Source of the DNA: Escherichia coli
GTDB taxonomy: Bacteria > Pseudomonadota > Gammaproteobacteria > Enterobacterales > Enterobacteriaceae
Length of the DNA: 64,000 nt
Assembly (NCBI RefSeq): GCF_051903065.1
Contig: NZ_CP178438.1
Direction: 5' to 3' (one strand)
In this document: piece after piece, positions 1 through 64,000 of the stretch
How the letters are laid out: the number at the start of each line of letters is the position of its first letter
How positions within the stretch are numbered: the first letter of the stretch is position 1
Translations under genes and position numbers: made by a program
Notes under the pieces: model-generated
Told to the model about the DNA's origin: nothing
Databases searched by the model: none
Seen by the model: the letters and a program-made list of their open reading frames with translations, nothing else

Positions 1-518
1 TGCTACAACAGTCTCTGCGCGGCGAACCGCTCAACCTGCGGGTGTTGATTCGCCAGCCGCTGGTGTTCCCGGAAACCTTGCCGTTGTTACCTGCCCTGGA
101 GCAGTTCCGTAATGCCCGCACGCACTTTGCTTTTGTGGTGGATGAGTTTGGCTCGGTGGAAGGGATTGTGACATTAAGTGACGTCACTGAAACCATTGCC
201 GGTAACTTACCGAACGAAGTGGAAGAGATCGACGCCCGCCATGATATTCAGAAGAATGCGGACGGTTCCTGGACGGCGAATGGTCATATGCCGCTGGAAG
301 ATCTGGTGCAATATGTGCCGCTGCCGCTGGATGAAAAACGTGAATATCACACCATTGCCGGGCTGTTGATGGAGTATTTGCAGCGTATTCCAAAACCTGG
401 CGAAGAAGTTCAGGTAGGGGATTATTTGCTTAAAACGTTGCAGGTAGAAAGCCATCGCGTGCAGAAGGTGCAGATTATACCGCTGCGTAAGGATGGCGAG
501 ATGGAGTACGAGGTGTGA
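1..518 (+). CDS. yegH: YegH-like membrane protein, C-terminal part (CBS pair + CorC/HlyC transporter-associated domain); 5' end lies outside the window
   Basis: Frame open from window start to stop at 516-518; the track ORF 42..518 is only the part after an internal Met. Translation ends in a CorC_HlyC-type domain. Position convergent with asmA matches the E. coli locus. Confidence 0.75.
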   Translation, partial: LQQSLRGEPLNLRVLIRQPLVFPETLPLLPALEQFRNARTHFAFVVDEFGSVEGIVTLSDVTETIAGNLPNEVEEIDARHDIQKNADGSWTANGHMPLEDLVQYVPLPLDEKREYHTIAGLLMEYLQRIPKPGEEVQVGDYLLKTLQVESHRVQKVQIIPLRKDGEMEYEV

Positions 519-689
519 TGGTATCGGTCATTTTACCCGATGCTGCGTAACGCCTTATAACTTCAGCAATGAAGCGTTGTCTGTGGTACATGGACATTAC
601 AGCGGGGGGGTGGGTCCGGCTGTAAATCGCCGAATCGTTTCCTGTGGCCGGGGCAGCCCACATGGATGTGGGCTGAGGGCGCGTTTTAC

Positions 690-2095
690 AGGGATAATGA
701 GATGGACGCTCCAGATTTTACGGTATCAAAGTACCAGACTGGATCGTTGCAATACGTCCTGAAAAATTAGGAGCGTCCACATGAAAGTATCAACTCTTGG
801 TATCGACCTGGCAAAGAACGTTTTTCAGCTTCATGGTGTCGATCATGAAGGCCATACTATTTTGCGTAAAAAGCTCACCCGGGCTAAGTTTGTTCAGTTT
901 GTGATTCAACTGGAACCTTGTCTGATTGGCATGGAAGCCTGCTCATCCAGTCATTATTTTGCGCGATTATTCACCCGCTATGGTCATGAGGTAAAACTCA
1001 TACCTCCGCAGTATGTGAAGCCTTATGTGAAAACGAACAAGACGGATGCAGCAGATGCTGAAGCAATCTGCGAAGCGGTAACCCGTCCGAATATGCGTTT
1101 TGTTCAGATAAAAAACGAAGAGCAGCAGGCCGTTTTAGCGTTACACACTGAACGGGGAATACTTATCCGTGAGCGGATTGCCTGTGCCAATAGTTTAAGA
1201 GCCACACTTGCTGAGTTTGGTATTACGATTGCGGCCGGACAAAGCCATTTAACCCGTGAGCTGCCAGCCATTCTGGAGGATAGCGAAAATGGTTTATCTC
1301 CCTTTGTCAGAACCAGCATCTACAGACAGTCTAAACATATCCGGGAACTTGAAGAACAAGTTAAACAGGTAGAAGAAGCTCTGGCCTCCTGGTATAGAAC
1401 GCAGGAAGCCTGCCAGAGAATGGCCAAAATCCCGGGGGTTGGCATGCTAACGGCCACTTATGTGGTAGCAGCAGTGGGTAATGCCCGACAATTCAGTACC
1501 GCAAAGCAGTTCGCTTCATGGCTGGGGCTGACACCAAAGGAACATTCCAGCGGCGGGAAACAGCAACTGGGAGGGATCAGCAAACGTGGAGATGGATATT
1601 TCCGATACCTGCTGGTTCACGGCGCACGCGCACTTACCGCCTGGGTCAACCGAAACGGCGCGGTTGAGGAGAATTCCTGGCTTCAGGGACTCCTTGAGCG
1701 GAAGCACTACAATGTAGCTGTTGTCGCCATGGCGGCAAAAACAGCGAGGATCATGTGGTCAATGTTGTCACACAATACTGAATATCAACCTCGGCAGCTC
1801 GCCTGACACAAGGTCAGTCAATCTGACGAGGTGCTGAAAAAAAGTTAACGTCCTGGTAGGTGCAGGTGACTTCAGAAGATGGCAAAACAGGTAAGACCGC
1901 AGGCAGGATACACCGAGAGGTAACAAGGGCAAGTTAGCCCGTAGAGGATGATTGGTACCTGCCTGGCGGATTTCATCATGGTTCGGGATAAAAATCCCAT
2001 CAGAAACCGGATATATGGCTGCACCTACCCGTTTTATTACATAACTGAAGAAAGCATTGCATTCCGGGAGCGTCCATATATGTTACCTCGTGCCC
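690..2095 (+). mobile_element. IS110/IS1111-family insertion sequence (boundaries approximate)
   Basis: Single transposase ORF with short 5' and ~280 bp 3' non-coding regions. A 10-bp motif GGAGCGTCCA occurs at 770-779 and 2067-2076, with its inverse TGGACGCTCC at 703-712. A REP element lies immediately to the right. Exact termini cannot be fixed without an empty-site comparison. Confidence 0.5.
781..1806 (+). CDS. IS110-family (IS1111-group-like) DEDD transposase, 341 aa
   Basis: SD AGGAG (769-773) 7 nt before the ATG. N-terminal LGIDLAKN...D and C-terminal IPGVG...LGISKRG motifs are typical of IS110/IS1111 transposases; overall resemblance to IS4321/IS5075-type proteins is from memory. Confidence 0.8.
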   Translation: MKVSTLGIDLAKNVFQLHGVDHEGHTILRKKLTRAKFVQFVIQLEPCLIGMEACSSSHYFARLFTRYGHEVKLIPPQYVKPYVKTNKTDAADAEAICEAVTRPNMRFVQIKNEEQQAVLALHTERGILIRERIACANSLRATLAEFGITIAAGQSHLTRELPAILEDSENGLSPFVRTSIYRQSKHIRELEEQVKQVEEALASWYRTQEACQRMAKIPGVGMLTATYVVAAVGNARQFSTAKQFASWLGLTPKEHSSGGKQQLGGISKRGDGYFRYLLVHGARALTAWVNRNGAVEENSWLQGLLERKHYNVAVVAMAAKTARIMWSMLSHNTEYQPRQLA

Positions 2096-2289
2096 GTACC
2101 CGATAGCCGCAAGGAATAAGATGAGGGAACCGCGCCAGCGGCGATTTACCGCCGGGAGCCCGGGTTGCCAGGGTGGTGGCGATTGAGCCACCCTGGCACG
2201 TTCACCGGCTTGAGCCTTCCATAGTAGCGAGGAACATCAAGTGAACGGAACAGCCTTCGATCTTACATATTCAGAATATAATGGTGCCG

Positions 2290-2335
2290 CCGCGAACGCC
2301 TGATGCGACGCTTTACGCGTCTTATCAGGCCTACA
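2290..2335. repeat. REP (repetitive extragenic palindrome) element
   Basis: GCCTGATGCGACGCTTTACGCGTCTTATCAGGCCTAC is a canonical E. coli REP palindrome, between the IS and the asmA stop. Confidence 0.7.
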
Positions 2336-2354
2336 GGACAGCTCACCAGGTAAC

Positions 2355-4208
2355 CTACATCTTCTCCAGCAACTTCTTCACATCTTTGCCATTGCGGGAA
2401 TCTTTATTCCGCTCGGCCCAGTCATTCAGGCGACGTTTCGCTTCGTCCTGTAGATGTTTGCGCAGCAGCTGGTCCACTTGCAGGCTGTAATTGAGTTGCT
2501 GCCAGTTGCCATAAACCCGCAGCGGTACTGGCGTTTCTTTGAGGAAATCAATCAGTTTACTTTCCCCGTTCCAGCCACCCACGACCCGAATATCAAACTG
2601 GGTGTCGCAGGTTTGATCTGCCAGATTCAACATGCCTTCCCCTGTCAACGCCAGCACAGGCGATTGACCTTGCATGTCGTTTAACGTCACGACGCCATCC
2701 TTCAACGTCAAATCGGTGGTAAAGCGGTCAAGACGCGTTACGTTATCGAAGTTTTCAGCGGCCTTCACATCACCACCATTACGTTCTACCGCTTGCTGAA
2801 TCATCTGCTGGAAGTTCATCCCTTGCATGCGCGTATCGGCCATTTCGACATGCGCCGTCCCCTGCCAGTTGTGGCGGAATGCGTCGGCATCTATGTCAGC
2901 ACCGGAGAAATCACCAGCCAGTGACATCTTTCCGGTCAACGAAATCGGATAGTTAAACGCCTTCAGAATGGTGCCAATCTCAACGTTTTCCAGCCGTGGC
3001 TGAAAGTTTATCCGCGGATTTATTGATGTCGCGTCCAGCGTGCCCGGCAGTGAAACCTGTCCACCGTTAAGTTTGCCCTGCAGTTGAGTAATTTCCAGCA
3101 AACCCGACTTGTTGGTCATTTGCGTGGCAACATCTGTAAAATTCATTCCGCGCCAGCGCACGTTACTGGCCTGCAACAAAATATCAGCCGTAAAGCCTTG
3201 CAGTCCCTGATAGGCCGGTTCATCAATACGCGAAGAAATAACCGGGCGCGGCAACGTTGATTGGCTCTGCCCCTGCTGCGCGGCACCGTTTTCACCATTC
3301 GCGGTTTCATTAAGCGGGATGAGGTTGTCAAGATTCAGTTGCGGGAATTGCAGTCTCAGCTGCCATTCCGGTTTCTCTGTCAGCGTGACCTGTGCTTGCC
3401 CGCTCAGCGTACTATCATTGGCGGTCAAACTAATTTGGTTAAATGAAAGGCGTTTATGTGACTCCTGCCACTGGGCCAGGAAACTCCCCTGCCCCTGAAT
3501 ACCTTGTTTTGGTAAATCGGCACCCTGCAACTGCCAGTTAATTTGTTCAATAGCCGCCGTTAAATCATGCGGATAATCAGAAGCATCTACCGTACCGTTA
3601 AGGGATATCGTGAGATCGCGCTGATCGCGATTAACCCGCCCGGAGAACTCAAATGAGCCACGATGTTGGGGATCTTGTTCCATTTGCAGGCGGATATTGC
3701 GGATTGTCACCTGCTCGTCATCTTCATGCTGGAACACCAGAACGCTGTCCGCCACCTTAAGACTGGATATATCAAACGACCATCCGCGATCGTCTGACAG
3801 ATCCGGCAAGGTATTGTCGCGCGGTGCAACCGGAGCGTCTTCACTGCGCACCGCTTCCGTCTGCGGCGTCAGTTGGATCACTGCCCCTTTTAGCATCACC
3901 TGCTTAACGCTCAGTTGATGACTCAGTAGTGGTAAAAGCGCCACGTCCAGACGCATGTTATCGGCGCGAACCAGTGGCTGGCTTGCGCCCTGGGCGGTGA
4001 GAGACATTCGCCCGGAGAGGATACTAAGCTGCGGCCAGACGTGCCAACGCAGTGGCCCGTCGAGCTGCAATTGATAACCGCTACGTGCAGCAACTTGCTT
4101 GACCATATAGTCGCGGAAATCATTCGGATTCACCAGCAACACTAACGCAGATAACCCGGCCACCAGCACGACCAGGAGTATCATCAGCGTCGTCAGAAAT
4201 CGTCTCAT
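2355..4208 (-). CDS. asmA: Outer-membrane assembly protein AsmA, 617 aa
   Basis: 617-aa ORF with N-terminal signal-anchor; recognised as AsmA by sequence and by position before dcd-udk. Confidence 0.9.
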   Translation of the reverse strand: MRRFLTTLMILLVVLVAGLSALVLLVNPNDFRDYMVKQVAARSGYQLQLDGPLRWHVWPQLSILSGRMSLTAQGASQPLVRADNMRLDVALLPLLSHQLSVKQVMLKGAVIQLTPQTEAVRSEDAPVAPRDNTLPDLSDDRGWSFDISSLKVADSVLVFQHEDDEQVTIRNIRLQMEQDPQHRGSFEFSGRVNRDQRDLTISLNGTVDASDYPHDLTAAIEQINWQLQGADLPKQGIQGQGSFLAQWQESHKRLSFNQISLTANDSTLSGQAQVTLTEKPEWQLRLQFPQLNLDNLIPLNETANGENGAAQQGQSQSTLPRPVISSRIDEPAYQGLQGFTADILLQASNVRWRGMNFTDVATQMTNKSGLLEITQLQGKLNGGQVSLPGTLDATSINPRINFQPRLENVEIGTILKAFNYPISLTGKMSLAGDFSGADIDADAFRHNWQGTAHVEMADTRMQGMNFQQMIQQAVERNGGDVKAAENFDNVTRLDRFTTDLTLKDGVVTLNDMQGQSPVLALTGEGMLNLADQTCDTQFDIRVVGGWNGESKLIDFLKETPVPLRVYGNWQQLNYSLQVDQLLRKHLQDEAKRRLNDWAERNKDSRNGKDVKKLLEKM

Positions 4209-4229
4209 GGTATCCTCAATGGGCCTGAA

Positions 4230-4811
4230 TTAGTCTTTATCGATTCGGCTGGCTACCGCGCCCTGCTGGTTGCGATATTTCGCATCTTCACGGCGGTTGT
4301 AAGGTCGCGCCGCCGGGCCGGAAAGCGGCTCAAAGCTCAGCGCACCAATTAACATGCCCGGACGTAGCGCCAGCGGCAGCTTACCGGAGTTGTAGAACTC
4401 CAGCACAATGCAGCCAGACCAGCCCGGATCGATGCGGTGCGCGGTGACGTGCACCATCAGCCCCAGACGCGCCAGTGAGGAACGCCCGTCCAGCCAGCCC
4501 ACCAGATCGGCTGGCAGCGTCACCGACTCCAGCGTCACCGCCAGCGCCAGCTCTCCTGGGTGAAGATAGAACGCCTCGCTTTCATCGAGAACGATCTCAT
4601 CGCTCATCACGCGGTCAAGCGCGGCGCTCACTTCATCTTTGGGACCGCTCAGATCGATAAACGCTGCCGTGTGACCACGGAAGGTACGAAATTTATTGCC
4701 CAGGCGCACATCCACCGTCGCGCCGTTAATACGCTCCACTGGCGGACGTGGGTTGATCGACAAACGGCCTTCATCAAGCCAGGCTTCAATATCTCGGTCA
4801 CACAGACGCAT
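4230..4811 (-). CDS. dcd: dCTP deaminase, 193 aa
   Basis: 193-aa ORF; dCTP deaminase family; conserved dcd-udk pairing. Confidence 0.9.
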
Positions 4812-4902
4812 GGCATTTTCTCCTTTCGCGCATCACTCCCTTAACGCCAATTACGTCAAGGGCATACCAGGTTATCACTGAACGGTACACAATTTATCAA
4901 GC

Positions 4903-5544
4903 TTATTCAAAGAACTGACTTATTTTCGCTTTCAATATATCGATCGCGATGCGGTTTTTCCCGCCGCGCGGCACGATAATGTCCGCATATTGTTTAGAAG
5001 GCTCAATGAATTGCAGGAACATCGGGCGCACGGTTTTTTGATATTGCGCCATCACGGAATCCATTGAACGCCCACGCTCGTTAACGTCACGCTTGATGCG
5101 GCGCATCAGGCAGATATCCAGCGGGGTATCAACGAAAATGGAGAAGTTAAGTTCGTCACGCAAACGCGCATCCGTCAGCAACAAAATGCCTTCGAGAATG
5201 ATGACCTTCTTCGGCTCAACCGTCACCGTTTCTTTCATACGCGTATGTTCAACATAGCTGTAAACCGGCAGGTCAATTGCCGAGCCGCGTTTCAACGCTT
5301 GTAAATGCTCAAGCAGCAGGCTGTGATCCATCGCGCTGGGATGGTCGTAGTTGGTCTTAACGCGTTCTTCCATCGACAGATGGCTTTGATCTTTGTAATA
5401 GCAGTCTTCGGGAATTACGCCGATGTGTTCATCACCGACTTGCTCACGTAATTCACGATAAAGGGTACTGGCAATAAGACTCTTGCCGGAAGCCGATGCG
5501 CCAGCGATACCGATAATGACGCACTGATGAGACTGATCAGTCAT
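4903..5544 (-). CDS. udk: Uridine/cytidine kinase, 213 aa
   Basis: P-loop [11 protein letters not shown]; start taken at MTDQSHQ (track ORF extends 21 codons further upstream to 5607). Confidence 0.9.
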
Positions 5545-5861
5545 ATATTTAGCGACCTGATTAACCTGGATGTTAGGAAGGGGGCGACGAAGCGCCAAAC
5601 GCGGCAATTATAGGGATTTCATCCGCCTGATACCAGTCGAATAGCGTTGCCGCGCGCTCAGAGTTAATTGTTGACAAAGAATTCCTGGTGGCAAATTACG
5701 TTGATTAGTTTTATGTAAGGTAAAAAATGTTATACGCAGTTGCGCAAATTATCCGCCTTTACGTCACTTTATGAGCAATTCGCATATAAAATGTAAAACT
5801 TTTGTACTAGCATAAACACAGAAACGAATACTGGCGACCTGGCCTTGCGGATAAAGCGGTA

Positions 5862-8800
5862 ATGAGCAAACAATCACAGCATGTATTAATTGCCCTGCCC
5901 CACCCGCTGCTTCACCTGGTCAGTTTAGGTTTAGTCTCGTTTATCTTTACCCTTTTCTCGCTTGAGCTTTCGCAGTTTGGCACCCAACTCGCCCCACTGT
6001 GGTTCCCGACGTCCATCATGATGGTGGCGTTTTATCGCCATGCCGGGCGCATGTGGCCGGGAATTGCGCTGAGCTGTTCGCTGGGAAATATCGCCGCATC
6101 CATCCTGCTTTTTTCCACCAGCTCGCTGAACATGACCTGGACGACTATCAATATTGTTGAAGCCGTGGTCGGGGCAGTGCTGCTACGTAAATTGCTGCCG
6201 TGGTATAACCCCTTGCAAAATCTGGCTGACTGGCTGCGTCTGGCACTCGGCAGCGCCATTGTTCCACCTCTGTTGGGGGGTGTTCTGGTTGTCCTGCTGA
6301 CGCCCGGAGACGATCCTCTCAGGGCATTTTTGATATGGGTACTGTCAGAATCCATCGGCGCTCTGGCACTGGTGCCGCTGGGATTGTTATTTAAACCACA
6401 CTATCTGCTGCGCCATCGCAACCCACGGTTGCTTTTTGAGTCGCTGCTCACGTTAGCCATCACACTGACGTTAAGCTGGCTTTCGATGCTGTATCTGCCG
6501 TGGCCTTTTACTTTCATTATTGTGCTGTTGATGTGGAGCGCCGTGCGCCTGCCACGAATGGAAGCCTTTTTGATCTTCCTTACCACGGTGATGATGGTGT
6601 CGCTGATGATGGCCGCGGATCCCTCCCTGCTTGCTACGCCGCGTACGTACCTGATGAGCCATATGCCGTGGCTACCGTTTTTGCTGATCCTGCTGCCCGC
6701 CAACATCATGACGATGGTGATGTATGCCTTTCGTGCGGAACGCAAACACATTTCCGAAAGCGAAACCCGCTTTCGAAACGCCATGGAATATTCCGCTATC
6801 GGCATGGCGTTAGTGGGCACCGAGGGACAATGGCTGCAATCCAACAAAGCACTCTGCCAGTTTCTCGGTTACAGTCAGGAAGAGCTGCGCGGACTCACCT
6901 TTCAGCAACTGACCTGGCCGGAGGATCTCAATAAAGATCTCCAACAGGTTGAAAAGCTGATAAGCGGTGAAATAAACACCTATTCAATGGAAAAACGTTA
7001 CTACAACCGCAATGGCGATGTTGTCTGGGCGTTGCTTGCCGTCTCTCTGGTGCGCCACACGGATGGCACGCCGCTCTATTTTATCGCTCAGATTGAAGAC
7101 ATTAACGAGCTAAAACGCACCGAACAGGTGAATCAGCAACTGATGGAGCGCATCACGCTGGCTAACGAAGCGGGCGGGATTGGCATCTGGGAGTGGGAGC
7201 TGAAGCCGAATATTTTTAGCTGGGATAAGCGGATGTTCGAACTGTATGAAATTCCTCCGCATATCAAACCGAACTGGCAGGTGTGGTACGAGTGCGTGCT
7301 GCCGGAAGATCGTCAACACGCCGAAAAAGTGATTCGTGATTCGTTGCAATCACGCTCGCCCTTTAAGCTGGAATTTCGCATTGCCGTGAAAGATGGCATC
7401 CGCCATATCCGCGCCCTCGCCAACCGGGTACTGAATAAAGAAGGCGAAGTCGAACGCCTGCTCGGCATTAATATGGATATGACCGAGGTTAAACAGCTTA
7501 ACGAGGCATTGTTTCAGGAAAAAGAGCGCCTGCACATTACGCTGGACTCCATTGGCGAAGCCGTAGTCTGTATTGATATGGCGATGAAAATTACCTTTAT
7601 GAATCCGGTGGCGGAGAAGATGAGCGGCTGGACGCAGGAAGAAGCATTAGGTGTTCCGCTCCTGACGGTGTTGCATATTACTTTTGGCGACAACGGGCCA
7701 TTAATGGAGAATATTTACAGTGCCGACACCTCACGTTCCGCGATCGAACAAGACGTGGTGTTGCACTGTCGGAGCGGCGGCAGCTACGACGTGCATTACA
7801 GTATTACGCCGTTAAGTACTCTGGACGGCAGCAATATTGGTTCGGTTCTGGTGATTCAGGACGTTACCGAATCACGCAAAATGCTGCGCCAGCTGAGCTA
7901 CAGCGCCTCCCATGATGCACTGACGCATCTCGCCAACCGCGCCAGTTTTGAGAAACAACTGCGTATCCTGCTGCAAACGGTAAACAGTACGCATCAGCGA
8001 CATGCACTGGTGTTTATCGATCTTGATCGCTTTAAAGCGGTGAATGACAGCGCCGGGCATGCGGCGGGCGACGCTTTGCTGCGCGAACTGGCGTCGTTGA
8101 TGCTGAGTATGCTGCGCTCCAGTGACGTGCTGGCGAGGCTCGGCGGTGATGAATTTGGTCTGCTGCTGCCAGACTGCAATGTTGAAAGCGCTCGTTTTAT
8201 CGCTACACGTATTATCAGTGCTGTGAATGACTATCACTTTATATGGGAAGGCCGGGTACATCGGGTAGGTGCCAGCGCCGGGATTACCTTGATCGATGAC
8301 AACAATCATCAGGCGGCAGAACTGATGTCGCAGGCTGATATCGCCTGTTATGCCTCCAAAAATGGTGGCCGGGGCCGGGTGACGGTTTACGAACCGCAGC
8401 AAGCTGCCGCACATAGCGAACGGGCGGCGATGTCGCTTGATGAACAGTGGCGGATGATTAAAGAGAATCAGTTGATGATGCTCGCCCACGGTGTCGCTTC
8501 GCCACGGATCCCGGAAGCGCGTAATTTGTGGCTGATTTCACTTAAGCTCTGGAGTTGCGAAGGCGAGATTATTGATGAACAAACATTTCGTCGTAGCTTC
8601 AGCGATCCGGCGCTTAGCCATGCTCTTGACCGCCGGGTATTCCACGAATTTTTCCAGCAGGCCGCAAAAGCGGTTGCCAGTAAAGGCATAAGCATCGCCC
8701 TCCCCCTTTCCGTTGCCGGTTTGAGTAGCGCCACGCTGGTGAATGATCTGCTTGAGCAGCTGGAAAATAGCCCTCTACCACCACGGTTATTACATCTGAT

Positions 8801-9179
8801 TATTCCGGCTGAAGCGATTTTAGATCACGCAGAAAGCGTGCAAAAACTGCGGCTGGCGGGATGTCGGATAGTGCTCAGCCAGGTGGGCCGCGATCTGCAA
8901 ATCTTCAACTCGCTGAAAGCGAATATGGCAGATTACCTGCTACTTGATGGTGAGTTATGCGCCAACGTGCAGGGTAATTTGATGGATGAGATGCTGATTA
9001 CGATTATTCAGGGGCACGCTCAGCGACTCGGGATGAAAACCATCGCCGGGCCAGTCGTTTTACCGTTAGTGATGGATACGCTTTCTGGCATCGGCGTCGA
9101 TCTGATTTATGGTGATGTGATTGCCGATGCCCAACCGCTGGATTTGCTGGTGAATAGTAGTTATTTCGCGATTAACTGA
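5862..9179 (+). CDS. dgcE: Diguanylate cyclase DgcE (YegE): MASE1 membrane domain, PAS domains, GGDEF, degenerate EAL; 1105 aa
   Basis: 1105-aa ORF with a hydrophobic N-terminal third, then PAS-like repeats and GGDEF-type motifs (RLGGDEF). Confidence 0.85.
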   Translation: MSKQSQHVLIALPHPLLHLVSLGLVSFIFTLFSLELSQFGTQLAPLWFPTSIMMVAFYRHAGRMWPGIALSCSLGNIAASILLFSTSSLNMTWTTINIVEAVVGAVLLRKLLPWYNPLQNLADWLRLALGSAIVPPLLGGVLVVLLTPGDDPLRAFLIWVLSESIGALALVPLGLLFKPHYLLRHRNPRLLFESLLTLAITLTLSWLSMLYLPWPFTFIIVLLMWSAVRLPRMEAFLIFLTTVMMVSLMMAADPSLLATPRTYLMSHMPWLPFLLILLPANIMTMVMYAFRAERKHISESETRFRNAMEYSAIGMALVGTEGQWLQSNKALCQFLGYSQEELRGLTFQQLTWPEDLNKDLQQVEKLISGEINTYSMEKRYYNRNGDVVWALLAVSLVRHTDGTPLYFIAQIEDINELKRTEQVNQQLMERITLANEAGGIGIWEWELKPNIFSWDKRMFELYEIPPHIKPNWQVWYECVLPEDRQHAEKVIRDSLQSRSPFKLEFRIAVKDGIRHIRALANRVLNKEGEVERLLGINMDMTEVKQLNEALFQEKERLHITLDSIGEAVVCIDMAMKITFMNPVAEKMSGWTQEEALGVPLLTVLHITFGDNGPLMENIYSADTSRSAIEQDVVLHCRSGGSYDVHYSITPLSTLDGSNIGSVLVIQDVTESRKMLRQLSYSASHDALTHLANRASFEKQLRILLQTVNSTHQRHALVFIDLDRFKAVNDSAGHAAGDALLRELASLMLSMLRSSDVLARLGGDEFGLLLPDCNVESARFIATRIISAVNDYHFIWEGRVHRVGASAGITLIDDNNHQAAELMSQADIACYASKNGGRGRVTVYEPQQAAAHSERAAMSLDEQWRMIKENQLMMLAHGVASPRIPEARNLWLISLKLWSCEGEIIDEQTFRRSFSDPALSHALDRRVFHEFFQQAAKAVASKGISIALPLSVAGLSSATLVNDLLEQLENSPLPPRLLHLIIPAEAILDHAESVQKLRLAGCRIVLSQVGRDLQIFNSLKANMADYLLLDGELCANVQGNLMDEMLITIIQGHAQRLGMKTIAGPVVLPLVMDTLSGIGVDLIYGDVIADAQPLDLLVNSSYFAIN

Positions 9180-9194
9180 GGCGTGCTTCCCCAT

Positions 9195-9280
9195 CGCCTG
9201 ATGCGACGCTAACGCGTCTTATCAGGCCTACAAATCGCTCATTCCCCAGGCCGGATAAGGCGCTCGCACCGCATCCGGCG
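9195..9280. repeat. REP/BIME cluster (two REP units)
   Basis: GCCTGATGCGACGCTAACGCGTCTTATCAGGCCTAC and GCCGGATAAGGCGCTCGCACCGCATCCGGC between dgcE and alkA. Confidence 0.7.
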
Positions 9281-9287
9281 ACCAACG

Positions 9288-10136
9288 TCATGCTTTGTCT
9301 GGTTGCCAGCCTTCCGTATACCAGATATGCAACAGCGCATAAGAACGCCAGGGCTTCCAGCGTTCAGCATAACGGCGGATTTGTGCCGGTGTCATTCCCG
9401 GAAATCGCTGTTTAATCAGATAATCATCCGGCAGGAAAACATCTTTCGCCTGCCAGCCACGCAAAGCGAAATAATTCGCCGTCCAGCGCCCGATACCCGG
9501 AAAAGTTTGCAGCGTTTTCATCGCCTGCTCCACATCGCCCGGAATTGTCATTGGTAAGCTGCCCTCCAGCGCCGCATTTGCCAGATGAATCAGTGCCTCT
9601 GCCCGTTTCAACGGCATGCCTAACGCTTTTAATGCCTGCGGGTCGGCTGCTGCCAGCCGCTGAGGCGTGGGGAAGCAGATATACTCCGGAAAATCATCCA
9701 GCCGTTCGCCATAAAGCTGTGCCACTCTGGCGGTCAATTTTGCCGCCATCGCCACGCTCACCAGTTGGCCTAAAATCGCCCGCACGCCCTGCTCAAAAGC
9801 ATCAACACTGCCGGGTAAACGCAATCCGGGCCGCGCCGCGCCTAACTTGCCCAACGCACCGTTAACAATCTGCGGGTTACATTGCAGATCAAGCAGGCGG
9901 CTCATTTTCGCCAGACACTCAGCGGCAACGGGTTCTAAATCTGCACTTAAATTTATGTGCAGAGTATGGCGGGCTATATCCGGAATAGCAGTCACCACGC
10001 CGCGATATTCGCCCACCGCCAGACTACGGGCATAATAATCGTCAGCGACCGTTTCCACACCACTCACTGCACGGGCGGCGAGAAATCCCAACATCCACGA
10101 CCAGTCATACGGCGGCTGCCAGTTCAGGGTATACAT
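9288..10136 (-). CDS. alkA: 3-methyladenine DNA glycosylase II, 282 aa
   Basis: 282-aa ORF recognised as AlkA (HhH-GPD fold, e.g. LQTFPGIGRWTANYFALRG). Confidence 0.9.
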   Translation of the reverse strand: MYTLNWQPPYDWSWMLGFLAARAVSGVETVADDYYARSLAVGEYRGVVTAIPDIARHTLHINLSADLEPVAAECLAKMSRLLDLQCNPQIVNGALGKLGAARPGLRLPGSVDAFEQGVRAILGQLVSVAMAAKLTARVAQLYGERLDDFPEYICFPTPQRLAAADPQALKALGMPLKRAEALIHLANAALEGSLPMTIPGDVEQAMKTLQTFPGIGRWTANYFALRGWQAKDVFLPDDYLIKQRFPGMTPAQIRRYAERWKPWRSYALLHIWYTEGWQPDKA

Positions 10137-10269
10137 CGCATCTCCTTATTCATCCGCTTTCAGCATAAACGTTATTCAGACGCTGCGCTTTGCTTTCATA
10201 TTCCGGTTGTCGCGACGGCAACATTTCGCTAAAGTCACGCCCCTTCTTCACCGGCATGGGGATTATTTC

Positions 10270-11622
10270 GTGTTTATTGGTTTTGATTACGGTACAGCAA
10301 ACTGTTCAGTGGCGGTCATGCGTGACGGTAAACCGCACTTGCTAAAAATGGAAAACGACAGCACGCTGCTGCCTTCAATGCTTTGCGCGCCAACGCGTGA
10401 AGCGGTAAGCGAATGGCTGTACCGCCATCATGATGTTCCGGCAGACGACGATGAAACGCAGGCGCTGTTACGTCGGGCGATTCGTTATAACCGTGAAGAA
10501 GATATCGATGTTACGGCGAAAAGCGTGCAGTTCGGTCTTTCCTCACTGGCACAGTACATTGATGATCCGGAAGAAGTGTGGTTTGTGAAATCACCAAAAT
10601 CGTTCCTCGGTGCCAGCGGCTTAAAACCGCAGCAGGTAGCGCTGTTTGAGGATCTGGTCTGCGCAATGATGTTGCACATTCGCCAGCAGGCGCAGGCACA
10701 GCTGCCAGAAACGATTACTCAGGCGGTGATCGGTCGCCCGATCAACTTCCAGGGGCTTGGCGGCGATGAAGCAAACACCCAGGCGCAGGGGATTCTGGAA
10801 CGCGCGGCGAAGCGTGCCGGGTTTAAGGATGTGGTATTCCAGTACGAGCCGGTCGCGGCTGGGCTGGATTACGAAGCCACCTTGCAGGAAGAAAAACGGG
10901 TGCTGGTGGTGGATATCGGCGGTGGTACGACTGACTGTTCATTGCTGCTGATGGGGCCGCAGTGGCGTTCGCGTCTCGATCGTGAAGCCAGCCTGCTGGG
11001 TCACAGTGGTTGCCGTATTGGCGGTAACGATCTGGATATCGCGCTGGCGTTTAAAAACCTGATGCCGTTACTGGGCATGGGTGGCGAAACCGAAAAAGGC
11101 ATCGCCCTGCCGATTCTGCCGTGGTGGAATGCGGTTGCCATCAACGACGTACCTGCGCAGAGTGATTTCTACAGTAGTGCCAACGGTCGTCTGCTTAACG
11201 ATCTGGTACGCGATGCCCGCGAACCGGAAAAAGTGGCCCTGTTACAGAAAGTCTGGCGTCAGCGTTTAAGCTATCGCCTGGTGCGTAGCGCAGAAGAGTG
11301 CAAAATTGCTCTTTCAAGCGTAGCGGAAACCCGCGCCTCACTGCCGTTTATCAGCGATGAACTGGCTACGCTGATTAGCCAGCAAGGGCTGGAAAGCGCC
11401 CTCAGCCAGCCACTGGCGCGGATTCTGGAACAGGTGCAACTGGCGCTGGATAACGCCCAGGAAAAACCGGACGTTATCTACCTGACCGGCGGAAGCGCCC
11501 GTTCTCCGCTGATTAAAAAAGCGCTGGCAGAACAGTTGCCGGGCATTCCGATTGCAGGCGGCGATGACTTTGGCTCCGTCACCGCCGGGCTGGCACGCTG
11601 GGCGGAAGTGGTGTTTCGTTAA
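10270..11622 (+). CDS. yegD: Hsp70-family (actin-like ATPase) protein YegD, ~450 aa
   Basis: Phosphate-1 motif IGFDYGTANCSVAV directly follows a GTG at 10270; there is no in-frame ATG just upstream of this conserved N-terminus, so the track's upstream extension to 10207 is unlikely to be the real start. Confidence 0.8.
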   Translation: MFIGFDYGTANCSVAVMRDGKPHLLKMENDSTLLPSMLCAPTREAVSEWLYRHHDVPADDDETQALLRRAIRYNREEDIDVTAKSVQFGLSSLAQYIDDPEEVWFVKSPKSFLGASGLKPQQVALFEDLVCAMMLHIRQQAQAQLPETITQAVIGRPINFQGLGGDEANTQAQGILERAAKRAGFKDVVFQYEPVAAGLDYEATLQEEKRVLVVDIGGGTTDCSLLLMGPQWRSRLDREASLLGHSGCRIGGNDLDIALAFKNLMPLLGMGGETEKGIALPILPWWNAVAINDVPAQSDFYSSANGRLLNDLVRDAREPEKVALLQKVWRQRLSYRLVRSAEECKIALSSVAETRASLPFISDELATLISQQGLESALSQPLARILEQVQLALDNAQEKPDVIYLTGGSARSPLIKKALAEQLPGIPIAGGDDFGSVTAGLARWAEVVFR

Positions 11623-11634
11623 TTGAAAAATGGC

Positions 11635-13584
11635 TCAGCAGCGGCTTAAATCTGCCTGCGCCTGAGCCAGTTTTTCTGCCGCCTGACGTAACGGTTCCAT
11701 CAACGGCATGGTCCGTGCTGGAGCATGAAGGCGGAATCGCTGCAACTCTGTCGCGCCGACAGTCAACGCCGATTCCAGCCGATGTCGTTTGGCGGCCATT
11801 TTCGCCATTACCGCTTGTCTTTCTGCAGGCGTTACCGCTTCGTTCGGCCTGAACACAAAACGGCGTTCACAGCTCGCTTTCCAGTCGATGACCGCCTGGG
11901 TCAGATGATCACCAAACCCTTTAACTTGCTTAACCCCACGACGGGTAACATCCGCGGCTGTTTCAATACCAAAAGACCGTAACGCCGCTTTACGCGCAGG
12001 GCCAACGCCGGGAATAGAGGCAGCATCAATAAAAAATCCCTCCAGAAACTTCTGCTTCTGCCGTTCCCTTGCAGTGTCGTGAAGTGCTGCCAGAGCACGT
12101 TTTTCTTCTTCCGGTAACCCGAGAATTTCGTCCTTCATTTTTTCGAGCATCGTCCGTTTGGCGATAAAACCTTCCAGCCCGCCCAACTGTTGGATCTGGT
12201 TGACTAAATGGTCATAGTCCATTTTCGCGCGATTAAATGCCTCACGGCGTTGCTGGATTTCTGCTTTATAAGCTTTGCTTGTCAGACTGCCAATAATCCA
12301 GATAGCCGCCAGCACAGGAACCAAAATAATATAACGCGGTTCTGCCTGAAGGCCGCAAAGCAACAGCGATAACGCTGACAGTGCGATCTCAATCAGAATG
12401 ATGTATTCGCGCCGTAACAGGCCTAAAGGAAGCGGCCTGCCAGTCGGTTGGAAATGATCGGGTAATGGCAATTGCAATGCTGGCGGTGCTACTGACGCCA
12501 TCACCATCGCCCAGACTTTCGCCAGCACAAAATCACCGCCGGTGGTAATGACCTCTTCACCGAGATCAATAAAATAGATAACGCCTTGATTATCCAGCGT
12601 ACACCACGGGCAGTCAGTCAAATGAGCGGGGTAAACATGCATTGCTGAAACGGTACATTTCTTTAACTGTTGGCGTAGAGAGTCCAGTGCCGCTACCCAC
12701 GCTTTAGCCGTCGGACGCCCCGTTGCCACGCCACTTTCCGTGAATGCCTGCTGAAACATGGCTTCAACATCGCCCGGTAACATCGACAGCGGAATAGATC
12801 GTGGCGGCGGTTTTAAACCACGCCGCTGATTATCTGACGCGTAGGCATAACGGAAATGGGCAATATCCGTCTCCAGCGCATTACCCGCATCAGAGATAAG
12901 CGGCACACCAGAATAAGGATGCCGCCCACCAAACAAGACGTGAAAAATCAGCAACGCAAGGCCAAAATTATCGTGATTTTCTGTGCGTTCAAAACCGACA
13001 AATGATGGCAAGGTTTGTAGCTCTGGCGGCGTAAAATGCGACACGCCAACTTCGCATAAATGCAACGTTCCATTGGCGTTAATCTGAAAGGAGTCGCTGT
13101 CGATCAACACCACTTTGCTGTCGCGACCTACCATAAAGCTGTTCTGGTTTACGTCACCCACGACGTGCCCGTGCTCGTGAACCGTAGCAAAAGATGAAGC
13201 AATATTACGCGCAACATAGAGTAGAAAATCCCACGCACAATGAGGGTAACTCTGGCGACGATGTGCCGGGCTATAGATCATATGAATCGGTTCTTTACCA
13301 GAAACTTTTGGCATCATAAAACCGATAACTTTTCCGCCTCGTCCACCGTGAAGCGTTGCCTGCGGCCAGGCGACATAATTCAGCAACTGTGCATCAGCTG
13401 TCGCAGCCATAAAGGCAAGTTTGTCCTGTTTTAAGGCGGGTGGCGGCGTGTGATAAATCTTAGCGACGCTATCGACAAACTCCTCGATATCATAAACCGC
13501 GCCTTCGCCACCTTTGCCCAGTTCACGGCCTGGCGTAACGCACTCACCAGTAGCAGTATATAAAGTGGGTTTCATGGTAACCAC
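11635..13584 (-). CDS. yegI: Membrane-anchored eukaryotic-like Ser/Thr protein kinase YegI with C-terminal tandem helix-hairpin-helix motifs, ~648 aa
   Basis: Gly-rich loop GKGGEGAVY and VAKIY lysine motif; two hydrophobic helices mid-protein; C-terminal IPGVGPARKAALRSFG and VKGFGDHLTQ HhH-like motifs. Alternative start 3 codons downstream (MKPTLY). Confidence 0.8.
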   Translation of the reverse strand: MVTMKPTLYTATGECVTPGRELGKGGEGAVYDIEEFVDSVAKIYHTPPPALKQDKLAFMAATADAQLLNYVAWPQATLHGGRGGKVIGFMMPKVSGKEPIHMIYSPAHRRQSYPHCAWDFLLYVARNIASSFATVHEHGHVVGDVNQNSFMVGRDSKVVLIDSDSFQINANGTLHLCEVGVSHFTPPELQTLPSFVGFERTENHDNFGLALLIFHVLFGGRHPYSGVPLISDAGNALETDIAHFRYAYASDNQRRGLKPPPRSIPLSMLPGDVEAMFQQAFTESGVATGRPTAKAWVAALDSLRQQLKKCTVSAMHVYPAHLTDCPWCTLDNQGVIYFIDLGEEVITTGGDFVLAKVWAMVMASVAPPALQLPLPDHFQPTGRPLPLGLLRREYIILIEIALSALSLLLCGLQAEPRYIILVPVLAAIWIIGSLTSKAYKAEIQQRREAFNRAKMDYDHLVNQIQQLGGLEGFIAKRTMLEKMKDEILGLPEEEKRALAALHDTARERQKQKFLEGFFIDAASIPGVGPARKAALRSFGIETAADVTRRGVKQVKGFGDHLTQAVIDWKASCERRFVFRPNEAVTPAERQAVMAKMAAKRHRLESALTVGATELQRFRLHAPARTMPLMEPLRQAAEKLAQAQADLSRC

Positions 13585-14333
13585 AGCGCCAGTGCCAACG
13601 TTTTATCATCATCGGTACGCTCGTTTACCGCCGGGCTGGACAAAAACTGCTTTAACAATTCAGGTAATAAATCGAGCTGTTCCTGCGTTGCTGCCGCCAG
13701 TCCATTGAAAAAAGGGGTAAAGAAAGGCACATGCGGAGAATTATCCAACATATTTAACGCCAGTCGCTGGATACCATCCGTAAATGCTGCAACTTTATGC
13801 ACACGCTCAGTGCTGGTGAAAGTTTCCAGTCTGGAAACAGCATCTTCATCGCTAATGAAATGCGTCATATTGGCATATTCACCCACCATCGGCGTGAGCG
13901 GCAGTTCCAGACCACGACCAAAATCCACCACTACACCGCCGTCGCCAATTTGCATAATCAATGTGCCGTTAGCCGATGAAATCAATCCCAGAAACGTGCA
14001 GGCAAAATCGCGAACTGCTAATGCTTTGGCTTCTGCCTCGGCAAAAAGTCGTTGACGAATGGTCAGTACCATATTTGTGGCGAGGACATCATTAAGCCCC
14101 AATTCACCGTCCTGTACTTTTTGCACCATAAACGCCATCGCTTCATTGACGGCGAGCTTCGCGCCTTCTCCTCCCTGCGAAACGCTACCTGCGCCATCAG
14201 CAAGGAACATCACCAGTAATGGCTGCTGGTCATTTAGCCAGGCAACCTGCATCTGGCAGGCATCCTGACAAGGTAAATCAGCGCTAATGTGCGACGTTCC
14301 AACAGCGGATGCATAAACCAGACGCCAGCTCAC
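13572..14333 (-). CDS. yegK: PP2C-family Ser/Thr phosphatase YegK, 253 aa
   Basis: 253-aa ORF, stop overlaps the yegI start by 13 nt; PP2C-like Asp-rich motifs ([15 protein letters not shown]). Confidence 0.8.
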
Positions 14334-14989
14334 ACTGACGTCCAGCCTTTTGGCGCTTCCAGCACAACTTCCGTTCCCGGCGTGGAGCGGGAAACCGAAC
14401 GCAGCGAACTGGATAACCAGCTAAACAGTTCACGGAATTGTAATCCCTGCAGTGGCAAAGGCTGACGAACGCTGATTTGTGCCAGAGTCTTCATATCCGC
14501 CCCCTGAACACCGATGGAAAAGAAGGCAAACTTCTTATCTTCTTCCCCCTGAAACACTTTGTTGGCGGCAGCCTGCCACTCATCGGTTGGTGCACCATCG
14601 GTGATTAGGAAAATCCACGGGCGATAATACGAAATACCATTTGCGCGGTACTCACGTTTCCTCTTTTCAACCATATCCAGGGCTTTGGTAATGGCGGCCC
14701 CCATAGGCGTATCCCCTTGGGCAAACAGGATGGGCGGGAAAAAGTTAGCGGCGCTGGTAAAGGGTTGTTCCACATGCACCGGGCCGAACGTCACAATGCC
14801 GAGTTCCACTCTTTTTAAAGCCAGCGGATCAGCAAGCAGTTCATCACGAAAGGTAACCAATCCGGCGTTAAGTTCATTAATGGGTCTACCGTTCATCGAA
14901 CCAGAAACATCCAGCAGCAGAATGCAGGGGCAACGTGGTTCCGGGTTACTGGCAGAATCGCTGGTGGCAAACATGATTTGTTCGCTCAT
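14330..14989 (-). CDS. yegL: von Willebrand factor A (vWA) domain protein YegL, 219 aa
   Basis: MIDAS motif DVSGS (DxSxS) near the N-terminus; 4-nt ATGA overlap with yegK indicates an operon yegL-yegK-yegI. Confidence 0.8.
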
Positions 14990-15170
14990 AAGAAATCATT
15001 TCTTAGAGAATTATTGAGGTCCGGTATCATACCGACTGCAATAATGAAATAAGAGCAAACGAAGAAACTTTCAGAATTAGTCCCGGCGGCGCAGAAAATT
15101 TTGCTATTCGCCTCGCAAGAACGGAGAGCCGTCGATTGACACTAAGGGCGGAGTGACATAATTTCAGGAG

Positions 15171-15310
15171 TGAGGGTTAGGGAAAGGTTTCCCCCTCCCC
15201 CTGGTGTTCTTAGTAAGCCTGGAAGCTAATCACTAAGAGTATCACCAGTATGATGACGTGCTTCATCATAACCCTTTCCTTATTTAAGGCCCCTTCCTCG
15301 GGAGGGGCTT
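15171..15310 (+). ncRNA. sibA: SibA antitoxin sRNA, antisense to ibsA (ends approximate)
   Basis: Sigma70 promoter TTGACA (15136-15141), 17-nt spacer, TAATTT (15159-15164). Transcript fully overlaps ibsA on the opposite strand and ends at a GC hairpin plus T-rich tract near 15285-15310. Confidence 0.6.
15210..15269 (-). CDS. ibsA: Type I toxin IbsA, 19-aa hydrophobic peptide MMKHVIILVILLVISFQAY
   Basis: Hand-translated minus-strand ORF; too short for the ORF track. Matches the Ibs toxin family. Confidence 0.75.
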   Translation of the reverse strand: MMKHVIILVILLVISFQAY

Positions 15311-15504
15311 TCCCGTTTCAGCATCCCGCTGAAATCGTCGGCTTACCTCCTTTCGCCATGCATGCAGTCTATCGCTGACTTGCGGATAAAATAGTTTCCA
15401 GTGTGATTATTGCGTAACGTCTCGCAAAGAATATTTGCTGGCAGGATCGCAGACTGCAAAGCCTGCAGATTGACAATCTGACCGTGAAGGCATACTTTCA
15501 GGAG

Positions 15505-15640
15505 TGAGGGTTGAGCGGGGTTTCCCCCGCCCTGGTAGTCTTAGTAAGCTGGCCAGCTAATGACTAAGAGCACCACGATGATGAGTAGCTTCATCATGAC
15601 CCTTTTCTTATTAAAGGATGACAAAATAATACAAATCACT
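15505..15640 (+). ncRNA. sibB: SibB antitoxin sRNA, antisense to ibsB (ends approximate)
   Basis: Second copy of the Sib repeat. Promoter TTGACA (15470-15475), 17-nt spacer, TACTTT (15493-15498). Overlaps ibsB. Confidence 0.55.
15541..15597 (-). CDS. ibsB: Type I toxin IbsB, 18-aa hydrophobic peptide MMKLLIIVVLLVISWPAY
   Basis: Hand-translated minus-strand ORF in the second Sib/Ibs repeat unit. Confidence 0.75.
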   Translation of the reverse strand: MMKLLIIVVLLVISWPAY

Positions 15641-15763
15641 TAAAAATCATCGCATTACACGAATTTGCGGTTAAATAATAGACTACAAAGTGCGACAAAA
15701 CGCAACATATGCAGTCACTATGAATCAACTACTTAGATAGTACTAGTGACCTGTAACAGAGCA

Positions 15764-15806
15764 TTAGCGCAAGGTGATTTTTTGTCCTCTTGCGCTAATT
15801 TTTTGT
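15764..15806 (+). terminator. Candidate rho-independent terminator
   Basis: 10-bp inverted repeat TTAGCGCAAG / CTTGCGCTAA (15764-15773 / 15789-15798) followed by TTTTTTG. The 15-nt loop is long, so confidence is moderate. Confidence 0.4.
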
Positions 15807-15961
15807 CATCAAACATGTCGTTCTCCAGAGAAGCATAAAGCCTTGCAATCAAGTGCAAAGCTTTGTGTACCAGAGTTTTTCCTCATCAACTACCACAAGT
15901 ATCGATCGATTGAGACTTGGATGATAGACTTCATGCCTTTCAGAACTCATTGATTACATAA

Positions 15962-16324
15962 ATGTTAAAGCTATTTGCAAAGTACACCTCGATTGGTGTG
16001 CTGAACACACTTATACACTGGGTGGTTTTTGGTGTATGTATCTATGCCGCGCATACCAATCAGGCTCTGGCAAACTTCTCAGGTTTCGTTGTGGCTGTGA
16101 GCTTTAGCTTCTTCGCGAATGCAAAATTCACATTCAAAGCATCGACTACAACGATGCGCTACATGTTATATGTCGGGTTCATGGGAACACTGAGTGCTAC
16201 TGTTGGATGGGCTGCTGATAAGTGCTCGCTTCCTCCAATTATCACTCTTATCACCTTCTCCGCCATCAGCCTGGTGTGCGGTTTCGTCTATTCAAAGTTC
16301 ATTGTCTTTAGGGATGCGAAATGA
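15962..16324 (+). CDS. gtrA: GtrA-family bactoprenol-glucose flippase, 120 aa
   Basis: 120-aa four-helix membrane protein; near-identical to phage P22/SfV-type GtrA as I recall it ([20 protein letters not shown]...). Confidence 0.9.
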
Positions 16325-17241
16325 AAATATCTCTGATTGTTCCTGTCTTCAATGAAGAAGATGCGATACCAATTTTCTATAAAACGGTACGTGAATTCGA
16401 AGAGTTGAAGCCTTATGACGTCGAAATTGTATTCATAAATGACGGAAGCAAAGACGCCACGGAATCAATTATTAACGTTCTGGCTGTTTCAGATCCGCTA
16501 GTTGTTCCGCTGTCATTTACACGAAACTTTGGTAAAGAACCAGCATTGTTTGCAGGGTTAGACCATGCAACGGGCGATGCTGTTATTCCTATTGATGTTG
16601 ACCTGCAAGACCCGATTGAGGTTATTCCTCATCTGATTGAAAAGTGGCAGGCAGGTGCCGATATGGTGCTGGCAAAACGTTCAGATCGTTCAACTGATGG
16701 AAGATTAAAACGGAAAACCGCTGAGTGGTTCTATAAGCTTCACAATAAAATAAGCAATCCAAAGATTGAAGAGAATGTCGGCGATTTCCGCCTGATGTCT
16801 CGAGAGGTGGTAGAAAATATCAAACTACTGCCAGAGCGTAACCTGTTTATGAAAGGCGTTTTATCTTGGGTTGGCGGTAAGACGGATGTTGTTGAATACA
16901 TCCGTGCTGAACGCGTTGCCGGAAGCACAAAATTCAATGGCTGGAAGCTATGGAACCTGGCGCTTGAGGGAATTACAAGTTTCTCGACCTTCCCCTTACG
17001 CGTGTGGACTTACATCGGCCTACTTGTTGCGGGACTCTCGTTCCTTTACGGGGTGTGGATGATTTTCGACACATTGGTGTTCGGTAATGCTGTCCGCGGA
17101 TATCCTTCTATTCTTGTATCTATTCTCTTTTTAGGTGGCATTCAGTTAATTGGTATTGGGGTGCTGGGAGAATACATCGGCAGAATTTACGTAGAAGTTA
17201 AAAATCGTCCTAGATATGTACTTAAAAAAATAAAAGGTTAG
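16321..17241 (+). CDS. gtrB: GtrB bactoprenol glucosyltransferase (GT2 family), 306 aa
   Basis: GT2 motifs (DGSKDAT, DVDLQD) and C-terminal TM helices; 4-nt overlap with gtrA. Confidence 0.9.
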
Positions 17242-17246
17242 AGAAT

Positions 17247-18623
17247 ATGCGCATTTCAAAAAATGAAAAATACCTTTCATTGATTATGATAGCATTTTAC
17301 TTGCCATTTTTATTATCTGATTTACCTTTTAGGGACGATCTAAGCAGGACTTATTGGGGTTTTGTTGGGTTGTCTCAATTAGGTAGACCATTGGCAGACA
17401 TTGTTTATAGTTTGGTTGGATTTGGCTATGAGGGTGTTAACCTCAGCCCTATGCCTAAAATTATAGCGCTATTAATAATATTATCGTCTGCGATATTTTC
17501 ATACAGAACGCTATTCAACTCAATAGGAGCAACCGGGTTACTCTCTTTATCTATTTTCTTTGCAAATCCATTTATTATTCAAAATTTTGCATATCAGTAC
17601 GACTGTTTTCCAATGGCTTTATCTATTTTATTGGCGACATTATCTGTATTATATAGACCAAGATCAAGCTATTTTTATTTTCTTAGCGCATCATTTTTAT
17701 TAACTAGCGCAATATCACTTTATCAAGCATCTATATTTATTGCGGCATCTTTATATTTATGTAAGATCACTATTTATTTCGTTAACGATAGAAATCGCAG
17801 AGATGTTTTTATAGAATGCATGCTTACTCTTTTGTCTTCTTTTTTCTCTATTGCATGTTACATGGTGATTTTACTTTTTGTAGAAAATGGCGTGTCAAAA
17901 CGAGCTAGCATTACAGGGCCAAGTGGCGTTATTAGCAATATCGAGTTCCTTTTGGATAGGTTAAATAGCCTTTACCACTCGGTTTATATTTTTTTTATTA
18001 TTTTGTCATTAGTATTAATATTCTCTCTCTTGAGGATTTTTATCCTAAAAAGATATATCAATTTATGCGTGATATTACTAATACTTGTTGCGCTGCTAGT
18101 CTCTTCCCTACTCCCATCTGTCATCCTTAAGGAAGGGTTCGCCGGACCAAGAGTTTTAATGTCTATTTGTTCGGTATTTATATTTATATCTATCATTGCA
18201 ACCGGAAAAGAAAAATACGTATACGCCATGGTGTTATCTGTTTTAATGATGCATTCCATGTCTATTTCATACGCATTTTCAGGTGACATTAAGGCACAAT
18301 ACGATAGATACTCGATGATATCATCTCTTGTTTATAAAGATATTGATAATTACGTGTCGTCAAATACAGCAAAAATATACATTTCTTGCAAATCAACCCC
18401 ATCACAAAGAGAGTACGTTTTCTATAAATTCAACAATCACATAGCATGGCTCAACCCAGAAGAGGCTTGGGCTATCAGGTTTTTCATAAGAAATAATGGC
18501 GAGAGCAGGGTGGTGCACTCATGGGATGAATGCTTTGATATAAATGGAGGTAAGATCGTTAAAGAAAATGCATTTTATAAAATGGTTGAAAATAAAAATT
18601 CTTACTATTTCATAATGAAATAA
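17247..18623 (+). CDS. gtrC: GtrC-type serotype-specific O-antigen glucosyltransferase (polytopic membrane protein), 458 aa
   Basis: Third gene of a gtr operon; highly hydrophobic and AT-rich with strong codon bias relative to its neighbours, typical of horizontally acquired gtrC-type genes. Target specificity cannot be called from sequence. Confidence 0.7.
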   Translation: MRISKNEKYLSLIMIAFYLPFLLSDLPFRDDLSRTYWGFVGLSQLGRPLADIVYSLVGFGYEGVNLSPMPKIIALLIILSSAIFSYRTLFNSIGATGLLSLSIFFANPFIIQNFAYQYDCFPMALSILLATLSVLYRPRSSYFYFLSASFLLTSAISLYQASIFIAASLYLCKITIYFVNDRNRRDVFIECMLTLLSSFFSIACYMVILLFVENGVSKRASITGPSGVISNIEFLLDRLNSLYHSVYIFFIILSLVLIFSLLRIFILKRYINLCVILLILVALLVSSLLPSVILKEGFAGPRVLMSICSVFIFISIIATGKEKYVYAMVLSVLMMHSMSISYAFSGDIKAQYDRYSMISSLVYKDIDNYVSSNTAKIYISCKSTPSQREYVFYKFNNHIAWLNPEEAWAIRFFIRNNGESRVVHSWDECFDINGGKIVKENAFYKMVENKNSYYFIMK

Positions 18624-18630
18624 ATATAGG

Positions 18631-18662
18631 CGGGGGGGGGGGTAACAATCCCCCGTCTTTTT
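18631..18662 (+). terminator. Rho-independent terminator after gtrC
   Basis: CGGGGGGGGGGG-TAACAAT-CCCCCG hairpin (G11 run pairing with C5) followed by TCTTTTTT. Confidence 0.6.
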
Positions 18663-18849
18663 TGCTACGGCAAGTGATTAATCGCAACAATTGATTATTA
18701 TTTATAACAAATGCGTCATCTACCGCTATTCGGGTGACATTTTCATTCCTTATCTAAAATACAATTAAATAATTAACAAATAATTAAACGAATTGCATGA
18801 AAAATACATTACCGAAAAGTTAGAATAGTGTGCGATTGAAAGTTAATAA

Positions 18850-21381
18850 CTATATAACGGATAGCGTTCTTATGTCATTGCTAGCTGGTGATGCCATAAC
18901 TATCTGTGTTACGTTAGCGCCAGACACCGTATACGTCAGAATTACGTTACCAACGGCTCCTATATTAAAGTTTTGTTTAGCTCCTGAGGTACCTATAGCT
19001 CTGGCATTCGTTAAAGTATACGTGCTTCCCGCAGTGAATCCTGTAGCAATTACAAATTGTTGACCAACTTTAAAAGGAACTGTCATTGTTGCGGATGTTG
19101 ACTCGACAGTAGCAAACGGCAGGCCAGGCTGTTTAACCCCCGTCACATCCCAGAACTCACAGTTACGCACCAATGCTCGACCAATTAAATCGCGAGTTAC
19201 AGGGAATGTTGTCTGGTCCTGTGATAAGAATGCTCCAACAATTTGCACGTTATCGAGCGTAATATCGTGTACTGTGGCCCCATCTATAGGACTTAACGTT
19301 GGTGATGCACTCCATAATTTACCACCCTTCATTTTGATACTTACAGGCCCGTTAGGGTCTGTCCCTCTAAAAGCGCGAATACTCTCAAATTTGCAATCTG
19401 TAAATTCATAGCTGCCGCGTTGGTTAGTTTCGAACAATGTATACGCCTCACCTGACACTCCGTGTCTTACATCACTGGCAACAACGCGCGGATTATGGCG
19501 GAATGATGCAGACGTGACAGAGAAAAATGGCGCGCAGACATCGTTAATAAGAATGTCTGTTGTATAACGCCCTGTAACAGCGCTCTCAGAGTCACTCATA
19601 TCCGAATATAGCGCTTTGAAGCGGGAGAAGTCTATGTTTAGACCTATTCCTGCACTTTTTGGTAATTGTCCAAAATCAAGCCCGTCAATAACAATTTTCT
19701 TAGGGAAATAAAGGGTGTTATCTCGAGCTACAGTTATTAATGTACCCGGATAAGTCAAGACGAAACCTGGATACATTTTAACATCTTTCAAGGTAACATT
19801 ATTGAATAACGTGGGGCTTATAGGCGACCCGCTACTAGGCCCTTGCCCAGCAGTAACAGCTGCGTTTATGATACCATTTCCGGGTGCGCCGCTGCGCAGG
19901 CCAGTTAACTTAATATTCTCCATGTATAAATCACCATCGAAGCCCCCCCCCAGCGTCAGAGCGAGTCGAAATAATATTACCAGGCTTATATGGTGAAGCA
20001 TTAAATATTGAATTGGTTACATACAAATCCCCGATACCAGAAGCGACGACACCATAAGTCCCAATATTACAGTCATTTATCTTTAAGTAGTTTTGGAAAG
20101 GTCTGTGGAAATCAATTCGACTAAGATCGCATCTTTCAAACCTTATATTGGCGCAATTATTGCTGCCTGTTGCCCCCCAGCCTTTACCATTTGCCGTTGC
20201 GTTTTTGATAGTGACATCCATAGAGTTAGATAGGGTTAAGGCGTATGCGTAGCTATCAACACCATCTATTAAGGCGTTTGCTATGGCTGGCGTGTATAAA
20301 CCATCAACTGTAACATCATAGCTTTCGTTAATTTCTATCCTGATATCATTAAAGTTTTGCGTTATCGGTCTGTTAATAAATGTCGTATTAACCAAGCGAA
20401 CTCGTGATGCTTGATTAATATAAATAATTCGATAATTCTTTGTAAGACTTTCGTCTATAGTCAATCCCTTAAGGTCTGCACATCTTTGCGTATTTTAAGT
20501 GCTTTAATTGATGTTGCGTTAGTTCCTAGGGCGTACTTAAGCGGGTTTTCAATGTATCCACGGTTATATACCCTGTTGAAATCTACGCGAGTTTGATTAA
20601 CGCCATCGAAAATAAACATAGGTTGAGATGTCGATAACTGAATGAAGCAACCGTCAAGGTCGGTATTAGAAGCCAAACCATCAAGATAGTTGCTACCTAT
20701 GTCGCGAGAGCCACTGGTGGACGTATTAACTCCATTAACTGGAGCCGAACCAGAACCGTATGTAACAGGGGCGACAGGCTGGCTAATAACAATTTGCCCT
20801 TTCCATGTAGCCGATGGTTTAAGCACACACCCGGTTAAATCCACATTTAAACTTTTAATATCAAGATAAGTATCACCATCTAGTAGAAAAGTTCCGTCAG
20901 ATTGCCTAACGTCTAAATTATTTGAATAAGCATAGTTCAGTGCCTTAGCTATGGCGGGAGCGTCATTTGTTACTCCATCACCAATAGCGCCAAACTCCTT
21001 CAACGTTACCCAGTATTTTACTTTCTCCAAGCTCTTTTGATATTGATCTGGGTCGTACTTCAGCACATTAGGAAAATAGAACTGCTGCGCACCATATGCA
21101 TCATAAACAGCCATAGAGTGGCCTTGCACAGTTACGAACTTGGCAATCTGTCCGTTATATACCGGATATCCAGCAGCGTTAATGATGATTGGTTGTGAAA
21201 CAGGAACGTGAGAACCATCCTCATTCTCCACATAAATCTGAATCTGGTTTTCAGGATTTACCGGGTCAGTGTCAATTTTTCCTATATAAATTTTGCCATT
21301 GGCAACCGCTTTAAAAGAACGTGCCATAGTGAAGAGTTGCGAAGGCATGCTTACCACAACATTTGCGGTGATATCTGTCAT
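18850..21381 (-). pseudogene. P22-like phage tailspike gene broken into three reading-frame segments (306 + 177 + 383 aa)
   Basis: The N-terminal ~120 aa ([34 protein letters not shown]...VLKYDPDQY) is the conserved P22-family tailspike head-binding domain. Downstream segments are beta-helix-like. Frames switch near 20461-20464 and at a G9 run (C9 on + strand, 19943-19951). Confidence 0.7.
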
Positions 21382-21438
21382 TTAATTTGCTCCAGATTCA
21401 AGGAATCGCCGCAGCATGGCTACGGTGAATTTTGTGCA

Positions 21439-21462
21439 TAAAAAACCCAGCCGAAGCTGGGT
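21439..21462 (-). terminator. Candidate rho-independent terminator upstream of the tailspike gene
   Basis: On the minus strand: CCCAGC-TTCG-GCTGGG hairpin followed by TTTTTTAT. Confidence 0.4.
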
Positions 21463-21522
21463 CGTTGCGTTGGTTATCTGTAAGTAGTTATGTGCTTAGG
21501 TAATTTGTATTAGCTCAGACCT

Positions 21523-22690
21523 GATCTGACAGTTACCGGTTATTTATACAGGTATCTGTCAGATTACATCCGGCTTAAATTTTTCTCGGCCCAGATGCGC
21601 TTTCCATCAAGTAACGTTTCCATTGGCGTCCGCCCATTGCGCATTTTTCCCTGATGGGTTCGTTCATTATTATAGTGAGCCAGCCACTCATCAAGATCCG
21701 ATTGCAATGTATCGAGAGCTCCATACAACTTTTTACGGAACGTCACCTGATAAAATTCGTTCAGTATCGTCTTATGGAACCGCTCGCAGATGCCATTTGT
21801 CTGCGGTGACATCGCTTTAGTTTTCGTGTGGTCTATATCATTTATTGCCAGATATAGCTGGTAGTCATGCTGTTCCACCTTACCGCAGTACTCTGTTCCT
21901 CTGTCGGTCAGTATTCTCAGCATTGGCAGGTTTTGCGATTCGTAAAATGGCAACACACGATCATTCAGCAGGTCAGCAGCCGTGATCGGTGTTTTGGTTA
22001 CATACAGTTTACAGTGTGCGACCTTCGAGTAGGTGTCAACGAACGTTTGCTGATAAATGCGTCCGACTCCTTTCAGATTACCCACGTAGAACGTATCCTG
22101 AGAGCCCAGATAACCGGGATGTGCGGTTTCGATTTCACCACACGCTTCGTCATCGCTGGCTTTACGCTCCAGAACGACTATCTGTGCTTCTGTCAGCTCG
22201 ATACCGTCACGGGCTACTTTTTCCTCCAGTGCTTTCAGCCGCTTTTTGAAGTTCTCAAGGTTATGCCGCAGCCAGACAGAACGTACACCCCTTCCTGAGA
22301 TGAAGACACCTTGCTTACGTAGCTCATTGCTGGTCCGGTGCTGGCCATGCGCAGGGTACGCGATGGCATAATCAACAACGGCCCGCTCAGTTGCATCATC
22401 GGTACGATTTTTTAGATTGGGCGTTCGTCGAGTGCGGTTAATCAGTGCATCCACCCCACCTTCATCAGCCAGTTCGCGATAACGGTAAAACGTATCACGC
22501 GAGACGCCCATGATTTTGCAGGCCTTCGAAACATTGCGGAGTTCTTCAGCCAGATTGAGCAAACCGGCTTTGTGTTTGATGACGGGATTGTTAGTATGAA
22601 GCATGAGAGTTACCTCGTGTTTTGTATAAGGATTCGACACCCATATCAAAACCGGTAACTCTCAACCTTTCAAGGCTCAGTGTCAGATCA
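21523..22690 (-). mobile_element. IS481-family insertion sequence (~1.17 kb)
   Basis: Terminal inverted repeats TGATCTGACA at 21523-21532 and, as reverse complement, 22681-22690. Single DDE transposase gene inside. No obvious target-site duplication. Confidence 0.6.
21564..22604 (-). CDS. IS481-family DDE (rve) transposase, ~346 aa
   Basis: N-terminal HTH region plus rve-type catalytic core ending in the IS481-family signature SPQTNGICERFHKTI. Start taken at MLHTNN; the track ORF begins 15 codons upstream at 22649. Confidence 0.75.
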   Translation of the reverse strand: MLHTNNPVIKHKAGLLNLAEELRNVSKACKIMGVSRDTFYRYRELADEGGVDALINRTRRTPNLKNRTDDATERAVVDYAIAYPAHGQHRTSNELRKQGVFISGRGVRSVWLRHNLENFKKRLKALEEKVARDGIELTEAQIVVLERKASDDEACGEIETAHPGYLGSQDTFYVGNLKGVGRIYQQTFVDTYSKVAHCKLYVTKTPITAADLLNDRVLPFYESQNLPMLRILTDRGTEYCGKVEQHDYQLYLAINDIDHTKTKAMSPQTNGICERFHKTILNEFYQVTFRKKLYGALDTLQSDLDEWLAHYNNERTHQGKMRNGRTPMETLLDGKRIWAEKNLSRM

Positions 22691-22755
22691 AGTCGCGACT
22701 AATACATGTACCCGTCATTCAGACGATTCCCGACAGTGTTTCATAATTCCTCCAT

Positions 22756-22773
22756 TTTTCTCCCTTATTGGCT
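22756..22773 (+). promoter_or_regulatory. BaeR-binding box in the mdtA promoter
   Basis: TTTTTCTCCCTTATTGGC matches the BaeR consensus TTTTTCTCCATDATTGGC as I recall it, ~55 bp upstream of the mdtA start and ~65 bp from the IS481-family end. Confidence 0.55.
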
Positions 22774-22825
22774 GGCTACACTAGTATCATTCCGCGAAAC
22801 GTTTCAGGAAGAGAAACTCTTAACG

Positions 22826-24073
22826 ATGAAAGGCAGTTATAAATCCCGTTGGGTAATCGTAATCGTGGTGGTTATCGCCGCCATCGCCGCATTCTGGTTC
22901 TGGCAAGGCCGCAATGACTCCCAGAGTGCAGCCCCAGGGGCGACGAAACAAGCGCAGCAATCGCCAGCGGGTGGTCGCCGTGGTATGCGTTCCGGCCCAT
23001 TAGCCCCGGTTCAGGCGGCGACCGCCGTAGAACAGGCAGTTCCGCGTTACCTTACCGGGCTTGGCACCATTACCGCTGCTAACACCGTTACGGTGCGCAG
23101 CCGCGTAGATGGTCAGTTGATGGCGTTACATTTCCAGGAAGGCCAGCAGGTCAAAGCAGGCGATTTACTGGCAGAAATTGACCCCAGCCAGTTCAAAGTT
23201 GCATTAGCACAAGCCCAGGGCCAACTGGCAAAAGATAAAGCCACGCTTGCCAACGCCCGCCGTGACCTGGCGCGTTATCAACAACTGGTAAAAACCAATC
23301 TCGTATCTCGTCAGGAACTGGATGCCCAACAGGCGCTGGTCAGTGAAACCGAAGGCACCATTAAGGCTGATGAAGCAAGCGTCGCCAGCGCGCAGCTGCA
23401 ACTCGACTGGAGCCGCATCACCGCACCAGTCGATGGTCGCGTTGGTCTCAAGCAGGTTGATGTTGGTAACCAAATCTCCAGTGGTGATACCACCGGGATT
23501 GTGGTGATCACCCAGACGCATCCTATCGATTTGCTCTTTACCCTGCCGGAAAGCGATATCGCTACCGTCGTGCAGGCGCAGAAATCCGGAAAACCGCTGG
23601 TGGTAGAAGCCTGGGATCGCACCAACTCGAAGAAATTAAGTGAAGGCACGCTGTTAAGCCTCGATAACCAAATCGATGCCACAACCGGTACGATTAAAGT
23701 GAAAGCACGCTTTAATAATCAGGATGATGCGCTGTTTCCCAATCAGTTTGTTAACGCGCGCATGTTAGTCGACACCGAACAAAACGCCGTAGTGATCCCA
23801 ACAGCCGCCCTGCAAATGGGCAATGAAGGCCATTTTGTCTGGGTGCTGAATAGCGAAAACAAGGTCAGCAAACATCTGGTGACGCCGGGCATTCAGGACA
23901 GTCAGAAAGTGGTGATCCGCGCAGGTATTTCTGCGGGCGATCGCGTGGTGACAGACGGCATTGATCGCCTGACCGAAGGGGCGAAAGTGGAAGTGGTGGA
24001 AGCCCAGAGCGCCACCACTCCGGAAGAGAAAGCCACCAGCCGCGAATACGCGAAAAAAGGAGCTCGCTCCTGA
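22826..24073 (+). CDS. mdtA: RND multidrug efflux membrane fusion protein MdtA, 415 aa
   Basis: Start taken at MKGSYKSRW (signal-anchor); the track ORF extends 40 codons upstream. Confidence 0.9.
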
Positions 24074-27000
24074 TGCAGGTGTTACCCCCGAGCAGCACAG
24101 GCGGCCCGTCGCGCCTGTTTATTATGCGTCCTGTGGCCACCACGCTGCTGATGGTGGCGATCTTACTCGCCGGGATTATCGGTTATCGCGCCCTGCCCGT
24201 TTCGGCGCTGCCGGAAGTGGACTATCCGACCATTCAGGTGGTCACGCTCTACCCAGGTGCGAGCCCGGATGTCATGACCTCTGCCGTTACCGCGCCGCTC
24301 GAACGCCAGTTCGGGCAGATGTCTGGCCTGAAACAGATGTCGTCGCAAAGTTCCGGCGGTGCGTCAGTTATCACCTTACAGTTCCAGCTAACATTACCGC
24401 TGGATGTCGCCGAGCAGGAAGTGCAGGCCGCGATTAACGCTGCGACCAACTTGTTGCCGAGCGATCTGCCTAACCCGCCGGTTTACAGCAAAGTGAACCC
24501 GGCAGATCCGCCGATCATGACGCTCGCCGTCACCTCAACCGCCATGCCGATGACGCAAGTGGAAGATATGGTGGAAACCCGCGTCGCGCAGAAAATCTCG
24601 CAGATTTCCGGTGTCGGTCTGGTGACGCTTTCCGGCGGCCAGCGTCCGGCTGTTCGCGTCAAACTTAACGCTCAGGCGATTGCCGCCCTCGGCCTGACCA
24701 GCGAAACCGTGCGAACCGCCATTACCGGCGCTAACGTTAACTCGGCAAAAGGTAGCCTCGACGGCCCTTCCCGTGCGGTCACGCTTTCCGCTAACGACCA
24801 GATGCAATCCGCCGAAGAGTATCGCCAGCTAATCATCGCCTACCAGAACGGCGCGCCGATTCGTCTGGGCGATGTCGCAACTGTAGAGCAAGGTGCAGAA
24901 AACAGCTGGCTCGGCGCGTGGGCGAACAAAGAACAGGCCATTGTGATGAATGTTCAGCGCCAGCCCGGTGCTAACATTATCTCCACCGCCGACAGCATCC
25001 GGCAGATGCTGCCACAGCTCACCGAGAGTTTGCCGAAATCGGTGAAGGTGACGGTACTTTCTGACCGTACCACCAATATCCGCGCATCCGTCGACGATAC
25101 CCAGTTTGAGCTGATGATGGCTATCGCGCTGGTAGTCATGATTATCTACCTGTTTTTGCGCAATATTCCGGCGACCATCATTCCCGGTGTTGCCGTGCCG
25201 CTGTCGTTAATCGGCACTTTTGCGGTTATGGTGTTTCTCGATTTTTCAATCAATAACCTGACGCTGATGGCGTTAACTATCGCCACCGGGTTCGTGGTCG
25301 ATGACGCCATCGTGGTGATCGAAAATATTTCCCGCTATATCGAAAAAGGCGAAAAACCGTTGGCGGCGGCGCTCAAGGGCGCAGGTGAAATCGGCTTTAC
25401 CATTATCTCGCTGACCTTCTCACTGATTGCGGTGTTGATCCCACTGCTGTTTATGGGCGATATCGTCGGGCGACTGTTCCGCGAATTTGCTATTACCCTG
25501 GCGGTAGCGATTTTGATCTCAGCGGTGGTGTCGCTGACCCTGACACCGATGATGTGCGCGCGGATGCTCAGCCAGGAGTCGCTGCGTAAACAGAACCGCT
25601 TCTCCCGTGCCTCGGAGAAAATGTTCGACAGGATAATCGCCGCCTATGGACGTGGACTGGCGAAAGTGCTGAATCATCCGTGGCTGACCTTAAGCGTGGC
25701 GCTCAGCACGCTGCTGCTTAGCGTTCTATTGTGGGTGTTCATTCCGAAAGGTTTCTTCCCGGTACAGGACAACGGCATTATTCAGGGCACTTTGCAGGCA
25801 CCGCAATCCAGCTCCTTTACCAATATGGCCCAGCGGCAACGCCAGGTCGCGGACGTGATTTTGCAGGATCCGGCAGTGCAAAGTCTGACCTCATTTGTTG
25901 GCGTTGATGGCACTAACCCGTCGCTGAACAGTGCGCGTTTACAGATCAACCTCAAACCGCTGGATGAACGTGATGATCGGGTGCAAAAAGTCATCGCCCG
26001 TCTGCAAACGGCGGTGGATAAAGTGCCGGGCGTCGATCTCTTCCTGCAACCAACGCAGGACCTGACCATCGATACTCAGGTCAGCCGCACCCAGTACCAG
26101 TTTACCTTGCAGGCCACGTCACTGGATGCGCTCAGTACCTGGGTGCCACAGTTGATGGAAAAACTCCAGCAGCTGCCACAGCTATCTGATGTCTCCAGCG
26201 ACTGGCAGGACAAAGGGCTGGTGGCGTATGTCAATGTTGATCGCGACAGCGCCAGCCGTCTGGGGATCAGCATGGCGGACGTCGATAACGCCCTGTACAA
26301 CGCGTTTGGTCAGCGGCTGATTTCCACTATTTATACTCAGGCTAACCAGTATCGCGTGGTGCTGGAGCACAACACCGAAAATACCCCAGGGCTTGCGGCG
26401 CTGGATACCATTCGCCTTACCAGCAGCGACGGCGGCGTGGTGCCGTTAAGCTCAATTGCCAAAGTTGAACAGCGTTTTGCGCCGCTTTCCATCAACCATC
26501 TGGATCAGTTCCCGGTAACGACCATCTCTTTTAACGTGCCAGATAACTATTCGCTGGGCGATGCGGTGCAGGCGATTATGGACACCGAAAAGACGCTGAA
26601 TCTGCCGGTGGATATCACCACGCAGTTCCAGGGCAGCACCCTCGCCTTCCAGTCGGCGCTGGGCAGCACTGTCTGGCTGATTGTCGCGGCGGTGGTGGCG
26701 ATGTATATCGTGCTCGGCATTCTGTACGAGAGCTTTATTCACCCGATCACCATTCTCTCGACGCTACCCACCGCAGGGGTCGGCGCGCTGCTGGCGTTAA
26801 TGATTGCCGGTAGCGAACTGGATGTGATTGCGATTATCGGCATTATTTTGCTGATCGGTATCGTGAAGAAGAACGCCATCATGATGATCGACTTCGCGCT
26901 GGCTGCTGAGCGCGAGCAAGGCATGTCGCCGCGCGAAGCTATTTACCAGGCTTGTCTGTTGCGTTTTCGTCCGATCCTGATGACCACCCTGGCGGCTCTG

Positions 27001-27195
27001 CTTGGCGCGCTGCCGCTGATGTTGAGTACCGGGGTCGGCGCGGAACTGCGTCGTCCGTTAGGTATCGGCATGGTCGGCGGCCTGATTGTCAGCCAGGTGC
27101 TGACGCTGTTTACCACGCCGGTGATTTATTTGCTGTTCGACCGCCTGGCATTGTGGACCAAAAGCTGCTTTGCCCGTCATGAAGAGGAGGCGTAA
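24073..27195 (+). CDS. mdtB: RND efflux transporter MdtB, 1040 aa
   Basis: 1040-aa 12-TM RND permease; start overlaps the mdtA stop. Confidence 0.9.
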
Positions 27196-30100
27196 GTGAA
27201 GTTTTTTGCCCTCTTCATTTACCGCCCGGTGGCGACGATTTTACTGTCGGTTGCCATTACCCTGTGCGGCATACTGGGTTTCCGTATGCTGCCGGTCGCC
27301 CCGCTGCCGCAGGTCGATTTTCCGGTGATTATGGTCAGCGCCTCGCTGCCCGGTGCGTCGCCGGAGACAATGGCGTCTTCCGTTGCCACGCCGCTGGAGC
27401 GTTCACTTGGGCGCATTGCCGGGGTCAGTGAAATGACCTCCAGCAGTTCGCTCGGCAGCACGCGTATTATTTTGCAGTTTGATTTTGACCGGGATATCAA
27501 CGGCGCAGCGCGTGATGTGCAGGCGGCGATCAACGCTGCACAAAGTTTGCTGCCCAGTGGGATGCCCAGCCGTCCGACCTATCGCAAAGCGAACCCGTCG
27601 GATGCGCCAATTATGATCCTCACGCTGACATCCGATACTTATTCGCAGGGTGAACTGTACGATTTCGCCTCGACGCAGCTGGCTCCGACGATTTCGCAAA
27701 TCGACGGTGTCGGTGATGTCGATGTCGGCGGCAGCTCGCTGCCCGCCGTGCGCGTCGGGCTGAACCCGCAGGCGCTGTTTAATCAGGGCGTGTCGCTGGA
27801 TGACGTACGCACTGCCATCAGCAATGCCAACGTGCGTAAACCGCAGGGGGCGCTGGAAGATGGCACTCACCGCTGGCAGATCCAGACCAACGATGAACTG
27901 AAAACCGCCGCTGAATATCAGCCGCTGATTATTCACTACAACAACGGCGGCGCGGTTCGTCTGGGCGATGTGGCGACGGTGACCGACTCAGTGCAGGATG
28001 TGCGCAACGCCGGGATGACCAACGCCAAACCGGCTATTTTGCTGATGATCCGCAAGCTGCCGGAAGCCAATATTATCCAGACGGTTGACAGCATCCGGGC
28101 AAAATTACCGGAGTTGCAGGAGACCATTCCGGCGGCGATTGATCTGCAAATTGCTCAGGATCGCTCCCCCACCATTCGCGCCTCGCTGGAAGAAGTCGAG
28201 CAAACGCTGATTATCTCGGTGGCGCTGGTGATTCTGGTGGTGTTTTTATTCCTGCGCTCGGGTCGCGCCACTATTATTCCCGCCGTTGCGGTGCCGGTTT
28301 CGCTGATTGGTACGTTTGCGGCGATGTACCTGTGCGGATTCAGTCTCAATAACCTGTCGTTAATGGCGCTCACCATCGCCACAGGCTTTGTGGTGGATGA
28401 CGCCATCGTGGTGCTGGAAAACATTGCCCGTCATCTGGAAGCGGGGATGAAACCACTACAGGCCGCGCTACAAGGTACTCGCGAAGTCGGTTTTACGGTG
28501 CTGTCGATGAGTCTGTCACTGGTGGCGGTGTTCCTGCCGCTGCTGTTGGTGGGCGGATTGCCGGGCCGACTGTTACGCGAGTTTGCCGTGACGCTTTCTG
28601 TCGCCATTGGTATTTCGTTGCTGGTTTCCCTGACGCTAACGCCGATGATGTGTGGCTGGATGCTGAAAGCCAGCAAGCCGCGCGAGCAAAAGCGACTACG
28701 TGGTTTTGGTCGCATGTTGGTAGCCCTGCAACAAGGCTACGGCAAGTCACTGAAATGGGTGCTCAATCATACCCGTCTGGTGGGCGTGGTGCTGCTTGGC
28801 ACCATTGCGCTGAATATCTGGCTATATATCTCGATCCCGAAAACCTTCTTCCCGGAGCAGGACACTGGCGTGTTGATGGGCGGGATTCAGGCGGATCAGA
28901 GTATTTCGTTTCAGGCGATGCGCGGTAAGTTGCAGGATTTTATGAAAATTATCCGTGACGATCCGGCAGTGGATAATGTCACCGGCTTTACCGGCGGTTC
29001 ACGAGTTAACAGTGGGATGATGTTTATCACTCTGAAGCCACGCGACGAACGCAGCGAAACGGCGCAGCAAATTATCGACCGTCTGCGGGTGAAGCTGGCG
29101 AAAGAACCGGGGGCGAATCTGTTCCTGATGGCGGTACAGGATATTCGCGTTGGCGGACGTCAGTCGAACGCCAGTTATCAGTACACGTTGTTATCCGACG
29201 ACCTGGCGGCACTGCGCGAATGGGAGCCAAAAATCCGCAAAAAACTGGCGACGTTGCCGGAACTGGCGGACGTGAACTCCGATCAGCAGGATAACGGCGC
29301 GGAGATGAATCTGGTTTACGATCGCGACACCATGGCACGGCTGGGAATCGACGTACAGGCCGCCAACAGCCTGTTAAATAACGCCTTCGGTCAGCGGCAA
29401 ATCTCGACCATTTACCAGCCGATGAACCAGTACAAAGTGGTGATGGAAGTGGATCCGCGCTATACCCAGGACATCAGTGCGCTGGAAAAAATGTTCGTCA
29501 TTAATAACGAAGGCAAAGCGATCCCGCTGTCGTATTTCGCTAAATGGCAACCGGCGAATGCCCCGCTGTCAGTGAATCATCAGGGATTATCGGCGGCCTC
29601 GACCATCTCGTTCAACCTGCCGACCGGAAAATCGCTCTCAGACGCCAGCGCGGCAATCGATCGCGCAATGACCCAGCTTGGCGTGCCTTCCACCGTGCGC
29701 GGCAGTTTTGCCGGAACGGCGCAGGTGTTCCAAGAGACGATGAACTCGCAGGTGATCCTGATTATCGCCGCCATCGCCACGGTGTATATCGTGCTGGGTA
29801 TCCTTTACGAGAGTTACGTGCATCCGCTGACGATCCTCTCCACCCTGCCCTCGGCGGGCGTTGGAGCGCTGCTGGCGCTGGAGCTGTTCAATGCCCCGTT
29901 CAGCCTAATCGCCCTGATAGGGATTATGTTATTAATCGGCATCGTGAAGAAAAACGCCATTATGATGGTCGATTTTGCGCTCGAAGCCCAACGGCACGGT
30001 AACCTGACGCCGCAGGAAGCTATTTTCCAGGCCTGTCTGCTGCGTTTTCGCCCGATTATGATGACTACCCTGGCGGCGCTGTTTGGCGCGCTGCCGCTGG

Positions 30101-30273
30101 TATTGTCGGGCGGCGACGGCTCGGAGCTGCGGCAACCCCTGGGGATCACCATTGTCGGCGGTCTGGTGATGAGCCAGCTCCTGACGCTGTATACCACGCC
30201 GGTGGTGTATCTCTTTTTCGACCGTCTACGGCTGCGTTTTTCGCGTAAACCTAAACAAACGGTAACCGAATAA
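27196..30273 (+). CDS. mdtC: RND efflux transporter MdtC, 1025 aa
   Basis: Second RND permease, paralogous to MdtB, immediately adjacent. Confidence 0.9.
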
Positions 30274-31689
30274 ATGACAGAGCTTCCCGACAGCACCCGC
30301 TGGCAATTGTGGATTGTGGCTTTCGGCTTCTTTATGCAGTCGCTGGACACCACTATCGTTAACACCGCACTCCCCTCAATGGCGCAAAGCCTGGGGGAAA
30401 GCCCGCTGCATATGCACATGGTCATCGTCTCTTATGTGCTGACCGTGGCGGTGATGCTGCCCGCCAGCGGCTGGCTGGCGGACAAAATCGGCGTGCGCAA
30501 TATTTTCTTTACCGCTATTGTGCTGTTTACCCTCGGTTCACTGTTCTGCGCGCTTTCCGGCACGCTGAACGAACTGTTGCTGGCACGCGCGTTACAGGGC
30601 GTTGGCGGCGCGATGATGGTGCCGGTCGGCAGATTGACAGTGATGAAAATCGTACCGCGCGAGCAATATATGGCGGCGATGACCTTTGTCACGTTACCCG
30701 GTCAGGTCGGTCCGCTGCTCGGTCCGGCGCTCGGCGGCCTGCTGGTGGAGTACGCGTCGTGGCACTGGATCTTTTTGATCAACATTCCGGTGGGAATTAT
30801 CGGCGCGATCGCCACACTGATGTTAATGCCGAACTACACCATGCAGACGCGGCGCTTCGATCTCTCCGGCTTTTTATTGCTGGCGGTTGGCATGGCGGTA
30901 TTAACCCTGGCGCTGGACGGCAGTAAAGGTACAGGTTTATCGCCGCTAACCATCTCCGTGCTGGTAGCGGTTGGCGTGGTGGCACTGGTGCTTTATCTGC
31001 TACACGCCAGAAATAACCACCGCGCTCTTTTCAGTCTGAAACTGTTCCGCACTCGTACCTTTTCGCTGGGCCTGGCGGGGAGCTTTGCCGGACGTATCGG
31101 TAGCGGCATGTTGCCCTTTATGACGCCGGTTTTCCTGCAAATTGGCCTTGGCTTCTCACCGTTTCATGCCGGACTGATGATGATCCCGATGGTGCTTGGC
31201 AGCATGGGAATGAAGCGAATTGTGGTACAGGTGGTGAATCGCTTTGGTTATCGTCGGGTACTGGTAGCGACCACGCTGGGTCTGTCGCTGGTCACCCTGT
31301 TGTTTATGACTACCGCTCTGTTGGGCTGGTACTACGTTTTGCCGTTCGTCCTGTTTTTACAAGGGATGGTCAACTCGACCCGTTTCTCCTCCATGAACAC
31401 CCTGACGCTGAAAGATCTCCCGGACAACCTGGCGAGCAGCGGCAACAGTCTGCTGTCGATGATTATGCAATTGTCGATGAGTATCGGCGTCACCATCGCC
31501 GGGCTGTTGCTGGGACTTTTTGGTTCGCAGCATGTCAGCGTCGACAGCGGCACCACACAAACCGTCTTTATGTACACCTGGCTTAGCATGGCGTTTATCA
31601 TCGCCCTTCCGGCGTTCATCTTTGCCAGAGTGCCGAACGATACGCATCAAAATGTAGCTATTTCGCGGCGAAAAAGGAGCGCGCAATGA
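30274..31689 (+). CDS. mdtD: MFS transporter MdtD, 471 aa
   Basis: 14-TM MFS-type protein following mdtC. Confidence 0.85.
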
Positions 31690-33089
31690 AGTTCTGGCGA
31701 CCCGGTATTACCGGCAAACTGTTTCTGGCGATTTTCGCCACCTGCATTGTCTTGCTGATCAGTATGCACTGGGCGGTGCGTATCAGTTTTGAGCGTGGCT
31801 TTATTGATTACATCAAGCATGGTAATGAACAGCGATTACAACTGTTAAGTGATGCGCTTGGCGAGCAGTATGCGCAGCATGGTAACTGGCGCTTCCTGCG
31901 CAACAATGATCGCTTTGTCTTTCAGATCCTGCGTTCATTTGAACACGATAATTCGGAAGATAAACCCGGCCCGGGTATGCCACCACACGGCTGGCGTACT
32001 CAGTTCTGGGTGGTTGATCAAAACAACAAGGTGCTGGTTGGTCCGCGAGCGCCGATTCCACCTGACGGTACACGGCGACCCATTCTGGTCAACGGTGCGG
32101 AAGTGGGCGCGGTGATTGCCTCCCCTGTTGAGCGGCTGACCCGCAATACTGATATCAATTTCGATAAACAACAGCGGCAAACCAGCTGGCTGATTGTCGC
32201 CCTGGCAACGTTACTCGCGGCGCTCGCCACCTTTCTGCTGGCGCGTGGTCTTTTGGCCCCGGTCAAACGGCTGGTGGACGGCACGCACAAACTGGCGGCG
32301 GGCGATTTCACTACCCGCGTAACGCCCACCAGTGAAGATGAACTGGGCAAACTGGCGCAAGACTTCAACCAGCTCGCCAGCACGCTGGAGAAAAACCAGC
32401 AAATGCGGCGCGATTTTATGGCCGATATTTCTCACGAACTGCGTACGCCATTAGCGGTGCTGCGCGGTGAACTGGAAGCCATTCAGGATGGCGTGCGTAA
32501 ATTCACGCCGGAGACGGTGGCGTCTTTACAGGCGGAGGTCGGTACACTGACCAAACTGGTTGACGATCTTCATCAGTTGTCGATGTCTGATGAAGGCGCT
32601 CTCGCCTATCAAAAAGCACCGGTAGATTTGATCCCACTGCTGGAAGTGGCGGGCGGCGCATTTCGCGAACGATTTGCCAGCCGTGGCCTGAAACTGCAAT
32701 TTTCCCTGCCAGACAGTATCACCGTATTTGGCGATCGCGACCGTTTAATGCAGTTATTCAATAACTTACTGGAAAACAGCCTGCGCTACACTGACAGCGG
32801 CGGCAGCCTGAAAATCTCTGCCGAGCAGCACGACAAAACGGTGCGCCTGACCTTTGCCGACAGTGCGCCAGGTGTCAGTGACGATCAGCTACAAAAATTG
32901 TTTGAACGTTTTTATCGCACCGAAGGTTCCCGCAACCGCGCCAGCGGCGGTTCCGGGCTGGGGCTGGCGATTTGCCTGAACATTGTTGAAGCACATAATG
33001 GCCGCATTATTGCCGCCCATTCGCCTTTTGGCGGGGTAAGCATTACAGTAGAGTTACCGCTGGAACGGGATTTACAGAGAGAAGTATGA
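31686..33089 (+). CDS. baeS: Envelope-stress sensor histidine kinase BaeS, 467 aa
   Basis: HAMP plus HisKA H-box (SHELRTPL) and HATPase motifs; overlaps the mdtD stop. Confidence 0.9.
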
Positions 33090-33808
33090 CCGAGTTACCA
33101 ATCGACGAAAACACACCGCGTATTTTGATCGTGGAAGATGAACCGAAGCTGGGGCAGTTGCTCATTGATTATCTGCGTGCTGCGAGCTATGCGCCGACGC
33201 TTATCAGCCACGGCGATCAGGTACTGCCGTATGTGCGCCAGACACCACCGGATCTGATCCTGTTGGATCTGATGCTCCCTGGCACCGATGGCTTGACGCT
33301 GTGCCGGGAAATTCGTCGTTTTTCTGACATTCCTATCGTGATGGTGACAGCAAAAATCGAAGAGATCGACCGCCTGCTGGGGCTGGAGATTGGCGCAGAT
33401 GACTACATCTGCAAGCCGTACAGCCCACGGGAAGTGGTAGCGCGTGTCAAAACCATTTTGCGCCGTTGCAAACCGCAGCGTGAGTTGCAGCAACAGGATG
33501 CTGAAAGCCCGTTGATTATCGACGAAGGTCGTTTTCAGGCTTCATGGCGCGGTAAAATGCTTGACCTGACGCCTGCGGAATTTCGTCTGCTGAAAACGCT
33601 CTCTCATGAACCAGGAAAAGTGTTCTCCCGCGAGCAATTGCTCAATCATCTTTATGACGACTACCGCGTAGTAACCGACCGCACCATCGACAGCCACATT
33701 AAAAACCTGCGCCGCAAGCTGGAATCTCTCGACGCCGAACAGTCATTTATCCGCGCCGTTTACGGCGTTGGTTACCGCTGGGAAGCCGACGCCTGCCGCA
33801 TCGTTTAG
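33086..33808 (+). CDS. baeR: OmpR-family response regulator BaeR, 240 aa
   Basis: Receiver domain plus winged-helix output domain; overlaps the baeS stop. Confidence 0.9.
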
Positions 33809-33998
33809 TTTTAGCGACATTACTTTGTTAGCCGGAGATGGCGTTCAGACCAGATCCGGCAACATTATCCCACGCATGGTCAGCAAACTGACATTATCTC
33901 TCCGCCCTGGCAGGCATCAGAAAATCGCTCATACTTTACTCGGTAAACAGCACCTTTAGATGCTGTTTTCGATAAGCAATTTCAATCAAGGAGTCATT

Positions 33999-34331
33999 AT
34001 GGCTGGTTGGTTTGAACTCAGTAAGAGCAGTGATAATCAGTTCCGGTTTGTGCTAAAAGCGGGCAATGGTGAGACTATCCTCACCAGCGAGCTGTATACC
34101 TCAAAAGCCTCTGCGGAAAAGGGCATCGCGTCGGTGCGTAGCAACAGCCCGCAAGAAGAACGCTATGAGAAAAAAACGGCAAGCAACGGCAAATTCTATT
34201 TCAATCTGAAAGCCGCCAATCATCAAATTATCGGCTCCAGCCAGATGTATGCCACCGCGCAATCTCGTGAAACCGGAATTGCCTCCGTTAAAGCCAATGG
34301 CACAAGCCAGACGGTGAAAGACAATACGTAA
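33999..34331 (+). CDS. yegP: YegP, tandem DUF1508/UPF0339 small protein, 110 aa
   Basis: Start taken at MAGWFELSK; internal duplication of two ~50-aa repeats. Confidence 0.8.
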   Translation: MAGWFELSKSSDNQFRFVLKAGNGETILTSELYTSKASAEKGIASVRSNSPQEERYEKKTASNGKFYFNLKAANHQIIGSSQMYATAQSRETGIASVKANGTSQTVKDNT

Positions 34332-34478
34332 TTACGATGCCGGGCGTGGATTGTTGGCGTCCGGCGCTTTACCAGATCCCCCCTACAGCGCTACAATGCC
34401 CGCCCTTAAAGTGGGGGCACTCCCCTAACCGCTTCATCAGGTGAAGCGGATCTGACCTGTCATCAGAACGAGAGAATT

Positions 34479-35840
34479 ATGTTTAAACCGGAACTCCTTT
34501 CCCCGGCGGGAACGCTGAAAAATATGCGTTACGCTTTCGCTTATGGCGCAGATGCTGTTTATGCGGGCCAGCCGCGTTACTCCCTGCGTGTGCGCAACAA
34601 CGAATTCAACCACGAAAATCTTCAGCTCGGCATCAATGAAGCCCACGCGCTGGGGAAAAAGTTTTATGTCGTGGTCAACATTGCACCGCACAACGCTAAG
34701 CTGAAAACCTTTATCCGTGACCTGAAACCGGTGGTGGAAATGGGGCCGGATGCGCTGATTATGTCCGATCCAGGGCTGATTATGCTGGTGCGTGAGCACT
34801 TCCCTGAAATGCCGATCCACCTCTCGGTGCAGGCTAACGCCGTAAACTGGGCGACGGTGAAATTCTGGCAGCAAATGGGCCTGACCCGCGTGATCCTCTC
34901 TCGCGAGCTGTCGCTGGAAGAGATTGAAGAGATCCGCAATCAGGTGCCGGATATGGAGATCGAGATCTTCGTTCACGGCGCACTGTGCATGGCCTACTCC
35001 GGTCGCTGCCTGCTCTCTGGCTATATCAACAAGCGCGATCCGAACCAGGGTACCTGCACCAACGCCTGCCGCTGGGAGTACAACGTCCAGGAAGGGAAAG
35101 AAGATGACGTTGGCAACATCGTACACAAGTACGAGCCGATTCCGGTGCAAAATGTTGAGCCGACGCTGGGTATCGGCGCGCCAACCGACAAAGTGTTTAT
35201 GATCGAAGAAGCCCAGCGTCCGGGCGAGTATATGACCGCGTTTGAAGATGAGCACGGCACTTACATTATGAACTCGAAAGATCTGCGCGCCATCGCCCAT
35301 GTAGAACGCCTTACCAAAATGGGCGTGCATTCGCTGAAAATCGAAGGTCGTACCAAATCTTTCTACTATTGCGCACGCACCGCACAGGTTTATCGTAAAG
35401 CTATCGATGATGCCGCTGCGGGCAAACCGTTCGATACCAGCCTGCTGGAAACTCTGGAAGGTCTGGCGCATCGTGGCTATACCGAAGGTTTCCTGCGTCG
35501 TCATACTCACGACGATTATCAGAACTACGAATACGGTTATTCGGTTTCTGACCGCCAGCAGTTTGTTGGTGAGTTTACCGGTGAGCGCAAGGGGGACCTC
35601 GCGGCGGTAGCGGTGAAAAATAAATTCTCCGTTGGCGACAGCCTTGAGCTGATGACGCCGCAAGGCAACATTAACTTTACCCTTGAGCACATGGAAAACG
35701 CCAAAGGCGAAGCTATGCCGGTAGCACCAGGCGATGGTTATACTGTGTGGCTCCCGGTGCCGCAGGATCTTGAGCTAAATTACGCGCTGCTGATGCGTAA
35801 TTTCTCCGGGGAAACCACGCGTAACCCCCACGGTAAGTGA
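34479..35840 (+). CDS. yegQ: Peptidase U32 family protein YegQ, 453 aa
   Basis: 453-aa ORF of the U32 collagenase-like family; the long antisense ORF 34437..35690 is treated as spurious. Confidence 0.85.
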   Translation: MFKPELLSPAGTLKNMRYAFAYGADAVYAGQPRYSLRVRNNEFNHENLQLGINEAHALGKKFYVVVNIAPHNAKLKTFIRDLKPVVEMGPDALIMSDPGLIMLVREHFPEMPIHLSVQANAVNWATVKFWQQMGLTRVILSRELSLEEIEEIRNQVPDMEIEIFVHGALCMAYSGRCLLSGYINKRDPNQGTCTNACRWEYNVQEGKEDDVGNIVHKYEPIPVQNVEPTLGIGAPTDKVFMIEEAQRPGEYMTAFEDEHGTYIMNSKDLRAIAHVERLTKMGVHSLKIEGRTKSFYYCARTAQVYRKAIDDAAAGKPFDTSLLETLEGLAHRGYTEGFLRRHTHDDYQNYEYGYSVSDRQQFVGEFTGERKGDLAAVAVKNKFSVGDSLELMTPQGNINFTLEHMENAKGEAMPVAPGDGYTVWLPVPQDLELNYALLMRNFSGETTRNPHGK

Positions 35841-35872
35841 TTAATTTCGATTATTTTTCCCGGATGGAAAAT

Positions 35873-35888
35873 TCTTAGAAACCGATCA
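35873..35888 (+). promoter_or_regulatory. Candidate CRP site of the cyaR promoter
   Basis: TTAGAaaccgaTCACA is a half-consensus CRP site ~45 bp upstream of the inferred cyaR start; a -10 TATCAT lies at 35912-35917. Confidence 0.4.
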
Positions 35889-35924
35889 CATACAGCTGCA
35901 TTTATTAAGGTTATCATCCGTTTC

Positions 35925-36011
35925 GCTGAAAAACATAACCCATAAAATGCTAGCTGTACCAGGAACCACCTCCTTAGCCTGTGTAATCTCCCTTACACGG
36001 GCTTATTTTTT
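35925..36011 (+). ncRNA. cyaR: CyaR (RyeE) Hfq-dependent sRNA, ~87 nt
   Basis: GCTGAAAAACATAACCCATAAAATGCTAGCTGTACCAGGAACCACCTCCTTAGCCTGTGTAATCTCCCTTACACGGGCTTATTTTTT matches CyaR as I recall it, including the terminator hairpin and U-tail. Confidence 0.85.
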
Positions 36012-36169
36012 ATGCATAAGCCCTATCCCTGGTCACCGTCTTCCATTGACCACATCGATAGAATCTCCCTTCATAGCACGATGCCTTTCACATAACGGCA
36101 TCGTGCTCGCCCAGGTTCCGGCTACGCACAGCCAGAACGCGCATGTTTGACGCTTACCAAAAAATATTC

Positions 36170-36487
36170 TCACTCTCCACATTTGAATGTCAGGCGAGCG
36201 ACACCATGTAATCCTGCACCTTCTGTCTTCAGGTCAACTATCTGCATTTTTTTGCCCTGAGTAACACAGAAATGGGCTGCATCATTTTTTACTATATTTT
36301 CTGCACCAGAAATTCTGCCCCTGGCTAAAGAAGCTTCGGCTTCGGTGTAGTATTGGTTATCGAGTTTACGCTGAATATTACTTTTATATGCAAGGCCAAA
36401 TTTACCAATACTTGTCTCATCATTATGCACAGCACAACCAGACATAATAAAAATACTAATCAATGATATAGCAGCTATCTTTTTCAT
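36170..36487 (-). CDS. yegR: YegR, small putative lipoprotein, ~105 aa
   Basis: Start taken at MKKIAAISLISIFIMSGCA (lipobox); AT-rich; track ORF extends 35 codons upstream. Confidence 0.7.
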   Translation of the reverse strand: MKKIAAISLISIFIMSGCAVHNDETSIGKFGLAYKSNIQRKLDNQYYTEAEASLARGRISGAENIVKNDAAHFCVTQGKKMQIVDLKTEGAGLHGVARLTFKCGE

Positions 36488-36900
36488 CTCACCTTTCCCC
36501 ATTAAATACCAACGACACTCTCTAGTGTTTAAATATAATAATGGCTGATTATTATATTTGAATAGGATTATAATAAATGTTCTGTACAACATTTCCTACA
36601 TAAGTAGGAATTACAGACATGAAGGCCCTTTCCAAGTAACTCCATGGGGCTTTAATATATTTGGAATAGTATATTTAAGATGCCACTGTTTGGTTGAATA
36701 TTAGGCATATGCTCTTTTTTGAAATTTATCGGTGGCTGCCGTTAGTATTCGCTGTCCCCATTGCAAGCTCCTGGTGGTAACCACTGAATCCCCCATACTT
36801 GAACTGACTTTTTATCCTCCGACTTTCATCCTGTTCTGACTCCACCTTTTCTTTTCTGCTCTACACTATCTACAGACCAATCATAAAGGCACATACGATC

Positions 36901-37800
36901 ATGGCAGAATTTCCCGCCAGCTTACTGATTCTTAATGGCAAAAGTACTGACAATTTACCATTGCGCGAAGCAATTATGCTGTTGCGTGAGGAAGGAATGA
37001 CGATCCATGTGCGGGTCACCTGGGAGAAAGGCGATGCCGCACGATATGTAGAGGAGGCCCGGAAGTTGGGCGTCGCAACGGTGATTGCCGGTGGTGGCGA
37101 TGGCACCATTAATGAAGTTTCTACAGCGTTGATTCAGTGTGAGGGGGATGACATACCCGCGCTGGGAATTTTACCATTAGGAACCGCCAATGATTTTGCC
37201 ACCAGTGTAGGGATTCCTGAGGCACTGGATAAGGCGCTGAAACTGGCAATTGCCGGTAATGCCATTGCGATAGATATGGCGCAGGTCAACAAACAAACCT
37301 GTTTTATTAATATGGCGACAGGCGGGTTTGGGACGCGTATTACCACAGAAACACCGGAAAAATTAAAAGCCGCGCTGGGTGGCGTCTCTTACATCATTCA
37401 TGGCTTAATGCGCATGGATACTCTGCAACCGGACCGTTGTGAAATCCGCGGTGAAAACTTTCACTGGCAAGGTGACGCCCTGGTCATTGGTATTGGTAAC
37501 GGGCGTCAGGCCGGTGGCGGTCAACAATTGTGCCCGAACGCGTTAATTAACGATGGCTTGCTGCAACTGCGCATTTTTACCGGCGATGAAATTCTTCCGG
37601 CTCTCGTATCAACCTTAAAATCTGACGAAGATAACCCGAATATTATCGAAGGCGCTTCGTCGTGGTTTGATATACAAGCCCCACACGAAATCACTTTTAA
37701 TCTTGATGGCGAACCGTTGAGCGGACAAAACTTTCATATTGAAATACTTCCGGCGGCGTTGCGTTGTCGATTACCACCAGATTGTCCATTATTGCGTTAA
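36901..37800 (+). CDS. yegS: Lipid kinase YegS (DAG-kinase-like fold), 299 aa
   Basis: GGDGT nucleotide-binding motif. Confidence 0.85.
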
Positions 37801-37835
37801 TCAAACTATTCTCTCTTGAACCAGGGAGAATTCGT

Positions 37836-37872
37836 AATGCCGGATGCGGTGTAAACACCTTATCCGGCATAC
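37836..37872. repeat. REP element
   Basis: GCCGGATGCGGTGTAAACACCTTATCCGGCAT between yegS and gatR. Confidence 0.65.
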
Positions 37873-37881
37873 AGAACAATA

Positions 37882-38661
37882 CTACACCGTAATTAATTTC
37901 ACCCGTGTCTTCTGCAATGCCAGTTTATCCACATCTGACACGGCATCATCGGTAATAATAATGTCAATTTTTTCGATTGGCAGTACCTGATTAAAACCGC
38001 GACGATTAAATTTCGATGAATCGAGAACGGCAATCACTTTATTTGCGGCGGTGACCATCGCCCCGCTAATCGAATAACCTTCATTAAAGGTCGTAATACC
38101 ATTAACCGCATCAATACCATCAGCACCGACAAACATTAAATCGGCATTAATATCCTGCAATGAACGCTCGGCAATGGAACCATGCATCGAGCGCGTTTTA
38201 TGGCGGACCGTGCCACCGCAGACGACCAGAGTAATGTCTTTATTTTCGGAAAGGGCAAACGCTGCCGGGAGACTGTTGGTAATCACCGTGATATTTTTGG
38301 CGGTCATTAATCCTTCGGCGATAAGCATTGTCGTACTTCCGCTGTCGAGAATAACGGTCATCCCTTCGTGGATCATTTTGACTGCCGCCTGCGCTATTCT
38401 GTTTTTTGGCGCGCTGGCGAGCTGAAATCGCTCTTTAAACCCGACTTCCTGGGTCTCGGTTTCACTATTACCGGACATTATTTTCGCCGCACCGCCATGA
38501 AAGCGCGTAACCACGCCTTTTTGTTCGAGAAAGCGCAAATCGGCACGGATTGTCGCTTCCGAGGCAGCAAATACTCCCGCCAGATCCTGAACAAGCACGG
38601 TTCCCTGTTCATTCACTAATTGGATGATCTTATTCCTTCGCTCGAATGAATTCATCGTCAT
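37882..38661 (-). CDS. gatR: DeoR-family galactitol operon repressor GatR, intact
   Basis: ~257-aa DeoR-type HTH plus sugar-binding domain, uninterrupted here. Alternative start MNSFERR at 38655. Confidence 0.85.
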   Translation of the reverse strand: MTMNSFERRNKIIQLVNEQGTVLVQDLAGVFAASEATIRADLRFLEQKGVVTRFHGGAAKIMSGNSETETQEVGFKERFQLASAPKNRIAQAAVKMIHEGMTVILDSGSTTMLIAEGLMTAKNITVITNSLPAAFALSENKDITLVVCGGTVRHKTRSMHGSIAERSLQDINADLMFVGADGIDAVNGITTFNEGYSISGAMVTAANKVIAVLDSSKFNRRGFNQVLPIEKIDIIITDDAVSDVDKLALQKTRVKLITV

Positions 38662-38760
38662 TTACCCATATTCAATTGTGGCTAGTGTAAACGAAGGGGG
38701 ACCATTGGTGAATGATCTGTTTTGCACAATACCGGGCCAGCATCACGCTGGCCCGCGGTT

Positions 38761-39801
38761 TCAGGGAATGAGCAACACTTTGCCCGGCATAGCATTACGA
38801 GCGATGTCACGCACCGCCTGGGCGAAGCTTTCAAAGCTTCCACGGTGAGCGATTAATGGCTCCAGGCTTAACTTACGTTCTGTCAGCAACCGGCTCGCCG
38901 TTTCCCACTCCTGCCCCGGCCAAGGGCTGGAATAGTTCATCCAACTGCCGATAACTGTCAGCTCTTTACGCAATATTTTGCCAAACGTTGCCGATGTTAA
39001 ATGCAGATCCTGATGCAACGTCCCCACCAGCGCCAGTTGGGCATGAGGACCGGCAATCTCTACCGCCAGTTCGACAGTTTGCGGTACGCCAGCCGTCTCG
39101 AGGATAAGCTGATTAAAGCGCAGTTCGCGTAAAACGCTCTGCATTTGCGGCGCGCTCATTTCGCTACTGTTAAATGTTTGCATCGCACCGAAAGATTTTG
39201 CCAGTGCCAGTTTTTCTGAACTAATGTCGATAGCCGTCACACTCTTTGCTCCCAGCGCGACAGCGCACTGAATGGCCAGCAGGCCAATGGTTCCGGCACC
39301 AATAATAATAACGTTTTTATTCTCACAACCTTGCGCTAAATGAAAAGCATGCAGGCCAACGGTAATCGGTTCAATAAAAGCCCCATCCTCAATAGGCATA
39401 TCCGTGGGTAGAGCAAAGACATTTTTTCGCTTAACGACAATATATTCAGCAAATCCACCATCACGCCGCGAGCCAATAAAATCATATTTTGCGCACTGGG
39501 AATAAAACCCTTTCAAACACTCTGGACAAGTAAAACAGGGTAATAACGGCACACAGGCAACCGCATCGCCAGGGTGTAAATCATCAACACCGGATCCCAC
39601 AGCATCAATATAGCCGCTAAATTCATGGCCTAACGTTATTGGATAATAATGTGCACCATTTTTAAATATCCTGGGTAAATCGGAACCACATAAGCCCGAG
39701 CTGGCAATTTTTACCCGCACCTCATCCTGATGTTTAATTTCAGGAATGACGCTTTCTGCAACGCGCACGATACCATCAGTATCATTCACCACTGATTTCA
39801 T
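38761..39801 (-). CDS. gatD: Galactitol-1-phosphate 5-dehydrogenase, 346 aa
   Basis: Zn-dependent MDR-family dehydrogenase with cysteine ligands. Confidence 0.9.
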   Translation of the reverse strand: MKSVVNDTDGIVRVAESVIPEIKHQDEVRVKIASSGLCGSDLPRIFKNGAHYYPITLGHEFSGYIDAVGSGVDDLHPGDAVACVPLLPCFTCPECLKGFYSQCAKYDFIGSRRDGGFAEYIVVKRKNVFALPTDMPIEDGAFIEPITVGLHAFHLAQGCENKNVIIIGAGTIGLLAIQCAVALGAKSVTAIDISSEKLALAKSFGAMQTFNSSEMSAPQMQSVLRELRFNQLILETAGVPQTVELAVEIAGPHAQLALVGTLHQDLHLTSATFGKILRKELTVIGSWMNYSSPWPGQEWETASRLLTERKLSLEPLIAHRGSFESFAQAVRDIARNAMPGKVLLIP

Positions 39802-39848
39802 AAAAACTCCTGATTGTTAAGGGGGATAACCTCCCCCTCAGGTAAAAA

Positions 39849-41204
39849 TTATTCTGCGAGAACGGCTTTCTCTTGTTTAATAAAACCACGCGCTCTACGC
39901 CAGGTCATGAAAATACCGGTCAGATAAATTGCGCCGATAATAATGAAACCGGGAATATTTTGCGGGGAGAAAACCTGAATCAGTAACCAGGTAATGGGAG
40001 AACCGCCCTGATCCATTGAAGCCACCATACCCCCGGCTTTTAACGCCCCAGCATTAGCCGCCAGTTGGGTGTGCAAACCAATAGTTTGCGTCGCGATCCA
40101 CAGAGTGATGCTCATGATGATGACACCCGAGATTAAGGTGCGGAACAGATTTCCACGATGCACCGCGACCGCCATCGCCACAAAGAAGCCGATAGTGGCA
40201 AGATCGCCAAACGGCAGCACCTGATTACCCGGCACACAAACAGCAATTAAAATGGTGAGCGGGATAAAAATCAGGCTTGCCGATACCACCGCCGTATGCC
40301 CCAGCAGCAACGCCGGATCAAGGCCAATCAGGAACTCCTGACCGCCGAACTTCGCCTGTAAACGACTACGGGCCTGCTTAGCGATGGGCGTTAAACCATC
40401 CATGATGGGTTTAATCACCCGTGGCATCAGCAGCATCACCGCCGCCGTTTTTACCGCCAGCTGCAATACACCTTTGACATCGTAACCCGCGAGGATGCCG
40501 ATAATCAGCCCCATCACAAAACCCACGGTGACAGGCTCGCCAAACGGACCAAATTTGCGCTGAATATCGTCGGCGCTAAATTTAATACGGTTTATGCCTG
40601 GGATTTTCTCGATAATGGCATCGACCAGCACCGCAATCGGCCCCATATACGCCGACGTACCGTGCGGAATAGCAATGCCTTCCAGCTCAAAGAAATTTCG
40701 GGTATCGCGGGCAAACCAGTCGCCGAGCTTATAAACAAACGCCGCGTGAATTACCACACCCGCCATCCCTATCATCCATGAACCGGTTGCCAGATGCAGC
40801 AACGCGCCGGTGAAGGTCATATGCCAGATATTCCAGATATCAACATTTACCACCCGCGTCATACGGGTCAGTAACATCGCCACGTTAACCAGAATCGCAA
40901 TCGGAATCGCCACCAGCGCAATTTGCGACGCCCAGGTCATTGGTGAAGAGCCCGGCCAGCCAACATCGACCACATGCAGATTCAGGTCGAAATTTTCCGC
41001 CATCGCTTTCGCCGCCGGGCCAATGGAATCCAGCATTAAGCCAATCACAAGGCCAATGCCAACAAAGCCAATCCCGATATGCAGACCCGCTTTAAAGCAA
41101 TCGCCTGCCTTCATGCCTAATATTTTAGAAAAAATAATGATGACAATCGGCAGCATCACCGTAGGGCCGAGATCGAGAATATAACGCATGACTTCTGAAA
41201 ACAT
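39849..41204 (-). CDS. gatC: PTS galactitol-specific EIIC, 451 aa
   Basis: Polytopic membrane protein following gatD. Confidence 0.9.
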   Translation of the reverse strand: MFSEVMRYILDLGPTVMLPIVIIIFSKILGMKAGDCFKAGLHIGIGFVGIGLVIGLMLDSIGPAAKAMAENFDLNLHVVDVGWPGSSPMTWASQIALVAIPIAILVNVAMLLTRMTRVVNVDIWNIWHMTFTGALLHLATGSWMIGMAGVVIHAAFVYKLGDWFARDTRNFFELEGIAIPHGTSAYMGPIAVLVDAIIEKIPGINRIKFSADDIQRKFGPFGEPVTVGFVMGLIIGILAGYDVKGVLQLAVKTAAVMLLMPRVIKPIMDGLTPIAKQARSRLQAKFGGQEFLIGLDPALLLGHTAVVSASLIFIPLTILIAVCVPGNQVLPFGDLATIGFFVAMAVAVHRGNLFRTLISGVIIMSITLWIATQTIGLHTQLAANAGALKAGGMVASMDQGGSPITWLLIQVFSPQNIPGFIIIGAIYLTGIFMTWRRARGFIKQEKAVLAE

Positions 41205-41207
41205 AGG

Positions 41208-41492
41208 TCACCCCTGTAAGATAGTCAGAATTTTATTTTGTAATGCTTCGATACCGACACCAGAAACAAAAGGCATGCCGTGAACTAACGGAATATCGCC
41301 AAAACTACGGTCAACTTTGGCGGTAGTACATATCAAATGCACACCATCCATATAGGTTTCTATTTCATTAACCCGACACTGGATTAATTCAACAGGAATA
41401 TTATGACTCTGACACAACTCTTTAATTTCTTCCGCCGCCATCGTAGAGGTCGCAACCGCGCCTCCGCAAGCGACAATAATCTTGCGTTTCAT
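41208..41492 (-). CDS. gatB: PTS galactitol-specific EIIB, 94 aa
   Basis: 94-aa ORF with the active-site Cys region ([11 protein letters not shown]). Confidence 0.9.
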
Positions 41493-41522
41493 AAATAGTC
41501 CTTTTTATTGTTACAGAGGGAT

Positions 41523-41975
41523 TTATTCGTCTGAATCTAAAACATACTTTGTGAAGTATTCCTTTAACTGAGTTTCAGGAAGAGTGATTAGTGTCTCGAC
41601 GATATCGGGCTGTTGTAACTTGCCAAATAAACAGCGTAAAAGTTTCAATTGCTGCTGCGGATTTTCCACAATCAACGCAATAACCAACGATACCGCCACG
41701 TCATTATCATCATCCGCTTGCTGAAAATGAACTTTATTTGTTGGCCTTAACAGATAAATGGCTGACGACTTAGCATGAATCGCCTCACAATGCGGTATTG
41801 CAATGGCGTGCTGCTCAAGCATTATCCCGGTAGGGAATTCTGCTTCTCTGGCAATTAATGCCTGTGGCCAGGTATCATGAACCACACCTTTGGCGAGCAT
41901 CTCATTACCGATATGGGTTAAAACTTCGCTACGATCGACAAAAGAAATTCCGCTACGAACAAACAGGTTAGTCAT
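41523..41975 (-). CDS. gatA: PTS galactitol-specific EIIA, 150 aa
   Basis: 150-aa ORF of EIIA (mannitol/fructose-type) fold. Confidence 0.9.
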   Translation of the reverse strand: MTNLFVRSGISFVDRSEVLTHIGNEMLAKGVVHDTWPQALIAREAEFPTGIMLEQHAIAIPHCEAIHAKSSAIYLLRPTNKVHFQQADDDNDVAVSLVIALIVENPQQQLKLLRCLFGKLQQPDIVETLITLPETQLKEYFTKYVLDSDE

Positions 41976-41984
41976 ATACCGTCC

Positions 41985-44185
<2,201 letters not shown>

Positions 44186-44295
44186 TTAAATGTCGAGATA
44201 ACGATCACAAAAACGACAATATGAAAATTAATCCAGAATGACAGGCAAAAAAACGGCCTCCCGGGGGAAGCCGTAACGAAGTGTGCGTGTTTTTA

Positions 44296-44350
44296 TGCCG
44301 GATGCGGTGTAAACATACGTGGCAGTGCTATGTAGGCATGATAAGACGCT
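44296..44350. repeat. REP-like sequence, left part of a REP palindrome split by the IS
   Basis: GCCGGATGCGGTGTAAACA... then GTAGGCATGATAAGACGCTTCC abuts the IS left end. Confidence 0.5.
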
Positions 44351-44404
44351 TCCTGAACTGCACCCCAAATGTTGGACATAATCTGACATCTGAAGGTGCA
44401 GTTT

Positions 44405-44926
44405 ATGAAACATTCATTTGAAGTAAAACTTGCCGCTGTAAATCATTACCTGGCCGGTCATGCAGGCATCATTTCTACGGCAAAACTCTTTCAACTTTCT
44501 CACACCAGCCTCTCACACTGGATTAATCTTTTTCTTCTTCACGGTCCTCAGGCACTGGATTGCAGACACAAGCGTAGCTATTCTCCTGAAGATAAACTTT
44601 GCGTGGTTCTTTATGCTCTCGGGCATTCTGAGTCTCTACCCCGGGTAGCTGCCCGGTTTAACATTCCCAGCCACAACATGGTTAAAAACTGGATAAAAGG
44701 CTACCGCAAATCTGGTAATGAGGCCTTTATCAGGCGCAGGAAGGAGAAAAGCATGACCCGTTCTGATGATACCCATGAAAACGAGGCAAACATGACGCCG
44801 GAAGAGATGAAGAATGAGCTGCGTTATCTTCGCGCAGAAAATGCATATCTGAAAGCCATGCAGGAGCATCTCCTGGAAAAAAAGCGCCAGGAGCTGGAGA
44901 AAAAACGAAAGTCATCCAGAACCTGA
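44405..44926 (+). CDS. IS150-like transposase OrfA (HTH), 173 aa
   Basis: Start at MKHSFEVKLAAVNHY; C-terminal leucine-zipper-like region; an A6 run (44900-44905) near the 3' end is the probable -1 frameshift site. Confidence 0.75.
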   Translation: MKHSFEVKLAAVNHYLAGHAGIISTAKLFQLSHTSLSHWINLFLLHGPQALDCRHKRSYSPEDKLCVVLYALGHSESLPRVAARFNIPSHNMVKNWIKGYRKSGNEAFIRRRKEKSMTRSDDTHENEANMTPEEMKNELRYLRAENAYLKAMQEHLLEKKRQELEKKRKSSRT

Positions 44927-45030
44927 AGTGCGGACACTGCCAGTCTGACCTGTTAAAGGCTGCAGGGCTGGCCAGAAGCACGCTGTACTACCAGCTGTCA
45001 CTGCAGAAGGCTAAGGACAAGTATGCTGAT

Positions 45031-45774
<744 letters not shown>

Positions 45775-45787
45775 AGTTCAGTTCAGC

Positions 45788-45866
45788 CAGCGTCGCATCA
45801 GGCATAGGTTACCGGATGCAGTGTAAACGCCTTATCCGTCCTACGGGGTGGTGCTGTTCGTATGAG
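45788..45866. repeat. REP/BIME sequences (right part of the split REP plus a further REP)
   Basis: GCCAGCGTCGCATCAGGCAT... and CCGGATGCAGTGTAAACGCCTTATCCGTCCTAC immediately right of the IS. Confidence 0.6.
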
Positions 45867-45871
45867 GCGTA

Positions 45872-46924
45872 TCAGGCAATAGTAATTTTGCTATCGAGAT
45901 AAACGTCCTGCACGGCGTTAATCAGTTTCACGCCGTCAGCCATCGATTTCTTGAACGCCTTACGTCCAAGAATCAGCCCCATTCCGCCAGCGCGTTTGTT
46001 GATAACCGCAGTACGCACTGCATCGCTGAGGTCAGTTTCACCGCCTGCAGCACCACCGGAGTTTATCAACCCGGCCCGGCCCATATAGCAGTTAGCTAAC
46101 TGATAACGCACCAGATCAATCGGGTTTTCGCTGGTTAACTTGCTGTACACGCGATCGTCGGTATAACCGTAATTAATCGCTTTATAGCCGCCGTTATTTT
46201 CCGCCATTTTTTGTTTGACGATATCTGCACCTATGGTTGCTGCCAGATGGTTCGCCTGACCAGTCAGGTCGGCGGAAACATGGTAATCAACGCCATCTTT
46301 CTTAAAGGCGGAGTTACGCAAATAGGCCCACAGCACTGTCACCATGCCCAGCTCGTGCGCACGTTCAAAAGCCGCAGAAATTTCTTCAATCTGGCGACGT
46401 GACTCTTCCGAGCCAAAATAGATAGTCGCACCAACCGCCACCGCGCCCATGTTGAAGGCCTGCTCCACGCTGGCATACAGCGTTTGATCGTAGGTATTCG
46501 GGTAACTTAGCGTCTCGTTGTGATTAAGTTTGACGAGAAATGGAATGCGATGCGCATAGCGCCGCGATACCGACGCCAGCACGCCGTAAGTTGATGCCAC
46601 ACAGTTACAGCCCGCTTCGATCGCCAGTTCAACAATGTTTTTCGGGTCAAAGTAGAGCGGGTTAGCGGCAAATGAAGCTCCGGCAGAGTGCTCAACGCCC
46701 TGGTCAACGGGCAGAATAGAAAGATATCCTGTGCCAGCCAGACGCCCGGTGTTGTACAACGTCTGCATATTACGTAACACCGCTGGCGGGCGATTATTGT
46801 CAATCATCACGCGGTCTACGTAGTCATGTCCGGGGAGATAAAGCTGGTCAGAAGGAATAGTCATACAACGGTGCTGTAAAAGGTTGTCGGCGTCTTTGCC
46901 AAGCAACTGCGCAATATCTGTCAT
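45872..46924 (-). CDS. fbaB: Fructose-bisphosphate aldolase class I, 350 aa
   Basis: Start taken at [10 protein letters not shown]; DeoC/FbaB-type class I aldolase. Confidence 0.85.
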
Positions 46925-47180
46925 TACTATGCTCCCGTAAATTCCGATTGGATATCGGCTATGGATTGTCCTGGCCCGCCATTTGCGGGCAATCATAATC
47001 CTGGTCGTTACGGGCGAGTTTTTCCATCTTTTGGATGTTTTTTCAGCGTTTTCTGTTGGCTCGATTCATCAGAAAAAATGTTAGCGCGGTCAAGTTTTCA
47101 CCGCAAAGGTATTTAAAAGGTATTATTAAGTGGTATTGTCATCGCGTACCTTACATTACCTGTCATGAAGGAATTAAAAG

Positions 47181-48458
47181 ATGAAAACAACAGCAAAGCT
47201 GTCGTTCATGATGTTTGTTGAATGGTTTATCTGGGGCGCGTGGTTTGTGCCATTGTGGTTGTGGTTAAGTAAAAGCGGTTTTAGTGCCGGAGAAATTGGC
47301 TGGTCGTATGCCTGCACAGCCATTGCGGCGATCCTGTCGCCAATTCTGGTTGGCTCCATCACTGACCGCTTTTTCTCGGCGCAAAAAGTGCTGGCGGTAT
47401 TGATGTTCGCTGGTGCGGTGCTGATGTATTTCGCCGCGCAACAGACCACTTTTGCCGGGTTCTTCCCGTTACTGCTGGCCTACTCGCTAACCTATATGCC
47501 GACCATTGCGCTGACTAACAGCATCGCTTTTGCCAACGTGCCGGATGTTGAGCGTGATTTCCCGCGCATTCGTGTGATGGGCACTATCGGCTGGATTGCC
47601 TCCGGTCTGGCATGTGGTTTCTTGCCGCAAATGCTGGGGTATGCCGATATCTCACCGACTAACATCCCGCTGCTGATTACCGCCGGAAGTTCTGCTCTGC
47701 TCGGTGTGTTTGCGTTTTTCCTGCCCGACACGCCACCAAAAAGCACCGGCAAAATGGACATTAAAGTCATGCTCGGCCTGGATGCGCTGATCCTGCTGCG
47801 CGATAAAAACTTCCTCGTCTTTTTCTTCTGTTCATTCCTGTTTGCGATGCCACTGGCGTTCTATTACATCTTTGCCAACGGTTATCTGACCGAAGTTGGC
47901 ATGAAAAACGCCACCGGCTGGATGACGCTCGGCCAGTTCTCTGAAATATTCTTTATGCTGGCATTGCCGTTTTTCACTAAACGCTTTGGTATCAAAAAGG
48001 TATTATTGCTTGGTCTGATCACCGCTGCGATCCGCTATGGCTTCTTTATTTACGGTAGTGCGGATGAATATTTCACCTACGCGTTACTGTTCCTCGGTAT
48101 TTTGCTTCACGGCGTAAGTTACGATTTTTACTACGTTACCGCTTACATCTATGTCGATAAAAAAGCCCCCGTGCATATGCGTACCGCCGCGCAGGGGCTG
48201 ATCACGCTCTGCTGCCAGGGCTTCGGCAGTTTGCTCGGCTATCGTCTTGGCGGTGTGATGATGGAAAAGATGTTCGCTTATCAGGAACCGGTAAACGGAC
48301 TGACTTTCAACTGGTCCGGGATGTGGACTTTCGGCGCGGTGATGATTGCCATTATCGCCGTGCTTTTCATGATTTTTTTCCGCGAATCCGACAACGAAAT
48401 TACGGCTATCAAGGTCGATGATCGCGATATTGCGTTGACACAAGGGGAAGTTAAATGA
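47181..48458 (+). CDS. yegT: MFS nucleoside transporter (NupG/XapB family) YegT, 425 aa
   Basis: 12-TM MFS protein, first gene of a yegT-yegU-yegV operon with overlapping stops and starts. Confidence 0.8.
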   Translation: MKTTAKLSFMMFVEWFIWGAWFVPLWLWLSKSGFSAGEIGWSYACTAIAAILSPILVGSITDRFFSAQKVLAVLMFAGAVLMYFAAQQTTFAGFFPLLLAYSLTYMPTIALTNSIAFANVPDVERDFPRIRVMGTIGWIASGLACGFLPQMLGYADISPTNIPLLITAGSSALLGVFAFFLPDTPPKSTGKMDIKVMLGLDALILLRDKNFLVFFFCSFLFAMPLAFYYIFANGYLTEVGMKNATGWMTLGQFSEIFFMLALPFFTKRFGIKKVLLLGLITAAIRYGFFIYGSADEYFTYALLFLGILLHGVSYDFYYVTAYIYVDKKAPVHMRTAAQGLITLCCQGFGSLLGYRLGGVMMEKMFAYQEPVNGLTFNWSGMWTFGAVMIAIIAVLFMIFFRESDNEITAIKVDDRDIALTQGEVK

Positions 48459-49459
48459 AAACAGAACGTATTCTCGGTGCTCTTTATGGGCAGGCGTTAG
48501 GGGATGCGATGGGGATGCCCTCCGAGCTTTGGCCACGCAGCCGCGTTAAAGCACACTTTGGCTGGATTGACCGTTTTCTGCCTGGACCAAAGGAGAATAA
48601 CGCGGCCTGTTATTTTAACCGCGCCGAATTCACCGACGATACCTCGATGGCGCTGTGTCTGGCGGATGCGTTGCTGGAACGTAAAGGCAAGATCGATCCG
48701 GATCTGATTGGGCGTAATATTCTCGACTGGGCGCTGCGTTTCGACGCCTTTAATAAAAACGTACTAGGTCCGACCTCGAAGATTGCGCTTAACGCCATTC
48801 GCGACGGTAAACCCGTTGCTGAACTGGAAAACAATGGCGTGACAAACGGCGCAGCGATGCGCGTCTCGCCATTAGGTTGTTTGCTTCCGACGCACGATGT
48901 TGATTCCTTTATTGATGATGTGGCGCTGGCGTCCAGCCCGACCCATAAATCCGATCTGGCGGTTGCAGGCGCGGTAGTCATCGCATGGGCGATTTCTCGT
49001 GCCATTGACGGAGAAAGCTGGTCAGCGATTGTTGATTCACTGCCTTCAATTGCCCGACATGCCCAGCAAAAACGCATCACTACCTTCAGCGCCTCACTGG
49101 CGGCACGGCTGGAGATTGCGCTGAAAATTGTGCGCAATGCCGACGGCACCGAATCCGCCAGCGAACAGCTTTACCAGGTCGTTGGCGCAGGTACCAGCAC
49201 TATTGAGTCCGTTCCGTGCGCCATTGCGCTGGTTGAACTGGCACAAACCGACCCGAATCGCTGCGCCGTCCTGTGCGCTAACCTTGGCGGCGACACAGAC
49301 ACCATCGGCGCTATGGCAACGGCGATTTGCGGCGCGTTGCATGGCGTTAACGCTATCGATCCTGCATTAAAGGCGGAACTGGATGCGGTAAATCAGCTTG
49401 ATTTCAACCGCTATGCCACAGCGCTGGCGAAATATCGTCAACAACGGGAGGCGGTATGA
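48455..49459 (+). CDS. yegU: ADP-ribosylglycohydrolase-family protein YegU, 334 aa
   Basis: 334-aa ORF; ARH-family resemblance from translation. Confidence 0.75.
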   Translation: MKTERILGALYGQALGDAMGMPSELWPRSRVKAHFGWIDRFLPGPKENNAACYFNRAEFTDDTSMALCLADALLERKGKIDPDLIGRNILDWALRFDAFNKNVLGPTSKIALNAIRDGKPVAELENNGVTNGAAMRVSPLGCLLPTHDVDSFIDDVALASSPTHKSDLAVAGAVVIAWAISRAIDGESWSAIVDSLPSIARHAQQKRITTFSASLAARLEIALKIVRNADGTESASEQLYQVVGAGTSTIESVPCAIALVELAQTDPNRCAVLCANLGGDTDTIGAMATAICGALHGVNAIDPALKAELDAVNQLDFNRYATALAKYRQQREAV

Positions 49460-50421
49460 GCGGCGCTCGATTACACACGCTGCTGCCTGAATTAACCTCG
49501 CGTCAGCCGGTGATGGTCGTCGGCGCGGCGGTCATTGATGTGATCGCCGACGCTTATGCCCTCCCCTGGCGTGGGTGCGATATCGAACTGAAACAGCAGA
49601 GCGTTAACGTTGGCGGCTGCGCACTGAATATTGCCGTGGCGTTAAAGCGCCTCGGCATCGAAGCGGGTAATGCCTTGCCGCTCGGTCAGGGCGTGTGGGC
49701 GGAGATTATTCGCAACCGGATGGCAAAAGAGGGCTTAATCAGCCTGATCGATAACGCCGAAGGTGATAACGGCTGGTGTCTGGCGCTGGTTGAGCCGGAT
49801 GGCGAACGCACTTTTATGTCATTCAGCGGTGTGGAAAATCAGTGGAATCGCCAGTGGCTGGCGCGATTAACCGTTGCGCCTGGCAGCCTGCTCTATTTTT
49901 CCGGTTATCAACTGGCCTCGCCCTGCGGCGAATTATTAGTGGAATGGCTGGAAAAGCTGCAAGACGTGACGCCGTTTATCGATTTTGGCCCACGTATTGG
50001 CGATATCCCGGATGCATTACTGGCGCGGATCATGGCCTGTCGACCTTTAGTGTCACTCAATCGTCAAGAGGCTGAGATTGCCGCCGAACGTTTTGCTTTA
50101 TCCGCAGAGATAACAACACTTGGCAAGCAATGGCAGGAGAAATTTGCCACGCCGTTGATCATTCGTCTCGATAAAGAGGGCGCATGGTATTTCAGCAACG
50201 ACGCTTCTGGCTGCATTCCGGCATTTCCCACGCAAGTTGTCGACACCATTGGGGCGGGCGACAGTCATGCAGGTGGCGTACTTGCCGGGCTGGCCTCTGG
50301 TCTGCCACTGGCGGATGCCGTATTACTGGGCAATGCAGTGGCGTCGTGGGTTGTCGGGCATCGCGGCGGTGATTGTGCGCCAACGCGCGAGGAACTACTC
50401 CTCGCACACAAAAACGTATAG
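49456..50421 (+). CDS. yegV: PfkB-family sugar/nucleoside kinase YegV, 321 aa
   Basis: C-terminal PfkB signature DTIGAGDSHAGG. Confidence 0.8.
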   Translation: MSGARLHTLLPELTSRQPVMVVGAAVIDVIADAYALPWRGCDIELKQQSVNVGGCALNIAVALKRLGIEAGNALPLGQGVWAEIIRNRMAKEGLISLIDNAEGDNGWCLALVEPDGERTFMSFSGVENQWNRQWLARLTVAPGSLLYFSGYQLASPCGELLVEWLEKLQDVTPFIDFGPRIGDIPDALLARIMACRPLVSLNRQEAEIAAERFALSAEITTLGKQWQEKFATPLIIRLDKEGAWYFSNDASGCIPAFPTQVVDTIGAGDSHAGGVLAGLASGLPLADAVLLGNAVASWVVGHRGGDCAPTREELLLAHKNV

Positions 50422-51141
50422 ATCGCTGCGACAGTGGCTGATGCTGTATTCAATAGGCCGTTGCTGTTGGTCAAGCGCCACTTGCTTGATCACCAGCACC
50501 GGTATTTTGCTATCTAACTGAATATGTGACTGAAACTCGGCATCTGGCATCCGGGCGCTAACGCGGGAACGTGTACGTTGTGGGTAAATGTGCTGGCTGC
50601 GGAAATAGTCATAAAGAGAAATTCCGATGGCATCAACATCATGAATTAAATGCGCCGGAACCCACGATTCCTCAATCGATACCGCTTCTTCATCGACATA
50701 GCGAATACGCTTAAGCAAAAAGACATCACTTCCCGCTTCGACCGCAAGCTGCTGCGCGACTTCTTCGGGACATTTCACGACACGCTTGTTAACCCATAGC
50801 GTATCGGGCTTTTTCCCGCGCAATACCACCTGCTGAGAAAAACCTCGCGCTTCTTTCAACGAGTATTCGAAGATGTTGTTGATCTGCGTGCCGTAACCAC
50901 GCGAACGCGTCACCACGCCCTCTTCTTCCAGCGCCTGCATCGCCTTGCGCACCGTAATGCGCGAAACGCCGGTTAACTGACTTAAATCACGCTCACCGGG
51001 CAAAATATTGCCATGCTCCAGCACCCCGCTGCGCACGGCATTTTTTACCGTTTCGGCAAACTTAATATAAAGCGGCGTGTTATCCGCCGCTAAAATACGC
51101 TCGTTCAGTTGGGCAATCAGCTGGGTATGCGCTTGTTCCAT
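50395..51141 (-). CDS. yegW: GntR-family (HutC-like) transcriptional regulator YegW, 248 aa
   Basis: N-terminal GntR winged HTH (SGVLEHGNILPGERDLSQLTGVSRITVRKA) plus UTRA-like effector domain; convergent with yegV. Confidence 0.8.
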   Translation of the reverse strand: MEQAHTQLIAQLNERILAADNTPLYIKFAETVKNAVRSGVLEHGNILPGERDLSQLTGVSRITVRKAMQALEEEGVVTRSRGYGTQINNIFEYSLKEARGFSQQVVLRGKKPDTLWVNKRVVKCPEEVAQQLAVEAGSDVFLLKRIRYVDEEAVSIEESWVPAHLIHDVDAIGISLYDYFRSQHIYPQRTRSRVSARMPDAEFQSHIQLDSKIPVLVIKQVALDQQQRPIEYSISHCRSDLYVFVCEE

Positions 51142-51192
51142 TTGTCTTTTTCCTGCCAGGGAGTCTGGTGGGAGTATATCACTGCTTCTTAT

Positions 51193-52020
51193 TTAAGGCG
51201 TTTCTTTAATCCCATCAACGAATGCCTGCAACTCCTCCACCGTGCCATTAAATACATTAAAATCCACCGGACCATTGATGCCATCTACCTGTCCACGGTC
51301 GGAATGCTGCCAGAAACGCCAGGCCATGCCGTCATTGTCCGGACGACGTTGATAGTAGTGAGCCACCCACCACGGATATTCATTGAAATAGCCCGCCAGA
51401 TTGGTGTGATAAAAAACGGCTCCTGAGTAAATAATCGGCTTTTTTCCCGTACTTTTTTCGACCATTTTTAGCCACTGACTTACCCGCTTGCGTAATTCTT
51501 TTGCCGATAATTTTCCCCGTTCCTCTACGTCCAGCACGGCAGGGAAATCGCCTTGTGAGAAATCCACCGTTTGCAGAAATAATCGCGCCTGAACAAGCGC
51601 TGCTACCGACGGGGAGAAATAATGATACGCCCCGCGCAGCAGGCCATTTTCGCGGCTTAGTTGCCAGTTACGCGAAAAATAGGGGTCCACCAGCTTTTCG
51701 CCTTCCGTCGCCTTGATAAAGGCAAATTGTAAGCGGATACCGTTATCGCGCATTTTTGCCACCCGCTGCCAGTCGATCCGCTCCTGCCAGCGCGAAACAT
51801 CTATTCCGTGAATGGTGTAACTGGCAGGAATACGAATAGCGAAAGATTTAACCGGGCGATAACCGTAGAAGTGGATGTAGTCTGTAATCTGAACTGCTGT
51901 CGAATAGAAAAAATTCACCGTCTGACGCGGATAAATTGCAACGATGGAAATTAGCCCAAGAGCGCATAATAGAGCGGTGAGTTTTTTTCGACTGGTAATT
52001 CTTAGCTGCATTGGTTTCAT
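51193..52020 (-). CDS. yegX: Glycoside hydrolase family 25 (lysozyme-like) protein YegX, ~272-275 aa
   Basis: N-terminal signal-anchor; GH25-like motif (GIDVSRWQ). Alternative start MQLRITS at 52011. Confidence 0.75.
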   Translation of the reverse strand: MKPMQLRITSRKKLTALLCALGLISIVAIYPRQTVNFFYSTAVQITDYIHFYGYRPVKSFAIRIPASYTIHGIDVSRWQERIDWQRVAKMRDNGIRLQFAFIKATEGEKLVDPYFSRNWQLSRENGLLRGAYHYFSPSVAALVQARLFLQTVDFSQGDFPAVLDVEERGKLSAKELRKRVSQWLKMVEKSTGKKPIIYSGAVFYHTNLAGYFNEYPWWVAHYYQRRPDNDGMAWRFWQHSDRGQVDGINGPVDFNVFNGTVEELQAFVDGIKETP

Positions 52021-52075
52021 CCCTGAATGTCAGTGCCAAAGGCTGACAATAACCAAAGCAGCTATAGTACGGTGC

Positions 52076-52876
52076 TCACCACCAGGCGTGGAAGTGGTGA
52101 ACCGGACCAATACCGTGACCAACTTCCAGCGTGTCGGCCTGTGCTAACGCCGATGAAAGCCAGCTTTTTGCCTCCTGTACGGTGTCAGCCCAGTTTGTAT
52201 GGCGCGGGCGTAGTGCAGCCAACGCCGCAGAGAGCGTACAACCAGTGCCGTGGGTGTTTTTGGTCATAATGCGCGGTGCAGTAAATCGTTGTTCTCCCTC
52301 ACGAGTAAACAGCCAGTCCGGGCTTTGCTCATCATCCAGATGACCACCTTTCATTAGCACTGCGCCACAGCCCATCGCCAACAGCGATCGCCCTTGTTCC
52401 AGCATTTCCTGTTCGGTGCGCACGTGTGGCGCGTCGAGCAAGGCGGCTGCTTCGGGCAAGTTTGGCGTTATTAATGAAACCTGTGGCAATAATCGACTGC
52501 GTAGCGTGGCAACTGCCGAAGGTGAAAGCAGTGGGTCGCCGCTTTTTGCCAGCATAACGGTGTCGAGTACCACGTTTTGGATCTGATAACGTTGCAACCG
52601 TTCTGCCACCGCTTCAACAATATCGGTTTCCGCCAACATACCGATTTTAGTGGTATCGATTCGCACATCGCTGAACACCGAATCGAGCTGGGCGGCGACA
52701 AAATCAGGCTCAATGCGATACACCGACTGTACGCCACGGGTATTTTGCGCCACCAGTGCAGTAATAACTGAGCAACCATAAGCGCCAAGTGCCGAGAAGG
52801 TTTTAAGATCGGCCTGAATCCCCGCACCACCACTCGGATCAGTACCGGCAATCGTCAGAGCGTTAATTCGTTTCAT
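52076..52876 (-). CDS. thiD: Hydroxymethylpyrimidine/phosphomethylpyrimidine kinase, 266 aa
   Basis: PfkB-type kinase with GTGC motif; overlaps the thiM stop. Confidence 0.9.
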
Positions 52877-53661
52877 GCCTGCACCTCCTGCGTCAATTGC
52901 CAGAGCGCATCAAGGAAATGTGGAACAAAACTGCCTGGCCCCTCGCTTCTGGCGACTGCGCGTTCTCCGGCTTGTTTCATCCAGTGACAGGCAGATGCGA
53001 CATTTTCCAGCATATCGCCTGGTAACGCACAGCAGGCAGCGATAACTGCCGATAATGCACAGCCAGTTCCTACCACTTTGGCCATTAACGGATCGCCGCC
53101 GTGAATGCCAACGGTGCGACGACCATCGGTAACATAATCCACCTCGCCAGTGACCACGACGATTGCGCCAGTTTCCCGTGCCAGTGTTTGTGCAGCGGGT
53201 ATCGCGTTAGCTGCGGCGTCAGTGGTATCCACTCCCCGTCCACAATTAGCAACGCCAGCTAATGCCATGATTTCCGAAGCATTACCACGTATCGCTGCCG
53301 GTTTAAAAGATAAAAGTTCATGACAAAAATGGCGGCGATAATCGAGCGCACCAATCGCTACTGGATCAAGCGTCCAGGGGGTTTGAGAGCTTTTTGCTTG
53401 CTCAACGGCGGCACGCATCGCCTGTGCGCGTGGCTGCGTCAGCGTGCCAACGTTAATCAACAAGGCACTGGCGATAGCCGCAAACTGACTGGCCTCTTCG
53501 GTTTCGATAACCATCGCTGGCGATGCACCGAGCGCCAGCAAGGTATTGGCAGTAAAGGTTTGCACCACATCGTTGGTCATGCAGTGTACAAGAGGGGAAT
53601 GTTGGTGAAAAAGGTGTAACGTGTGCGCAGATTGCGCGGAACTCAGCAGGTCGACTTGCAT
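52873..53661 (-). CDS. thiM: Hydroxyethylthiazole kinase, 262 aa
   Basis: 262-aa ORF directly downstream of a TPP riboswitch. Confidence 0.9.
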
Positions 53662-53800
53662 AGTTTGCTCCTGCCATAACGTGAAGAAGCAATGACCTGG
53701 TGGTCCGTGACTTCCCTACGCTGGCATTATCCAGATCAGGTGATACGGGTATTTCTCAGCCTTCACGCAGAAGGGCACCCCGAGTCGTTTGGTTGCGATG
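53662..53800 (-). promoter_or_regulatory. TPP (thi-box) riboswitch in the thiM leader
   Basis: Minus-strand sequence ...GGGGTGCCCTTCTGCGTGAAGGCTGAGAAATACCCGTATCACCTGATCTGGATAATGCCAGCGTAGGGAAGTCACGGACCACCAGGTCATTGC... matches the thiM TPP aptamer as I recall it. Confidence 0.85.
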
Positions 53801-53883
53801 ATAAATCGCAGAGGAAGATGGTAATGTCCAGCGCACGCGTTGTAAACGAGGAAAAACCGCAGTTTTACAATCGCGTTAATAAA

Positions 53884-54156
53884 TTATTTGATATAAGAAT
53901 CCAGCACCTTCAGAACGACATCCAGATCTTCTTCACGCTTTAGTTCATCGCCCTGGTGAACAATGTGTTCTGTCAGATGACCTTTAATCACTTCCCGCAT
54001 CAGGCCGTTTACCGCGCCACGGATAGCAGCAATCTGTTGTAAAACTGCAGCGCATTCGTGCGGCTCGTCGAGCATTTTCTTGAGCGCCACGACCTGGCCC
54101 TGAATCTTACTGGCACGCGCTTTCAGTTTCTGTTTATCACGGATTGTATGAGACAT
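53884..54156 (-). CDS. rcnR: Ni/Co-responsive repressor RcnR (CsoR/RcnR family), 90 aa
   Basis: 90-aa all-helical ORF divergent from rcnA. Confidence 0.85.
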
Positions 54157-54204
54157 GGCAACACCTGGTTAACAAGAATATGAAAAATCATAGCACTATT
54201 AATC

Positions 54205-54239
54205 TACTGGGGGGTAGTATCAGGTACTGGGGGGGAGTA
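54205..54239. promoter_or_regulatory. Two RcnR operator sites (TACT-G6-N-AGTA)
   Basis: TACTGGGGGGTAGTA (54205-54219) and TACTGGGGGGGAGTA (54225-54239) in the rcnR-rcnA intergenic region. Confidence 0.7.
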
Positions 54240-54276
54240 GAATAAGATTGCCGAATTAATACTAAGAATTATTATC

Positions 54277-55101
54277 ATGACCGAATTTACAACTCTTCTT
54301 CAGCAAGGAAACGCCTGGTTCTTCATCCCCAGCGCCATCTTACTTGGTGCGCTTCATGGCCTGGAACCAGGGCACTCAAAAACGATGATGGCGGCGTTTA
54401 TCATCGCCATCAAAGGCACCATTAAACAGGCGGTGATGCTCGGACTGGCAGCAACCATTTCACATACTGCGGTGGTCTGGTTGATTGCCTTTGGCGGGAT
54501 GGTGATCAGCAAGCGCTTTACTGCTCAATCAGCAGAACCGTGGCTCCAGCTGATTTCCGCAGTGATCATTATTAGCACCGCGTTCTGGATGTTCTGGCGT
54601 ACCTGGCGCGGCGAACGCAACTGGCTGGAGAATATGCACGAGCATGATCATGAGCATCATCACCACGATCACGAAGATCACCAAGACCATGGACATCATC
54701 ACCATCACGAACATGGCGAGTATCAGGATGCCCATGCACGAGCCCATGCCAATGACATTAAACGACGCTTTGATGGTAGAGAGGTCACCAACTGGCAAAT
54801 TTTGCTATTTGGCTTAACCGGTGGCCTTATCCCCTGCCCGGCAGCAATTACCGTGCTGTTGATTTGCATTCAGTTGAAAGCCCTGACACTGGGCGCAACA
54901 CTGGTCGTCAGTTTCAGCATTGGCCTGGCGTTAACGCTGGTCACCGTAGGCGTTGGCGCAGCAATCAGCGTTCAGCAGGTCGCAAAACGCTGGAGCGGAT
55001 TTAACACTCTCGCTAAACGCGCCCCCTATTTTTCCAGTCTGTTGATTGGCTTAGTCGGTGTGTATATGGGCGTACATGGATTCATGGGCATAATGCGATA
55101 A
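54277..55101 (+). CDS. rcnA: Ni/Co efflux permease RcnA, 274 aa
   Basis: Membrane protein with a His-rich cytoplasmic loop (HEHDHEHHHHDHEDHQDHGHHHHHEHGE). Confidence 0.9.
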   Translation: MTEFTTLLQQGNAWFFIPSAILLGALHGLEPGHSKTMMAAFIIAIKGTIKQAVMLGLAATISHTAVVWLIAFGGMVISKRFTAQSAEPWLQLISAVIIISTAFWMFWRTWRGERNWLENMHEHDHEHHHHDHEDHQDHGHHHHHEHGEYQDAHARAHANDIKRRFDGREVTNWQILLFGLTGGLIPCPAAITVLLICIQLKALTLGATLVVSFSIGLALTLVTVGVGAAISVQQVAKRWSGFNTLAKRAPYFSSLLIGLVGVYMGVHGFMGIMR

Positions 55102-55319
55102 CTCAATCCTTTAGGCTTGCATGTTATCTTCAGCCCAGGATGATTCTTAAATCAGCTATTTCCGCTGACTCTCTGCTCGATAAGGATGCTTTTAGGGCAT
55201 CCTTTCATTTACACTTTTTACGAAATCATGGGATCACTAACAAAATATCGCTTGTCAGTTATATTGTATGGCATGAAAGATATGCGACTGATATTACAGA
55301 TCCCCAAAGTGGAGAATTT

Positions 55320-55658
55320 ATGACCATTAAATATAAGATGTTGCTGGGTGCGCTTTTGCTGGTTACCAGTGCCGCCTGGGCCGCACCAGCCACCGCGGGT
55401 TCGACCAATACCTCGGGAATTTCTAAGTATGAGTTAAGCAGTTTCATTGCTGACTTTAAGCATTTCAAACCAGGGGACACCGTACCAGAAATGTACCGTA
55501 CCGATGAGTACAACATTAAGCAGTGGCAGTTGCGTAACCTGCCCGCACCTGACGCCGGAACCCACTGGACCTATATGGGTGGCGCGTACGTGTTGATCAG
55601 CGACACCGACGGTAAAATCATTAAAGCCTACGACGGTGAGATTTTTTATCATCGCTAA
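55320..55658 (+). CDS. rcnB: Periplasmic RcnB (YohN), 112 aa
   Basis: Start taken at MTIKYKMLLGALLLVTSAAWA (signal peptide); track ORF extends 60 codons upstream. Confidence 0.8.
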   Translation: MTIKYKMLLGALLLVTSAAWAAPATAGSTNTSGISKYELSSFIADFKHFKPGDTVPEMYRTDEYNIKQWQLRNLPAPDAGTHWTYMGGAYVLISDTDGKIIKAYDGEIFYHR

Positions 55659-55660
55659 AA

Positions 55661-55690
55661 AAAGCCCCCTCATCATGAGGGGGAAATGCA
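55661..55690 (-). terminator. Rho-independent terminator between convergent rcnB and yehA (clearest for yehA)
   Basis: GCCCCCTCA-TCA-TGAGGGGG hairpin; on the minus strand it is followed by CTTTTTTTAG. Confidence 0.55.
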
Positions 55691-55739
55691 GACACCTTGT
55701 TATTTTTTATTATTAGCCACTTGCTCGTCTTGCTTGTTA

Positions 55740-56774
55740 TTAGTCGTATTTCACGTTGATTAGTGCGGTTGCCTCCAGTGCGCCAGATTTAACTTTGTTT
55801 GTATCGTAGACGTAGTAACTGGCTGTTATCGGAATTGAAACCGTTGTATCTGTAAGTTTTAACTTTGCCGCAATTTCTTTTAAATTTGTGTATCCTTTAC
55901 TGCTGTTAGTGATATTTAAAAGTGTGACTGGCGAACCATTACTTTCAAGAATAAATCCTACGCCATTATCTTCCGCACCTTTCAGTATTGTGTTGCTGTT
56001 GGTTAACAAGTCAGAACTTGATAAATACACCTGCATTTTCCGTGATGTTTGATTTTGTTGACCTAATAAATTTTTACAACGCAGAATAATATCCCCTTTT
56101 TTACTATTTACTGTTGCTTTGTTACCTGTGGCTGGTAATTGTGAAACGGGAATACTCTCTAAAGTAATTAATAAATCGTCCGGTTTGCAGGTTGTGGTTA
56201 TCGGGTTGTATGACAATGTCAGATTAAAGGAATAGACACCTGCATTTTGTGCCAATGCATTTCTGTAGCTATTTACACATGCATCCCATGACTTGCCACC
56301 TAATAAACACAGTAGAAATTGTACTGCGGCACTCCCGCGTGTCGATGATGAAGCACTGGATAATGTCGCAACACCATTAATCATCACTGAACCGCCGCCC
56401 CCCGCAGAAACATTCACTTTTGCATTACTGGCCGCAGGTGTCACCGTTACCGAATAACCACTGGTGAAACTGGTCTGATTATTTGACAACGTGATGTTAT
56501 TTTTATTGGTCCATTCAAAATGTAAATTTAATTTAATAGTATCGTTATAAAGTCCAACAATAATATCCGACGGGCTCATAGGGGTGATAGTATTTGTACT
56601 TACGCATGACGAATCATTAAAATTATGCTCATAGGTCGCCATTTGTGTTTGAGTAAGTGCAAAATCCCCCTGAACAACCAAATTGTGCTGAACAGATAAC
56701 TCACTATAACATGCTGCATAGCTCACTGGCATAACCATCATCATTAATATAAATAGCATTATGCGAATTTTCAT
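55740..56774 (-). CDS. yehA: Chaperone-usher fimbrial tip adhesin-like protein YehA, 344 aa
   Basis: 344-aa secreted protein, last gene of the yehDCBA cluster. Confidence 0.8.
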   Translation of the reverse strand: MKIRIMLFILMMMVMPVSYAACYSELSVQHNLVVQGDFALTQTQMATYEHNFNDSSCVSTNTITPMSPSDIIVGLYNDTIKLNLHFEWTNKNNITLSNNQTSFTSGYSVTVTPAASNAKVNVSAGGGGSVMINGVATLSSASSSTRGSAAVQFLLCLLGGKSWDACVNSYRNALAQNAGVYSFNLTLSYNPITTTCKPDDLLITLESIPVSQLPATGNKATVNSKKGDIILRCKNLLGQQNQTSRKMQVYLSSSDLLTNSNTILKGAEDNGVGFILESNGSPVTLLNITNSSKGYTNLKEIAAKLKLTDTTVSIPITASYYVYDTNKVKSGALEATALINVKYD

Positions 56775-56789
56775 AGAACCACCTGACTA

Positions 56790-59270
56790 TTACTGGCAAA
56801 TATAATTTCTACTTTCATCAATCTCTTTACCGAAGGTGATTGTGCATGAAAGTCCTTGTTGCTTATTAATTGCCACATTAACCGATGGCGGTACTTCATT
56901 GGTGCGAATAAATAACTGACTTCCCTGGCCGACAACGCCAATATTATGACCGTGGATATCATTGACTTCATAACCAAACGTTAATGGTTGCCCATCCGCT
57001 CTTAACGCTTTTATAAACCAGGGCTTGCGCTGATCGGTATCAAAATTAACCAGTACAACCGCGCCGCGATAAGGGGCGGCAATTTTCCGGTTGCCACGTA
57101 ATTCTGCTTCGCTATCGCTTTGCGACACATCCAGCATCAGGTGATTTTCCCGATAAGGTGTCATTCCGTCGTATACCACCACTCCATTACGGTTTGTTGT
57201 GCGATATTTTTGCCCATTGACATAGGCATCTTTAATTCCTGGCGCATTCATCACAGCAAACGTTTCGGAAAGACGGTTCGCCAGATTAACGCCACCCGAC
57301 CAGGCGACAATGCCCCCTGAAACACTGGCTCCAGCCTGTCGATAAGTACTCGACTGACTATAACTGCCATTCACTGTTGCCACCGGCGCGTTCCAGGTTA
57401 AATTCGCTCCAGCTGTCGTTTCATTTCCCTGATGTTGATGACTCAGGTTGACACCATAATTGAACTGTTCCCGACTCCCTACTGTTCCTGATAATCCCGT
57501 ATTATTTGAGGCAAACCCCTGATCATCAAACGTCGTTGAGTTAGACATATATATTTGCCGACGAGGCGTCGAAACGTCATCACCCCAATCAAAGGGAATC
57601 GATATAAAAATATTAAAACGTTTCTCTTCATGATGATTCTCGTCATAAGCCTGGCTTGCCGCGAGGGTATAGCTTATCCGTCGCAGGTTGTTGGAATAAC
57701 TCAACTGATAATCCTTACTACTGCCGCTACGCCCCCAGTAATCTCGCCATAACGTACTTAATGACACAGAACCCCAACCTTCTGGCAATGACTGGCTCAT
57801 ATTGGCGGAAAAGCTATTTTTGCGACCAAAATCATTCTGGTAATAATCGGCAATGTCATAGACATCGTTTTCATTACGGCGATAATTATCTTTATTGTTT
57901 GCCCAAACGTGATCATTAAATGTCCGGTAATCACGCGACGAATAACGCCAGGCCGCCAGACCAAAACGCGTCGACGTTTGGCTCACAAATTTGTTGTAGG
58001 CAATTTGATAACTTTGCCCGTCAAACACATCGCCGTTGTCTTGTTTACTATGCGACTTCGTGGCATCGACGGAAATGGCACCAATGCGTGTATTCCAGCC
58101 AGTCCCCAAAGTGAACGCGTAATAATTATTCGCGACCATCGAGCCACCATACAGCGTCAATAAGTTATTAAAACCACACTGATAACCCGCCTGGACAAAA
58201 TCACTTTGTTTGCTCGCCCCTTCAATATGGCTACGACCCGCCGCAAAATCATATTTCGACACGCCGGGTTGCAGCATATTTGGCACGGCTGCATAAGGCA
58301 CCAGATAGGTGGTTACCGAACCGTCCGCCTCTTTCACGCTGACATCAAGATCTGCTCCACCACCGGCCAACTGCAAATCTGTAATCGCAAACGGGCCAGG
58401 AGGAACCTCTTTCTGATAAACCACAAAACCATTCTGTTCAATAGTTATCAGCGCGTTACTCTGAGCAATCCCCTGCACCCGTGGCGTAAAATTTTGTTTC
58501 GAGTTAGGCAACATCTGCATATCACGAAACAACCGCACACCTCTGAAGCGAACAGAATCAAAAATATCGCTTGATGTGTACATATCACCCACGCGAAGCG
58601 TGCCGAGAAGTTGGGCAAATCCACGTTCCAGATACAGGGTATTGCTTTTCCACACCCCTGGATTGTTATTTGTTTTACTGAAACTGGCATCAGAATGCAG
58701 TTGCCACCCCAGTAAATTTAACCCGCTGTTAAAACGTACATATGTACTCTTACTATTACCCGACGCTTTATAGTCACTGTAATACTGACTCACATAATAA
58801 GAGGTATAAAACGCATTAATACCCCGCTCCCAGTTTTCCGGTGGAACATAGCCACTTTCCAGTTCTTCCACCCAGGCCTGCGGGACACTGAAATCGAGAC
58901 GAAAGACCCCGATATCCCAGGTATAGCTCCCACCCTGAACAAGTTGCTCAAATGTTAAACATTGCTTTCCACTGGCGAAGTTATCGGTGTTAATGCCTAA
59001 CCGCTTGATAATTTCCCTTGATAAACAAGTTTCTTGCGGGTTGTCTTTAACAATGATCTCATATTTCCCGCGCCATTTCTTATTGACATAAATATCGATG
59101 TCATACTGCCCCGGTAAGGGTTGATTATCATCAAGACGAATATTTGCAACCTGCTGGTCTTTCATTCCACCTATCATAAAATGGGTATCAAAGGTTTCTT
59201 CAGCTGCATAAGCTTCAATGCCGAGCAATAACGCTACGATTGCTGATGCAAGTGGGGTCATTCTCAACAT
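56790..59270 (-). CDS. yehB: Fimbrial outer-membrane usher YehB, ~826 aa
   Basis: Usher-family beta-barrel; start taken at MLRMTPLASA (track ORF 5 codons longer). Confidence 0.85.
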   Translation of the reverse strand: MLRMTPLASAIVALLLGIEAYAAEETFDTHFMIGGMKDQQVANIRLDDNQPLPGQYDIDIYVNKKWRGKYEIIVKDNPQETCLSREIIKRLGINTDNFASGKQCLTFEQLVQGGSYTWDIGVFRLDFSVPQAWVEELESGYVPPENWERGINAFYTSYYVSQYYSDYKASGNSKSTYVRFNSGLNLLGWQLHSDASFSKTNNNPGVWKSNTLYLERGFAQLLGTLRVGDMYTSSDIFDSVRFRGVRLFRDMQMLPNSKQNFTPRVQGIAQSNALITIEQNGFVVYQKEVPPGPFAITDLQLAGGGADLDVSVKEADGSVTTYLVPYAAVPNMLQPGVSKYDFAAGRSHIEGASKQSDFVQAGYQCGFNNLLTLYGGSMVANNYYAFTLGTGWNTRIGAISVDATKSHSKQDNGDVFDGQSYQIAYNKFVSQTSTRFGLAAWRYSSRDYRTFNDHVWANNKDNYRRNENDVYDIADYYQNDFGRKNSFSANMSQSLPEGWGSVSLSTLWRDYWGRSGSSKDYQLSYSNNLRRISYTLAASQAYDENHHEEKRFNIFISIPFDWGDDVSTPRRQIYMSNSTTFDDQGFASNNTGLSGTVGSREQFNYGVNLSHQHQGNETTAGANLTWNAPVATVNGSYSQSSTYRQAGASVSGGIVAWSGGVNLANRLSETFAVMNAPGIKDAYVNGQKYRTTNRNGVVVYDGMTPYRENHLMLDVSQSDSEAELRGNRKIAAPYRGAVVLVNFDTDQRKPWFIKALRADGQPLTFGYEVNDIHGHNIGVVGQGSQLFIRTNEVPPSVNVAINKQQGLSCTITFGKEIDESRNYICQ

Positions 59271-59285
59271 AGGCAGCTCCTGCAA

Positions 59286-59960
59286 TTAAATTTTGTCACT
59301 AATATAATTGCCGTGGTCATCGATAATGGTCAGATACCAGTTATTTGCATTATTACTTTTGACATTAACACTCTGACTTTCTAAGGGGGCAATCATAATA
59401 GTTTCATAATTGACTTTAACATTATTAGCTTTGACATCCGAAATCGTCACCCAATTAGCTGAGTCATTTTTTATCACCAATCCATTGCCACTGCGATTTA
59501 CCAGTAACTTTTTAAAGGTCGCTTTATTTACCGGAGCAATACCCGCCGGGCGGTAAAACAATTTGATTCTGTTTTGCATCGCAAACTTCAGTGCATTCTT
59601 ACCTTCTTGTTCTGGACTATTTGGTGGAATATCCAGAACATTCAGATAAAAAATGCTTTCTTTATTAGTGGGCAGTTTATTCGGCATAATTTTGATTTTT
59701 ACTTGCTGCCCGGAATTTGCCCCTATTTTTGCCACTGGTGGCGTTAACATGAAAGGAACCTGAATTTTTTCTGGTGGTAACGACGTATCGCCATCATCAA
59801 TCCACGCCTGCAGCAGCGAAGAACGGTTTCCCTGGTTCATCAACTGCACCATAACTTCTTTATTTTCTGCCGGGTAAATAATGCGCGTCCCGTAGATAAC
59901 AATTCCGGCATGTGCAGGAAGGACCATAGAAAAAATGAGTAAAGATAATAATCCTTTCAT
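59286..59960 (-). CDS. yehC: Fimbrial periplasmic chaperone YehC (PapD-like), 224 aa
   Basis: Signal peptide plus PapD-like fold; stop abuts the yehB start. Confidence 0.85.
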   Translation of the reverse strand: MKGLLSLLIFSMVLPAHAGIVIYGTRIIYPAENKEVMVQLMNQGNRSSLLQAWIDDGDTSLPPEKIQVPFMLTPPVAKIGANSGQQVKIKIMPNKLPTNKESIFYLNVLDIPPNSPEQEGKNALKFAMQNRIKLFYRPAGIAPVNKATFKKLLVNRSGNGLVIKNDSANWVTISDVKANNVKVNYETIMIAPLESQSVNVKSNNANNWYLTIIDDHGNYISDKI

Positions 59961-60040
59961 CTTAATGCCTCTTAAATTAAAAAGCCGCCATGGGGATAGC
60001 GGCCATGTTTATTACCTGGAGAAACTTGCAATTTTATTTA

Positions 60041-60583
60041 TTAATCCTGCGCCACACGCATAACCAGAGAAGATAACACATCACCTGATTGCACTGAGTT
60101 ATCTGTCAGTTTCAGGTATTTTGCTTTAAACGGAATAGCATATTGACCTTCCGCTGTTTTATAACTCTCAATATTAAAAGGTGCAGAAACATCCAGGACA
60201 TCGCTGTTATCACCTAAATAGAGATAGTAACCCACAGTATCGTTGCTACTGGCTATCGCCTTATCGTTACCAGTTATTTTATCGTTGGTAATCAACGAGA
60301 GTTTTACACCAGCAACTTCTTTCGGGCAGCTAATTTTTAACATGCTACTGGTTACACCGACTGCATCATCATAGGTAGAATATTTAGCTTTACCTTCAAA
60401 GACAGTGGTTGGTACAGTTGGCATATTAATACTTACTGAATCACCACCCGCTTCGAATTTACACGGAGATTCTGCAATATTTCCTTTAATGGTTAATGTT
60501 CCGGTATCAACGTCTGCAGCAAATACTCCAGCGCTCATAAAAAAAGAAGAAAAGACAGCGACAGCAATAATTGAACGTTTCAT
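60041..60583 (-). CDS. yehD: Major fimbrial subunit YehD, 180 aa
   Basis: Signal peptide and pilin-like C-terminal strand; preceded by a very AT-rich region. Confidence 0.8.
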   Translation of the reverse strand: MKRSIIAVAVFSSFFMSAGVFAADVDTGTLTIKGNIAESPCKFEAGGDSVSINMPTVPTTVFEGKAKYSTYDDAVGVTSSMLKISCPKEVAGVKLSLITNDKITGNDKAIASSNDTVGYYLYLGDNSDVLDVSAPFNIESYKTAEGQYAIPFKAKYLKLTDNSVQSGDVLSSLVMRVAQD

Positions 60584-60804
60584 AATATGTTCCTTAATAA
60601 AATTTATTTTTGGTTGTTAAGAGTCTGTATCTCTTGGAAACAAATTTCTCACATCAAAAAAGTTGCCGCAATGTAAACATATTGTTTTATTGATTTAAAA
60701 CAAATTAACCATTGCAATATAAATACAACAAATACTTAAGAGTATTAAATATTTATCGTATCTATTAATTAATGTAGATTTATGTAAATGGTATTGTTGA
60801 TATC

Positions 60805-60848
60805 AATAAAAAAGCCGAAATCATTTATATAAATGATTTCGGCTTTCT
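60805..60848 (-). terminator. Rho-independent terminator downstream of yehE
   Basis: Near-perfect 14-bp palindrome GCCGAAATCATTTA / TAAATGATTTCGGC; on the minus strand it is followed by TTTTTTATT. Confidence 0.6.
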
Positions 60849-60875
60849 AAATGCAATTAAAATCAGGTTGCCAAA

Positions 60876-61157
60876 TTAATCGTAGCGATTTAACACGATT
60901 CGACGTTTGCTATCACTACCTGCAACAACCACTTCTGTCGTTACACCTTTGACGGGCGAAGAAACCTGATGACGGGTATCGACATTATACGTTAACTGAC
61001 CACAATGCTGTTGAGGTTGACTATTAACCATAGCCATACTGCATGTTGGGGGACTGATCCTGCCATTAATCGTTAATGTGGCAGTCTCTGAAGAGAACGC
61101 GGGAGAAGCCAATCCATAGGCAAGAAAAATAATTCCTGACAGCCAATACTTATTCAT
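60876..61157 (-). CDS. yehE: Small secreted protein YehE, 93 aa
   Basis: 93-aa ORF with signal peptide upstream of the yeh fimbrial genes. Confidence 0.7.
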   Translation of the reverse strand: MNKYWLSGIIFLAYGLASPAFSSETATLTINGRISPPTCSMAMVNSQPQQHCGQLTYNVDTRHQVSSPVKGVTTEVVVAGSDSKRRIVLNRYD

Positions 61158-61346
61158 TGAACGTTATCCCTGTAGTAAAGGTTATGCCTGGATAGAATGA
61201 GTGCATAACAAACTATAGCTGTACATCCACTACACAGCACGAAGGATGATAATGAAGCATTGCCTGTACGATCAATCGACTTTGTAGAGTTTCGGACGAA
61301 GGTCCGCAGAATATTCGCAGTATTAAATAAGTGTTCATTAATGCGG

Positions 61347-61389
61347 CAAAAACAAATACACCGCATCAATGTAACATCTCTGCGGTGTA
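61347..61389 (-). terminator. Candidate rho-independent terminator downstream of apbC/mrp
   Basis: TACACCGCA / TGCGGTGTA stem (61357-61365 / 61381-61389); on the minus strand it is followed by TTTGTTTTT. Confidence 0.45.
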
Positions 61390-61418
61390 TGAAGAATAAC
61401 CAGAATGGTTAATAGGCG

Positions 61419-62528
61419 TTAGACCGCGCGGAAGGAAATCTCGCCTGGAATGACTTCACCCTGCCAGTAGAGCTGAGCTGCAACGCGGTCAGCCAGCTGG
61501 CGGTAGATAGCGGTAAATTCGCTCTCCGGACGGCTGATAACCGTTGGCGTGCCTTTATCGAGATCCTCACGTAAGGAAATATGTAACGGCATCTGCCCCA
61601 GCAGTTGTGTGTGGTATTTCTCTGCCAGTTTCTCTGCACCACCGGTACCAAAAATCGGTTCATGGTGACCACAGTTACTGCAAATATGCACACTCATGTT
61701 CTCGACAATACCGAGCACCGGAACCTCGACTTTCTCGAACATCACAATGCCTTTTTTCGCATCGATCAACGCGATGTCCTGCGGGGTGGTGACCACGACT
61801 GCACCAGTTACTGGAATGTTTTGCGCCAGCGTCAATTGAATGTCACCGGTGCCTGGCGGCATATCAAGCACCAGATAGTCGAGATCCGGCCACAAGGTTT
61901 CCTGCAACATCTGCATTAACGCCTTGCTCGCCATCGGTCCACGCCACACCATCGCATTGTCGTCAGTGACCAGATAACCAATTGAATTGGTTGCCAGGCC
62001 ATGAGACATAATCGGTGCCATATGGGTACCGTCCGGCGAAGTTGGACGCTGATTTTCTGCGCCCAGCATGGTGGGAATTGATGGGCCGTAGATATCGGCG
62101 TCCAGAATGCCGACTTTCGCCCCTTCCGCCGCCAGTGCCAGCGCCAGGTTTACCGCCGTGGAGGATTTACCCACGCCGCCTTTACCGGAACTGACCGCAA
62201 TGATGTTCTTCACGCCATTAATACCCGGCTGATTCTTCACGCGTTTTAAGGTGGCGATATTGTGCGACAGTTTCCAGTCGATAGCTTTCGCCCCGGTGAT
62301 ACGCAGCAGTTCGGCGCTACATTGCTCTTTTAACTCTTCAAACGCGCTATGCCAGACGAATGGCATAACCAGTTCCACATGCAACGTGTCGTCCATCCAG
62401 GCGACATGGTGCAACGCTTTCAGCGTGGTGAGGTTATGCTTCAGGGTTGGGTGCTGAAAATTGGCCAGTGTCCCGGCGACCATTGCGCGCAAGGCTTCTG
62501 GTGATTTGGCCTGGGATTGTTCGTTCAT
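61419..62528 (-). CDS. apbC: Fe-S cluster carrier ATPase ApbC/Mrp, 369 aa
   Basis: Deviant Walker A (SGKGGVGKSS) and CxxC motif (CSNCGHH); start taken at MNEQSQAK. Confidence 0.9.
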   Translation of the reverse strand: MNEQSQAKSPEALRAMVAGTLANFQHPTLKHNLTTLKALHHVAWMDDTLHVELVMPFVWHSAFEELKEQCSAELLRITGAKAIDWKLSHNIATLKRVKNQPGINGVKNIIAVSSGKGGVGKSSTAVNLALALAAEGAKVGILDADIYGPSIPTMLGAENQRPTSPDGTHMAPIMSHGLATNSIGYLVTDDNAMVWRGPMASKALMQMLQETLWPDLDYLVLDMPPGTGDIQLTLAQNIPVTGAVVVTTPQDIALIDAKKGIVMFEKVEVPVLGIVENMSVHICSNCGHHEPIFGTGGAEKLAEKYHTQLLGQMPLHISLREDLDKGTPTVISRPESEFTAIYRQLADRVAAQLYWQGEVIPGEISFRAV

Positions 62529-62659
62529 CCCGACTCCTTTTTTGTATAGATAAACCATCAGCTGATAGTTTACCTGAAGAATATAGAGAAGTACTTACTT
62601 AACATTTTCCCATTTGGTACTATCTAACCCCTTTTCACTATTAAGAAGTAATGCCTACT

Positions 62660-64000
62660 ATGACTCAAGTCGCGAAGAAAATTCTGGTGACGTGCGCACT
62701 GCCGTACGCTAACGGCTCAATCCACCTCGGCCATATGCTGGAGCACATCCAGGCTGATGTCTGGGTCCGTTACCAGCGAATGCGCGGCCACGAGGTCAAC
62801 TTCATCTGCGCCGACGATGCCCACGGTACACCGATCATGCTGAAAGCTCAGCAGCTTGGTATCACCCCGGAGCAGATGATTGGCGAAATGAGTCAGGAGC
62901 ATCAGACTGATTTCGCAGGCTTTAACATCAGCTATGACAACTATCACTCGACGCACAGCGAAGAGAACCGCCAGTTGTCTGAGCTTATCTATACTCGCCT
63001 GAAAGAAAACGGTTTTATTAAAAACCGCACCATCTCTCAGCTGTACGATCCGGAAAAAGGCATGTTCCTGCCGGACCGTTTTGTGAAAGGCACCTGCCCG
63101 AAATGTAAATCCCCGGATCAATACGGCGATAACTGCGAAGTCTGCGGCGCGACCTACAGCCCGACTGAACTGATCGAGCCGAAATCGGTGGTTTCTGGCG
63201 CTACCCCGGTAATGCGTGATTCTGAACACTTCTTCTTTGATCTGCCCTCTTTCAGCGAAATGTTGCAGGCATGGACCCGCAGCGGTGCGTTGCAGGAGCA
63301 GGTGGCAAATAAAATGCAGGAGTGGTTTGAATCCGGTCTGCAACAGTGGGATATCTCCCGCGACGCGCCGTACTTCGGTTTTGAAATTCCGAACGCGCCG
63401 GGTAAATATTTCTACGTCTGGCTGGATGCGCCGATTGGCTATATGGGTTCTTTCAAGAATCTGTGCGACAAGCGCGGCGACAGCGTAAGCTTCGATGAAT
63501 ACTGGAAGAAAGACTCCACCGCCGAGCTGTACCACTTCATCGGTAAAGATATTGTTTACTTCCACAGTCTGTTCTGGCCTGCAATGCTGGAAGGCAGCAA
63601 CTTCCGCAAGCCGACCAACTTGTTTGTTCACGGCTATGTGACAGTGAACGGTGCGAAGATGTCCAAGTCTCGCGGCACCTTTATTAAAGCCAGCACCTGG
63701 CTGAATCATTTTGACGCCGACAGCCTGCGTTACTACTACACTGCGAAACTCTCTTCGCGCATTGATGATATCGATCTCAACCTGGAAGATTTCGTTCAGC
63801 GCGTGAATGCCGATATCGTTAACAAAGTGGTTAACCTGGCCTCTCGTAATGCGGGCTTTATCAACAAGCGTTTTGACGGCGTGCTGGCAAGCGAACTGGC
63901 TGACCCGCAGTTGTACAAAACCTTCACTGATGCCGCTGAAGTGATTGGTGAAGCGTGGGAAAGCCGCGAATTTGGTAAAGCAGTGCGCGAAATCATGGCG
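62660..64000 (+). CDS. metG: Methionyl-tRNA synthetase, N-terminal part (3' end beyond window)
   Basis: ATG at 62660 opens [31 protein letters not shown] (HIGH motif); frame stays open to the window end. The minus-strand ORF 62717..63709 is antisense and spurious. Confidence 0.9.

Follow-up and report, generated by a model that had tools for sequence, protein, structure and literature searches.

The tailspikes of P22-like podophages (P22 gp9, Sf6 gp14, HK620 gp9, and those of CUS-3 and the Escherichia coli BL12 argW prophage) have a head-binding domain (PF09008) that is followed by a modular, swappable beta-helix receptor-binding domain. When such prophages decay, parts of them can persist in the host. 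Cryptic prophages, such as CPS-53/KpLE1 of E. coli K-12 with yfdGHI (gtrAB) at argW, keep O-antigen modification genes; their virion genes are decayed or deleted, and IS elements bound the remnant. One report (PMC3303846) describes the use of tailspike genes in prophage remnants for O104:H4 targeting.

A second group of described systems concerns genes whose reading frame changes at a short motif. In the poly-G/C contingency loci of Neisseria, Haemophilus, Campylobacter, and Helicobacter surface genes, slipped-strand mispairing acts on poly-G tracts of at least 8 nt within coding sequence, and several tract lengths coexist in natural populations, shifting the downstream frame. Poly-G contingency loci are not known from E. 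coli. Programmed frameshift sites carry a slippery motif at every point where the frame changes; its length is constant, and homologues share it.

Here we describe a locus that touches on all of these systems, located within a 64,000-nucleotide stretch of E. coli DNA (contig NZ_CP178438.1), referred to here as the window. Our data indicate that the region is very probably a P22-like tailspike pseudogene, stranded in an approximately 7-kb prophage remnant, which is undergoing ordinary decay and contains a hypermutable homopolymer.

Three open reading frames derive from one P22-like tailspike gene

The region at 18850-21381 (minus strand) contains three consecutive open reading frames (ORFs), at 21381-20461 (306 aa), 20464-19931 (177 aa), and 20001-18850 (383 aa). 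The ORF list bears out an earlier reading of this DNA, made from the letters alone (the sequence-only reading), that the first and third ORFs share a frame (21381 and 20001 are 0 mod 3) and that the middle one lies in another (20464 is 1 mod 3). An intact 843-aa tailspike of E. coli BL12 aligns collinearly with all three ORFs, and the true frame contains no other stops; the split is therefore not a chance arrangement of reading frames. Restoring one base and removing one G yields a P22-type tailspike of exactly 843 codons, rather than the approximately 850 aa first estimated for a continuous ORF, and the repaired protein is collinear with its BL12 counterpart and approximately 88% identical to it. 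At the nucleotide level the two genes are 84% identical. The two lesions, -1 and +1, cancel out in length, so that the window gene and the intact BL12 gene both come to 2532 nt.

The head-binding domain is present (Pfam Head_binding, PF09008; residues 1-113, E 2.1e-66), and phmmer matched the N-terminus of the 306-aa piece to the solved structures of Sf6 gp14 (E 9e-65) and the P22 tailspike (E 5e-54). Structure prediction on the repaired frames, proposed as a check in the sequence-only reading, returned a contiguous beta-helix tailspike. The AlphaFold2 model has a mean pLDDT of 81, with residues 121-843 mostly above 85, both break points included. The best Foldseek match was 8x8m_A, the Klebsiella K64 tailspike K64-ORF41 (E 5e-40, TM 0.76/0.82), and other beta-helix tailspikes and depolymerases ranked after it. 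The predicted architecture of the repaired gene is an N-terminal head-binding domain and a contiguous beta-helix domain for receptor binding, the latter a predicted depolymerase. The confidence of this model indicates that the remnant was once one contiguous tailspike.

The BL12 homologue is encoded by one 843-aa ORF in a complete P22-like prophage located at argW, where it follows the ejection-protein genes and adjoins gtrABC and intS. The window gene is neither uninterrupted nor part of a P22-like virion gene cluster. Since its domains and fold fit but its ORF is not intact, we regard it as a pseudogene member of the P22-like tailspikes. Megablast recovered six near-identical copies from 5,426 complete E. 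coli genomes; in addition, BL12, GS04, and BHD6 have intact genes with 84% identity. Among 50,697 phage records, megablast matched only the conserved 5' head-binding module, with coverage of at most 13%; the receptor-binding domain is therefore absent at the DNA level from sequenced phages. No intact copy of the remnant allele was found among 5.8 billion protein clusters, where the best intact relative is 87% identical.

The remnant lies in a small island without other virion genes

The island occupies approximately 7 kb between mdtA and the ibs/sib toxin-antitoxin repeats and consists of an IS481-family element, the tailspike remnant, and gtrABC. Ordinary E. coli chromosome stops at approximately 15617 and picks up again at approximately 22706, and only 6-7 of the 5426 complete E. 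coli genomes carry the island. Gene order is the same in all near-identical copies: mdtB-mdtA, IS481-family transposase, tailspike remnant, the convergent gtrC-gtrB-gtrA, ibs/sib, and yegL. The O-antigen glucosylation genes gtrA-gtrB-gtrC (15962-18623, plus strand; Pfam GtrA_DPMS_TM, Glycos_transf_2, and Glucos_trans_II), convergent with the tailspike remnant, are the sole intact phage-derived genes left. The IS481-family transposase ORF (21564-22649, minus strand) bounds the phage-derived DNA, which ends at approximately 21505, and abuts mdtA. DNA similarity to the BL12 prophage is confined to 18854-21505, which covers the tailspike and 124 bp of upstream DNA, and to 15832-17217 (gtrAB, 97.8%). 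Within the retained 124 bp, a terminator-like hairpin (21444-21463, minus strand) separates the tailspike start codon from the IS481-family element.

The gene content of the island includes no virion, lysis, replication, or integrase genes. Upstream of the tailspike, gp10, gp26, and the ejection-protein genes are absent and the IS481-family element stands alone. Since the remaining virion genes are missing, the tailspike at this island has no virion to assemble onto. A promoter scan of 18500-22750 returned 9 promoter-like sites against 10.2 expected and gave no support for an internal promoter. The region upstream of gtrA (15600-16000), where we looked by eye for the clustered-GATC signature of Salmonella-type Dam/OxyR control, contains one GATC. 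Related tailspike 3' fragments, cut by IS1 or IS3, occur at the sbcB-dacD locus of other E. coli strains (L005 and L006).

Break 1 is a fixed 1-bp deletion

We defined the lesions by aligning the window and three close copies to the intact BL12 gene. The DNA-level set comprises 25 copies, 21 of which were fetched additionally and chosen to cover the tract states described below. At break 1, a single base pair has been lost between 20473 and 20472 on the minus strand (BL12, ACT ATT AAA GGG; remnant, ACC-TT AAG GG), which leads to a TGA stop at 20463-20461, codon 307. The site has no homopolymer and no slippery run; the sequence-only reading had likewise noted the absence of a homopolymer, although it placed the break near 20461-20464, approximately 10 nt downstream of the deletion. 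All 25 copies examined as DNA carry the deletion, each at the mdtA-IS481-gtr locus, and 175 contigs (NCBI, ENA, JGI, and Logan assemblies) encode the exact 306-aa N-terminal fragment that break 1 cuts short. With this upstream lesion fixed, no length of the downstream G tract restores the full tailspike.

Break 2 is a hypermutable G tract

Break 2 is a G9 homopolymer at 19943-19951 (minus strand), one G over the in-frame G8 (GCT GGG GGG GGC TTC, or AGGGF). As first described, both overlapping frames read Gly-Gly-Gly over the nine G (...SDAGGGLRW* and ...LTLGGGFDGD...). It had been proposed that a change of one nucleotide in either direction would fuse the middle and last segments. This holds for the loss of one G (G8), but a gain of one (G10) leaves them split and a gain of two (G11) is needed instead.

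One protein cluster holds all ORF fragments of the remnant, and we compared the peptides that span the tract. Two states with pure G runs are in frame: G8 (AGGGF; P0053 on 7 contigs, P0057 on 30) and G11 (AGGGGF; P0059, 11 contigs). An interrupted tract, G7-T (AGGVF; P0061 and P0032, 6 contigs each), is also in frame. Out of frame are G9 (AGGGLRW*; P0050 on 62 contigs, P0056 on 97, P0062 on 4) and G10 (AGGGASMVIYTWRILS*; P0052 on 42, P0058 on 18, P0060 on 6). The 25 DNA copies, a state-selected sample that gives no estimate of frequency, comprise two with G7T, two with G8, ten with G9, seven with G10, and four with G11. Exact-pattern scans for the tract and its flanks returned no matches in IMG/VR viral contigs or JGI metagenome contigs, so the census is drawn from E. 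coli genome and protein collections.

Tract length differs among copies that are otherwise identical. Members of one 2.5-kb SNP haplotype (haplotype A), which are without substitutions, carry G9, G10, or G11; haplotype B carries G9 and G10; and copies one or two SNPs from haplotype B carry G8 (L002 and L007) or G9 (the window and L001). This amounts to at least four independent slippage events at the tract, compared to 14 substitutions over the other 2,531 positions, and slippage therefore exceeds the per-site substitution rate hundreds-fold. In agreement with this, E. coli indel rates are known to grow exponentially as homopolymers lengthen (PMC8510543). Every length state is found repeatedly, in several independent assemblies of different origin. 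The G9 of the window is common to its close relatives (H1, H2, and L001), and its exact 177-aa product is found on 62 contigs. Since lengths differ on identical haplotypes and recur across assemblies, the tract is a real slipped-strand hypermutable site and the G9 of the window is an inherited, common state. The comparison of tract lengths across isolates that the sequence-only reading had called for supports hypermutability, one of the three explanations it had offered; another, homopolymer sequencing error, is not needed, since G9 recurs in many independent assemblies, L001 and H2 among them.

The window contains only two G runs of 8 or more. The second, a G11 run at 18632-18642 (plus strand), starts 8 nt past the gtrC stop and makes up the 5' side of a terminator-like hairpin. 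Other copies have 9, 10, 11, 18, or 19 G in this run, which accounts for the differing length of the spacer between tailspike and gtrC. Several draft contigs end exactly at this tract, which we attribute to the long run of 9-19 G. This non-coding run varies as much as the coding one or more, which supports ascribing tract variation to run length and not to selection on the tailspike.

Selection on the remnant

We considered whether slippage at the tract could serve a function. Slippage might toggle an N-terminally truncated, virion-independent tailspike/depolymerase domain of approximately 514-537 aa, which would act on the surface polysaccharide of the cell itself or on incoming phage. The tract is truly polymorphic and mutates recurrently, the G8 and G11 states give a stop-free ORF of 537 or 515 aa, the fold predicted 3' of break 1 is well formed, and the remnant adjoins retained O-antigen modification genes. 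The predicted 537-aa ORF left by in-frame tract states spans most of the beta-helix domain. However, in-frame states are a minority: approximately 60 contigs are in frame and approximately 229 out of frame, counts that are approximate given alternative gene calls and clonally related isolates, which places in-frame states at approximately 20% compared to 33% expected at random. Substitutions among the remnant copies (11 nonsynonymous and 4 synonymous, a small sample) fit the neutral 77:23 site ratio. Whole-gene dN/dS against BL12 is 0.10; for the middle segment, synonymous sites are saturated in the simple estimator used.

The position of the tract itself also argues against such a role. In an aligned set of relatives spanning 43-87% identity, all 43 with a locatable motif, every intact one included, read DAGG[Y/F/W]FDG, and intact homologues have no G tract. 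Remnant copies encode either Val (GTC, in haplotype C) or Gly (GGC) in place of the Y/F/W, such that the tract displaces a universally aromatic residue. A G6 run in the middle segment (20173-20178, minus strand) is G7 in the haplotype C copies L010 and L011, giving this lineage a further +1 frameshift within the segment that would be toggled. One G11 copy also has a split gtrC. The putative start is only a TTG picked as the longest ORF, promoter-like sites are not above chance (see above), and the truncated product would be without approximately 185 residues of the receptor-binding domain (120-305). Taken over these small samples, the 11:4 substitution ratio, the in-frame fraction, and the lost aromatic residue speak against selection maintaining the ORF and the tract, and we consider a toggled depolymerase domain very unlikely. 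Given the fixed break 1, the out-of-frame majority, the neutral-looking substitutions, and the loss of the conserved aromatic residue, the tract does not look like a working switch.

A broader proposal is that poly-G slippage in the island acts as a switch at either tract. The tailspike tract would toggle a free truncated depolymerase domain (the 514-537-aa ORF of G8 or G11 cells) that trims the O-antigen or capsule of its own cell, or the 9-19-nt tract in the gtrC hairpin would tune gtrC expression. If true, E. coli would have surface phase variation based on simple sequence repeats beside its O-antigen glucosylation genes; we judge this very unlikely.

It is highly improbable that the gene is intact in the cell and that its frameshifts are homopolymer or indel errors of the assembly. 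G9 runs are error-prone on long-read platforms, and the net length of the window gene matches that of BL12, with lesions of -1 and +1. Break 1, however, lies outside any homopolymer and recurs throughout the 25 independent copies and on the 175 contigs with its product, G9 is shared by the nearest relatives (H1 and H2) and the 62 contigs with the exact 177-aa product, and every tract length recurs in several independent assemblies. We rejected this explanation because the lesions recur in independent assemblies. Programmed recoding at the G run, whether by frameshifting of the ribosome or by slippage during transcription, would yield a full-length tailspike, but it has a negligible probability and was rejected: although G runs can support tRNA-Gly slippage and the middle-frame stop lies only four codons past the tract, slippage there cannot rescue the fixed upstream stop at codon 307 present in every copy, the tract varies in length (8 to 11) instead of being conserved, intact homologues lack it altogether, and no virion genes remain for the tailspike to serve.

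Discussion

Our data indicate that the tailspike locus is a decaying pseudogene, as the sequence-only reading had suggested in one of its alternatives: its deletion is present in 25 of 25 copies, there is no known intact copy, and the other virion genes are missing. The same reading had separately proposed a slipped-strand hypermutable site, and G8, G9, G10, and G11 on otherwise identical haplotypes agree with it. The two proposals are both right and mutually compatible. The locus has a collinear homologue, frameshifts, lost phage neighbours, and relaxed constraint, and these features place it among prophage-remnant pseudogenes. Aside from the two frameshifts, its 843 codons are free of stops, and therefore inactivation is recent, or residual constraint is possible given only 15 substitutions.

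The lesions, their fixation or variability, the genomic context, and the fold of the repaired protein can be read directly, and from here we infer an order of events as well as an absence of function. Loss of the rest of the prophage would have left the tailspike without a virion to join. The gene may then have been inactivated by the 1-bp deletion, which falls at codon 304, before the known copies diverged. Subsequent T-to-G substitutions at the conserved aromatic codon could have extended a short G run to G8, probably by the codon path TTC/TAC to GTC to GGC as the run grew from G6 to G7 to G8, a path for which the outgroup does not polarise GTC against GGC. At G8 or more, the run would have become a slippage hot spot, drifting between G8 and G11 across isolates, with the window at G9 (+1). 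Since all haplotypes, the GTC one included, carry break 1, the G8 tract was most likely born in an already dead gene.

These findings have practical consequences. Three annotation calls of "hypothetical protein" or "head-binding domain" correspond to one tailspike pseudogene and should be labelled as such. The two G tracts (8-11 and 9-19 nt) could serve as fine-scale typing markers within island-bearing lineages. Furthermore, the locus is a natural example of homopolymer slippage outpacing point substitution hundreds-fold in E. coli. Its G tract was apparently made by substitutions in a dead gene. The locus also illustrates that a hypermutable tract can mimic a contingency locus. The finding is ordinary in kind, and it is a tidy population-level illustration of homopolymer hypermutability.

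Compared to described systems, the remnant shares the head-binding domain of the P22-like tailspikes (in fold alignment, its N-terminal domain is 88% identical to Sf6 gp14N), the beta-helix receptor-binding domain that follows it, and, with the intact BL12 prophage, the adjoining gtrABC. Its receptor-binding domain resembles that of Klebsiella K64-ORF41 (8x8m) and not those of P22, Sf6, or HK620. Unlike P22-like tailspikes, it is twice frameshifted and has no portal, tail, or ejection genes, and unlike P22-like prophages it lies at a non-tRNA locus (ibs/sib-mdtA) beside an IS481-family element. It shares with contingency loci the slipped-strand mispairing of a coding poly-G tract of at least 8 nt and the coexistence of several frame-shifting tract lengths in a natural population. 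In contrast to those loci, it has no ON state (products in the cluster reach at most 537 aa, and at 90% identity or above no intact copy was recovered), no in-frame excess, and no sign of purifying selection, and its tract is missing in functional homologues. Programmed frameshift sites differ from it in that every shift of frame has its own slippery motif, whose length is conserved; the locus is not a recoding site.

The closest parallel is with cryptic prophages. As in CPS-53/KpLE1, O-antigen modification genes were kept; virion genes have decayed or been deleted, IS elements bound the remnant, and the sbcB-dacD fragments of L005 and L006 are comparable cases. Retained O-antigen genes, an adjacent decaying tailspike, and an IS boundary are the usual fate of P22-like prophages. 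Unlike other cryptic remnants, this one has kept an almost full-length tailspike; it carries just two lesions, and one of these, the hypermutable tract, is still live.

Extent and setting of the island

Relative to typical E. coli, the entire insertion in contig NZ_CP178438.1 is a prophage remnant of roughly 7 kb (about 15618-22705) that consists of gtrABC, the tailspike pseudogene and an IS481-family element, and it is flanked by the ibs/sib repeats and mdtA. This insertion site is not a tRNA site, and the island lacks an integrase gene. Only 6-7 of 5,426 complete genomes carry the island.

The transposase ORF of the IS481-family element (21564-22649, minus strand) lies directly upstream of mdtA, and its DNA shares about 87% identity with the ylbG remnant region in E. 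coli K-12. For mdtA, the longest ORF (22706, 455 aa) extends 40 codons past the annotated start of the 415-aa protein, which is probably a mere effect of ORF calling. Rfam matches at the gathering threshold in the window are to two SIB antitoxin RNAs, accompanied by ibs toxins (15136-15284 and 15470-15612, both plus strand), the CyaR sRNA (35923-36008, plus strand) and a TPP riboswitch (53696-53792, minus strand). All are ordinary core features of E. coli.

Tailspike sequences in other copies and at a second locus

The middle segment of the tailspike pseudogene contains a G6 run (20173-20178, minus strand). In two other island copies, L010 and L011, this tract is G7, and therefore the tailspike of that lineage carries a third frameshift; its protein P0032, a remnant fragment in a large protein collection, begins MVKAGGATG.

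Tailspike-related fragments, with 82-93% nucleotide identity, are also present at a separate locus, sbcB-dacD, in L005 (NZ_AP027790.1, 6001-6540) and L006 (NZ_CM129523.1, 6084-8060). An IS3 or IS1 element cuts them off on the 5' side, and both fragments adjoin an opposite-strand gene for a 471-aa hypothetical protein, so the tailspike 3' end has been kept more than once together with its neighbor.

The gtr genes and the sequences bordering them

A G11 run (18632-18642, plus strand) lies between the stop codon of gtrC (18621-18623) and that of the tailspike (18850), and it supplies the 5' arm of a hairpin resembling a terminator, in which the G run is followed by TAACAAT, CCCCC and T6. Across 20 other island copies the run contains 9, 10, 11, 18 or 19 G, and several draft-assembly contigs (L022, L025 and L026) stop at it. 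The run may have an effect on gtrC termination or on mRNA stability.

While gtrA and gtrB are 97.8% identical to their counterparts in the argW prophage of E. coli strain BL12, gtrC (17247-18623, plus strand) has no nucleotide match to the gene at the gtrC position in BL12; this is a serotype-specific cassette swap of the usual kind. In one island copy, L020, gtrC is broken into ORFs of 154 and 254 aa. Upstream of gtrA, the phage-derived stretch of roughly 130 bp contains, by eye, only one GATC (within 15900-15912, plus strand). Phase variation of the Dam/OxyR type in Salmonella gtr operons involves clustered GATC sites.

Follow-up and report, generated by a model that had tools for sequence, protein, structure and literature searches.

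Insertion sequences (IS) of the IS481 family (type element IS481 of Bordetella pertussis; NCBIfam NF033577) are about 1.2 kb long, carry one uninterrupted DDE open reading frame (ORF) with an N-terminal helix-turn-helix (HTH) and an rve core, are bounded by imperfect inverted repeats starting TGT, and generate a short target-site duplication of fixed length. Bordetella IS481 makes 6-bp duplications at NCTAGN and has well-known outward promoters. Where an IS activates an RND efflux operon from upstream, as IS1 or IS2 does at acrEF, it brings in or generates a promoter or inactivates a repressor, and a resistance phenotype was selected. IS-mediated adjacent deletion, a route of prophage decay, leaves flanks that were not adjacent ancestrally, no target-site duplication, and cargo genes from which the rest of the prophage interior has been lost. 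The locus described here, in a 64,000-nucleotide stretch of Escherichia coli DNA (the window), resembles the last of these: very probably, a complete IS481-family element, present once, lies on a deletion junction where a prophage was cut down, the mdtA promoter was left intact with little or no effect on it, and the product was inherited in one clone. The finding is ordinary. Its value is mostly one of annotation, namely a P22-like serotype-converting prophage reduced by an insertion sequence to its gtrABC cargo, together with a corrected description of the element (1,201 bp, 26-nt inverted repeats, 7-bp target duplication).

The window holds only one copy of the 1,201-bp IS (Table 1). Its transposase scored 279.1 bits against NF033577 (cut-off 224), with 282 of 284 model positions covered, and 78 bits against the IS3 model, below the cut-off of 160. 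Pfam HTH_29 and rve/rve_3 domains lie in a single 346-aa ORF, which encodes the HTH and the DDE (rve) core with no programmed frameshift, and the assignment to the IS481 family made in the first-pass annotation is thus borne out. The translation is present in the protein collection (exact look-up), and database naming goes no further than 'IS481 family transposase'; the nearest common enterobacterial relatives of the IS share only 87-88% DNA identity with it. ISKpn28, found in Klebsiella pneumoniae mgrB, belongs to the same family and is of similar size (about 1.1 kb; PMC6101004). Because the inverted repeats of ISKpn28 (ATATTGCAATT and AATTGCAATAT; PMC6101004) are unrelated to those of the present element, which begin TGTATTAG, the two are not the same.

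Table 1. Features of the prophage remnant, the insertion sequence and the mdtA upstream region (positions in the window).
Feature	Position	Strand	Basis and remarks
SibB antitoxin RNA gene	15470-15612	+	Rfam RF00113, 133 bits, full length
ibsB toxin ORF	15541-15597	-	Overlaps SibB gene; RefSeq Ibs toxin annotation, corrected for 1-bp offset
Putative attachment-site core, CTTATTAAAGG	15607-15617		Alignments with K-12 and strain 2018-05-2CC
gtrA	15962-16324	+	Intact ORF; RefSeq annotation of near-identical ECNB21-M121 locus
gtrB	16321-17241	+	Intact ORF; RefSeq annotation of near-identical ECNB21-M121 locus
gtrC	17247-18623	+	Intact ORF; RefSeq annotation of ECNB21-M121 locus; Pfam Glucos_trans_II on product
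Tailspike pseudogene	18850-21381	-	Three overlapping frames (20461-21381, 19931-20464, 18850-20001); ORF list
Terminator-like hairpin	21444-21463	-	Phage spacer between upstream ant/gp16 gene and tailspike gene
Complete IS481-family insertion sequence	21506-22706	-	1,201 bp; inverted repeats and homology limits of copies elsewhere
IRR, terminal inverted repeat at transposase gene 3' end	21506-21531	+	Adjoins phage DNA
Transposase gene	21564-22604	-	Intact, 346 aa; coordinates match RefSeq CDS WP_114007566.1 of ECNB21-M121 locus
IRL, terminal inverted repeat at transposase gene 5' end	22681-22706	-	Adjoins the chromosome, 119 bp before mdtA ATG
Native mdtA upstream region, retained	22707-22825	+	119 bp, all DNA unique to mdtA; K-12 comparison
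BaeR box, TTTTTCTCCCTTATTGGC	22755-22772	+	17/18 against consensus TTTTTCTCCATDATTGGC; same sequence in K-12
Candidate -10 hexamer, TAGTAT	22782-22787	+	9 bp downstream of BaeR box; relaxed promoter scan; predicted core promoter
mdtA	22826-24073	+	First gene of mdtABCD-baeSR; ORF and RefSeq annotation

Imperfect terminal inverted repeats of 26 nt, complementary at 21 of 26 positions (TGTATTAGCTCAGACCTGATCTGACA and TGTCAGATCAAGTCGCGACTAATACA), bound the element; chance would be expected to produce no such pair. Homology to independent copies elsewhere breaks off at these same ends (query positions 107-1307), and the 1,201-bp unit recurs in more than 15 other contexts. The limits of 21523-22690 first given for the element were accordingly wrong, and the 10-bp inverted repeats noted at that stage, although real, are merely the inner part of the 26-nt repeats. 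As the true IS end is at 22706, the element stops 48 bp upstream of the BaeR box and 119 bp short of the mdtA start codon, in place of the earlier estimates of about 65 and 135 bp. Its transposase is transcribed away from mdtA.

This copy is flanked by GGTAATT on the left and TGTACCC on the right, and with the corrected ends no target-site duplication between 2 and 10 bp long was found, so the initial report of a missing duplication holds. The check suggested alongside it, a search of other genomes for copies with intact duplications, turned up perfect 7-bp duplications at 7 of 10 loci with near-identical copies and in four of six copies that are about 87-88% identical; strain EC7072022BGR has about 10 copies with fresh duplications, an indirect sign of transposition activity. 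Since other copies usually have perfect 7-bp duplications, the missing one carries weight. It concerns the history of this copy and not its membership of the family: the element itself conforms to the IS481 pattern with a fixed 7-bp duplication, whereas the copy at mdtA departs from it owing to its place on a deletion junction. Unlike IS481 of Bordetella, the element was seen here with neither a 6-bp NCTAGN duplication nor outward promoters.

On its left, the element adjoins the spacer that runs, in P22/HK620-like phages, from the ant or gp16 gene to the tailspike gene. This flank is 91% identical to HK620 and CUS-3, and its homology to three intact P22-like prophages breaks exactly at 21505, the last base before the IS. 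The hairpin within the spacer is kept in intact P22-like prophages and is annotated as a 'terminator' in HK620 and epsilon34. The adjacent tailspike gene is frameshifted and differs from its ECNB21-M121 counterpart by a 1-bp indel at 19943. It matches PHROG tailspike families (E = 6e-110) and has an N-terminal head-binding domain of P22/HK620 type, which Pfam (Head_binding) recognizes on that ORF as well; the 5' end of the gene has 91% DNA identity to HK620 and CUS-3. Beside it lies, in convergent orientation, gtrABC (15962-18623), a prophage O-antigen glucosylation module with a GC content of 32-45% against 50-60% for host DNA. A P22-type tailspike next to a convergent gtrABC module marks the remnant as P22-like (Lederbergvirus-type). 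The integrase and the second attachment-site junction are absent from the window, in which the gtr-side junction alone survives (15607-17).

The host side of that left junction is formed by sibB/ibsB. Homology to K-12 stops at 15617, and the DNA is phage-specific from 15618 on. Strain 2018-05-2CC has a remnant at the same chromosomal site that comprises a partial integrase, the integrase-side attachment site, an extra ibs copy and, complete, the 279-bp spacer that precedes mdtA, and its integrase-side junction carries CCTTATTTAAGG. This remnant therefore places the attachment site in sibB/ibsB and makes the losses in the window visible. A tRNA was considered as the integration target; none is present, and the sibB/ibsB locus is the target instead. 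Our literature search on a prophage site beside mdtA found nothing relevant. The chromosomal loss, at least 139 bp of sib/ibs DNA, is only a lower bound, because the number of ibs/sib units varies between strains (2 to 4 per strain).

On the right, the flank is chromosomal DNA from upstream of K-12 mdtA, starting from the base 119 bp before the ATG, and the IS junction coincides exactly with the end of a sib repeat unit. The retained region is identical to K-12 at 117 of its 119 positions, with SNPs at 22710 and 22731. Downstream, the annotated order is mdtA-mdtB-mdtC-mdtD-baeS-baeR, orthologous to the K-12 region. Against the 18-bp BaeR consensus TTTTTCTCCATDATTGGC, as quoted in PMC3915751, the box at 22755-22772 is the sole such match within the window. 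The first-pass annotation had recognized this box, correctly in substance (17 of 18 positions match) but one base off, at 22756-22773. It had also judged the box and the core promoter intact, in agreement with the two differences from K-12 in the 119 bp before the ATG. The spacing between the box and the candidate -10 hexamer is similar to the PhoB/OmpR-family arrangement. Upstream elements had been described as displaced; the upstream DNA is indeed altered, yet it has been lost and not merely displaced, with sib/ibs repeat DNA gone and the DNA unique to mdtA kept. The mdtABCD-baeSR promoter proper is thus untouched.

We place the IS on a deletion junction because it lacks a duplication, its left flank is phage DNA and its right flank is chromosomal; the two flanks, phage on one side and chromosome beyond the attachment site on the other, were not adjacent ancestrally. 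These flank comparisons give strong support to the proposal that the prophage was truncated by a deletion in which the IS was involved. A deletion or rearrangement of this sort had been suspected from the outset, and phage homology that ends exactly at the IS, followed by chromosomal DNA, agrees with it. The locus does not differ in kind from other IS-mediated adjacent deletions; here the deletion runs past the end of the prophage into the chromosomal repeats and ends exactly where mdtA-specific sequence starts.

The junction is not an assembly artefact: six complete RefSeq genomes, with origins in China, in Ecuador and on a calf farm, share it identically, and it recurs in three further GenBank assemblies. 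Every complete RefSeq genome that has this mdtA allele, six in all, carries the IS structure, and the next closest allele is 99.0% identical. The arrangement is vertically inherited and fixed in one E. coli clone. Three of these genomes have a second, identical IS copy at the ybhC-ybhB locus, on which the transposase accession WP_114007566.1 is also annotated. That copy has a 5'-truncated integrase on one side and another gtr module on the other, again with no duplication, and therefore the same IS has behaved in the same way twice in one lineage.

The history that we favour would begin with integration of a gtrABC-bearing P22/HK620-like phage at the 3' end of sibB/ibsB, upstream of mdtA. The IS would then have entered the phage spacer immediately upstream of the tailspike gene, and an IS-associated deletion extending rightwards from it would have taken away prophage DNA estimated at 30-35 kb, together with the integrase, the attachment site on the integrase side (attL) and no less than 139 bp of chromosomal sib/ibs DNA. 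The outcome would be the present order of sibB, gtrABC, tailspike pseudogene, IS, 119 bp of native promoter and mdtA. For the deletion itself, the most likely route is that local transposition placed a second, directly oriented copy upstream of mdtA and that homologous recombination between the copies then removed the intervening DNA. No parental form, whether an intact prophage with the IS and a GGTAATT duplication or mdtA preceded by the IS between two copies of TGTACCC, was found in 5,426 complete E. coli genomes or in contigs encoding an identical transposase; for this reason we infer both the order of events and the mechanism of deletion.

Nearly as likely as the two-copy route is a one-step adjacent deletion, in which the transposase-proximal end of a single IS upstream of the tailspike gene attacked a site 119 bp upstream of mdtA by intramolecular transposition, with no second copy involved. 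We regard this as a real possibility, though the less probable one. The locus does retain a single IS copy, and both duplication-less copies in the lineage have the transposase-proximal end toward the integrase side of the prophage, which fits one-ended growth of a deletion; however, shared polarity of two copies is a 1-in-2 coincidence. IS3/IS481-type DDE transposases are thought to use a copy-out-paste-in mechanism, and on that basis the more conventional route passes through two copies that then recombine. The sequence itself reads the same under either.

For mdtABCD-baeSR, the most likely consequence is that BaeR-dependent control would be changed little or not at all, judging from the sequence. 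It is unlikely that the IS alters expression of the operon, through an outward or hybrid promoter or through loss of an upstream input such as a CpxR site, and was selected for doing so. Fixation of the structure in a clone with a wide geographical spread would fit selection, but a neutral change would become fixed in a clone equally well. Disruption of this region is rare, the mdtA upstream spacer being at least 80% intact in 5,409 of 5,419 genomes, and an unrelated strain has an independent ISCro1 insertion nearer still to mdtA. Against a new promoter, and so against the first-pass idea that outward transcription from the IS could alter basal pump expression, the transposase is oriented away from mdtA, and standard and relaxed scans of the last 100 bp of the IS and the junction found no outward sigma-70-like promoter, weak or non-sigma-70 sites lying beyond the reach of a consensus scan. 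The comparison with IS1 or IS2 at acrEF therefore extends to position, directly upstream of an RND efflux operon, and stops there: at mdtA the scan detects no outward promoter and the native activator site is intact. As for a lost input, CpxR is reported to co-regulate mdtA, but all 119 bp unique to mdtA are retained and the loss is confined to repeat DNA. The K-12 spacer gives only three-mismatch matches to the CpxR consensus GTAAA-N5-GTAAA, and the lost K-12 segment has no good one; the overall number of matches, 69 against about 52 expected, exceeds the shuffles only weakly, and the scan carries little information. Literature naming the regulators gives no coordinates for the mdtA transcription start or the CpxR site, the primary footprint and start-site papers lying outside the search.

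A bolder form of the idea is a little less probable again. It holds that the deletion endpoint was no accident, sparing precisely the 119 bp unique to mdtA: removal of the sib/ibs toxin-antitoxin repeats and of distal input would have rewired basal or Cpx-dependent mdtABCD-baeSR expression and been selected in the globally dispersed clone, with the ISCro1 insertion into an otherwise 99.8% conserved spacer as a convergent case. Should the deletion have changed how the efflux pump or BaeSR is controlled, the locus would represent a naturally occurring regulatory variant that has become fixed in an E. coli clone of food, animals and humans.

Two further histories would explain the missing duplication by other means than a deletion, and both are very improbable. 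Reciprocal exchange (inversion or translocation) between the mdtA and ybhC-ybhB copies would account for both missing duplications, and the copies are identical and co-occur; it is ruled out by half-sites that fail to cross-match (mdtA copy, GGGTACA / AATTACC; ybhC-ybhB copy, GCTCATG / CATTTGT, in IS orientation) and by normal E. coli gene order at both loci (yegL-ibs...mdtA and ybhC...ybhB-bioA), and three genomes have the mdtA copy without the other. Simple insertion upstream of mdtA or into the phage, with the duplication later erased by point mutation, would call for an IS-free genome in which GGTAATT directly precedes TGTACCCGTC; the flanks do agree at three of seven positions (GGTAATT against TGTACCC), but flank comparisons refute it, as phage homology breaks at the IS and chromosome follows, so that the two sides derive from different ancestral molecules, and in the strain that keeps the integrase end they are separated by an integrase remnant, an attachment site and an ibs unit.

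The IS481-family insertion sequence (IS) upstream of mdtABCD-baeSR is real but ordinary: both the element and the deletion scar that it occupies are of familiar types. Its transposase scored 279 bits against the IS481 model NF033577 (cut-off 224), with nearly the full model covered, and carries the Pfam domains HTH_29 and then rve/rve_3. This bears out the family named in the first-pass annotation, and RefSeq already has an IS481-family transposase annotated; an IS3 model scored far under its cut-off. The ends of the IS are fixed because its 26-nt inverted repeats and the homology limits of other copies agree. The repeats are the longest of the region (21/26 complementary), and their degenerate pattern matches these two sites and no others across 64 kb, where chance alone would give none. 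BLAST matches to copies in unrelated contexts stop exactly at 21506 and 22706 (query 107–1307), and over 15 further loci contain the same 1201-bp unit bounded by TGTATTAG...CTAATACA. The earlier boundaries (21523–22690) were therefore misplaced; the accompanying 10-bp repeats, TGATCTGACA / TGTCAGATCA, form the inner part of the 26-nt repeats.

Features of the region between ibsB and mdtA
Feature	Position	Strand	Details
Phage attachment site	15470–15620		sibB/ibsB 3′ region; inferred core ~CTTATT[A/T]AAGG
Surviving phage DNA	15618–21505		5.9 kb
Tailspike gene	18850–21381	minus	broken into three reading frames
IS	21506–22706
Inverted repeats of the IS	21506–21531 / 22681–22706		26 nt
Transposase ORF	21564–22604	minus	346 aa; NF033577 match
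Upstream promoter candidate	22718–22747		TTCAGA-18-CATAAT
BaeR box	22755–22772		17/18 vs published consensus; identical to K-12
Candidate −10 hexamer	9 bp downstream of BaeR box		TAGTAT; relaxed promoter scan

The window is E. coli chromosome, differing from strain ECNB21-M121 (NZ_CP083585) by 13 substitutions and one 1-bp indel over 1399–42830. The extra C at 19943, a tailspike frameshift, is not in ECNB21-M121; either the window belongs to a near relative rather than to that strain itself, or the base is an assembly error. The locus reads yegL, ibsA/sibA, ibsB/sibB, gtrA gtrB gtrC (an O-antigen glucosylation module), tailspike (minus), IS481-family transposase (minus), mdtA mdtB mdtC mdtD baeS baeR; in K-12, a 279-bp spacer directly follows ibsB, then mdtA. 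RefSeq annotation of the matching genome (locus L001) also places an IS110-family transposase beside asmA (window ~780–1806; L001 1–408) and a frameshifted gatZ from ~41985 onward (L001 40586–41431).

The position of the IS is a deletion junction. On its left, the 125 bp from the tailspike start codon (21381) are a conserved P22-like phage spacer with a terminator hairpin; in such phages this spacer separates the ant or gp16 gene from the tailspike gene. Spacer and tailspike gene start (21100–21505) share 91% identity with HK620 and CUS-3 and 93–96% with several E. coli prophages. Aligned with three intact prophages, identity runs to ...TAGGTAATT and ends exactly at 21505/21506, beyond which the intact phages carry the upstream gene's stop codon. 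The right flank, from 22707, is the K-12 mdtA upstream region (117/119 bases identical to the ATG at 22826). With phage DNA on one side and chromosomal DNA on the other, the two flanks derive from DNA adjacent in no ancestor. K-12 DNA absent from the window is the tail of a sib (QUAD) repeat unit, where repeat homology ends ...CTCGCAAA; K-12 mdtA-specific sequence starts with TGTGCCC, the exact point where the IS abuts. The junction (22706/22707; 4000/4001 in comparison locus L002) thus falls to the base on the repeat end, a coincidence with a chance expectation of ~1–2%, and exactly the mdtA-specific 119 bp are retained.

Copies in other genomes, where the first-pass annotation had proposed looking for intact target-site duplications, define a 7-bp expectation. 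Perfect 7-bp direct repeats flank 7 of 10 near-identical transposase loci (GTTGAAT, ACTGACT, GTTAAGG, CTTCACT, ATTGAAG, TATTATC and GCTTATT) and 4 of 6 copies that are ~87–88% identical. At its corrected ends the window copy has no duplication (left GGTAATT, right TGTACCC), as had been noted before. The earlier proposal of a deletion that truncated the prophage was right in substance, given the phage left flank, chromosomal right flank and missing duplication.

To the left of the island, K-12 homology ends at 15617, inside CTTATTAAAGG; this point lies 20 bp past the start codon of ibsB, where the SibB RNA has its 3′ end. At the same position, strain 2018-05-2CC carries a different, also degraded, gtr-carrying remnant (locus L006, 29950–30400) in the order partial integrase, CCTTATTTAAGG, ordinary sib-repeat DNA, a further ibs gene, the complete 279-bp spacer and mdtA. 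This integrase-side structure places the phage attachment site in the 3′ region of sibB/ibsB, a type I toxin–antitoxin locus. No tRNA gene is present at the site as an integration target, and a literature search found no description of a sibB/ibsB attachment site. The surviving phage DNA keeps intact gtrABC ORFs and has a GC content of 32–45%, against 50–60% in flanking host genes. These comparisons show that the prophage interior is gone from the window, together with the integrase, the integrase-side attachment site (attL) and no less than 139 bp of chromosomal sequence. The chromosomal loss may be larger, as the number of ibs/sib units separating yegL from mdtA ranges from 2 to 4 among E. 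coli strains (L016 2793–3837; L006; L002). P22-like genome sizes (38–46 kb) give an estimated loss of ~30–35 kb.

Copy-out-paste-in is the mechanism generally attributed to IS3/IS481-type transposases, and we therefore favour a route in which a local hop would have produced two directly oriented copies, recombination between which would have deleted the intervening DNA. Almost equally likely is a deletion made by intramolecular transposition in a single step. Simple insertion with later decay of the duplication is excluded by the non-adjacent origin of the flanks.

BaeR-dependent control of mdtA is most likely unchanged. The BaeR box is intact, as first described, although shifted by one base from 22756–22773, and the corrected IS end lies 48 bp upstream of it rather than ~65 bp. 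A −10 hexamer at this distance past the activator box is typical of promoters served by OmpR/PhoB-family activators. The first-pass annotation had suggested that outward transcription from the IS could alter basal mdtA expression; transposase transcription runs away from mdtA, and standard and relaxed scans covering the final 100 bp of the IS and the junction itself found no promoter-like pair oriented towards mdtA. Upstream, the one promoter candidate is native DNA, present in K-12 too. CpxR input at mdtA has been reported in the literature; in the K-12 segment lost here, the CpxR consensus GTAAA-N5-GTAAA matched only with 3 mismatches, and the overall number of hits (69, with ~52 expected) was just slightly higher than in shuffled sequence.

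Six complete RefSeq genomes share the full junction (21400–22830) at ≥99.9% identity; their sources are meat (China), humans (Ecuador) and a calf farm. Three additional GenBank assemblies have the junction as well. Because exactly those six genomes carry the window's mdtA/mdtB allele (next best allele 99.0% identical), the junction is a clonal, vertically inherited marker and no assembly artefact. The parental, pre-deletion arrangement was found in none of the genomes searched. Disruption of the mdtA upstream spacer is rare: 5409 of 5419 genomes keep ≥80% of the 264-bp K-12 version. In WWCOL-315 (L015 1332–4093), an independent ISCro1 (IS66-family) insertion lies between ibsB and mdtA, nearer mdtA than the IS481 element; native mdtA upstream DNA restarts only ~92 bp short of the ATG, which leaves ~21 bp of it ahead of the BaeR box. 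There is a small possibility that spacer conservation and this insertion reflect selection on the region; neutral events are equally compatible.

Three of the six junction genomes carry an identical transposase at the ybhC-ybhB (lambda attachment) locus, between a 5′-truncated integrase and a second gtrABC module (ECNB21-M121, L027 8628–14410), with no duplication (flanks GCTCATG / CATTTGT). On the simplest reading, the same IS hollowed out a gtr-carrying prophage twice. Reciprocal inversion between the two copies is excluded because their half-sites fail to cross-match and gene order is normal around both. In the unrelated strain EC7072022BGR (L007, L033, L036), a near-identical IS links a truncated paaZ with DNA upstream of pdxI and has no duplication, probably another deletion, which removed the paa cluster. 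The IS appears active there, since most of its ~10 copies have fresh 7-bp duplications. Metagenome contig ERZ27241892 k141_98544 (L023) combines the ybhC-integrase flank of the second copy with the tailspike flank of the window copy across the IS; it may be a real recombinant, but chimeric assembly across the 1.2-kb repeat is the probable cause.

Follow-up and report, generated by a model that had tools for sequence, protein, structure and literature searches.

The window, by which we mean the whole 64,000-nucleotide stretch of Escherichia coli DNA that was analysed, contains the baeSR-yegP-yegQ-cyaR-yegR-yegS-gatR region. The genes and features on either side of the cyaR 3' end are arranged as follows.

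34479-35840, + strand: coding sequence of yegQ (trhP), the upstream neighbour; an open reading frame annotated trhP/yegQ in matching E. coli records
35923-36008, + strand: gene for the sRNA CyaR (RyeE), Rfam RF00112
35976-36011, + strand: intrinsic terminator of cyaR, a hairpin (35976-36003) and a T run ending at 36011, taken from the structure line of the Rfam alignment
35985-36011, + strand: unoccupied P2 attB core (AATCTCCCTTACACGGGCTTATTTTTT), 27 bp, the 3' half of the cyaR terminator
36012-36169, no strand: stretch that separates the T run of cyaR from the stop codon of yegR; it would form the left end of the putative older relic
36075-36107, - strand: stable hairpin of 11 bp with no U tract (RNA fold, -26.1 kcal/mol, z = -3.5)
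36170-36487, - strand: yegR, an open reading frame named "protein/lipoprotein YegR" in RefSeq; stop codon at 36170-36172
36488-36736, no strand: AT-rich region (∼30% G+C) upstream of yegR, from the composition profile; interior of the inserted segment
36820-36900, + strand: putative ancestral cyaR-yegS spacer, where homology with strains E69 and E1V33 restarts right after their cyaR core
36901-37800, + strand: yegS (lipid kinase), the conserved downstream neighbour, from its open reading frame, annotation, and tblastn across loci

The upstream neighbour, yegQ, is conserved across Enterobacterales and was recovered by tblastn at 80-100% identity in 120 loci. The cyaR gene matches the full-length RF00112 model (positions 1-85) with 100.7 bits, against a gathering score of 47, and a candidate CRP half-site, TCACA, can be read from the sequence ∼41 nt upstream of 35923. 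Its terminator is the sole intrinsic-terminator-like site within 35800-36950. The terminator stem (35976-36003), with the 5' arm GCCTGTGT and the 3' arm ACACGGGC, contains one U-G wobble; the variant ACACAGGC, found in the divergent allele L033, would give a perfectly paired stem. The hairpin at 36075-36107 lies 63 nt downstream of the yegR stop and occupies the place of the ogr terminator in P2. It was considered as an intrinsic terminator and rejected, as it lacks a U tract and was not called by the terminator scan. Clean compensatory changes were not seen in the LF82 variant of this hairpin.

Several other parts of the region vary between strains. The gatR gene is intact in the window (37882-38661, - strand, 259 aa), whereas a K-12-derived record has an incomplete copy and the BL21 copy is split by IS1. 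Strain ECC-1470 carries a ParD/ParE-type toxin-antitoxin pair between yegP and yegQ (L006 4373-4967), at a position equivalent to window ∼34332-34478, where the window has just a 147-bp gap. Genomes of the LF82 type have 170 extra AT-rich bp directly after the yegR stop codon (L002 ∼1467-1636; insertion point at window 36162-36163), in which one record annotates a hypothetical open reading frame of 41 aa. This type accounts for 947 of 5,426 E. coli genomes. The same 170-bp stretch is also present in the divergent allele L033, so the window type may be a deletion.

The P2 attachment core in the cyaR terminator

The 3' half of the cyaR terminator is also a phage attachment core. An exact search for the 27-bp sequence hits the window only at 35985-36011 and gives no match in 100 shuffles. 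The original prediction had proposed comparing this junction with the P2 attachment sequences, and the match is complete: the window core is identical at 27/27 positions (100%) to P2 24355-24382, annotated as the attP core and Int core-binding site in the P2 GenBank record. We take this attachment site at the cyaR terminator to be locI of Barreiro and Haggard-Ljungquist (1992).

In P2, the annotated order of elements is ogr, terminator, Int P arm, IHF, core, Cox, P' arm, and int. In strain ECC-1470, two exact cores (L006 6576-6602 and 38972-38998) enclose a complete 32.4-kb P2-like prophage, whose ogr side faces cyaR and whose int side faces yegR. In strain elppa10, cyaR is likewise adjoined by a prophage ogr end, and in the record vB_EcoM-720R8, which is labeled as a phage, yegR is adjoined by a prophage int end. 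In the mechanism that we propose, an integrating P2-like phage would rebuild cyaR from its own identical core and would come to lie with its ogr end beside cyaR and its int end beside yegR.

Phage and host cores do not differ at this site: the 27-bp core is identical in the two, and prophages are integrated with the core duplicated. The same relation is known from phages and islands in the 3' ends of tRNA, tmRNA, and sRNA genes, where the phage core repeats the gene's 3' terminal sequence, integration regenerates the gene, and reuse of the site leaves nested remnants; cyaR is one more example. Because the 3' arm of the terminator falls inside the sequence shared with the phage core, exchange between phage and host may shape the terminator itself. 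Judged by its sequence, the site at 35985-36011 is a complete native attB core and not a scar of the remnant present in K-12.

The state of the site was surveyed in 5,426 complete E. coli genomes with a 161-bp query centered on the core, for which coverage of at least 80% in one piece was required. By this measure, the cyaR site is uninterrupted in 4,202 genomes (77%). It is split in ∼865 (∼16%), where the BLAST pieces overlap at exactly 27 bp; the two split genomes that were examined both have P2-like prophage genes at the site, one of them as a complete 32-kb prophage. The junction characteristic of K-12, in which a truncated gene D (D') runs into a partial core, is covered over at least 80% of its length in 356 genomes. 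The carriers inspected (MG1655, DH1, J53, ER1709, and O16:H48) are all K-12 derivatives or K-12-like.

This variation has been described previously. Archer et al. (2011; PMC3032704) tabulated "cyaR RNA" as a site of P2 insertion, holding Wphi2 (strain W), ogr-D' (K-12), or P2*B (B) and being empty in Crooks. The state found in the window is the majority state and an already published polymorphism, that is, ordinary strain variation at a well-known hotspot.

Two records deserve a separate remark. The BL21 assembly (L127, NZ_CP060121.1 2031204-2039365) has an uninterrupted cyaR site, as opposed to the P2*B of the published table (PMC3032704). In JAIJJM010000051.1 (L120), deposited as "MAG: Collinsella sp.", an E. 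coli-type cyaR 3' end is joined to the end of a P2-like prophage with a 100% Ogr match, and the contig is probably mis-binned Enterobacteriaceae.

Absence of the K-12 remnant ogrK-yegZ

The annotation of a K-12-derived chromosome reads trhP/yegQ, ogrK (-), a "phage late control D family" pseudogene (-), yegR (-), and yegS, in agreement with the gene order that the original prediction had given. It had further held that ogrK and yegZ are absent from the window, leaving ∼160 bp between the cyaR terminator and the yegR stop. The interval measures 158 bp (36012-36169), and pairwise alignment with K-12 finds a single 630-bp block that K-12 alone contains and that begins immediately after AATCTCCCTTACACGGGCTTATTTTTT, as expected from that claim. 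The block consists of ogrK and a truncated gene D (yegZ) and is 96.7% identical to the P2 sequence running from the 3' end of D through ogr to the attP P arm. At its far end, the D fragment runs into a partial second core, of which the last 18 bp (core positions 10-27) remain. The K-12 remnant is thus bounded by one complete and one partial core, and it lacks int, cox, and the int-side arm.

None of this is present in the window. Alignment to K-12 found no ogr- or D-like sequence in the cyaR-yegR interval of the window, and the fusion of D' to a truncated second core is likewise missing, as the window-type flank matches only the distal half of the junction query. The tblastn searches with P2 Ogr and Int had as their scope the 120 cyaR loci from other genomes. 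The K-12 remnant has the insertion point and orientation that an intact P2-like prophage takes here; it differs from the window, which has one full core and no ogr or D. In our explanation, a P2-like phage integrated at the core in the K-12 lineage, and a deletion from gene D into the distal core followed, leaving ogrK, D' (yegZ), and the 18-bp piece of the second core. Outside the block, the flanks of the window and K-12 align at 96.8% identity over 901 bp, with point changes. K-12, LF82, BL21, and ECC-1470 all retain the interval 36012-36169, which differs by point changes and lies beyond any insert.

Two histories had been offered for the missing remnant: that this strain never acquired it or that it lost it cleanly. 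These are the right alternatives, and the first is strongly favored. The window lineage most probably never carried the K-12 remnant, given that the K-12 junction occurs in only 356 of the 5,426 genomes, that the inspected carriers are K-12-type, and that the flanks diverge by ∼3%.

A different kind of past occupancy is also conceivable, in which the lineage formerly held a complete P2-like prophage and precise excision by Int and Cox restored attB. About 16% of E. coli genomes are split at the core, with P2-like prophage genes in both of those examined and a complete prophage in one. Excision of this type regenerates attB exactly, so that an empty site is compatible with it; the event would leave no trace, and the core and flank of the window look like those of other uninterrupted genomes. 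We consider such a history unlikely for this strain, and it does not conflict with the main explanation, that the site is an unoccupied attachment site.

By comparison, it is extremely improbable that an ogrK-yegZ remnant of the K-12 type was present in ancestors of the strain and was then cleanly deleted, as might happen if the full core recombined homologously with the 18-bp core: this direct repeat could in principle mediate precise deletion, but every inspected carrier is K-12-type, the uninterrupted state spans very diverse strains (the window itself being merely 96.8% identical to K-12), parsimony makes the remnant a derived event of the K-12 lineage, and site-specific excision is impossible for an element with no int, cox, or int-side arm and only a partial second core.

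Phage-like arms and a probable second core around yegR

Relative to a yegQ-cyaR-yegS layout, the window contains an inserted segment of 802 bp (36012-36813) that starts at the core boundary and comprises the 158-bp interval, the hairpin, yegR, and the AT-rich region upstream of it. The G+C content of the segment falls to ∼30% in its middle. Together with yegR, the segment is present in 5,349 of the 5,426 E. coli genomes (98.6%). Its yegR portion (36170-36830) is unusually diverse, with 3,296 genomes at 90-95% identity to the window; a 901-bp query that includes the yegQ 3' end gives mostly 95-99% identity across E. coli.

An attachment-site scar had been considered possible at the cyaR-yegR junction. 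The junction proper is an intact attB core, so this idea fails there, yet it holds for a different and apparently older event whose marks lie at 36029-36058 and 36787-36813. The same marks are found in K-12, distal to its own remnant. Three features of the segment resemble parts of a P2 attachment site.

36029-36058, + strand: predicted degenerate P2 Int arm-type binding site (P arm), from alignment to the annotated P-arm Int site of P2
36737-36786, + strand: stretch resembling the int-side arm of P2 attP, from its colinear alignment with the core and a three-way alignment with E. albertii and P2
36787-36813, + strand: candidate degenerate second att core (AATCCCCCATACTTGAACTGACTTTTT), an ungapped direct repeat of 35985-36011 with 19/27 identities

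The first of these is the P arm. Window 36029-36058 (CTGGTCACCGTCTTCCATTGACCACATCGA) matches the P-arm Int site of P2 (GGTCACGTCCACACATTGACCACATCGA) in the correct orientation, with one GACCACA repeat intact and the other destroyed. The copy lies 16 nt closer to the core than in P2, as 16 nt of the IHF region are missing. Its local alignment score of 38 compares with 15.6 ± 2.2 for dinucleotide shuffles, none of which reached it in 2000 (0/2000; z ∼10), and controls with the wrong arm or the wrong strand scored 13-15. The piece is identical at 19 of 20 positions to the arms of P2-like prophages of Citrobacter. Other alleles retain more of the missing sequence: ECE204 has 12 more bases of IHF-side sequence than the window, and SCPM-O-B-8794, a divergent representative classed as E. 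coli, keeps AATTGAATTAAAAGATTTGTTTCTGGTTACGCCC, which is close to the P2 IHF site and the start of the P arm.

At the opposite end of the segment, the int-side arm and the second core, aligned together to P2, score 24, against 9.3 ± 1.6 for shuffles (0/2000), whereas the int-side arm alone is not significant (18 versus 16.4). The second core is the best non-self ungapped match to the core on either strand of the 64-kb window. At 19/27 it narrowly exceeds the top chance matches among 128,000 positions, which are one at 18 and three at 17, and its weight comes from its position and not from its score. It sits at the junction predicted independently from lineages without yegR, just before spacer homology restarts, and MAFFT aligns it to the cyaR core of two such lineages, E69 and E1V33. 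Distant-homology blastn searches with 35960-36175 and 36480-36830 returned only the core and AT-rich noise.

The wider distribution of the segment was assessed in 120 cyaR loci, one genome per species, in which YegQ, YegS, YegR, Ogr, and Int were located by tblastn. Where yegS was located, its start mostly falls 74-117 nt beyond the position equivalent to the core, and a cyaR-yegS spacer of 73-116 bp is the commonest layout across genera. Genera with the short spacer include Enterobacter, Klebsiella, Kosakonia, Atlantibacter, Cedecea, Trabulsiella, Franconibacter, Phytobacter, and Pectobacterium. None of these 120 loci, all from outside E. coli, gave a YegR match by tblastn, and in the comparison of cyaR loci, the 36012-36169 interval was found neither in the Escherichia lineages E69 and E1V33 nor in other genera. 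In strain E69, which has the exact 27-bp core, and in Escherichia sp. E1V33, the core is joined directly to a spacer matching window 36820-36900. Loss of the segment from these two lineages is conceivable, depending on where they branch relative to E. coli proper.

A larger insert with the same boundaries is found in Escherichia albertii NBRC 107761, where 3,456 bp separate the cyaR core from the yegS start. The insert opens with a P2-like IHF/P-arm piece, continues with three open reading frames read from the sequence as cdtA, cdtB, and cdtC of the cytolethal distending toxin (L008 5932-8074), and closes with 96 nt that are 84% identical to the int-side arm and core of P2. Its second core retains 25/27 positions; counted from the yegS start, it sits at -114, as does the degenerate second core in the window. 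The last 136 nt match window 36758-36890 with 78% identity (E = 2e-22). P2 phage-related sequence has been described flanking cdt-V genes in E. coli (PMC4001111).

The E. albertii relic thus resembles the E. coli segment in being bounded by the cyaR core and a second core, in carrying a P-arm piece at the cyaR end and an int-side arm at the yegS end, and in that only cargo genes survive inside. It is 3.3 kb long compared with 0.8 kb for the E. coli segment, which is far more decayed. In addition, the E. albertii cargo is a known phage-borne toxin, whereas for yegR, the only gene of the E. coli segment, relatives in phages are not known. In Enterobacter sichuanensis, the insert measures 941 bp and its second core matches at 21/27, and several genomes of Citrobacter, Buttiauxella, Trabulsiella, and Enterobacter have P2-like arms right after cyaR, some of them with ogr. 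The cyaR terminator thus appears to be a long-used site of the P2 family that accumulates relics.

Origin of the yegR segment

Taken together, these observations suggest that the segment 36012-36813 is probably the relic of an ancient P2-like prophage and that the "empty" site is its attR end. Several marks of a relic are in place: direct repeats of the att core at both ends, arms in the orientation of a prophage (the int-side arm only when taken together with the second core), and precise absence from relatives. One is missing, as no recognisable phage gene or phage-homologous DNA was found within the 802 bp.

In the history that we propose, the ancestor of E. coli proper would have acquired an ancient P2-like phage at cyaR. 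Nearly all of the phage interior would then have been lost by deletion, and the distal core and both arms would have decayed. The core on the attR side would have stayed perfect because it is part of the functional cyaR terminator, and it would still serve as attB. Later P2-like phages would then have reused this intact core, giving rise to the K-12 remnant and to the full prophages of the present day. We hold the explanation as a whole, in which the window junction is an unoccupied primary P2 attachment site with an older relic on its far side, to be highly probable.

The yegR gene encodes a predicted lipoprotein of 105 aa, and PF27694 is present on all homologues; Pfam and NCBIfam searches with YegR gave nothing above threshold, and a sequence search of the PDB gave 0 matches. 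The AlphaFold model is confident (pLDDT 81), and Foldseek with this model found no relative at E ≤ 0.001 in the PDB or BFVD. Distant homologues, at 42-59% identity, lie in unrelated chromosomal contexts, IS-rich or ordinary, that are not phage-like.

We also considered YegR as a phage-borne protein, and the matches in phage collections did not bear this out. Among 50,697 phage records, tblastn found it in two only, both of which include host flank. All 80 matches listed in IMG/VR (L139-L218) are 96-100% identical to E. coli yegR and hence host flank, and most lie at the very end of a predicted prophage contig. The match to PHROG 21109 was rejected as independent phage evidence, since this family is probably built from host flanks. 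It appears that prophage calls extend ∼0.5 kb or more past the int-side att site of P2-like prophages integrated at cyaR.

An alternative to the relic is that the yegR segment is ancestral host DNA, that its likeness to a P2 arm and core arose by chance or convergence, and that the taxa lacking yegR are deletions. The segment has no phage genes inside, relatives of YegR are chromosomal elsewhere, the int-side arm does not reach significance by itself, and the match of the second core is limited to 19 of 27 positions, all of which would fit this view. It would, however, require that deletions arose independently and precisely in dozens of genera sharing the 73-116 bp cyaR-yegS spacer, each with its end point at the final base of the att core. 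It also leaves the P-arm similarity (z ∼10), in the right orientation and place, and a second core exactly where spacer homology restarts as coincidences, and E. albertii and Enterobacter sichuanensis have the same architecture in a less decayed form. We regard ancestral host DNA as improbable.

The direction of transfer could also be reversed, with P2-like phages having taken their P arm from the E. coli flank by imprecise excision. Aberrant excision can carry host flanks into phage genomes, but in P2 the P arm is annotated as an Int-binding site and is functional, and it is preserved better in Citrobacter, Buttiauxella, Enterobacter, and Trabulsiella prophages, whose hosts have no E. coli flank, than in the E. 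coli flank itself. The E. coli copy, moreover, has one repeat destroyed and a 16-nt deletion. This makes a host origin of the P arm very improbable.

With the relic as the preferred reading, yegR may or may not have arrived with the ancient phage. A literature search on the origin of yegR, pairing the gene with prophage, found nothing. The narrower proposal, in which the "empty" P2 site is the surviving attR of an ancient prophage and yegR the last of its cargo genes, kept by the host, is possible but somewhat unlikely. A gene retained in this way would perhaps encode a surface or exclusion lipoprotein. A limited literature search found no publication describing the yegR-containing flank as an older P2-like integration, and the marks of such an integration in the "empty" flank would be only a mildly new point.

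For the strain studied here, the predicted consequence is a free and perfect P2 attB, at which P2-like phages should lysogenise without disturbing cyaR. The use that P2 makes of it might also be influenced by the leftover Int site of the arm type, which lies 45 bp from the core. The reading of the segment as a relic is of modest evolutionary interest, as it would give the orphan gene yegR a concrete origin. It would account for the placement of yegR at the edge of P2-like prophages by prophage-calling pipelines, and it would mean that two or three generations of P2-like integration are stacked at a single sRNA terminator.

Follow-up and report, generated by a model that had tools for sequence, protein, structure and literature searches.

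The yegTUV-ggaR locus of Escherichia coli: a candidate repressor-controlled system for uptake and salvage of a non-canonical riboside

Background

Riboside breakdown in Escherichia coli is exemplified by psuK-psuG-psuT (yeiC-yeiN-yeiM), in which a dedicated nucleoside-type permease is combined with a PfkB kinase that 5'-phosphorylates the intact riboside and a glycosidase that acts on the ribotide to yield ribose-5-phosphate and the base. A second described system is the Salmonella STM4065-4066-4067 operon, for which the primary paper is said to report a GntR-type regulator. The operon encodes a transporter, a PfkB kinase and a protein of the ADP-ribosylglycohydrolase (ARH) family; its kinase phosphorylates a riboside, aminoimidazole riboside, and its ARH gene contributes to persistence in the gut of pigs (PMC3161100).

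The yegTUV locus is itself already known. Its regulator, YegW, was renamed GgaR in 2024 and described as a single-target repressor of yegTUV, on the strength of ChIP-chip (one peak), gel shift (two regions), Northern and RT-qPCR experiments on the yegT promoter (PMC10819704). Deletion of ggaR derepresses yegTUV about 30-fold and leaves glycogen 2-3 times higher, and in gel shifts GgaR comes off its DNA with ADP-glucose but not with glucose or ADP (PMC10819704). A crystal structure of YegT (8ZOJ) appeared in 2025. The operon, its repression and the GgaR binding regions (PMC10819704) are therefore established in the literature, as is the YegT structure; the biochemical pathway is left unassigned there. 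A sequence-only reading of this DNA had judged the substrate not obvious from sequence, rightly, and the literature assigns none. Its proviso that the pathway might already be assigned in print applies in part, since the regulator and the YegT structure are published. The present analysis adds the conservation of the module, the pairing of ARH and PfkB genes in other bacteria, a GGTAT-repeat block upstream of yegT, and the residue patterns of YegT, YegV and YegU.

Results and Discussion

The locus occupies positions 47181-52020 of the window, the 64,000-nucleotide stretch of E. coli DNA that was analysed. The five open reading frames lie exactly at the coordinates given in Table 1, and the gene names in RefSeq match. 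At least 80% of the region is present in 5420 of 5426 complete E. coli genomes.

Table 1. Coordinates of genes and of candidate or predicted regulatory features, numbered from the first nucleotide of the window.
Feature	Position	Strand	Remarks
Candidate CRP-like site, TGTTA-N6-TCAAG	47079-47094		fbaB-yegT spacer
Candidate GgaR operator, AAAGGTATTTAAAAGGTATTAT-N5-TGGTA-N10-GTACC	47105-47151	+	upstream alignment
Predicted promoter-like -10 hexamer, TATTAT	47121-47126	+	inside second GGTAT repeat; consensus scan
Conserved CTGTCATG and yegT ribosome-binding site, AAGGA	47160-47175	+	upstream alignment
yegT	47181-48458	+	425 aa; NHS-family MFS proton symporter, proposed for a non-canonical riboside
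Second, weaker operator-like copy	47988-48025	+	inside yegT, ORF nt 808-845
yegU	48455-49459	+	334 aa; ARH-fold hydrolase, proposed phosphoriboside glycohydrolase
yegV	49456-50421	+	321 aa; PfkB-family kinase, proposed riboside 5'-kinase
Convergent 3'-end overlap, yegV/yegW	50395-50421		27 nt, from ORF coordinates
yegW (ggaR)	50395-51141	-	248 aa; GntR/HutC-type (UTRA) repressor of yegTUV
yegX	51193-52020	-	275 aa; membrane-anchored GH25 muramidase-like protein

Start and stop codons overlap by 4 nt in the sequence ATGA at 48455-48458 (yegT/yegU) and 49456-49459 (yegU/yegV), and a ribosome-binding site precedes each. The overlaps are predicted to couple yegT to yegU and yegU to yegV translationally. 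Because of these two features we treat the transporter, the ARH-family enzyme and the PfkB kinase as one operon, as the sequence-only reading had done, and a Northern transcript of 3.3 kb agrees (PMC10819704). Nearly every one of the 77 loci with a yegW gene retains the yegV/yegW overlap, and the two genes are listed among overlapping-transcript pairs (PMC12288877).

Across 80 species loci, yegU is linked to yegT in 79, to yegV in 79 and to yegW in 77, and yegTUVW is a conserved enterobacterial module, present in about 77 of the 80 species. In Pectobacterium the four genes are kept without their fbaB and thiD neighbours. The gene yegX, which had been counted in the cluster, does not belong to this module: it is found in only 4 of the 80 loci, all of them Escherichia, and elsewhere yegW abuts thiD directly, so we regard it as adjacent and exclude it from the system. 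Its product had been described well enough as an anchored, lysozyme-like GH25 protein. PF01183 is matched over profile positions 1-180 of 180 (E 4e-54), residues 13-31 form a hydrophobic N-terminal anchor, identity to phage GH25 endolysins is 35-40%, and the predicted product is a membrane-anchored, muramidase-like protein.

YegT matches PF03825 over profile positions 1-400 of 400 (E 1e-183), and its score of 653 bits with TIGR00889, against a cut-off of 446, places it in the NHS family; it is about 99% identical to the protein in 8ZOJ. In an alignment with NupG, the ribose contacts R136, T140 and E264 are kept in YegT and the base contacts differ (contacts from PMC8042404); the relevant segments read PIRIWGTIG against PRIRVMGTIG and ISE against FSE, and YegT has the GVSYD motif. 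YegT therefore has both the GxxxD protonation motif of TM10 and the Arg/Thr/Glu triad that binds ribose (roles from PMC8042404 and PMC11979927). Isothermal titration calorimetry gave no binding of U, A, C or G (PMC11979927), and published uptake assays were negative for uridine, cytidine, xanthosine and gemcitabine. The earlier description of YegT as a nucleoside transporter holds for the family and fails for the canonical nucleosides, and 'nucleoside-type' applies to its transporter family only. The conserved ribose triad, the altered base pocket and the negative results with canonical nucleosides lead us to read the substrate as a non-canonical riboside.

We propose, with middling confidence, that yegTUV serves the repressor-controlled uptake and breakdown or salvage of such a riboside by 5'-phosphorylation followed by cleavage to ribose-5-phosphate and an aglycone. 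YegT, a proton symporter, would import the riboside, its NupG-like triad recognising the ribose and its different pocket the aglycone. YegV would phosphorylate the ribose 5'-OH while the riboside is still intact, and YegU, with its ARH fold and two-metal site, would then hydrolyse the ribose C1 bond to give ribose-5-phosphate and free aglycone. Such a scheme would follow the psuK/psuG route for pseudouridine, with another glycosidase fold. Uptake and phosphorylation of a ribosylated compound had already been suggested from the sequence, and we retain that as the best reading; the order that its wording could be taken to imply, hydrolysis before phosphorylation, is disfavoured by the residue patterns. 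The reaction order, the 5'-phosphate and the products are inferred from those patterns and by analogy, and we place the kinase first because of residue losses in YegV, the riboside kinase of the Salmonella operon and the phosphate-side H164 of YegU.

YegV matches PF00294 (E 5e-56) and has the features of a PfkB kinase, namely an N-terminal GG dipeptide (G52-G53) and a C-terminal GAGD catalytic motif (DTIGAGDSH), both of which align to RbsK. Its best characterised relatives in PDB and NCBIfam are ribokinases, which would favour the opposite order, in which YegU splits the imported riboside into ribose and aglycone and YegV, a dedicated ribokinase, traps the ribose as ribose-5-phosphate. Bacteroides ribose-utilisation loci, which respond to free ribose and pair ARH genes with ribokinases that support growth on it, offer a precedent for this order. 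However, YegV falls far short of the ribokinase equivalogs (TIGR02152, 83 bits against 300; NF008353, 62 bits against 341); with the pseudouridine kinase model it scores 19 bits against a cut-off of 540. The ribose contacts of RbsK, which we take to be N14, D16, G42, K43, N46, E143 and D255 (with their roles, and the side facing the anomeric carbon, from the RbsK structure), are only partly present. D16, G42, N46 and D255 (the GAGD aspartate) are kept, whereas N14, K43 and E143 are replaced by V26, C54 and alanine. E. coli, moreover, already has RbsK.

The hydrolase bears on the same question. YegU matches 285 of the 287 positions of PF03747 (E 2e-66), and among solved structures the uncharacterised MJ1187 is nearest to it (1T5J, E 2e-29). 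The residues of YegU that line up with the active site of ARH3 are D17, E24, T60-D61-D62-T63, H164 and D280-T-D282-T283, which give the protein the Asp/Thr motifs of a two-metal site and, at E24, the catalytic Glu position of the ARH family. Each of these except E24 is retained by over 95% of 106 homologues. Position 24 is Glu in 61 of them and Gln in 28, and chemistry within the YegU family may accordingly vary. H164, which is invariant in 105 of the 106, is equivalent to His182 of ARH3, a residue adjoining the ADP-ribose phosphates (PMC5727137). This phosphate-side histidine counts against cleavage first. To our knowledge, the ARH substrates known so far all bear a 5''-phosphate, which points the same way. 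On balance we consider the hydrolase-first order unlikely.

The pairing of hydrolase and kinase extends well beyond the enterobacteria. Nine of ten long YegU homologues are ARH-PfkB fusions, in both domain orders; such fusions would fit either order of reaction. Eleven distant lineages were sampled, with GC contents from 31% to 77%, and in every one a PfkB gene is adjacent to or fused with the YegU-type hydrolase; where the YegU-like ARH gene is one of the four best matches, the neighbouring kinase is itself YegV-like (31-38% identity, E down to 4e-72). Beside the pair, 9 of the 11 lineages have transporters from three further, unrelated classes (NCS1, ECF and ABC), and a GntR/UTRA regulator is present in 5. 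Accessory genes near these pairs encode PNP/UDP phosphorylase, DeoB-like and DeoC proteins, which point to nucleoside or pentose metabolism. For YegU, the genomic context argues for a small phosphoriboside as the putative substrate.

YegW has an N-terminal GntR winged helix (PF00392, E 3e-16) and a C-terminal UTRA domain (PF07702, E 2e-36), and so belongs to the HutC subfamily of the GntR family; every score with HutC-type equivalog models is under cut-off. It had been picked out from the sequence as a convergent GntR/HutC-type regulator, and one check proposed with that reading, YegW binding at the yegT promoter, was already in print, from ChIP-chip, gel shift, Northern and RT-qPCR (PMC10819704). 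In vitro, GgaR shifts probe-2, which covers the 190 bp upstream of yegT, and the same paper gives no motif (PMC10819704). Within probe-2 lies our candidate operator, a block of tandem GGTAT direct repeats with one inverted pair, which is near-invariant in 80 enterobacterial upstream sequences while its flanks diverge; the exact operator bases are those that we infer from this alignment. A consensus scan predicts a promoter (TTCACC, 18-nt spacer, TATTAT; 9 of 12 matches), and the overlap of its -10 with the conserved repeats suggests that repression may be by occlusion.

The operator-like copy inside yegT shares 29 of 38 bases with 47108-47145, compared with 23 for the best of 1000 codon-permuted yegT ORFs, and no other match of at least 26 occurs in the window. 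It falls inside probe-5 (yegT ORF nt 571-869), which GgaR also binds (PMC10819704). Outside Escherichia, synonymous sites in the copy show no special conservation across genera. GgaR would then bind the GGTAT block over the promoter-like -10, bind more weakly at the internal copy, and be released by a phosphoribosyl-containing effector. Further upstream, the half-sites of the CRP-like element are conserved in the 80-sequence alignment (consensus 'TGttA....G.TCAaa') and a CRP SELEX peak has been reported in the fbaB-yegT spacer (PMC3105977). The element has 3 mismatches to consensus and the window-wide consensus scan performs at chance level, so it suggests a CRP site only weakly.

The ADP-glucose effector and the glycogen phenotype do not follow obviously from riboside catabolism. 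They underlie the published proposal that yegTUV makes, imports or spares ADP-glucose, sensed by GgaR, and the yegV deletion is also listed with low-glycogen mutants (PMC10819704). Against this, the authors state that the functions of yegTUV await study, the link that they report is not an enzymatic one, and the effector evidence comes from gel shifts in vitro (PMC10819704). Glycogen also rises in M9 glucose without external ADP-glucose (PMC10819704), so import of ADP-glucose cannot explain the rise. The module of ARH, PfkB, transporter and GntR genes is widespread beside nucleoside and pentose genes, and glg genes occur in none of the 11 distant contexts. ARH enzymes, finally, cut at the ribose C1'', and ADP-glucose has no such bond except its adenine linkage. 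We think a role in the ADP-glucose pathway very unlikely, and that ADP-glucose probably mimics the natural inducer of GgaR rather than being it.

That YegU is a protein de-ADP-ribosylase of the DraG, ARH1 or Tri1 type, reversing a regulatory or toxin-made modification and only incidentally linked to yegT and yegV, would suit its Pfam family and complete ARH active-site motif, and we give it scant credence in view of its scores with the DraG and Tri1 equivalogs (TIGR02662, 80.7 bits against 337; NF041672, 70.1 bits against 490), its predicted translational coupling with permease and sugar-kinase genes, the PfkB fusions in both orders and the catabolic type of its neighbourhoods. Ordinary nucleoside salvage, redundant with NupG, NupC and XapB, is equally hard to credit: membership of the NHS family speaks for it, but the base-contact residues of YegT are unlike those of NupG (PMC8042404) and the published binding and uptake assays contradict it.

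Comparison with known systems

The proposed riboside pathway can be set against the systems introduced above. With psuK-psuG-psuT, yegTUV would share, by analogy, the logic of permease, PfkB kinase and glycosidase; it differs in that the glycosidase is of the ARH type (PF03747) and not the PsuG type, and that the permease is NHS where the psu permease is CNT. The STM4065-67 operon has the same composition, but the two are paralogous rather than orthologous: the structure of STM4066 (1TYY) matches YegV at E 2e-5 only, and Salmonella carries its own yegTUVW as well. YegU has the ARH fold, the Asp/Thr metal motifs, the Glu position and the phosphate-side His in common with ARH3, ARH1, DraG and Tri1; those proteins act in protein regulation or toxin immunity, whereas YegU sits in a small-molecule uptake and kinase operon. 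YegT is alike to NupG and XapB in family, fold (RMSD 1.57 A to NupG; PMC11979927), the TM10 GxxxD motif and the ribose triad. It is unlike NupG in that the two are 27% identical, the base-binding residues are replaced and canonical nucleosides are neither bound nor transported. GgaR resembles the single-target HutC repressors of the NagR, TreR and PhnF type in having GntR and UTRA domains, in a gene adjoining the regulated operon and in release from DNA by a small phosphorylated ligand. Those repressors use a single short palindrome, in contrast to the GGTAT direct repeats with one inverted pair in the candidate operator of GgaR.

Gene content of the locus

All five open reading frames that the sequence-only reading had placed in the locus match exactly (see table), and profile scans agree with its family calls. 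[quoted passage not shown] YegX is a GH25 protein (PF01183, E 4e-54) with a hydrophobic N-terminal anchor at residues 13-31. The proposal that yegTUV forms one operon was borne out by ATGA stop/start overlaps at yegT/yegU and yegU/yegV, a ribosome-binding site before each, and a published 3.3-kb transcript (PMC10819704). Three complete E. coli genomes have a locus 100% identical to this one; of 5426 complete genomes of the species, 5420 hold 80% or more of it, and the RefSeq gene names agree. No GC anomaly was seen at yegX or at the yegTUV operon.

Features of the locus and its surroundings, in window coordinates
Feature	Position	Strand	Length	Basis or description
IS1397 (IS3 family)	44396-45753			between gatY and fbaB
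fbaB, longest ORF	45872-46996		374 aa	upstream ATG
CRP-like sequence	47079-47094			conserved upstream of yegT
Conserved upstream block	47105-47151			alignment of 80 upstream regions
yegT	47181-48458	+	425 aa	ORF listing
Internal copy of block	47988-48025		38 nt	yegT ORF nt 808-845
yegU	48455-49459	+	334 aa	ORF listing
yegV	49456-50421	+	321 aa	ORF listing
yegV/yegW overlap	50395-50421		27 nt	convergent
yegW	50395-51141	-	248 aa	ORF listing
yegX	51193-52020	-	275 aa	ORF listing
thiD/thiM	52076-53661			next to yegW in most enteric loci
Repressor and membrane protein ORFs	53884-55101		90 aa, 274 aa	downstream of thiMD

Upstream, the insertion sequence encodes orfA with HTH domains and orfB with an rve integrase core, and fbaB lies between it and the yegT promoter. 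Only 4 of 5426 complete E. coli genomes share the whole gatY-IS-fbaB junction, which therefore marks a rare lineage. The homology-supported FbaB protein starts MTDIAQLL and has 350 aa, placing its start near 46924; the fbaB-yegT spacer is therefore about 256 bp and not 184 bp. Downstream of thiMD, a small ORF for a CsoR/RcnR-like repressor and one for a membrane protein whose long loop is rich in His look, on sequence inspection, like rcnR-rcnA (nickel/cobalt efflux).

Published work on the regulator, operon and transporter

YegW has been described as GgaR. ChIP-chip places its single genomic target in the fbaB-yegT spacer, with a second, weaker site within yegT (Saito et al. 2024, PMC10819704), and in gel shifts it moves a probe of the 190 bp upstream of yegT and, at higher protein, one of yegT ORF nt 571-869 (PMC10819704). 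The binding of YegW to the yegT promoter, put forward in the sequence-only reading as a check, is thus already established. The yegTUV transcript is undetectable in the wild type and about 30-fold up in a ggaR deletion, and GgaR is released from DNA by ADP-glucose, not by glucose or ADP (PMC10819704). Loss of GgaR slows growth on glucose, which is poor on M9 glucose, and raises glycogen to 2-3 times the normal level (PMC10819704).

The structure of YegT has been solved (PDB 8ZOJ, approximately 99% identical to the window protein), and uridine, adenosine, cytidine and guanosine were all unbound in ITC (Xiao et al. 2025). Transport measurements in another study showed that uridine, cytidine, xanthosine and gemcitabine are not taken up by YegT. 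The ribose contacts R136, T140 and E264 of the symporter NupG are identical in YegT while the base-contacting residues differ (PMC8042404), as our own alignment confirms. A search of structures and literature found neither a solved structure nor an assay for YegU or YegV, and YegV still figures as an uncharacterised kinase in a review on predicting enzyme functions of uncharacterised proteins. Full-text searching found no paper treating ADP-ribosylglycohydrolase and PfkB together; for ADP-ribosylglycohydrolase with ribokinase or GntR, the hits were confined to the GgaR paper and the work on ribose utilisation in Bacteroides. Being already known, annotated and partly characterised, the locus is ordinary as a scan finding: the literature has assigned the regulator and the operon, but not the chemistry.

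Linkage in enteric bacteria

The word-indexed homologue search and the genome-collection scan with YegU returned Enterobacterales only, and served for linkage and footprinting; distant relatives were drawn from a cluster-representative search. With one genome per species, the scan gave 80 loci, all in Enterobacterales, with YegU identities of 78-98%. In tblastn of the window proteins, yegT was found in 79 of these, yegV in 79 and yegW in 77, always in the same arrangement, the missing cases being mostly contig ends. Pectobacterium has yegTUVW without the fbaB and thiMD neighbours. From this linkage pattern, the functional unit is yegTUV plus yegW. The salvage cluster of five genes claimed from sequence therefore holds only in part, as yegX was rejected as a member: it occurs in 4 of the 80 loci, in Escherichia only, and in all others yegW lies directly against thiD. 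YegX is 35-40% identical to phage GH25 endolysins; it is an Escherichia-specific neighbour, unfit as a basis for inferring the pathway.

Pairing of YegU and YegV in distant lineages

At E 1e-3 or below, an exhaustive search of cluster representatives gave 7032 relatives of YegU. Nine of the ten long relatives scanned (600-760 aa) are ARH and PfkB fusions, four in the order PfkB-ARH and five ARH-PfkB. Fusion in both orders is strong evidence that enzymes of the YegU and YegV types catalyse consecutive steps. Gene neighbourhoods were examined in 11 lineages outside the enterics, whose loci range in GC from 31% to 77%. All 11 have a PfkB gene beside the ARH gene or fused to it, including one locus (L081) where an unannotated neighbour of the ARH gene aligns as YegV-like. 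The kinases beside the four best-matching homologues (loci L094, L084 and L089, and the fusion protein P0215) share 31-38% identity with YegV, at E values as low as 4e-72; YegV scores only 55 bits against E. coli ribokinase (RbsK). A transporter adjoins the pair in 9 of the 11 lineages (NCS1 in six, ECF in two, ABC in two, with both NCS1 and ECF at L086), so that with the NHS transporter of enterics four unrelated classes are used in all. A GntR/UTRA regulator is present in 5 of the 11, and accessory genes include a PNP/UDP-type phosphorylase, a phosphopentomutase-like gene with DeoC, an isochorismatase-family gene and extra ARH paralogues. These contexts bear the hallmark of a conserved pathway that takes up a ribose-containing small molecule, with the transporter replaced non-orthologously.

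A second, longer or divergent ARH paralogue lies beside the ARH-PfkB pair in three distant loci: L091 (1815-3209, 464 aa), L098 (1916-4063, 715 aa) and L099 (7511-8500, 329 aa). This hints at two-step deglycosylation or a wider substrate range in those organisms.

Thiamine-related neighbours also recur. TenA (L096, 11365-12192) lies 1.1 kb from an ARH-NCS1-PfkB cluster, thiD and thiM adjoin yegW in 73 and 72 of the 80 enteric loci, and the paralogous Salmonella kinase (STM4066) feeds the thiamine precursor AIR (PMC3161100). The recurrence may be coincidence, because Pectobacterium lacks the thiMD linkage.

Active-site residues and proposed pathway

D17, E24, T60-D61-D62-T63 and D280-T-D282-T283 of YegU align with the ARH3 motifs, giving a complete ARH active site; they are kept in more than 95% of 106 homologues, save E24, which is Gln in 28. 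H164, invariant in 105 of the 106, aligns with ARH3 His182, which adjoins the ADP-ribose phosphates and is required for ADP-ribose binding (PMC5727137). YegU falls far under the cut-offs of the protein-directed DraG and Tri1 models and, as judged by these profiles, is not a protein hydrolase orthologue. Its membership of the fold is settled at the level of sequence. YegV retains D16, G42, N46 and the GAGD catalytic Asp of RbsK, while Val, Cys and Ala take the places of N14, K43 and E143; the motifs DNGW and GAGD(S/T)H are particular to its clade. The replaced residues presumably surround the anomeric side of ribose, which we take as a lead from the RbsK structure.

These residue patterns speak for a kinase that acts on the riboside before a hydrolase acts on the ribotide. 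In the order that we favour, YegT would import a non-canonical riboside, YegV would 5'-phosphorylate it, and YegU would then hydrolyse the phosphoriboside to ribose-5-phosphate and the aglycone. To our knowledge, every characterised ARH-fold member removes ADP-ribose from proteins or ADP-ribose derivatives. That YegU and YegV are a widespread uncharacterised pair, with an ARH-fold protein acting as a small-molecule ribotide glycohydrolase, is put forward tentatively, at slightly less than an even chance. Characterised ARH enzymes cleave ribose in alpha linkage, so an alpha-riboside, or another non-nucleoside ribosyl compound present in the gut, could be the substrate.

Hydrolysis first, with YegV then acting as a ribokinase, is less probable; it matches the ARH and ribokinase pairing in Bacteroides ribose-utilisation loci. 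The published proposal of an ADP-glucose pathway has a low probability. Its link to yegTUV is phenotypic, the glycogen increase in the ggaR deletion (PMC10819704), and import of ADP-glucose cannot explain such a rise in minimal glucose medium. Moreover, adenine linkage aside, ADP-glucose lacks the bond cut by characterised ARH enzymes (ribose C1''), and glycogen genes occur in none of the 11 distant neighbourhoods. The glycogen effect is probably a secondary consequence of uncontrolled yegTUV expression.

Candidate operator, promoter and effector

In the alignment of the 80 upstream regions, otherwise diverged sequence contains a block that hardly varies, AAAGGTATTTAAAAGGTATTAT-N5-TGGTA-N10-GTACC, with CTGTCATG and the ribosome-binding site after it. 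The block overlaps a promoter-like -10 hexamer, TATTAT, and falls in the 190-bp GgaR-bound probe; the GgaR study reports no motif (PMC10819704). A 38-nt stretch of it recurs inside yegT with 29 of 38 bases matching. None of 1000 codon-permuted ORFs exceeded 23 matches, and no other match of at least 26 bases was found in the 64-kb window. As this copy lies inside the second bound probe, it would explain the weaker site of GgaR, and the candidate operator accounts for both published binding sites. A conserved second operator was rejected, since synonymous sites in the copy show no special conservation between genera; the copy is better regarded as a feature at the level of Escherichia that rests on the G-I-K-K-V codons.

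GGTAT-type repeats were also sought near distant GntR/UTRA genes. L094, a locus of 39% GC whose YegU homologue is 57% identical, holds AACTGGACTTAAACTGGATTTA in the spacer (5851-6000) between its divergent GntR/UTRA gene and an ARH-NCS1-PfkB operon. The tandem layout, spaced at about 11 nt, is like that of the E. coli GGTAT repeats but the half-site is different, which suggests that regulator and operator co-vary. GACATC palindromes occur instead at L091 and L097, and the operator sequence is therefore lineage-specific.

The conserved TGTTA-N6-TCAAG has three mismatches to the CRP consensus and may, weakly, be the site behind a CRP SELEX peak reported in the fbaB-yegT spacer (PMC3105977). Scanning the window for the consensus yielded 22 matches where 26.6 were expected. 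Phosphorylated sugars are the typical effectors of UTRA-domain repressors. Because of this, and because ADP-glucose contains ribose-5'-phosphate, we infer that ADP-glucose may mimic the true effector of GgaR.

The convergent yegV/yegW overlap is kept in nearly all of the 77 enterobacterial loci holding yegW, and the pair is among listed overlapping transcripts (PMC12288877). No terminator-like hairpin was found after the yegV stop. A regulatory role for the overlap is speculation; read-through from derepressed yegTUV, antisense to the repressor gene, could give positive feedback.

Significance and comparison with known systems

yegT, yegU and yegV are core E. coli K-12 genes with a dedicated repressor, and are among the last without a biochemical function. 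The comparative evidence (fusions in both orders, transporter displacement, exclusion of yegX, the operator candidate and residue patterns) sharpens the question of their function into a testable model. If it is correct, the identity of the substrate would give a function to three K-12 y-genes and to Salmonella STM4067, the chemistry known for the ARH fold would grow to include action on a small phosphoriboside together with a kinase that adjoins it or is fused to it, and many 'ADP-ribosylglycohydrolase' and 'ribokinase' annotations would need correcting. Loss of GgaR is among the larger fitness defects listed in a systemic-infection screen of uropathogenic E. coli.

The Salmonella STM4065-4066-4067 operon has the same composition as yegTUV, and its kinase phosphorylates a riboside, aminoimidazole riboside (PMC3161100). 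Orthology of YegV with that kinase was rejected, the match to 1TYY being only E 2e-5; YegV is thus a distant relative of STM4066 and the operons are paralogous. Salmonella requires the ARH paralogue STM4067 to persist in the pig intestine (PMC3161100), and truncations accumulate in yegT of the host-restricted S. Typhi; both facts point to a nutrient encountered in the intestine. The logic proposed for yegTUV is the same as that of the psuK/psuG pseudouridine pathway, from which it differs in the fold of the glycosidase.

Follow-up and report, generated by a model that had tools for sequence, protein, structure and literature searches.

Two short sites, each built around a run of guanines, lie in the divergent promoter of rcnR and rcnA in Escherichia coli, and they raise the question of what the runs are for. 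Do they form a mutable element that switches nickel and cobalt efflux on and off, or do they hold the two halves of a repressor site at a fixed distance, and how far does their length vary among strains? We examined these questions in a 64,000-nt stretch of E. coli DNA (the window) and in the corresponding loci of other genomes and plasmids. The site pair is the known tandem RcnR operator of the rcnR-rcnA promoter, so the feature itself was known already. Our overall explanation, to which we give a probability of roughly 93%, is that the runs set the geometry of the RcnR operator and that rare slippage variants of them occur, with the mechanism taken from published work on the identical sequence.

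The operator and its promoters

A sequence-only reading of the window had placed two TACT-G6-N-AGTA sites in this promoter, had noted a G run of 6 or 7 in each, had identified them as paired RcnR operators and had called the matter mostly textbook regulation. Each of these statements held. The coordinates were exact and the two sites were the sole matches in the 64 kb; the run is G6 in site 1 and G7 in site 2; and identity with K-12, the equivalog matches of the flanking genes and the literature all agree on the assignment to the published K-12 operator (Table 1). Site 2 matches TACT-G6-N-AGTA only if N is G, and its run length is therefore 7. When TACTGGGGGGNAGTA was searched on both strands with up to two mismatches allowed, it was matched twice in the 64 kb, both times with none. 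The shuffle expectation was 0.19 matches, with 1 of 100 shuffles reaching two, and a chance origin of the pair was thereby ruled out. A repeat search also recovered the two sites, as a 15-nt direct repeat with a spacing of 20 bp.

The two genes are divergent and the 120-bp interval between them contains both sites. In every E. coli record that we fetched, the counterpart coding sequence is named rcnR and encodes the protein WP_000019944.1; in O111 and O121 genomes the position equivalent to that of our third gene is annotated as rcnB. The K-12 operator region has the same flanking genes, and it is identical to the window over the entire sequence from the rcnR start through site 2, including the two 15-bp sites and the spacer of 5 bp. 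A single substitution, outside the sites, separates the two regions: position 54244, directly after the predicted −10 hexamer, is A in the window and C in K-12 and most E. coli. In an even sample of 60 genomes, only about 4 had the A.

Table 1. Coordinates of the operator, its flanking genes and other elements mentioned in the text (positions in the window)
Feature	Position	Strand	Basis or remark
rcnR, Ni(II)/Co(II)-responsive repressor, 90 aa	53884-54156	−	NCBIfam equivalog NF011613, E = 4e-59, 197 bits (cutoff 138)
Candidate rcnR extended −10, TGCTATGAT	54187-54195	−	Predicted from conservation
Imperfect dyad around both sites	Arms 54193-54208 and 54236-54251		Repeat search; arms 81% complementary
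RcnR operator site 1, TACTGGGGGGTAGTA (TACT-G6-T-AGTA)	54205-54219; G6 at 54209-54214		Sequence read directly; same in K-12
Inter-site spacer TCAGG, 5 bp	54220-54224		Repeat search; start-to-start 20 bp
RcnR operator site 2, TACTGGGGGGGAGTA (TACT-G7-AGTA)	54225-54239; G7 at 54229-54235		Sequence read directly; repeat search
Candidate rcnA −10 hexamer TAGAAT	54238-54243	+	Predicted from conservation; overlaps the AGTA half-site of site 2
Conserved motif AAGAAT(T/C)ATT(A/C)TCATG	54260-54279		Up to and including the rcnA start codon
rcnA, Ni/Co efflux pump with His-rich loop	54277-55101	+	NCBIfam NF007454, E = 4e-168, 558 bits (cutoff 195)
rcnB, periplasmic accessory protein of RcnA, 3' of rcnA	55320-55658	+	Pfam PF11776 (RcnB), E = 7e-19
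TPP riboswitch	53696-53792	−	RF00059, 71 bits
ORF upstream of the transposase	42-518		C-terminal part of PaeA/CorC-type transporter models only
G7 run	604-610		Non-coding leader, about 170 bp upstream of the transposase
IS110-family transposase	781-1806		NCBIfam NF033542, 358 bits
GtrII-type glucosyltransferase ORF	17247-18623		PF14264
G11 run	18632-18642		Followed by TAACAATCCCCCGTCTTTTTT
Tailspike-like gene, three ORFs	20461-21381, 19931-20464, 18850-20001	−	P22-type head-binding domain PF09008
C9 run	19943-19951		Junction of two overlapping ORFs, downstream of the PF09008 ORF

The regulation of the K-12 operator is described in three papers (PMC3902906, PMC7055735, PMC7105576), which attribute the tandem TACT-G6-N-AGTA operator to Iwig & Chivers 2009 (J Mol Biol 393:514) and also cite Blaha et al. 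2011. As summarised there, one apo-RcnR tetramer occupies each site and touches the inverted TACT/AGTA half-sites through the minor groove; the G/C tract is A-form-like and is read indirectly, by its shape, while the protein wraps the flanking DNA. Apo-RcnR represses both rcnA and rcnR, and Ni(II) or Co(II) lowers its affinity for DNA, so that RcnA is expressed. PMC5709419 provides context on the abundance of RcnR and its affinity for DNA, and PMC4528141 does not discuss tracts.

On this basis, the two sites of the window are the operator that the divergent promoters of rcnR and rcnA(B) have in common, where a tetramer of apo-RcnR on each site would keep both rcnA and rcnR repressed until Ni(II) or Co(II) binding weakened its hold on the DNA and the efflux pump RcnA was made. 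RcnR would be bound over both −10 elements and block RNA polymerase at both promoters. The G-runs would provide a fixed distance of 7 bp and the DNA geometry between the half-sites, and would not act as a mutational switch. Replication slippage does give rise to heritable one-base variants at low frequency, some of them fixed in lineages.

The positions of the −10 elements were predicted from conservation among the species loci described below. A TAnnnT hexamer whose first two bases are the final TA of the rcnA-proximal site was found in 78 of 79 loci (TAGAAT in 48). On the rcnR-sense strand, about 51 of 70 loci have TGnTAnnnT at a constant distance of 13 nt from the rcnR-proximal site. These conserved motifs are plausible −10 (rcnA) and extended −10 (rcnR) elements of the divergent promoters. 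If so, site 1 would lie just upstream of the extended −10 of rcnR, and the outer half-site of site 2 would overlap the −10 of rcnA; the G7 run lies directly upstream of the latter hexamer and within the repressor site. A generic promoter scan returned hexamers inside the rcnR coding sequence or a −10 against the rcnA ATG, and the conservation-backed elements were preferred to these. The larger dyad around both sites fits a divergent, roughly symmetric promoter layout, as well as the published contacts with flanking DNA and its wrapping.

Two further elements near the promoter should be mentioned. An Rfam scan of the intergenic region gave no RNA element above the gathering thresholds; the only match was the TPP riboswitch of thiM, a known element that lies 5' of thiM and adjoins the 3' end of rcnR. 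The motif that ends with the rcnA start codon is kept across many genera. Its conservation goes well past what a ribosome-binding site needs, and it looks like a part of a Fur-box-like AT-rich repeat.

Conservation across species and plasmids

By a search with the RcnR protein, one genome per species, we obtained 80 loci from Escherichia, Citrobacter, Salmonella, Kosakonia, Rahnella, Hafnia, Edwardsiella and Morganella to Vibrio europaeus. Their upstream regions were oriented as in the window and scanned for half-site pairs. At least one site was present in 79 of the 80 loci (two sites in 61, three in 9 and one in 9). Among the 158 sites of these 79 species, the distance from TACT to AGTA was 7 bp in 153, 8 bp in 3 and 6 bp in 2, and the main sites were 20 bp apart, start to start, in 67 of 70 loci. 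GGGGGGT was the commonest inner sequence of the rcnR-proximal site (59 of the 70 loci with at least two sites), and the rcnA-proximal site had an inner G7 in 73 of 79. The intergenic DNA around the sites diverges freely in these loci, and the sites are conserved more than this flank.

Some runs are interrupted by substitutions (TACTAGGGGGTAGTA, TACTGGGTGGTAGTA, TACTGGGCAGTAGTA, TACTGGGGGATAGTA) and still hold the length of 7 bp. Because the length is kept even when the run is broken, selection acts on length and shape rather than on mutability. The pattern indicates that what is selected is the length and geometry between the half-sites, which fits the published shape-readout model, and that the half-site spacing is under purifying selection. 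Conservation of 7 bp this strong across species argues that length changes do matter and are mostly selected against. Off-length tracts were found in a few representatives, namely Citrobacter sp. R56 (G6), Enterobacter sp. R1 (G8), Morganella morganii Mm1 (G8) and S. enterica arizonae (G5).

The same arrangement occurs on plasmids. The rcnR-rcnA module of IncHI2 plasmids has the same TACTGGGGGGTAGTA-N5-TACTGGGGGGGAGTAGAAT core between divergent rcnR and rcnA, whereas the module as a whole, like the intergenic DNA around this core, shares only about 75% identity with that of the window and RcnA is longer (1,116-nt gene). Modules of this type were found on 414 plasmids, mostly conjugative, and the G6/G7 pair is retained. 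The hosts were mostly Enterobacter, Salmonella, Klebsiella and Citrobacter, and the diverged, mobile module, as on the IncHI2 plasmid pR47-309, lies next to pcoS in an mcr-9 context.

Departures in the number of sites were also seen. In 9 of the 80 species (Kosakonia, Phytobacter and some Enterobacter) the usual pair is preceded, 21 bp upstream on the side of rcnR, by a third site, AACT-G7-AGTT. In Escherichia whittamii Sa2BVA5 the start of rcnR is fused to an internal part of rcnA; the entire intergenic region is absent, as is the 5' end of rcnA, apparently through a deletion between the short AAC(A/G)CCTGGTT repeats at both ends.

The type-2 CsoR operators of Streptomyces lividans and Bacillus subtilis, whose repressors belong to the same family as RcnR, resemble the sites described here in that G/C tracts are combined with an AT-rich dyad (GTA/TAC) and are A-form-like and read by shape. 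However, a type-2 site has two short G/C tracts with 2-4 bases between them, its inverted repeats lie about 11 bp apart, and it binds two tetramers; an RcnR site, which is of type 1, has a single unbroken tract with half-sites 7 bp apart, and binds one.

Length of the G-runs in E. coli

Short query sequences with the operator at their centre were searched against 5,426 complete E. coli genomes. Of the 5,343 that bear the locus, 4,815 matched the 63-nt core at 54181-54243 (G6/G7) exactly. Synthetic one-base variants were then queried in a K-12-type background of 68 nt and exact matches were counted: G6/G7 was found in 4,151 genomes, G6/G8 in 104, G6/G6 in 113, G7/G7 in 28 and G5/G7 in 17. The one-base variants sum to 262 of 4,413 genomes, about 6%, in this background, and the G7 run of site 2 varied about five times as often as the run of site 1. 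In all three indel-bearing genomes that were fetched and aligned, the indel lay within a G-run, while the substitutions inspected in E. coli fell in the 5-bp spacer (TCATG, TTAGG) or the outer flank and none in the sites.

The sequence-only reading had proposed that slippage in the runs could in principle alter spacing and repressor binding, and had named an invariant tract length across strains, together with an absence of effect on repression, as the result that would count against it. The idea is partly borne out: compared across E. coli genomes the tracts are not invariant, so the first half of that objection falls, and length varies in about 6% of genomes, with expansions about 100-fold above the error control described below. 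A literature search on natural variation of rcnA and rcnR (phase variation, homopolymeric tracts, experimental evolution) found nothing relevant.

Some of the variants are shared by whole lineages. G8 at site 2 was found in many O121 and O121:H19 genomes from different laboratories, and G6 at site 2 in the O111 strains 11128, 110512, RM9322, 95NR1, 95JB1 and FWSEC0005 and in an O111:H8 strain. Representatives of O111 and O121 have intact copies of rcnR, rcnA and rcnB and an unaltered RcnR protein. This sharing within O121 and O111 identifies them as real alleles, independently of the error control.

Two structural variants were noticed in addition. E. coli 97_3250 (locus L008, positions 1482-1581) has a 20-bp deletion between direct repeats that leaves one TACT-G7-AGTA site in an intergenic region of 100 bp. 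The single-site allele was verified in this strain, and partial matches to it occur in at most about 9 E. coli genomes; a count of full matches is not informative, since two pieces of a normal genome can join into one. In E. coli ETEC4085 (locus L005, positions 1631-2436) an IS5-family element lies between site 2 and the rcnA start and separates rcnA from its promoter and operator.

What the length variants mean

The variants behave as rare cis-regulatory alleles that are probably mildly deleterious or near-neutral and may occasionally be useful. They reach a frequency of about 6% and are fixed in two successful pathogen lineages. Some length changes are clearly tolerated, and instead of being deleterious these may be neutral, or even adaptive.

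A stronger claim would be that the G8 of O121:H19 and the G6 of O111 are adaptive cis-regulatory alleles, in which the binding of RcnR at site 2 is weakened or retuned and the −35/−10 spacing is altered too, resetting the basal efflux of nickel and cobalt in those lineages. Their fixation in successful lineages with intact rcnR, rcnA and rcnB and an unchanged repressor is in its favour, and, since they alter a half-site spacing that is extremely conserved elsewhere, an effect on binding is plausible. On the other hand, an allele can become fixed in a clonal lineage by hitch-hiking alone, and type-1 sites across the wider CsoR/RcnR family span 6-9 bp according to the literature, so that RcnR might tolerate a change of one base with little effect. 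We regard adaptive alleles as unlikely, and it is with equal reserve that we put forward the related idea that these STEC-fixed alleles, together with rarer ones such as the 20-bp deletion, may be functional variants that reset basal nickel and cobalt efflux. If this were true, nature would have supplied an allelic series on half-site spacing and G-tract geometry for a repressor of the CsoR/RcnR family.

Could all of the length differences be homopolymer errors of long-read assemblies, with a tract that is invariant in nature? As an error baseline for homopolymer miscalls in such assemblies we used a C7 run in tsaC, an essential gene in which a frameshift should be lethal. (A 50-kb stretch of K-12 scanned for a control contained no run of seven, and a second stretch gave the tsaC run; the only other G7 of the window, upstream of the IS110-family transposase, was rejected as multi-copy and mobile.) The tsaC run was exact in 4,356 genomes, one base longer in 1 and one base shorter in 52, as against 4,151, 104 and 113, respectively, for the G7 of site 2. 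Expansions thus exceeded the control about 100-fold (Fisher OR 109, p = 4.5e-31) and contractions about 2-fold (Fisher OR 2.3, p = 5e-7). The control gauges assembly error; it is no measure of how fast a neutral G7 run slips, nor of how far variation at the operator is depressed relative to such an unconstrained run.

The +1 expansions are real, and part of the −1 contractions are assembly artefacts. The 52 genomes with C6 in the essential tsaC must be errors. Moreover, 2014C-3061 and series such as ETEC17xx and CP1272xx-CP1273xx also show operator contractions, and since the same assemblies or projects (2014C-3061, for example) appear in both lists of contractions, those at the operator are partly artefactual. 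Strain Tig228, with G8, also has a frameshifted rcnA annotation. However, the control shows a single expansion, whereas G8 at site 2 was counted in 104 genomes and G7 at site 1 in 28, and error would not account for a G8 found in many O121:H19 genomes of different laboratories or a G6 common to O111 genomes. Strain 11128 of O111, which was presumably sequenced by Sanger methods, counts against it as well. It is therefore very unlikely that error explains all of the differences. About 1% of complete assemblies seem to under-call a 7-nt G/C run, as judged from the essential-gene control in about 4,400 comparable genomes, and the tract length of any single genome should not be over-interpreted.

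Given that real variants exist, one may ask whether the G-runs are a phase-variable contingency locus, in which slippage shifts the operator and the −35/−10 spacing and so switches efflux reversibly. Length variants recur in unrelated E. coli strains and occur in the representatives of other species named above (R56, R1, Mm1 and arizonae), and a G7 between a predicted −10 and a would-be −35 has the geometry of a classical phase-variable promoter. Such promoters, with a homopolymer in the −35/−10 spacer, are those of porA and opc in Neisseria and of fim in Bordetella, where, as is predicted here, a G/C homopolymer lies in the promoter and one-base changes alter its spacing. But the tracts of contingency loci are typically about 8 nt or longer (Neisseria, Haemophilus, Campylobacter), and the runs here are only 6-7 nt. 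One allele is dominant, being exact in about 90% of E. coli, and the 7-bp length holds in 97% of sites across 79 species, the opposite of the length scatter at true contingency loci; neither a long homopolymer nor many lengths without a dominant one is found. The tract variants are only one base longer or shorter, those that are shared track lineages (O111, O121) and so are stably inherited rather than switching, and substitutions that interrupt the run are tolerated if the 7 bp are kept. Compared to porA, opc and fim, therefore, the tract is much shorter, has one dominant length within and between species, varies by inheritance in lineages without switching, and is primarily part of a repressor site. 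From its short runs, one dominant allele, changes of one base only and lineage-stable variants, we conclude that the G-run pair is not a contingency locus, and phase variation here is hardly credible.

It is barely conceivable that the runs form a G-quadruplex or another non-B structure that regulates transcription without RcnR, as two same-strand G-runs of 6-7 within 27 nt and the published A-form-like character of the operator DNA might suggest, because with two runs only an intramolecular form would need them to be split by single-G loops, and because species with interrupted runs or a single site retain the TACT/AGTA half-sites, which points to recognition by a protein.

Other homopolymers in the window

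Longer runs than those of the operator occur elsewhere in the window (Table 1). A G11 run lies directly after the GtrII-type glucosyltransferase ORF and is followed by TAACAATCCCCCGTCTTTTTT; together they resemble a terminator with a G/C stem and a T-run, and an 11-nt homopolymer is long enough for slippage. A C9 run lies where two overlapping ORFs meet in a tailspike-like gene that is apparently split into three ORFs, possibly by a homopolymer frameshift; it may also be a pseudogene, a product of misassembly or a prophage gene subject to phase variation. Near one end of the window, the ORF upstream of the IS110-family transposase matches only the C-terminal part of its transporter models.

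Significance

The operator is established textbook regulation; its confirmation adds nothing new, and the population survey is a small addition. The half-site spacing set by the G-runs is among the most conserved non-coding features of the locus in Enterobacterales and on IncHI2 plasmids. Even so, real slippage alleles of one base persist, in about 6% of the complete genomes of E. coli, and two STEC serogroups have them fixed. If these alleles alter repression, they would offer a ready-made natural series for the shape readout of DNA by RcnR, and they could explain differences among strains in nickel and cobalt tolerance or in RcnR-based biosensors.
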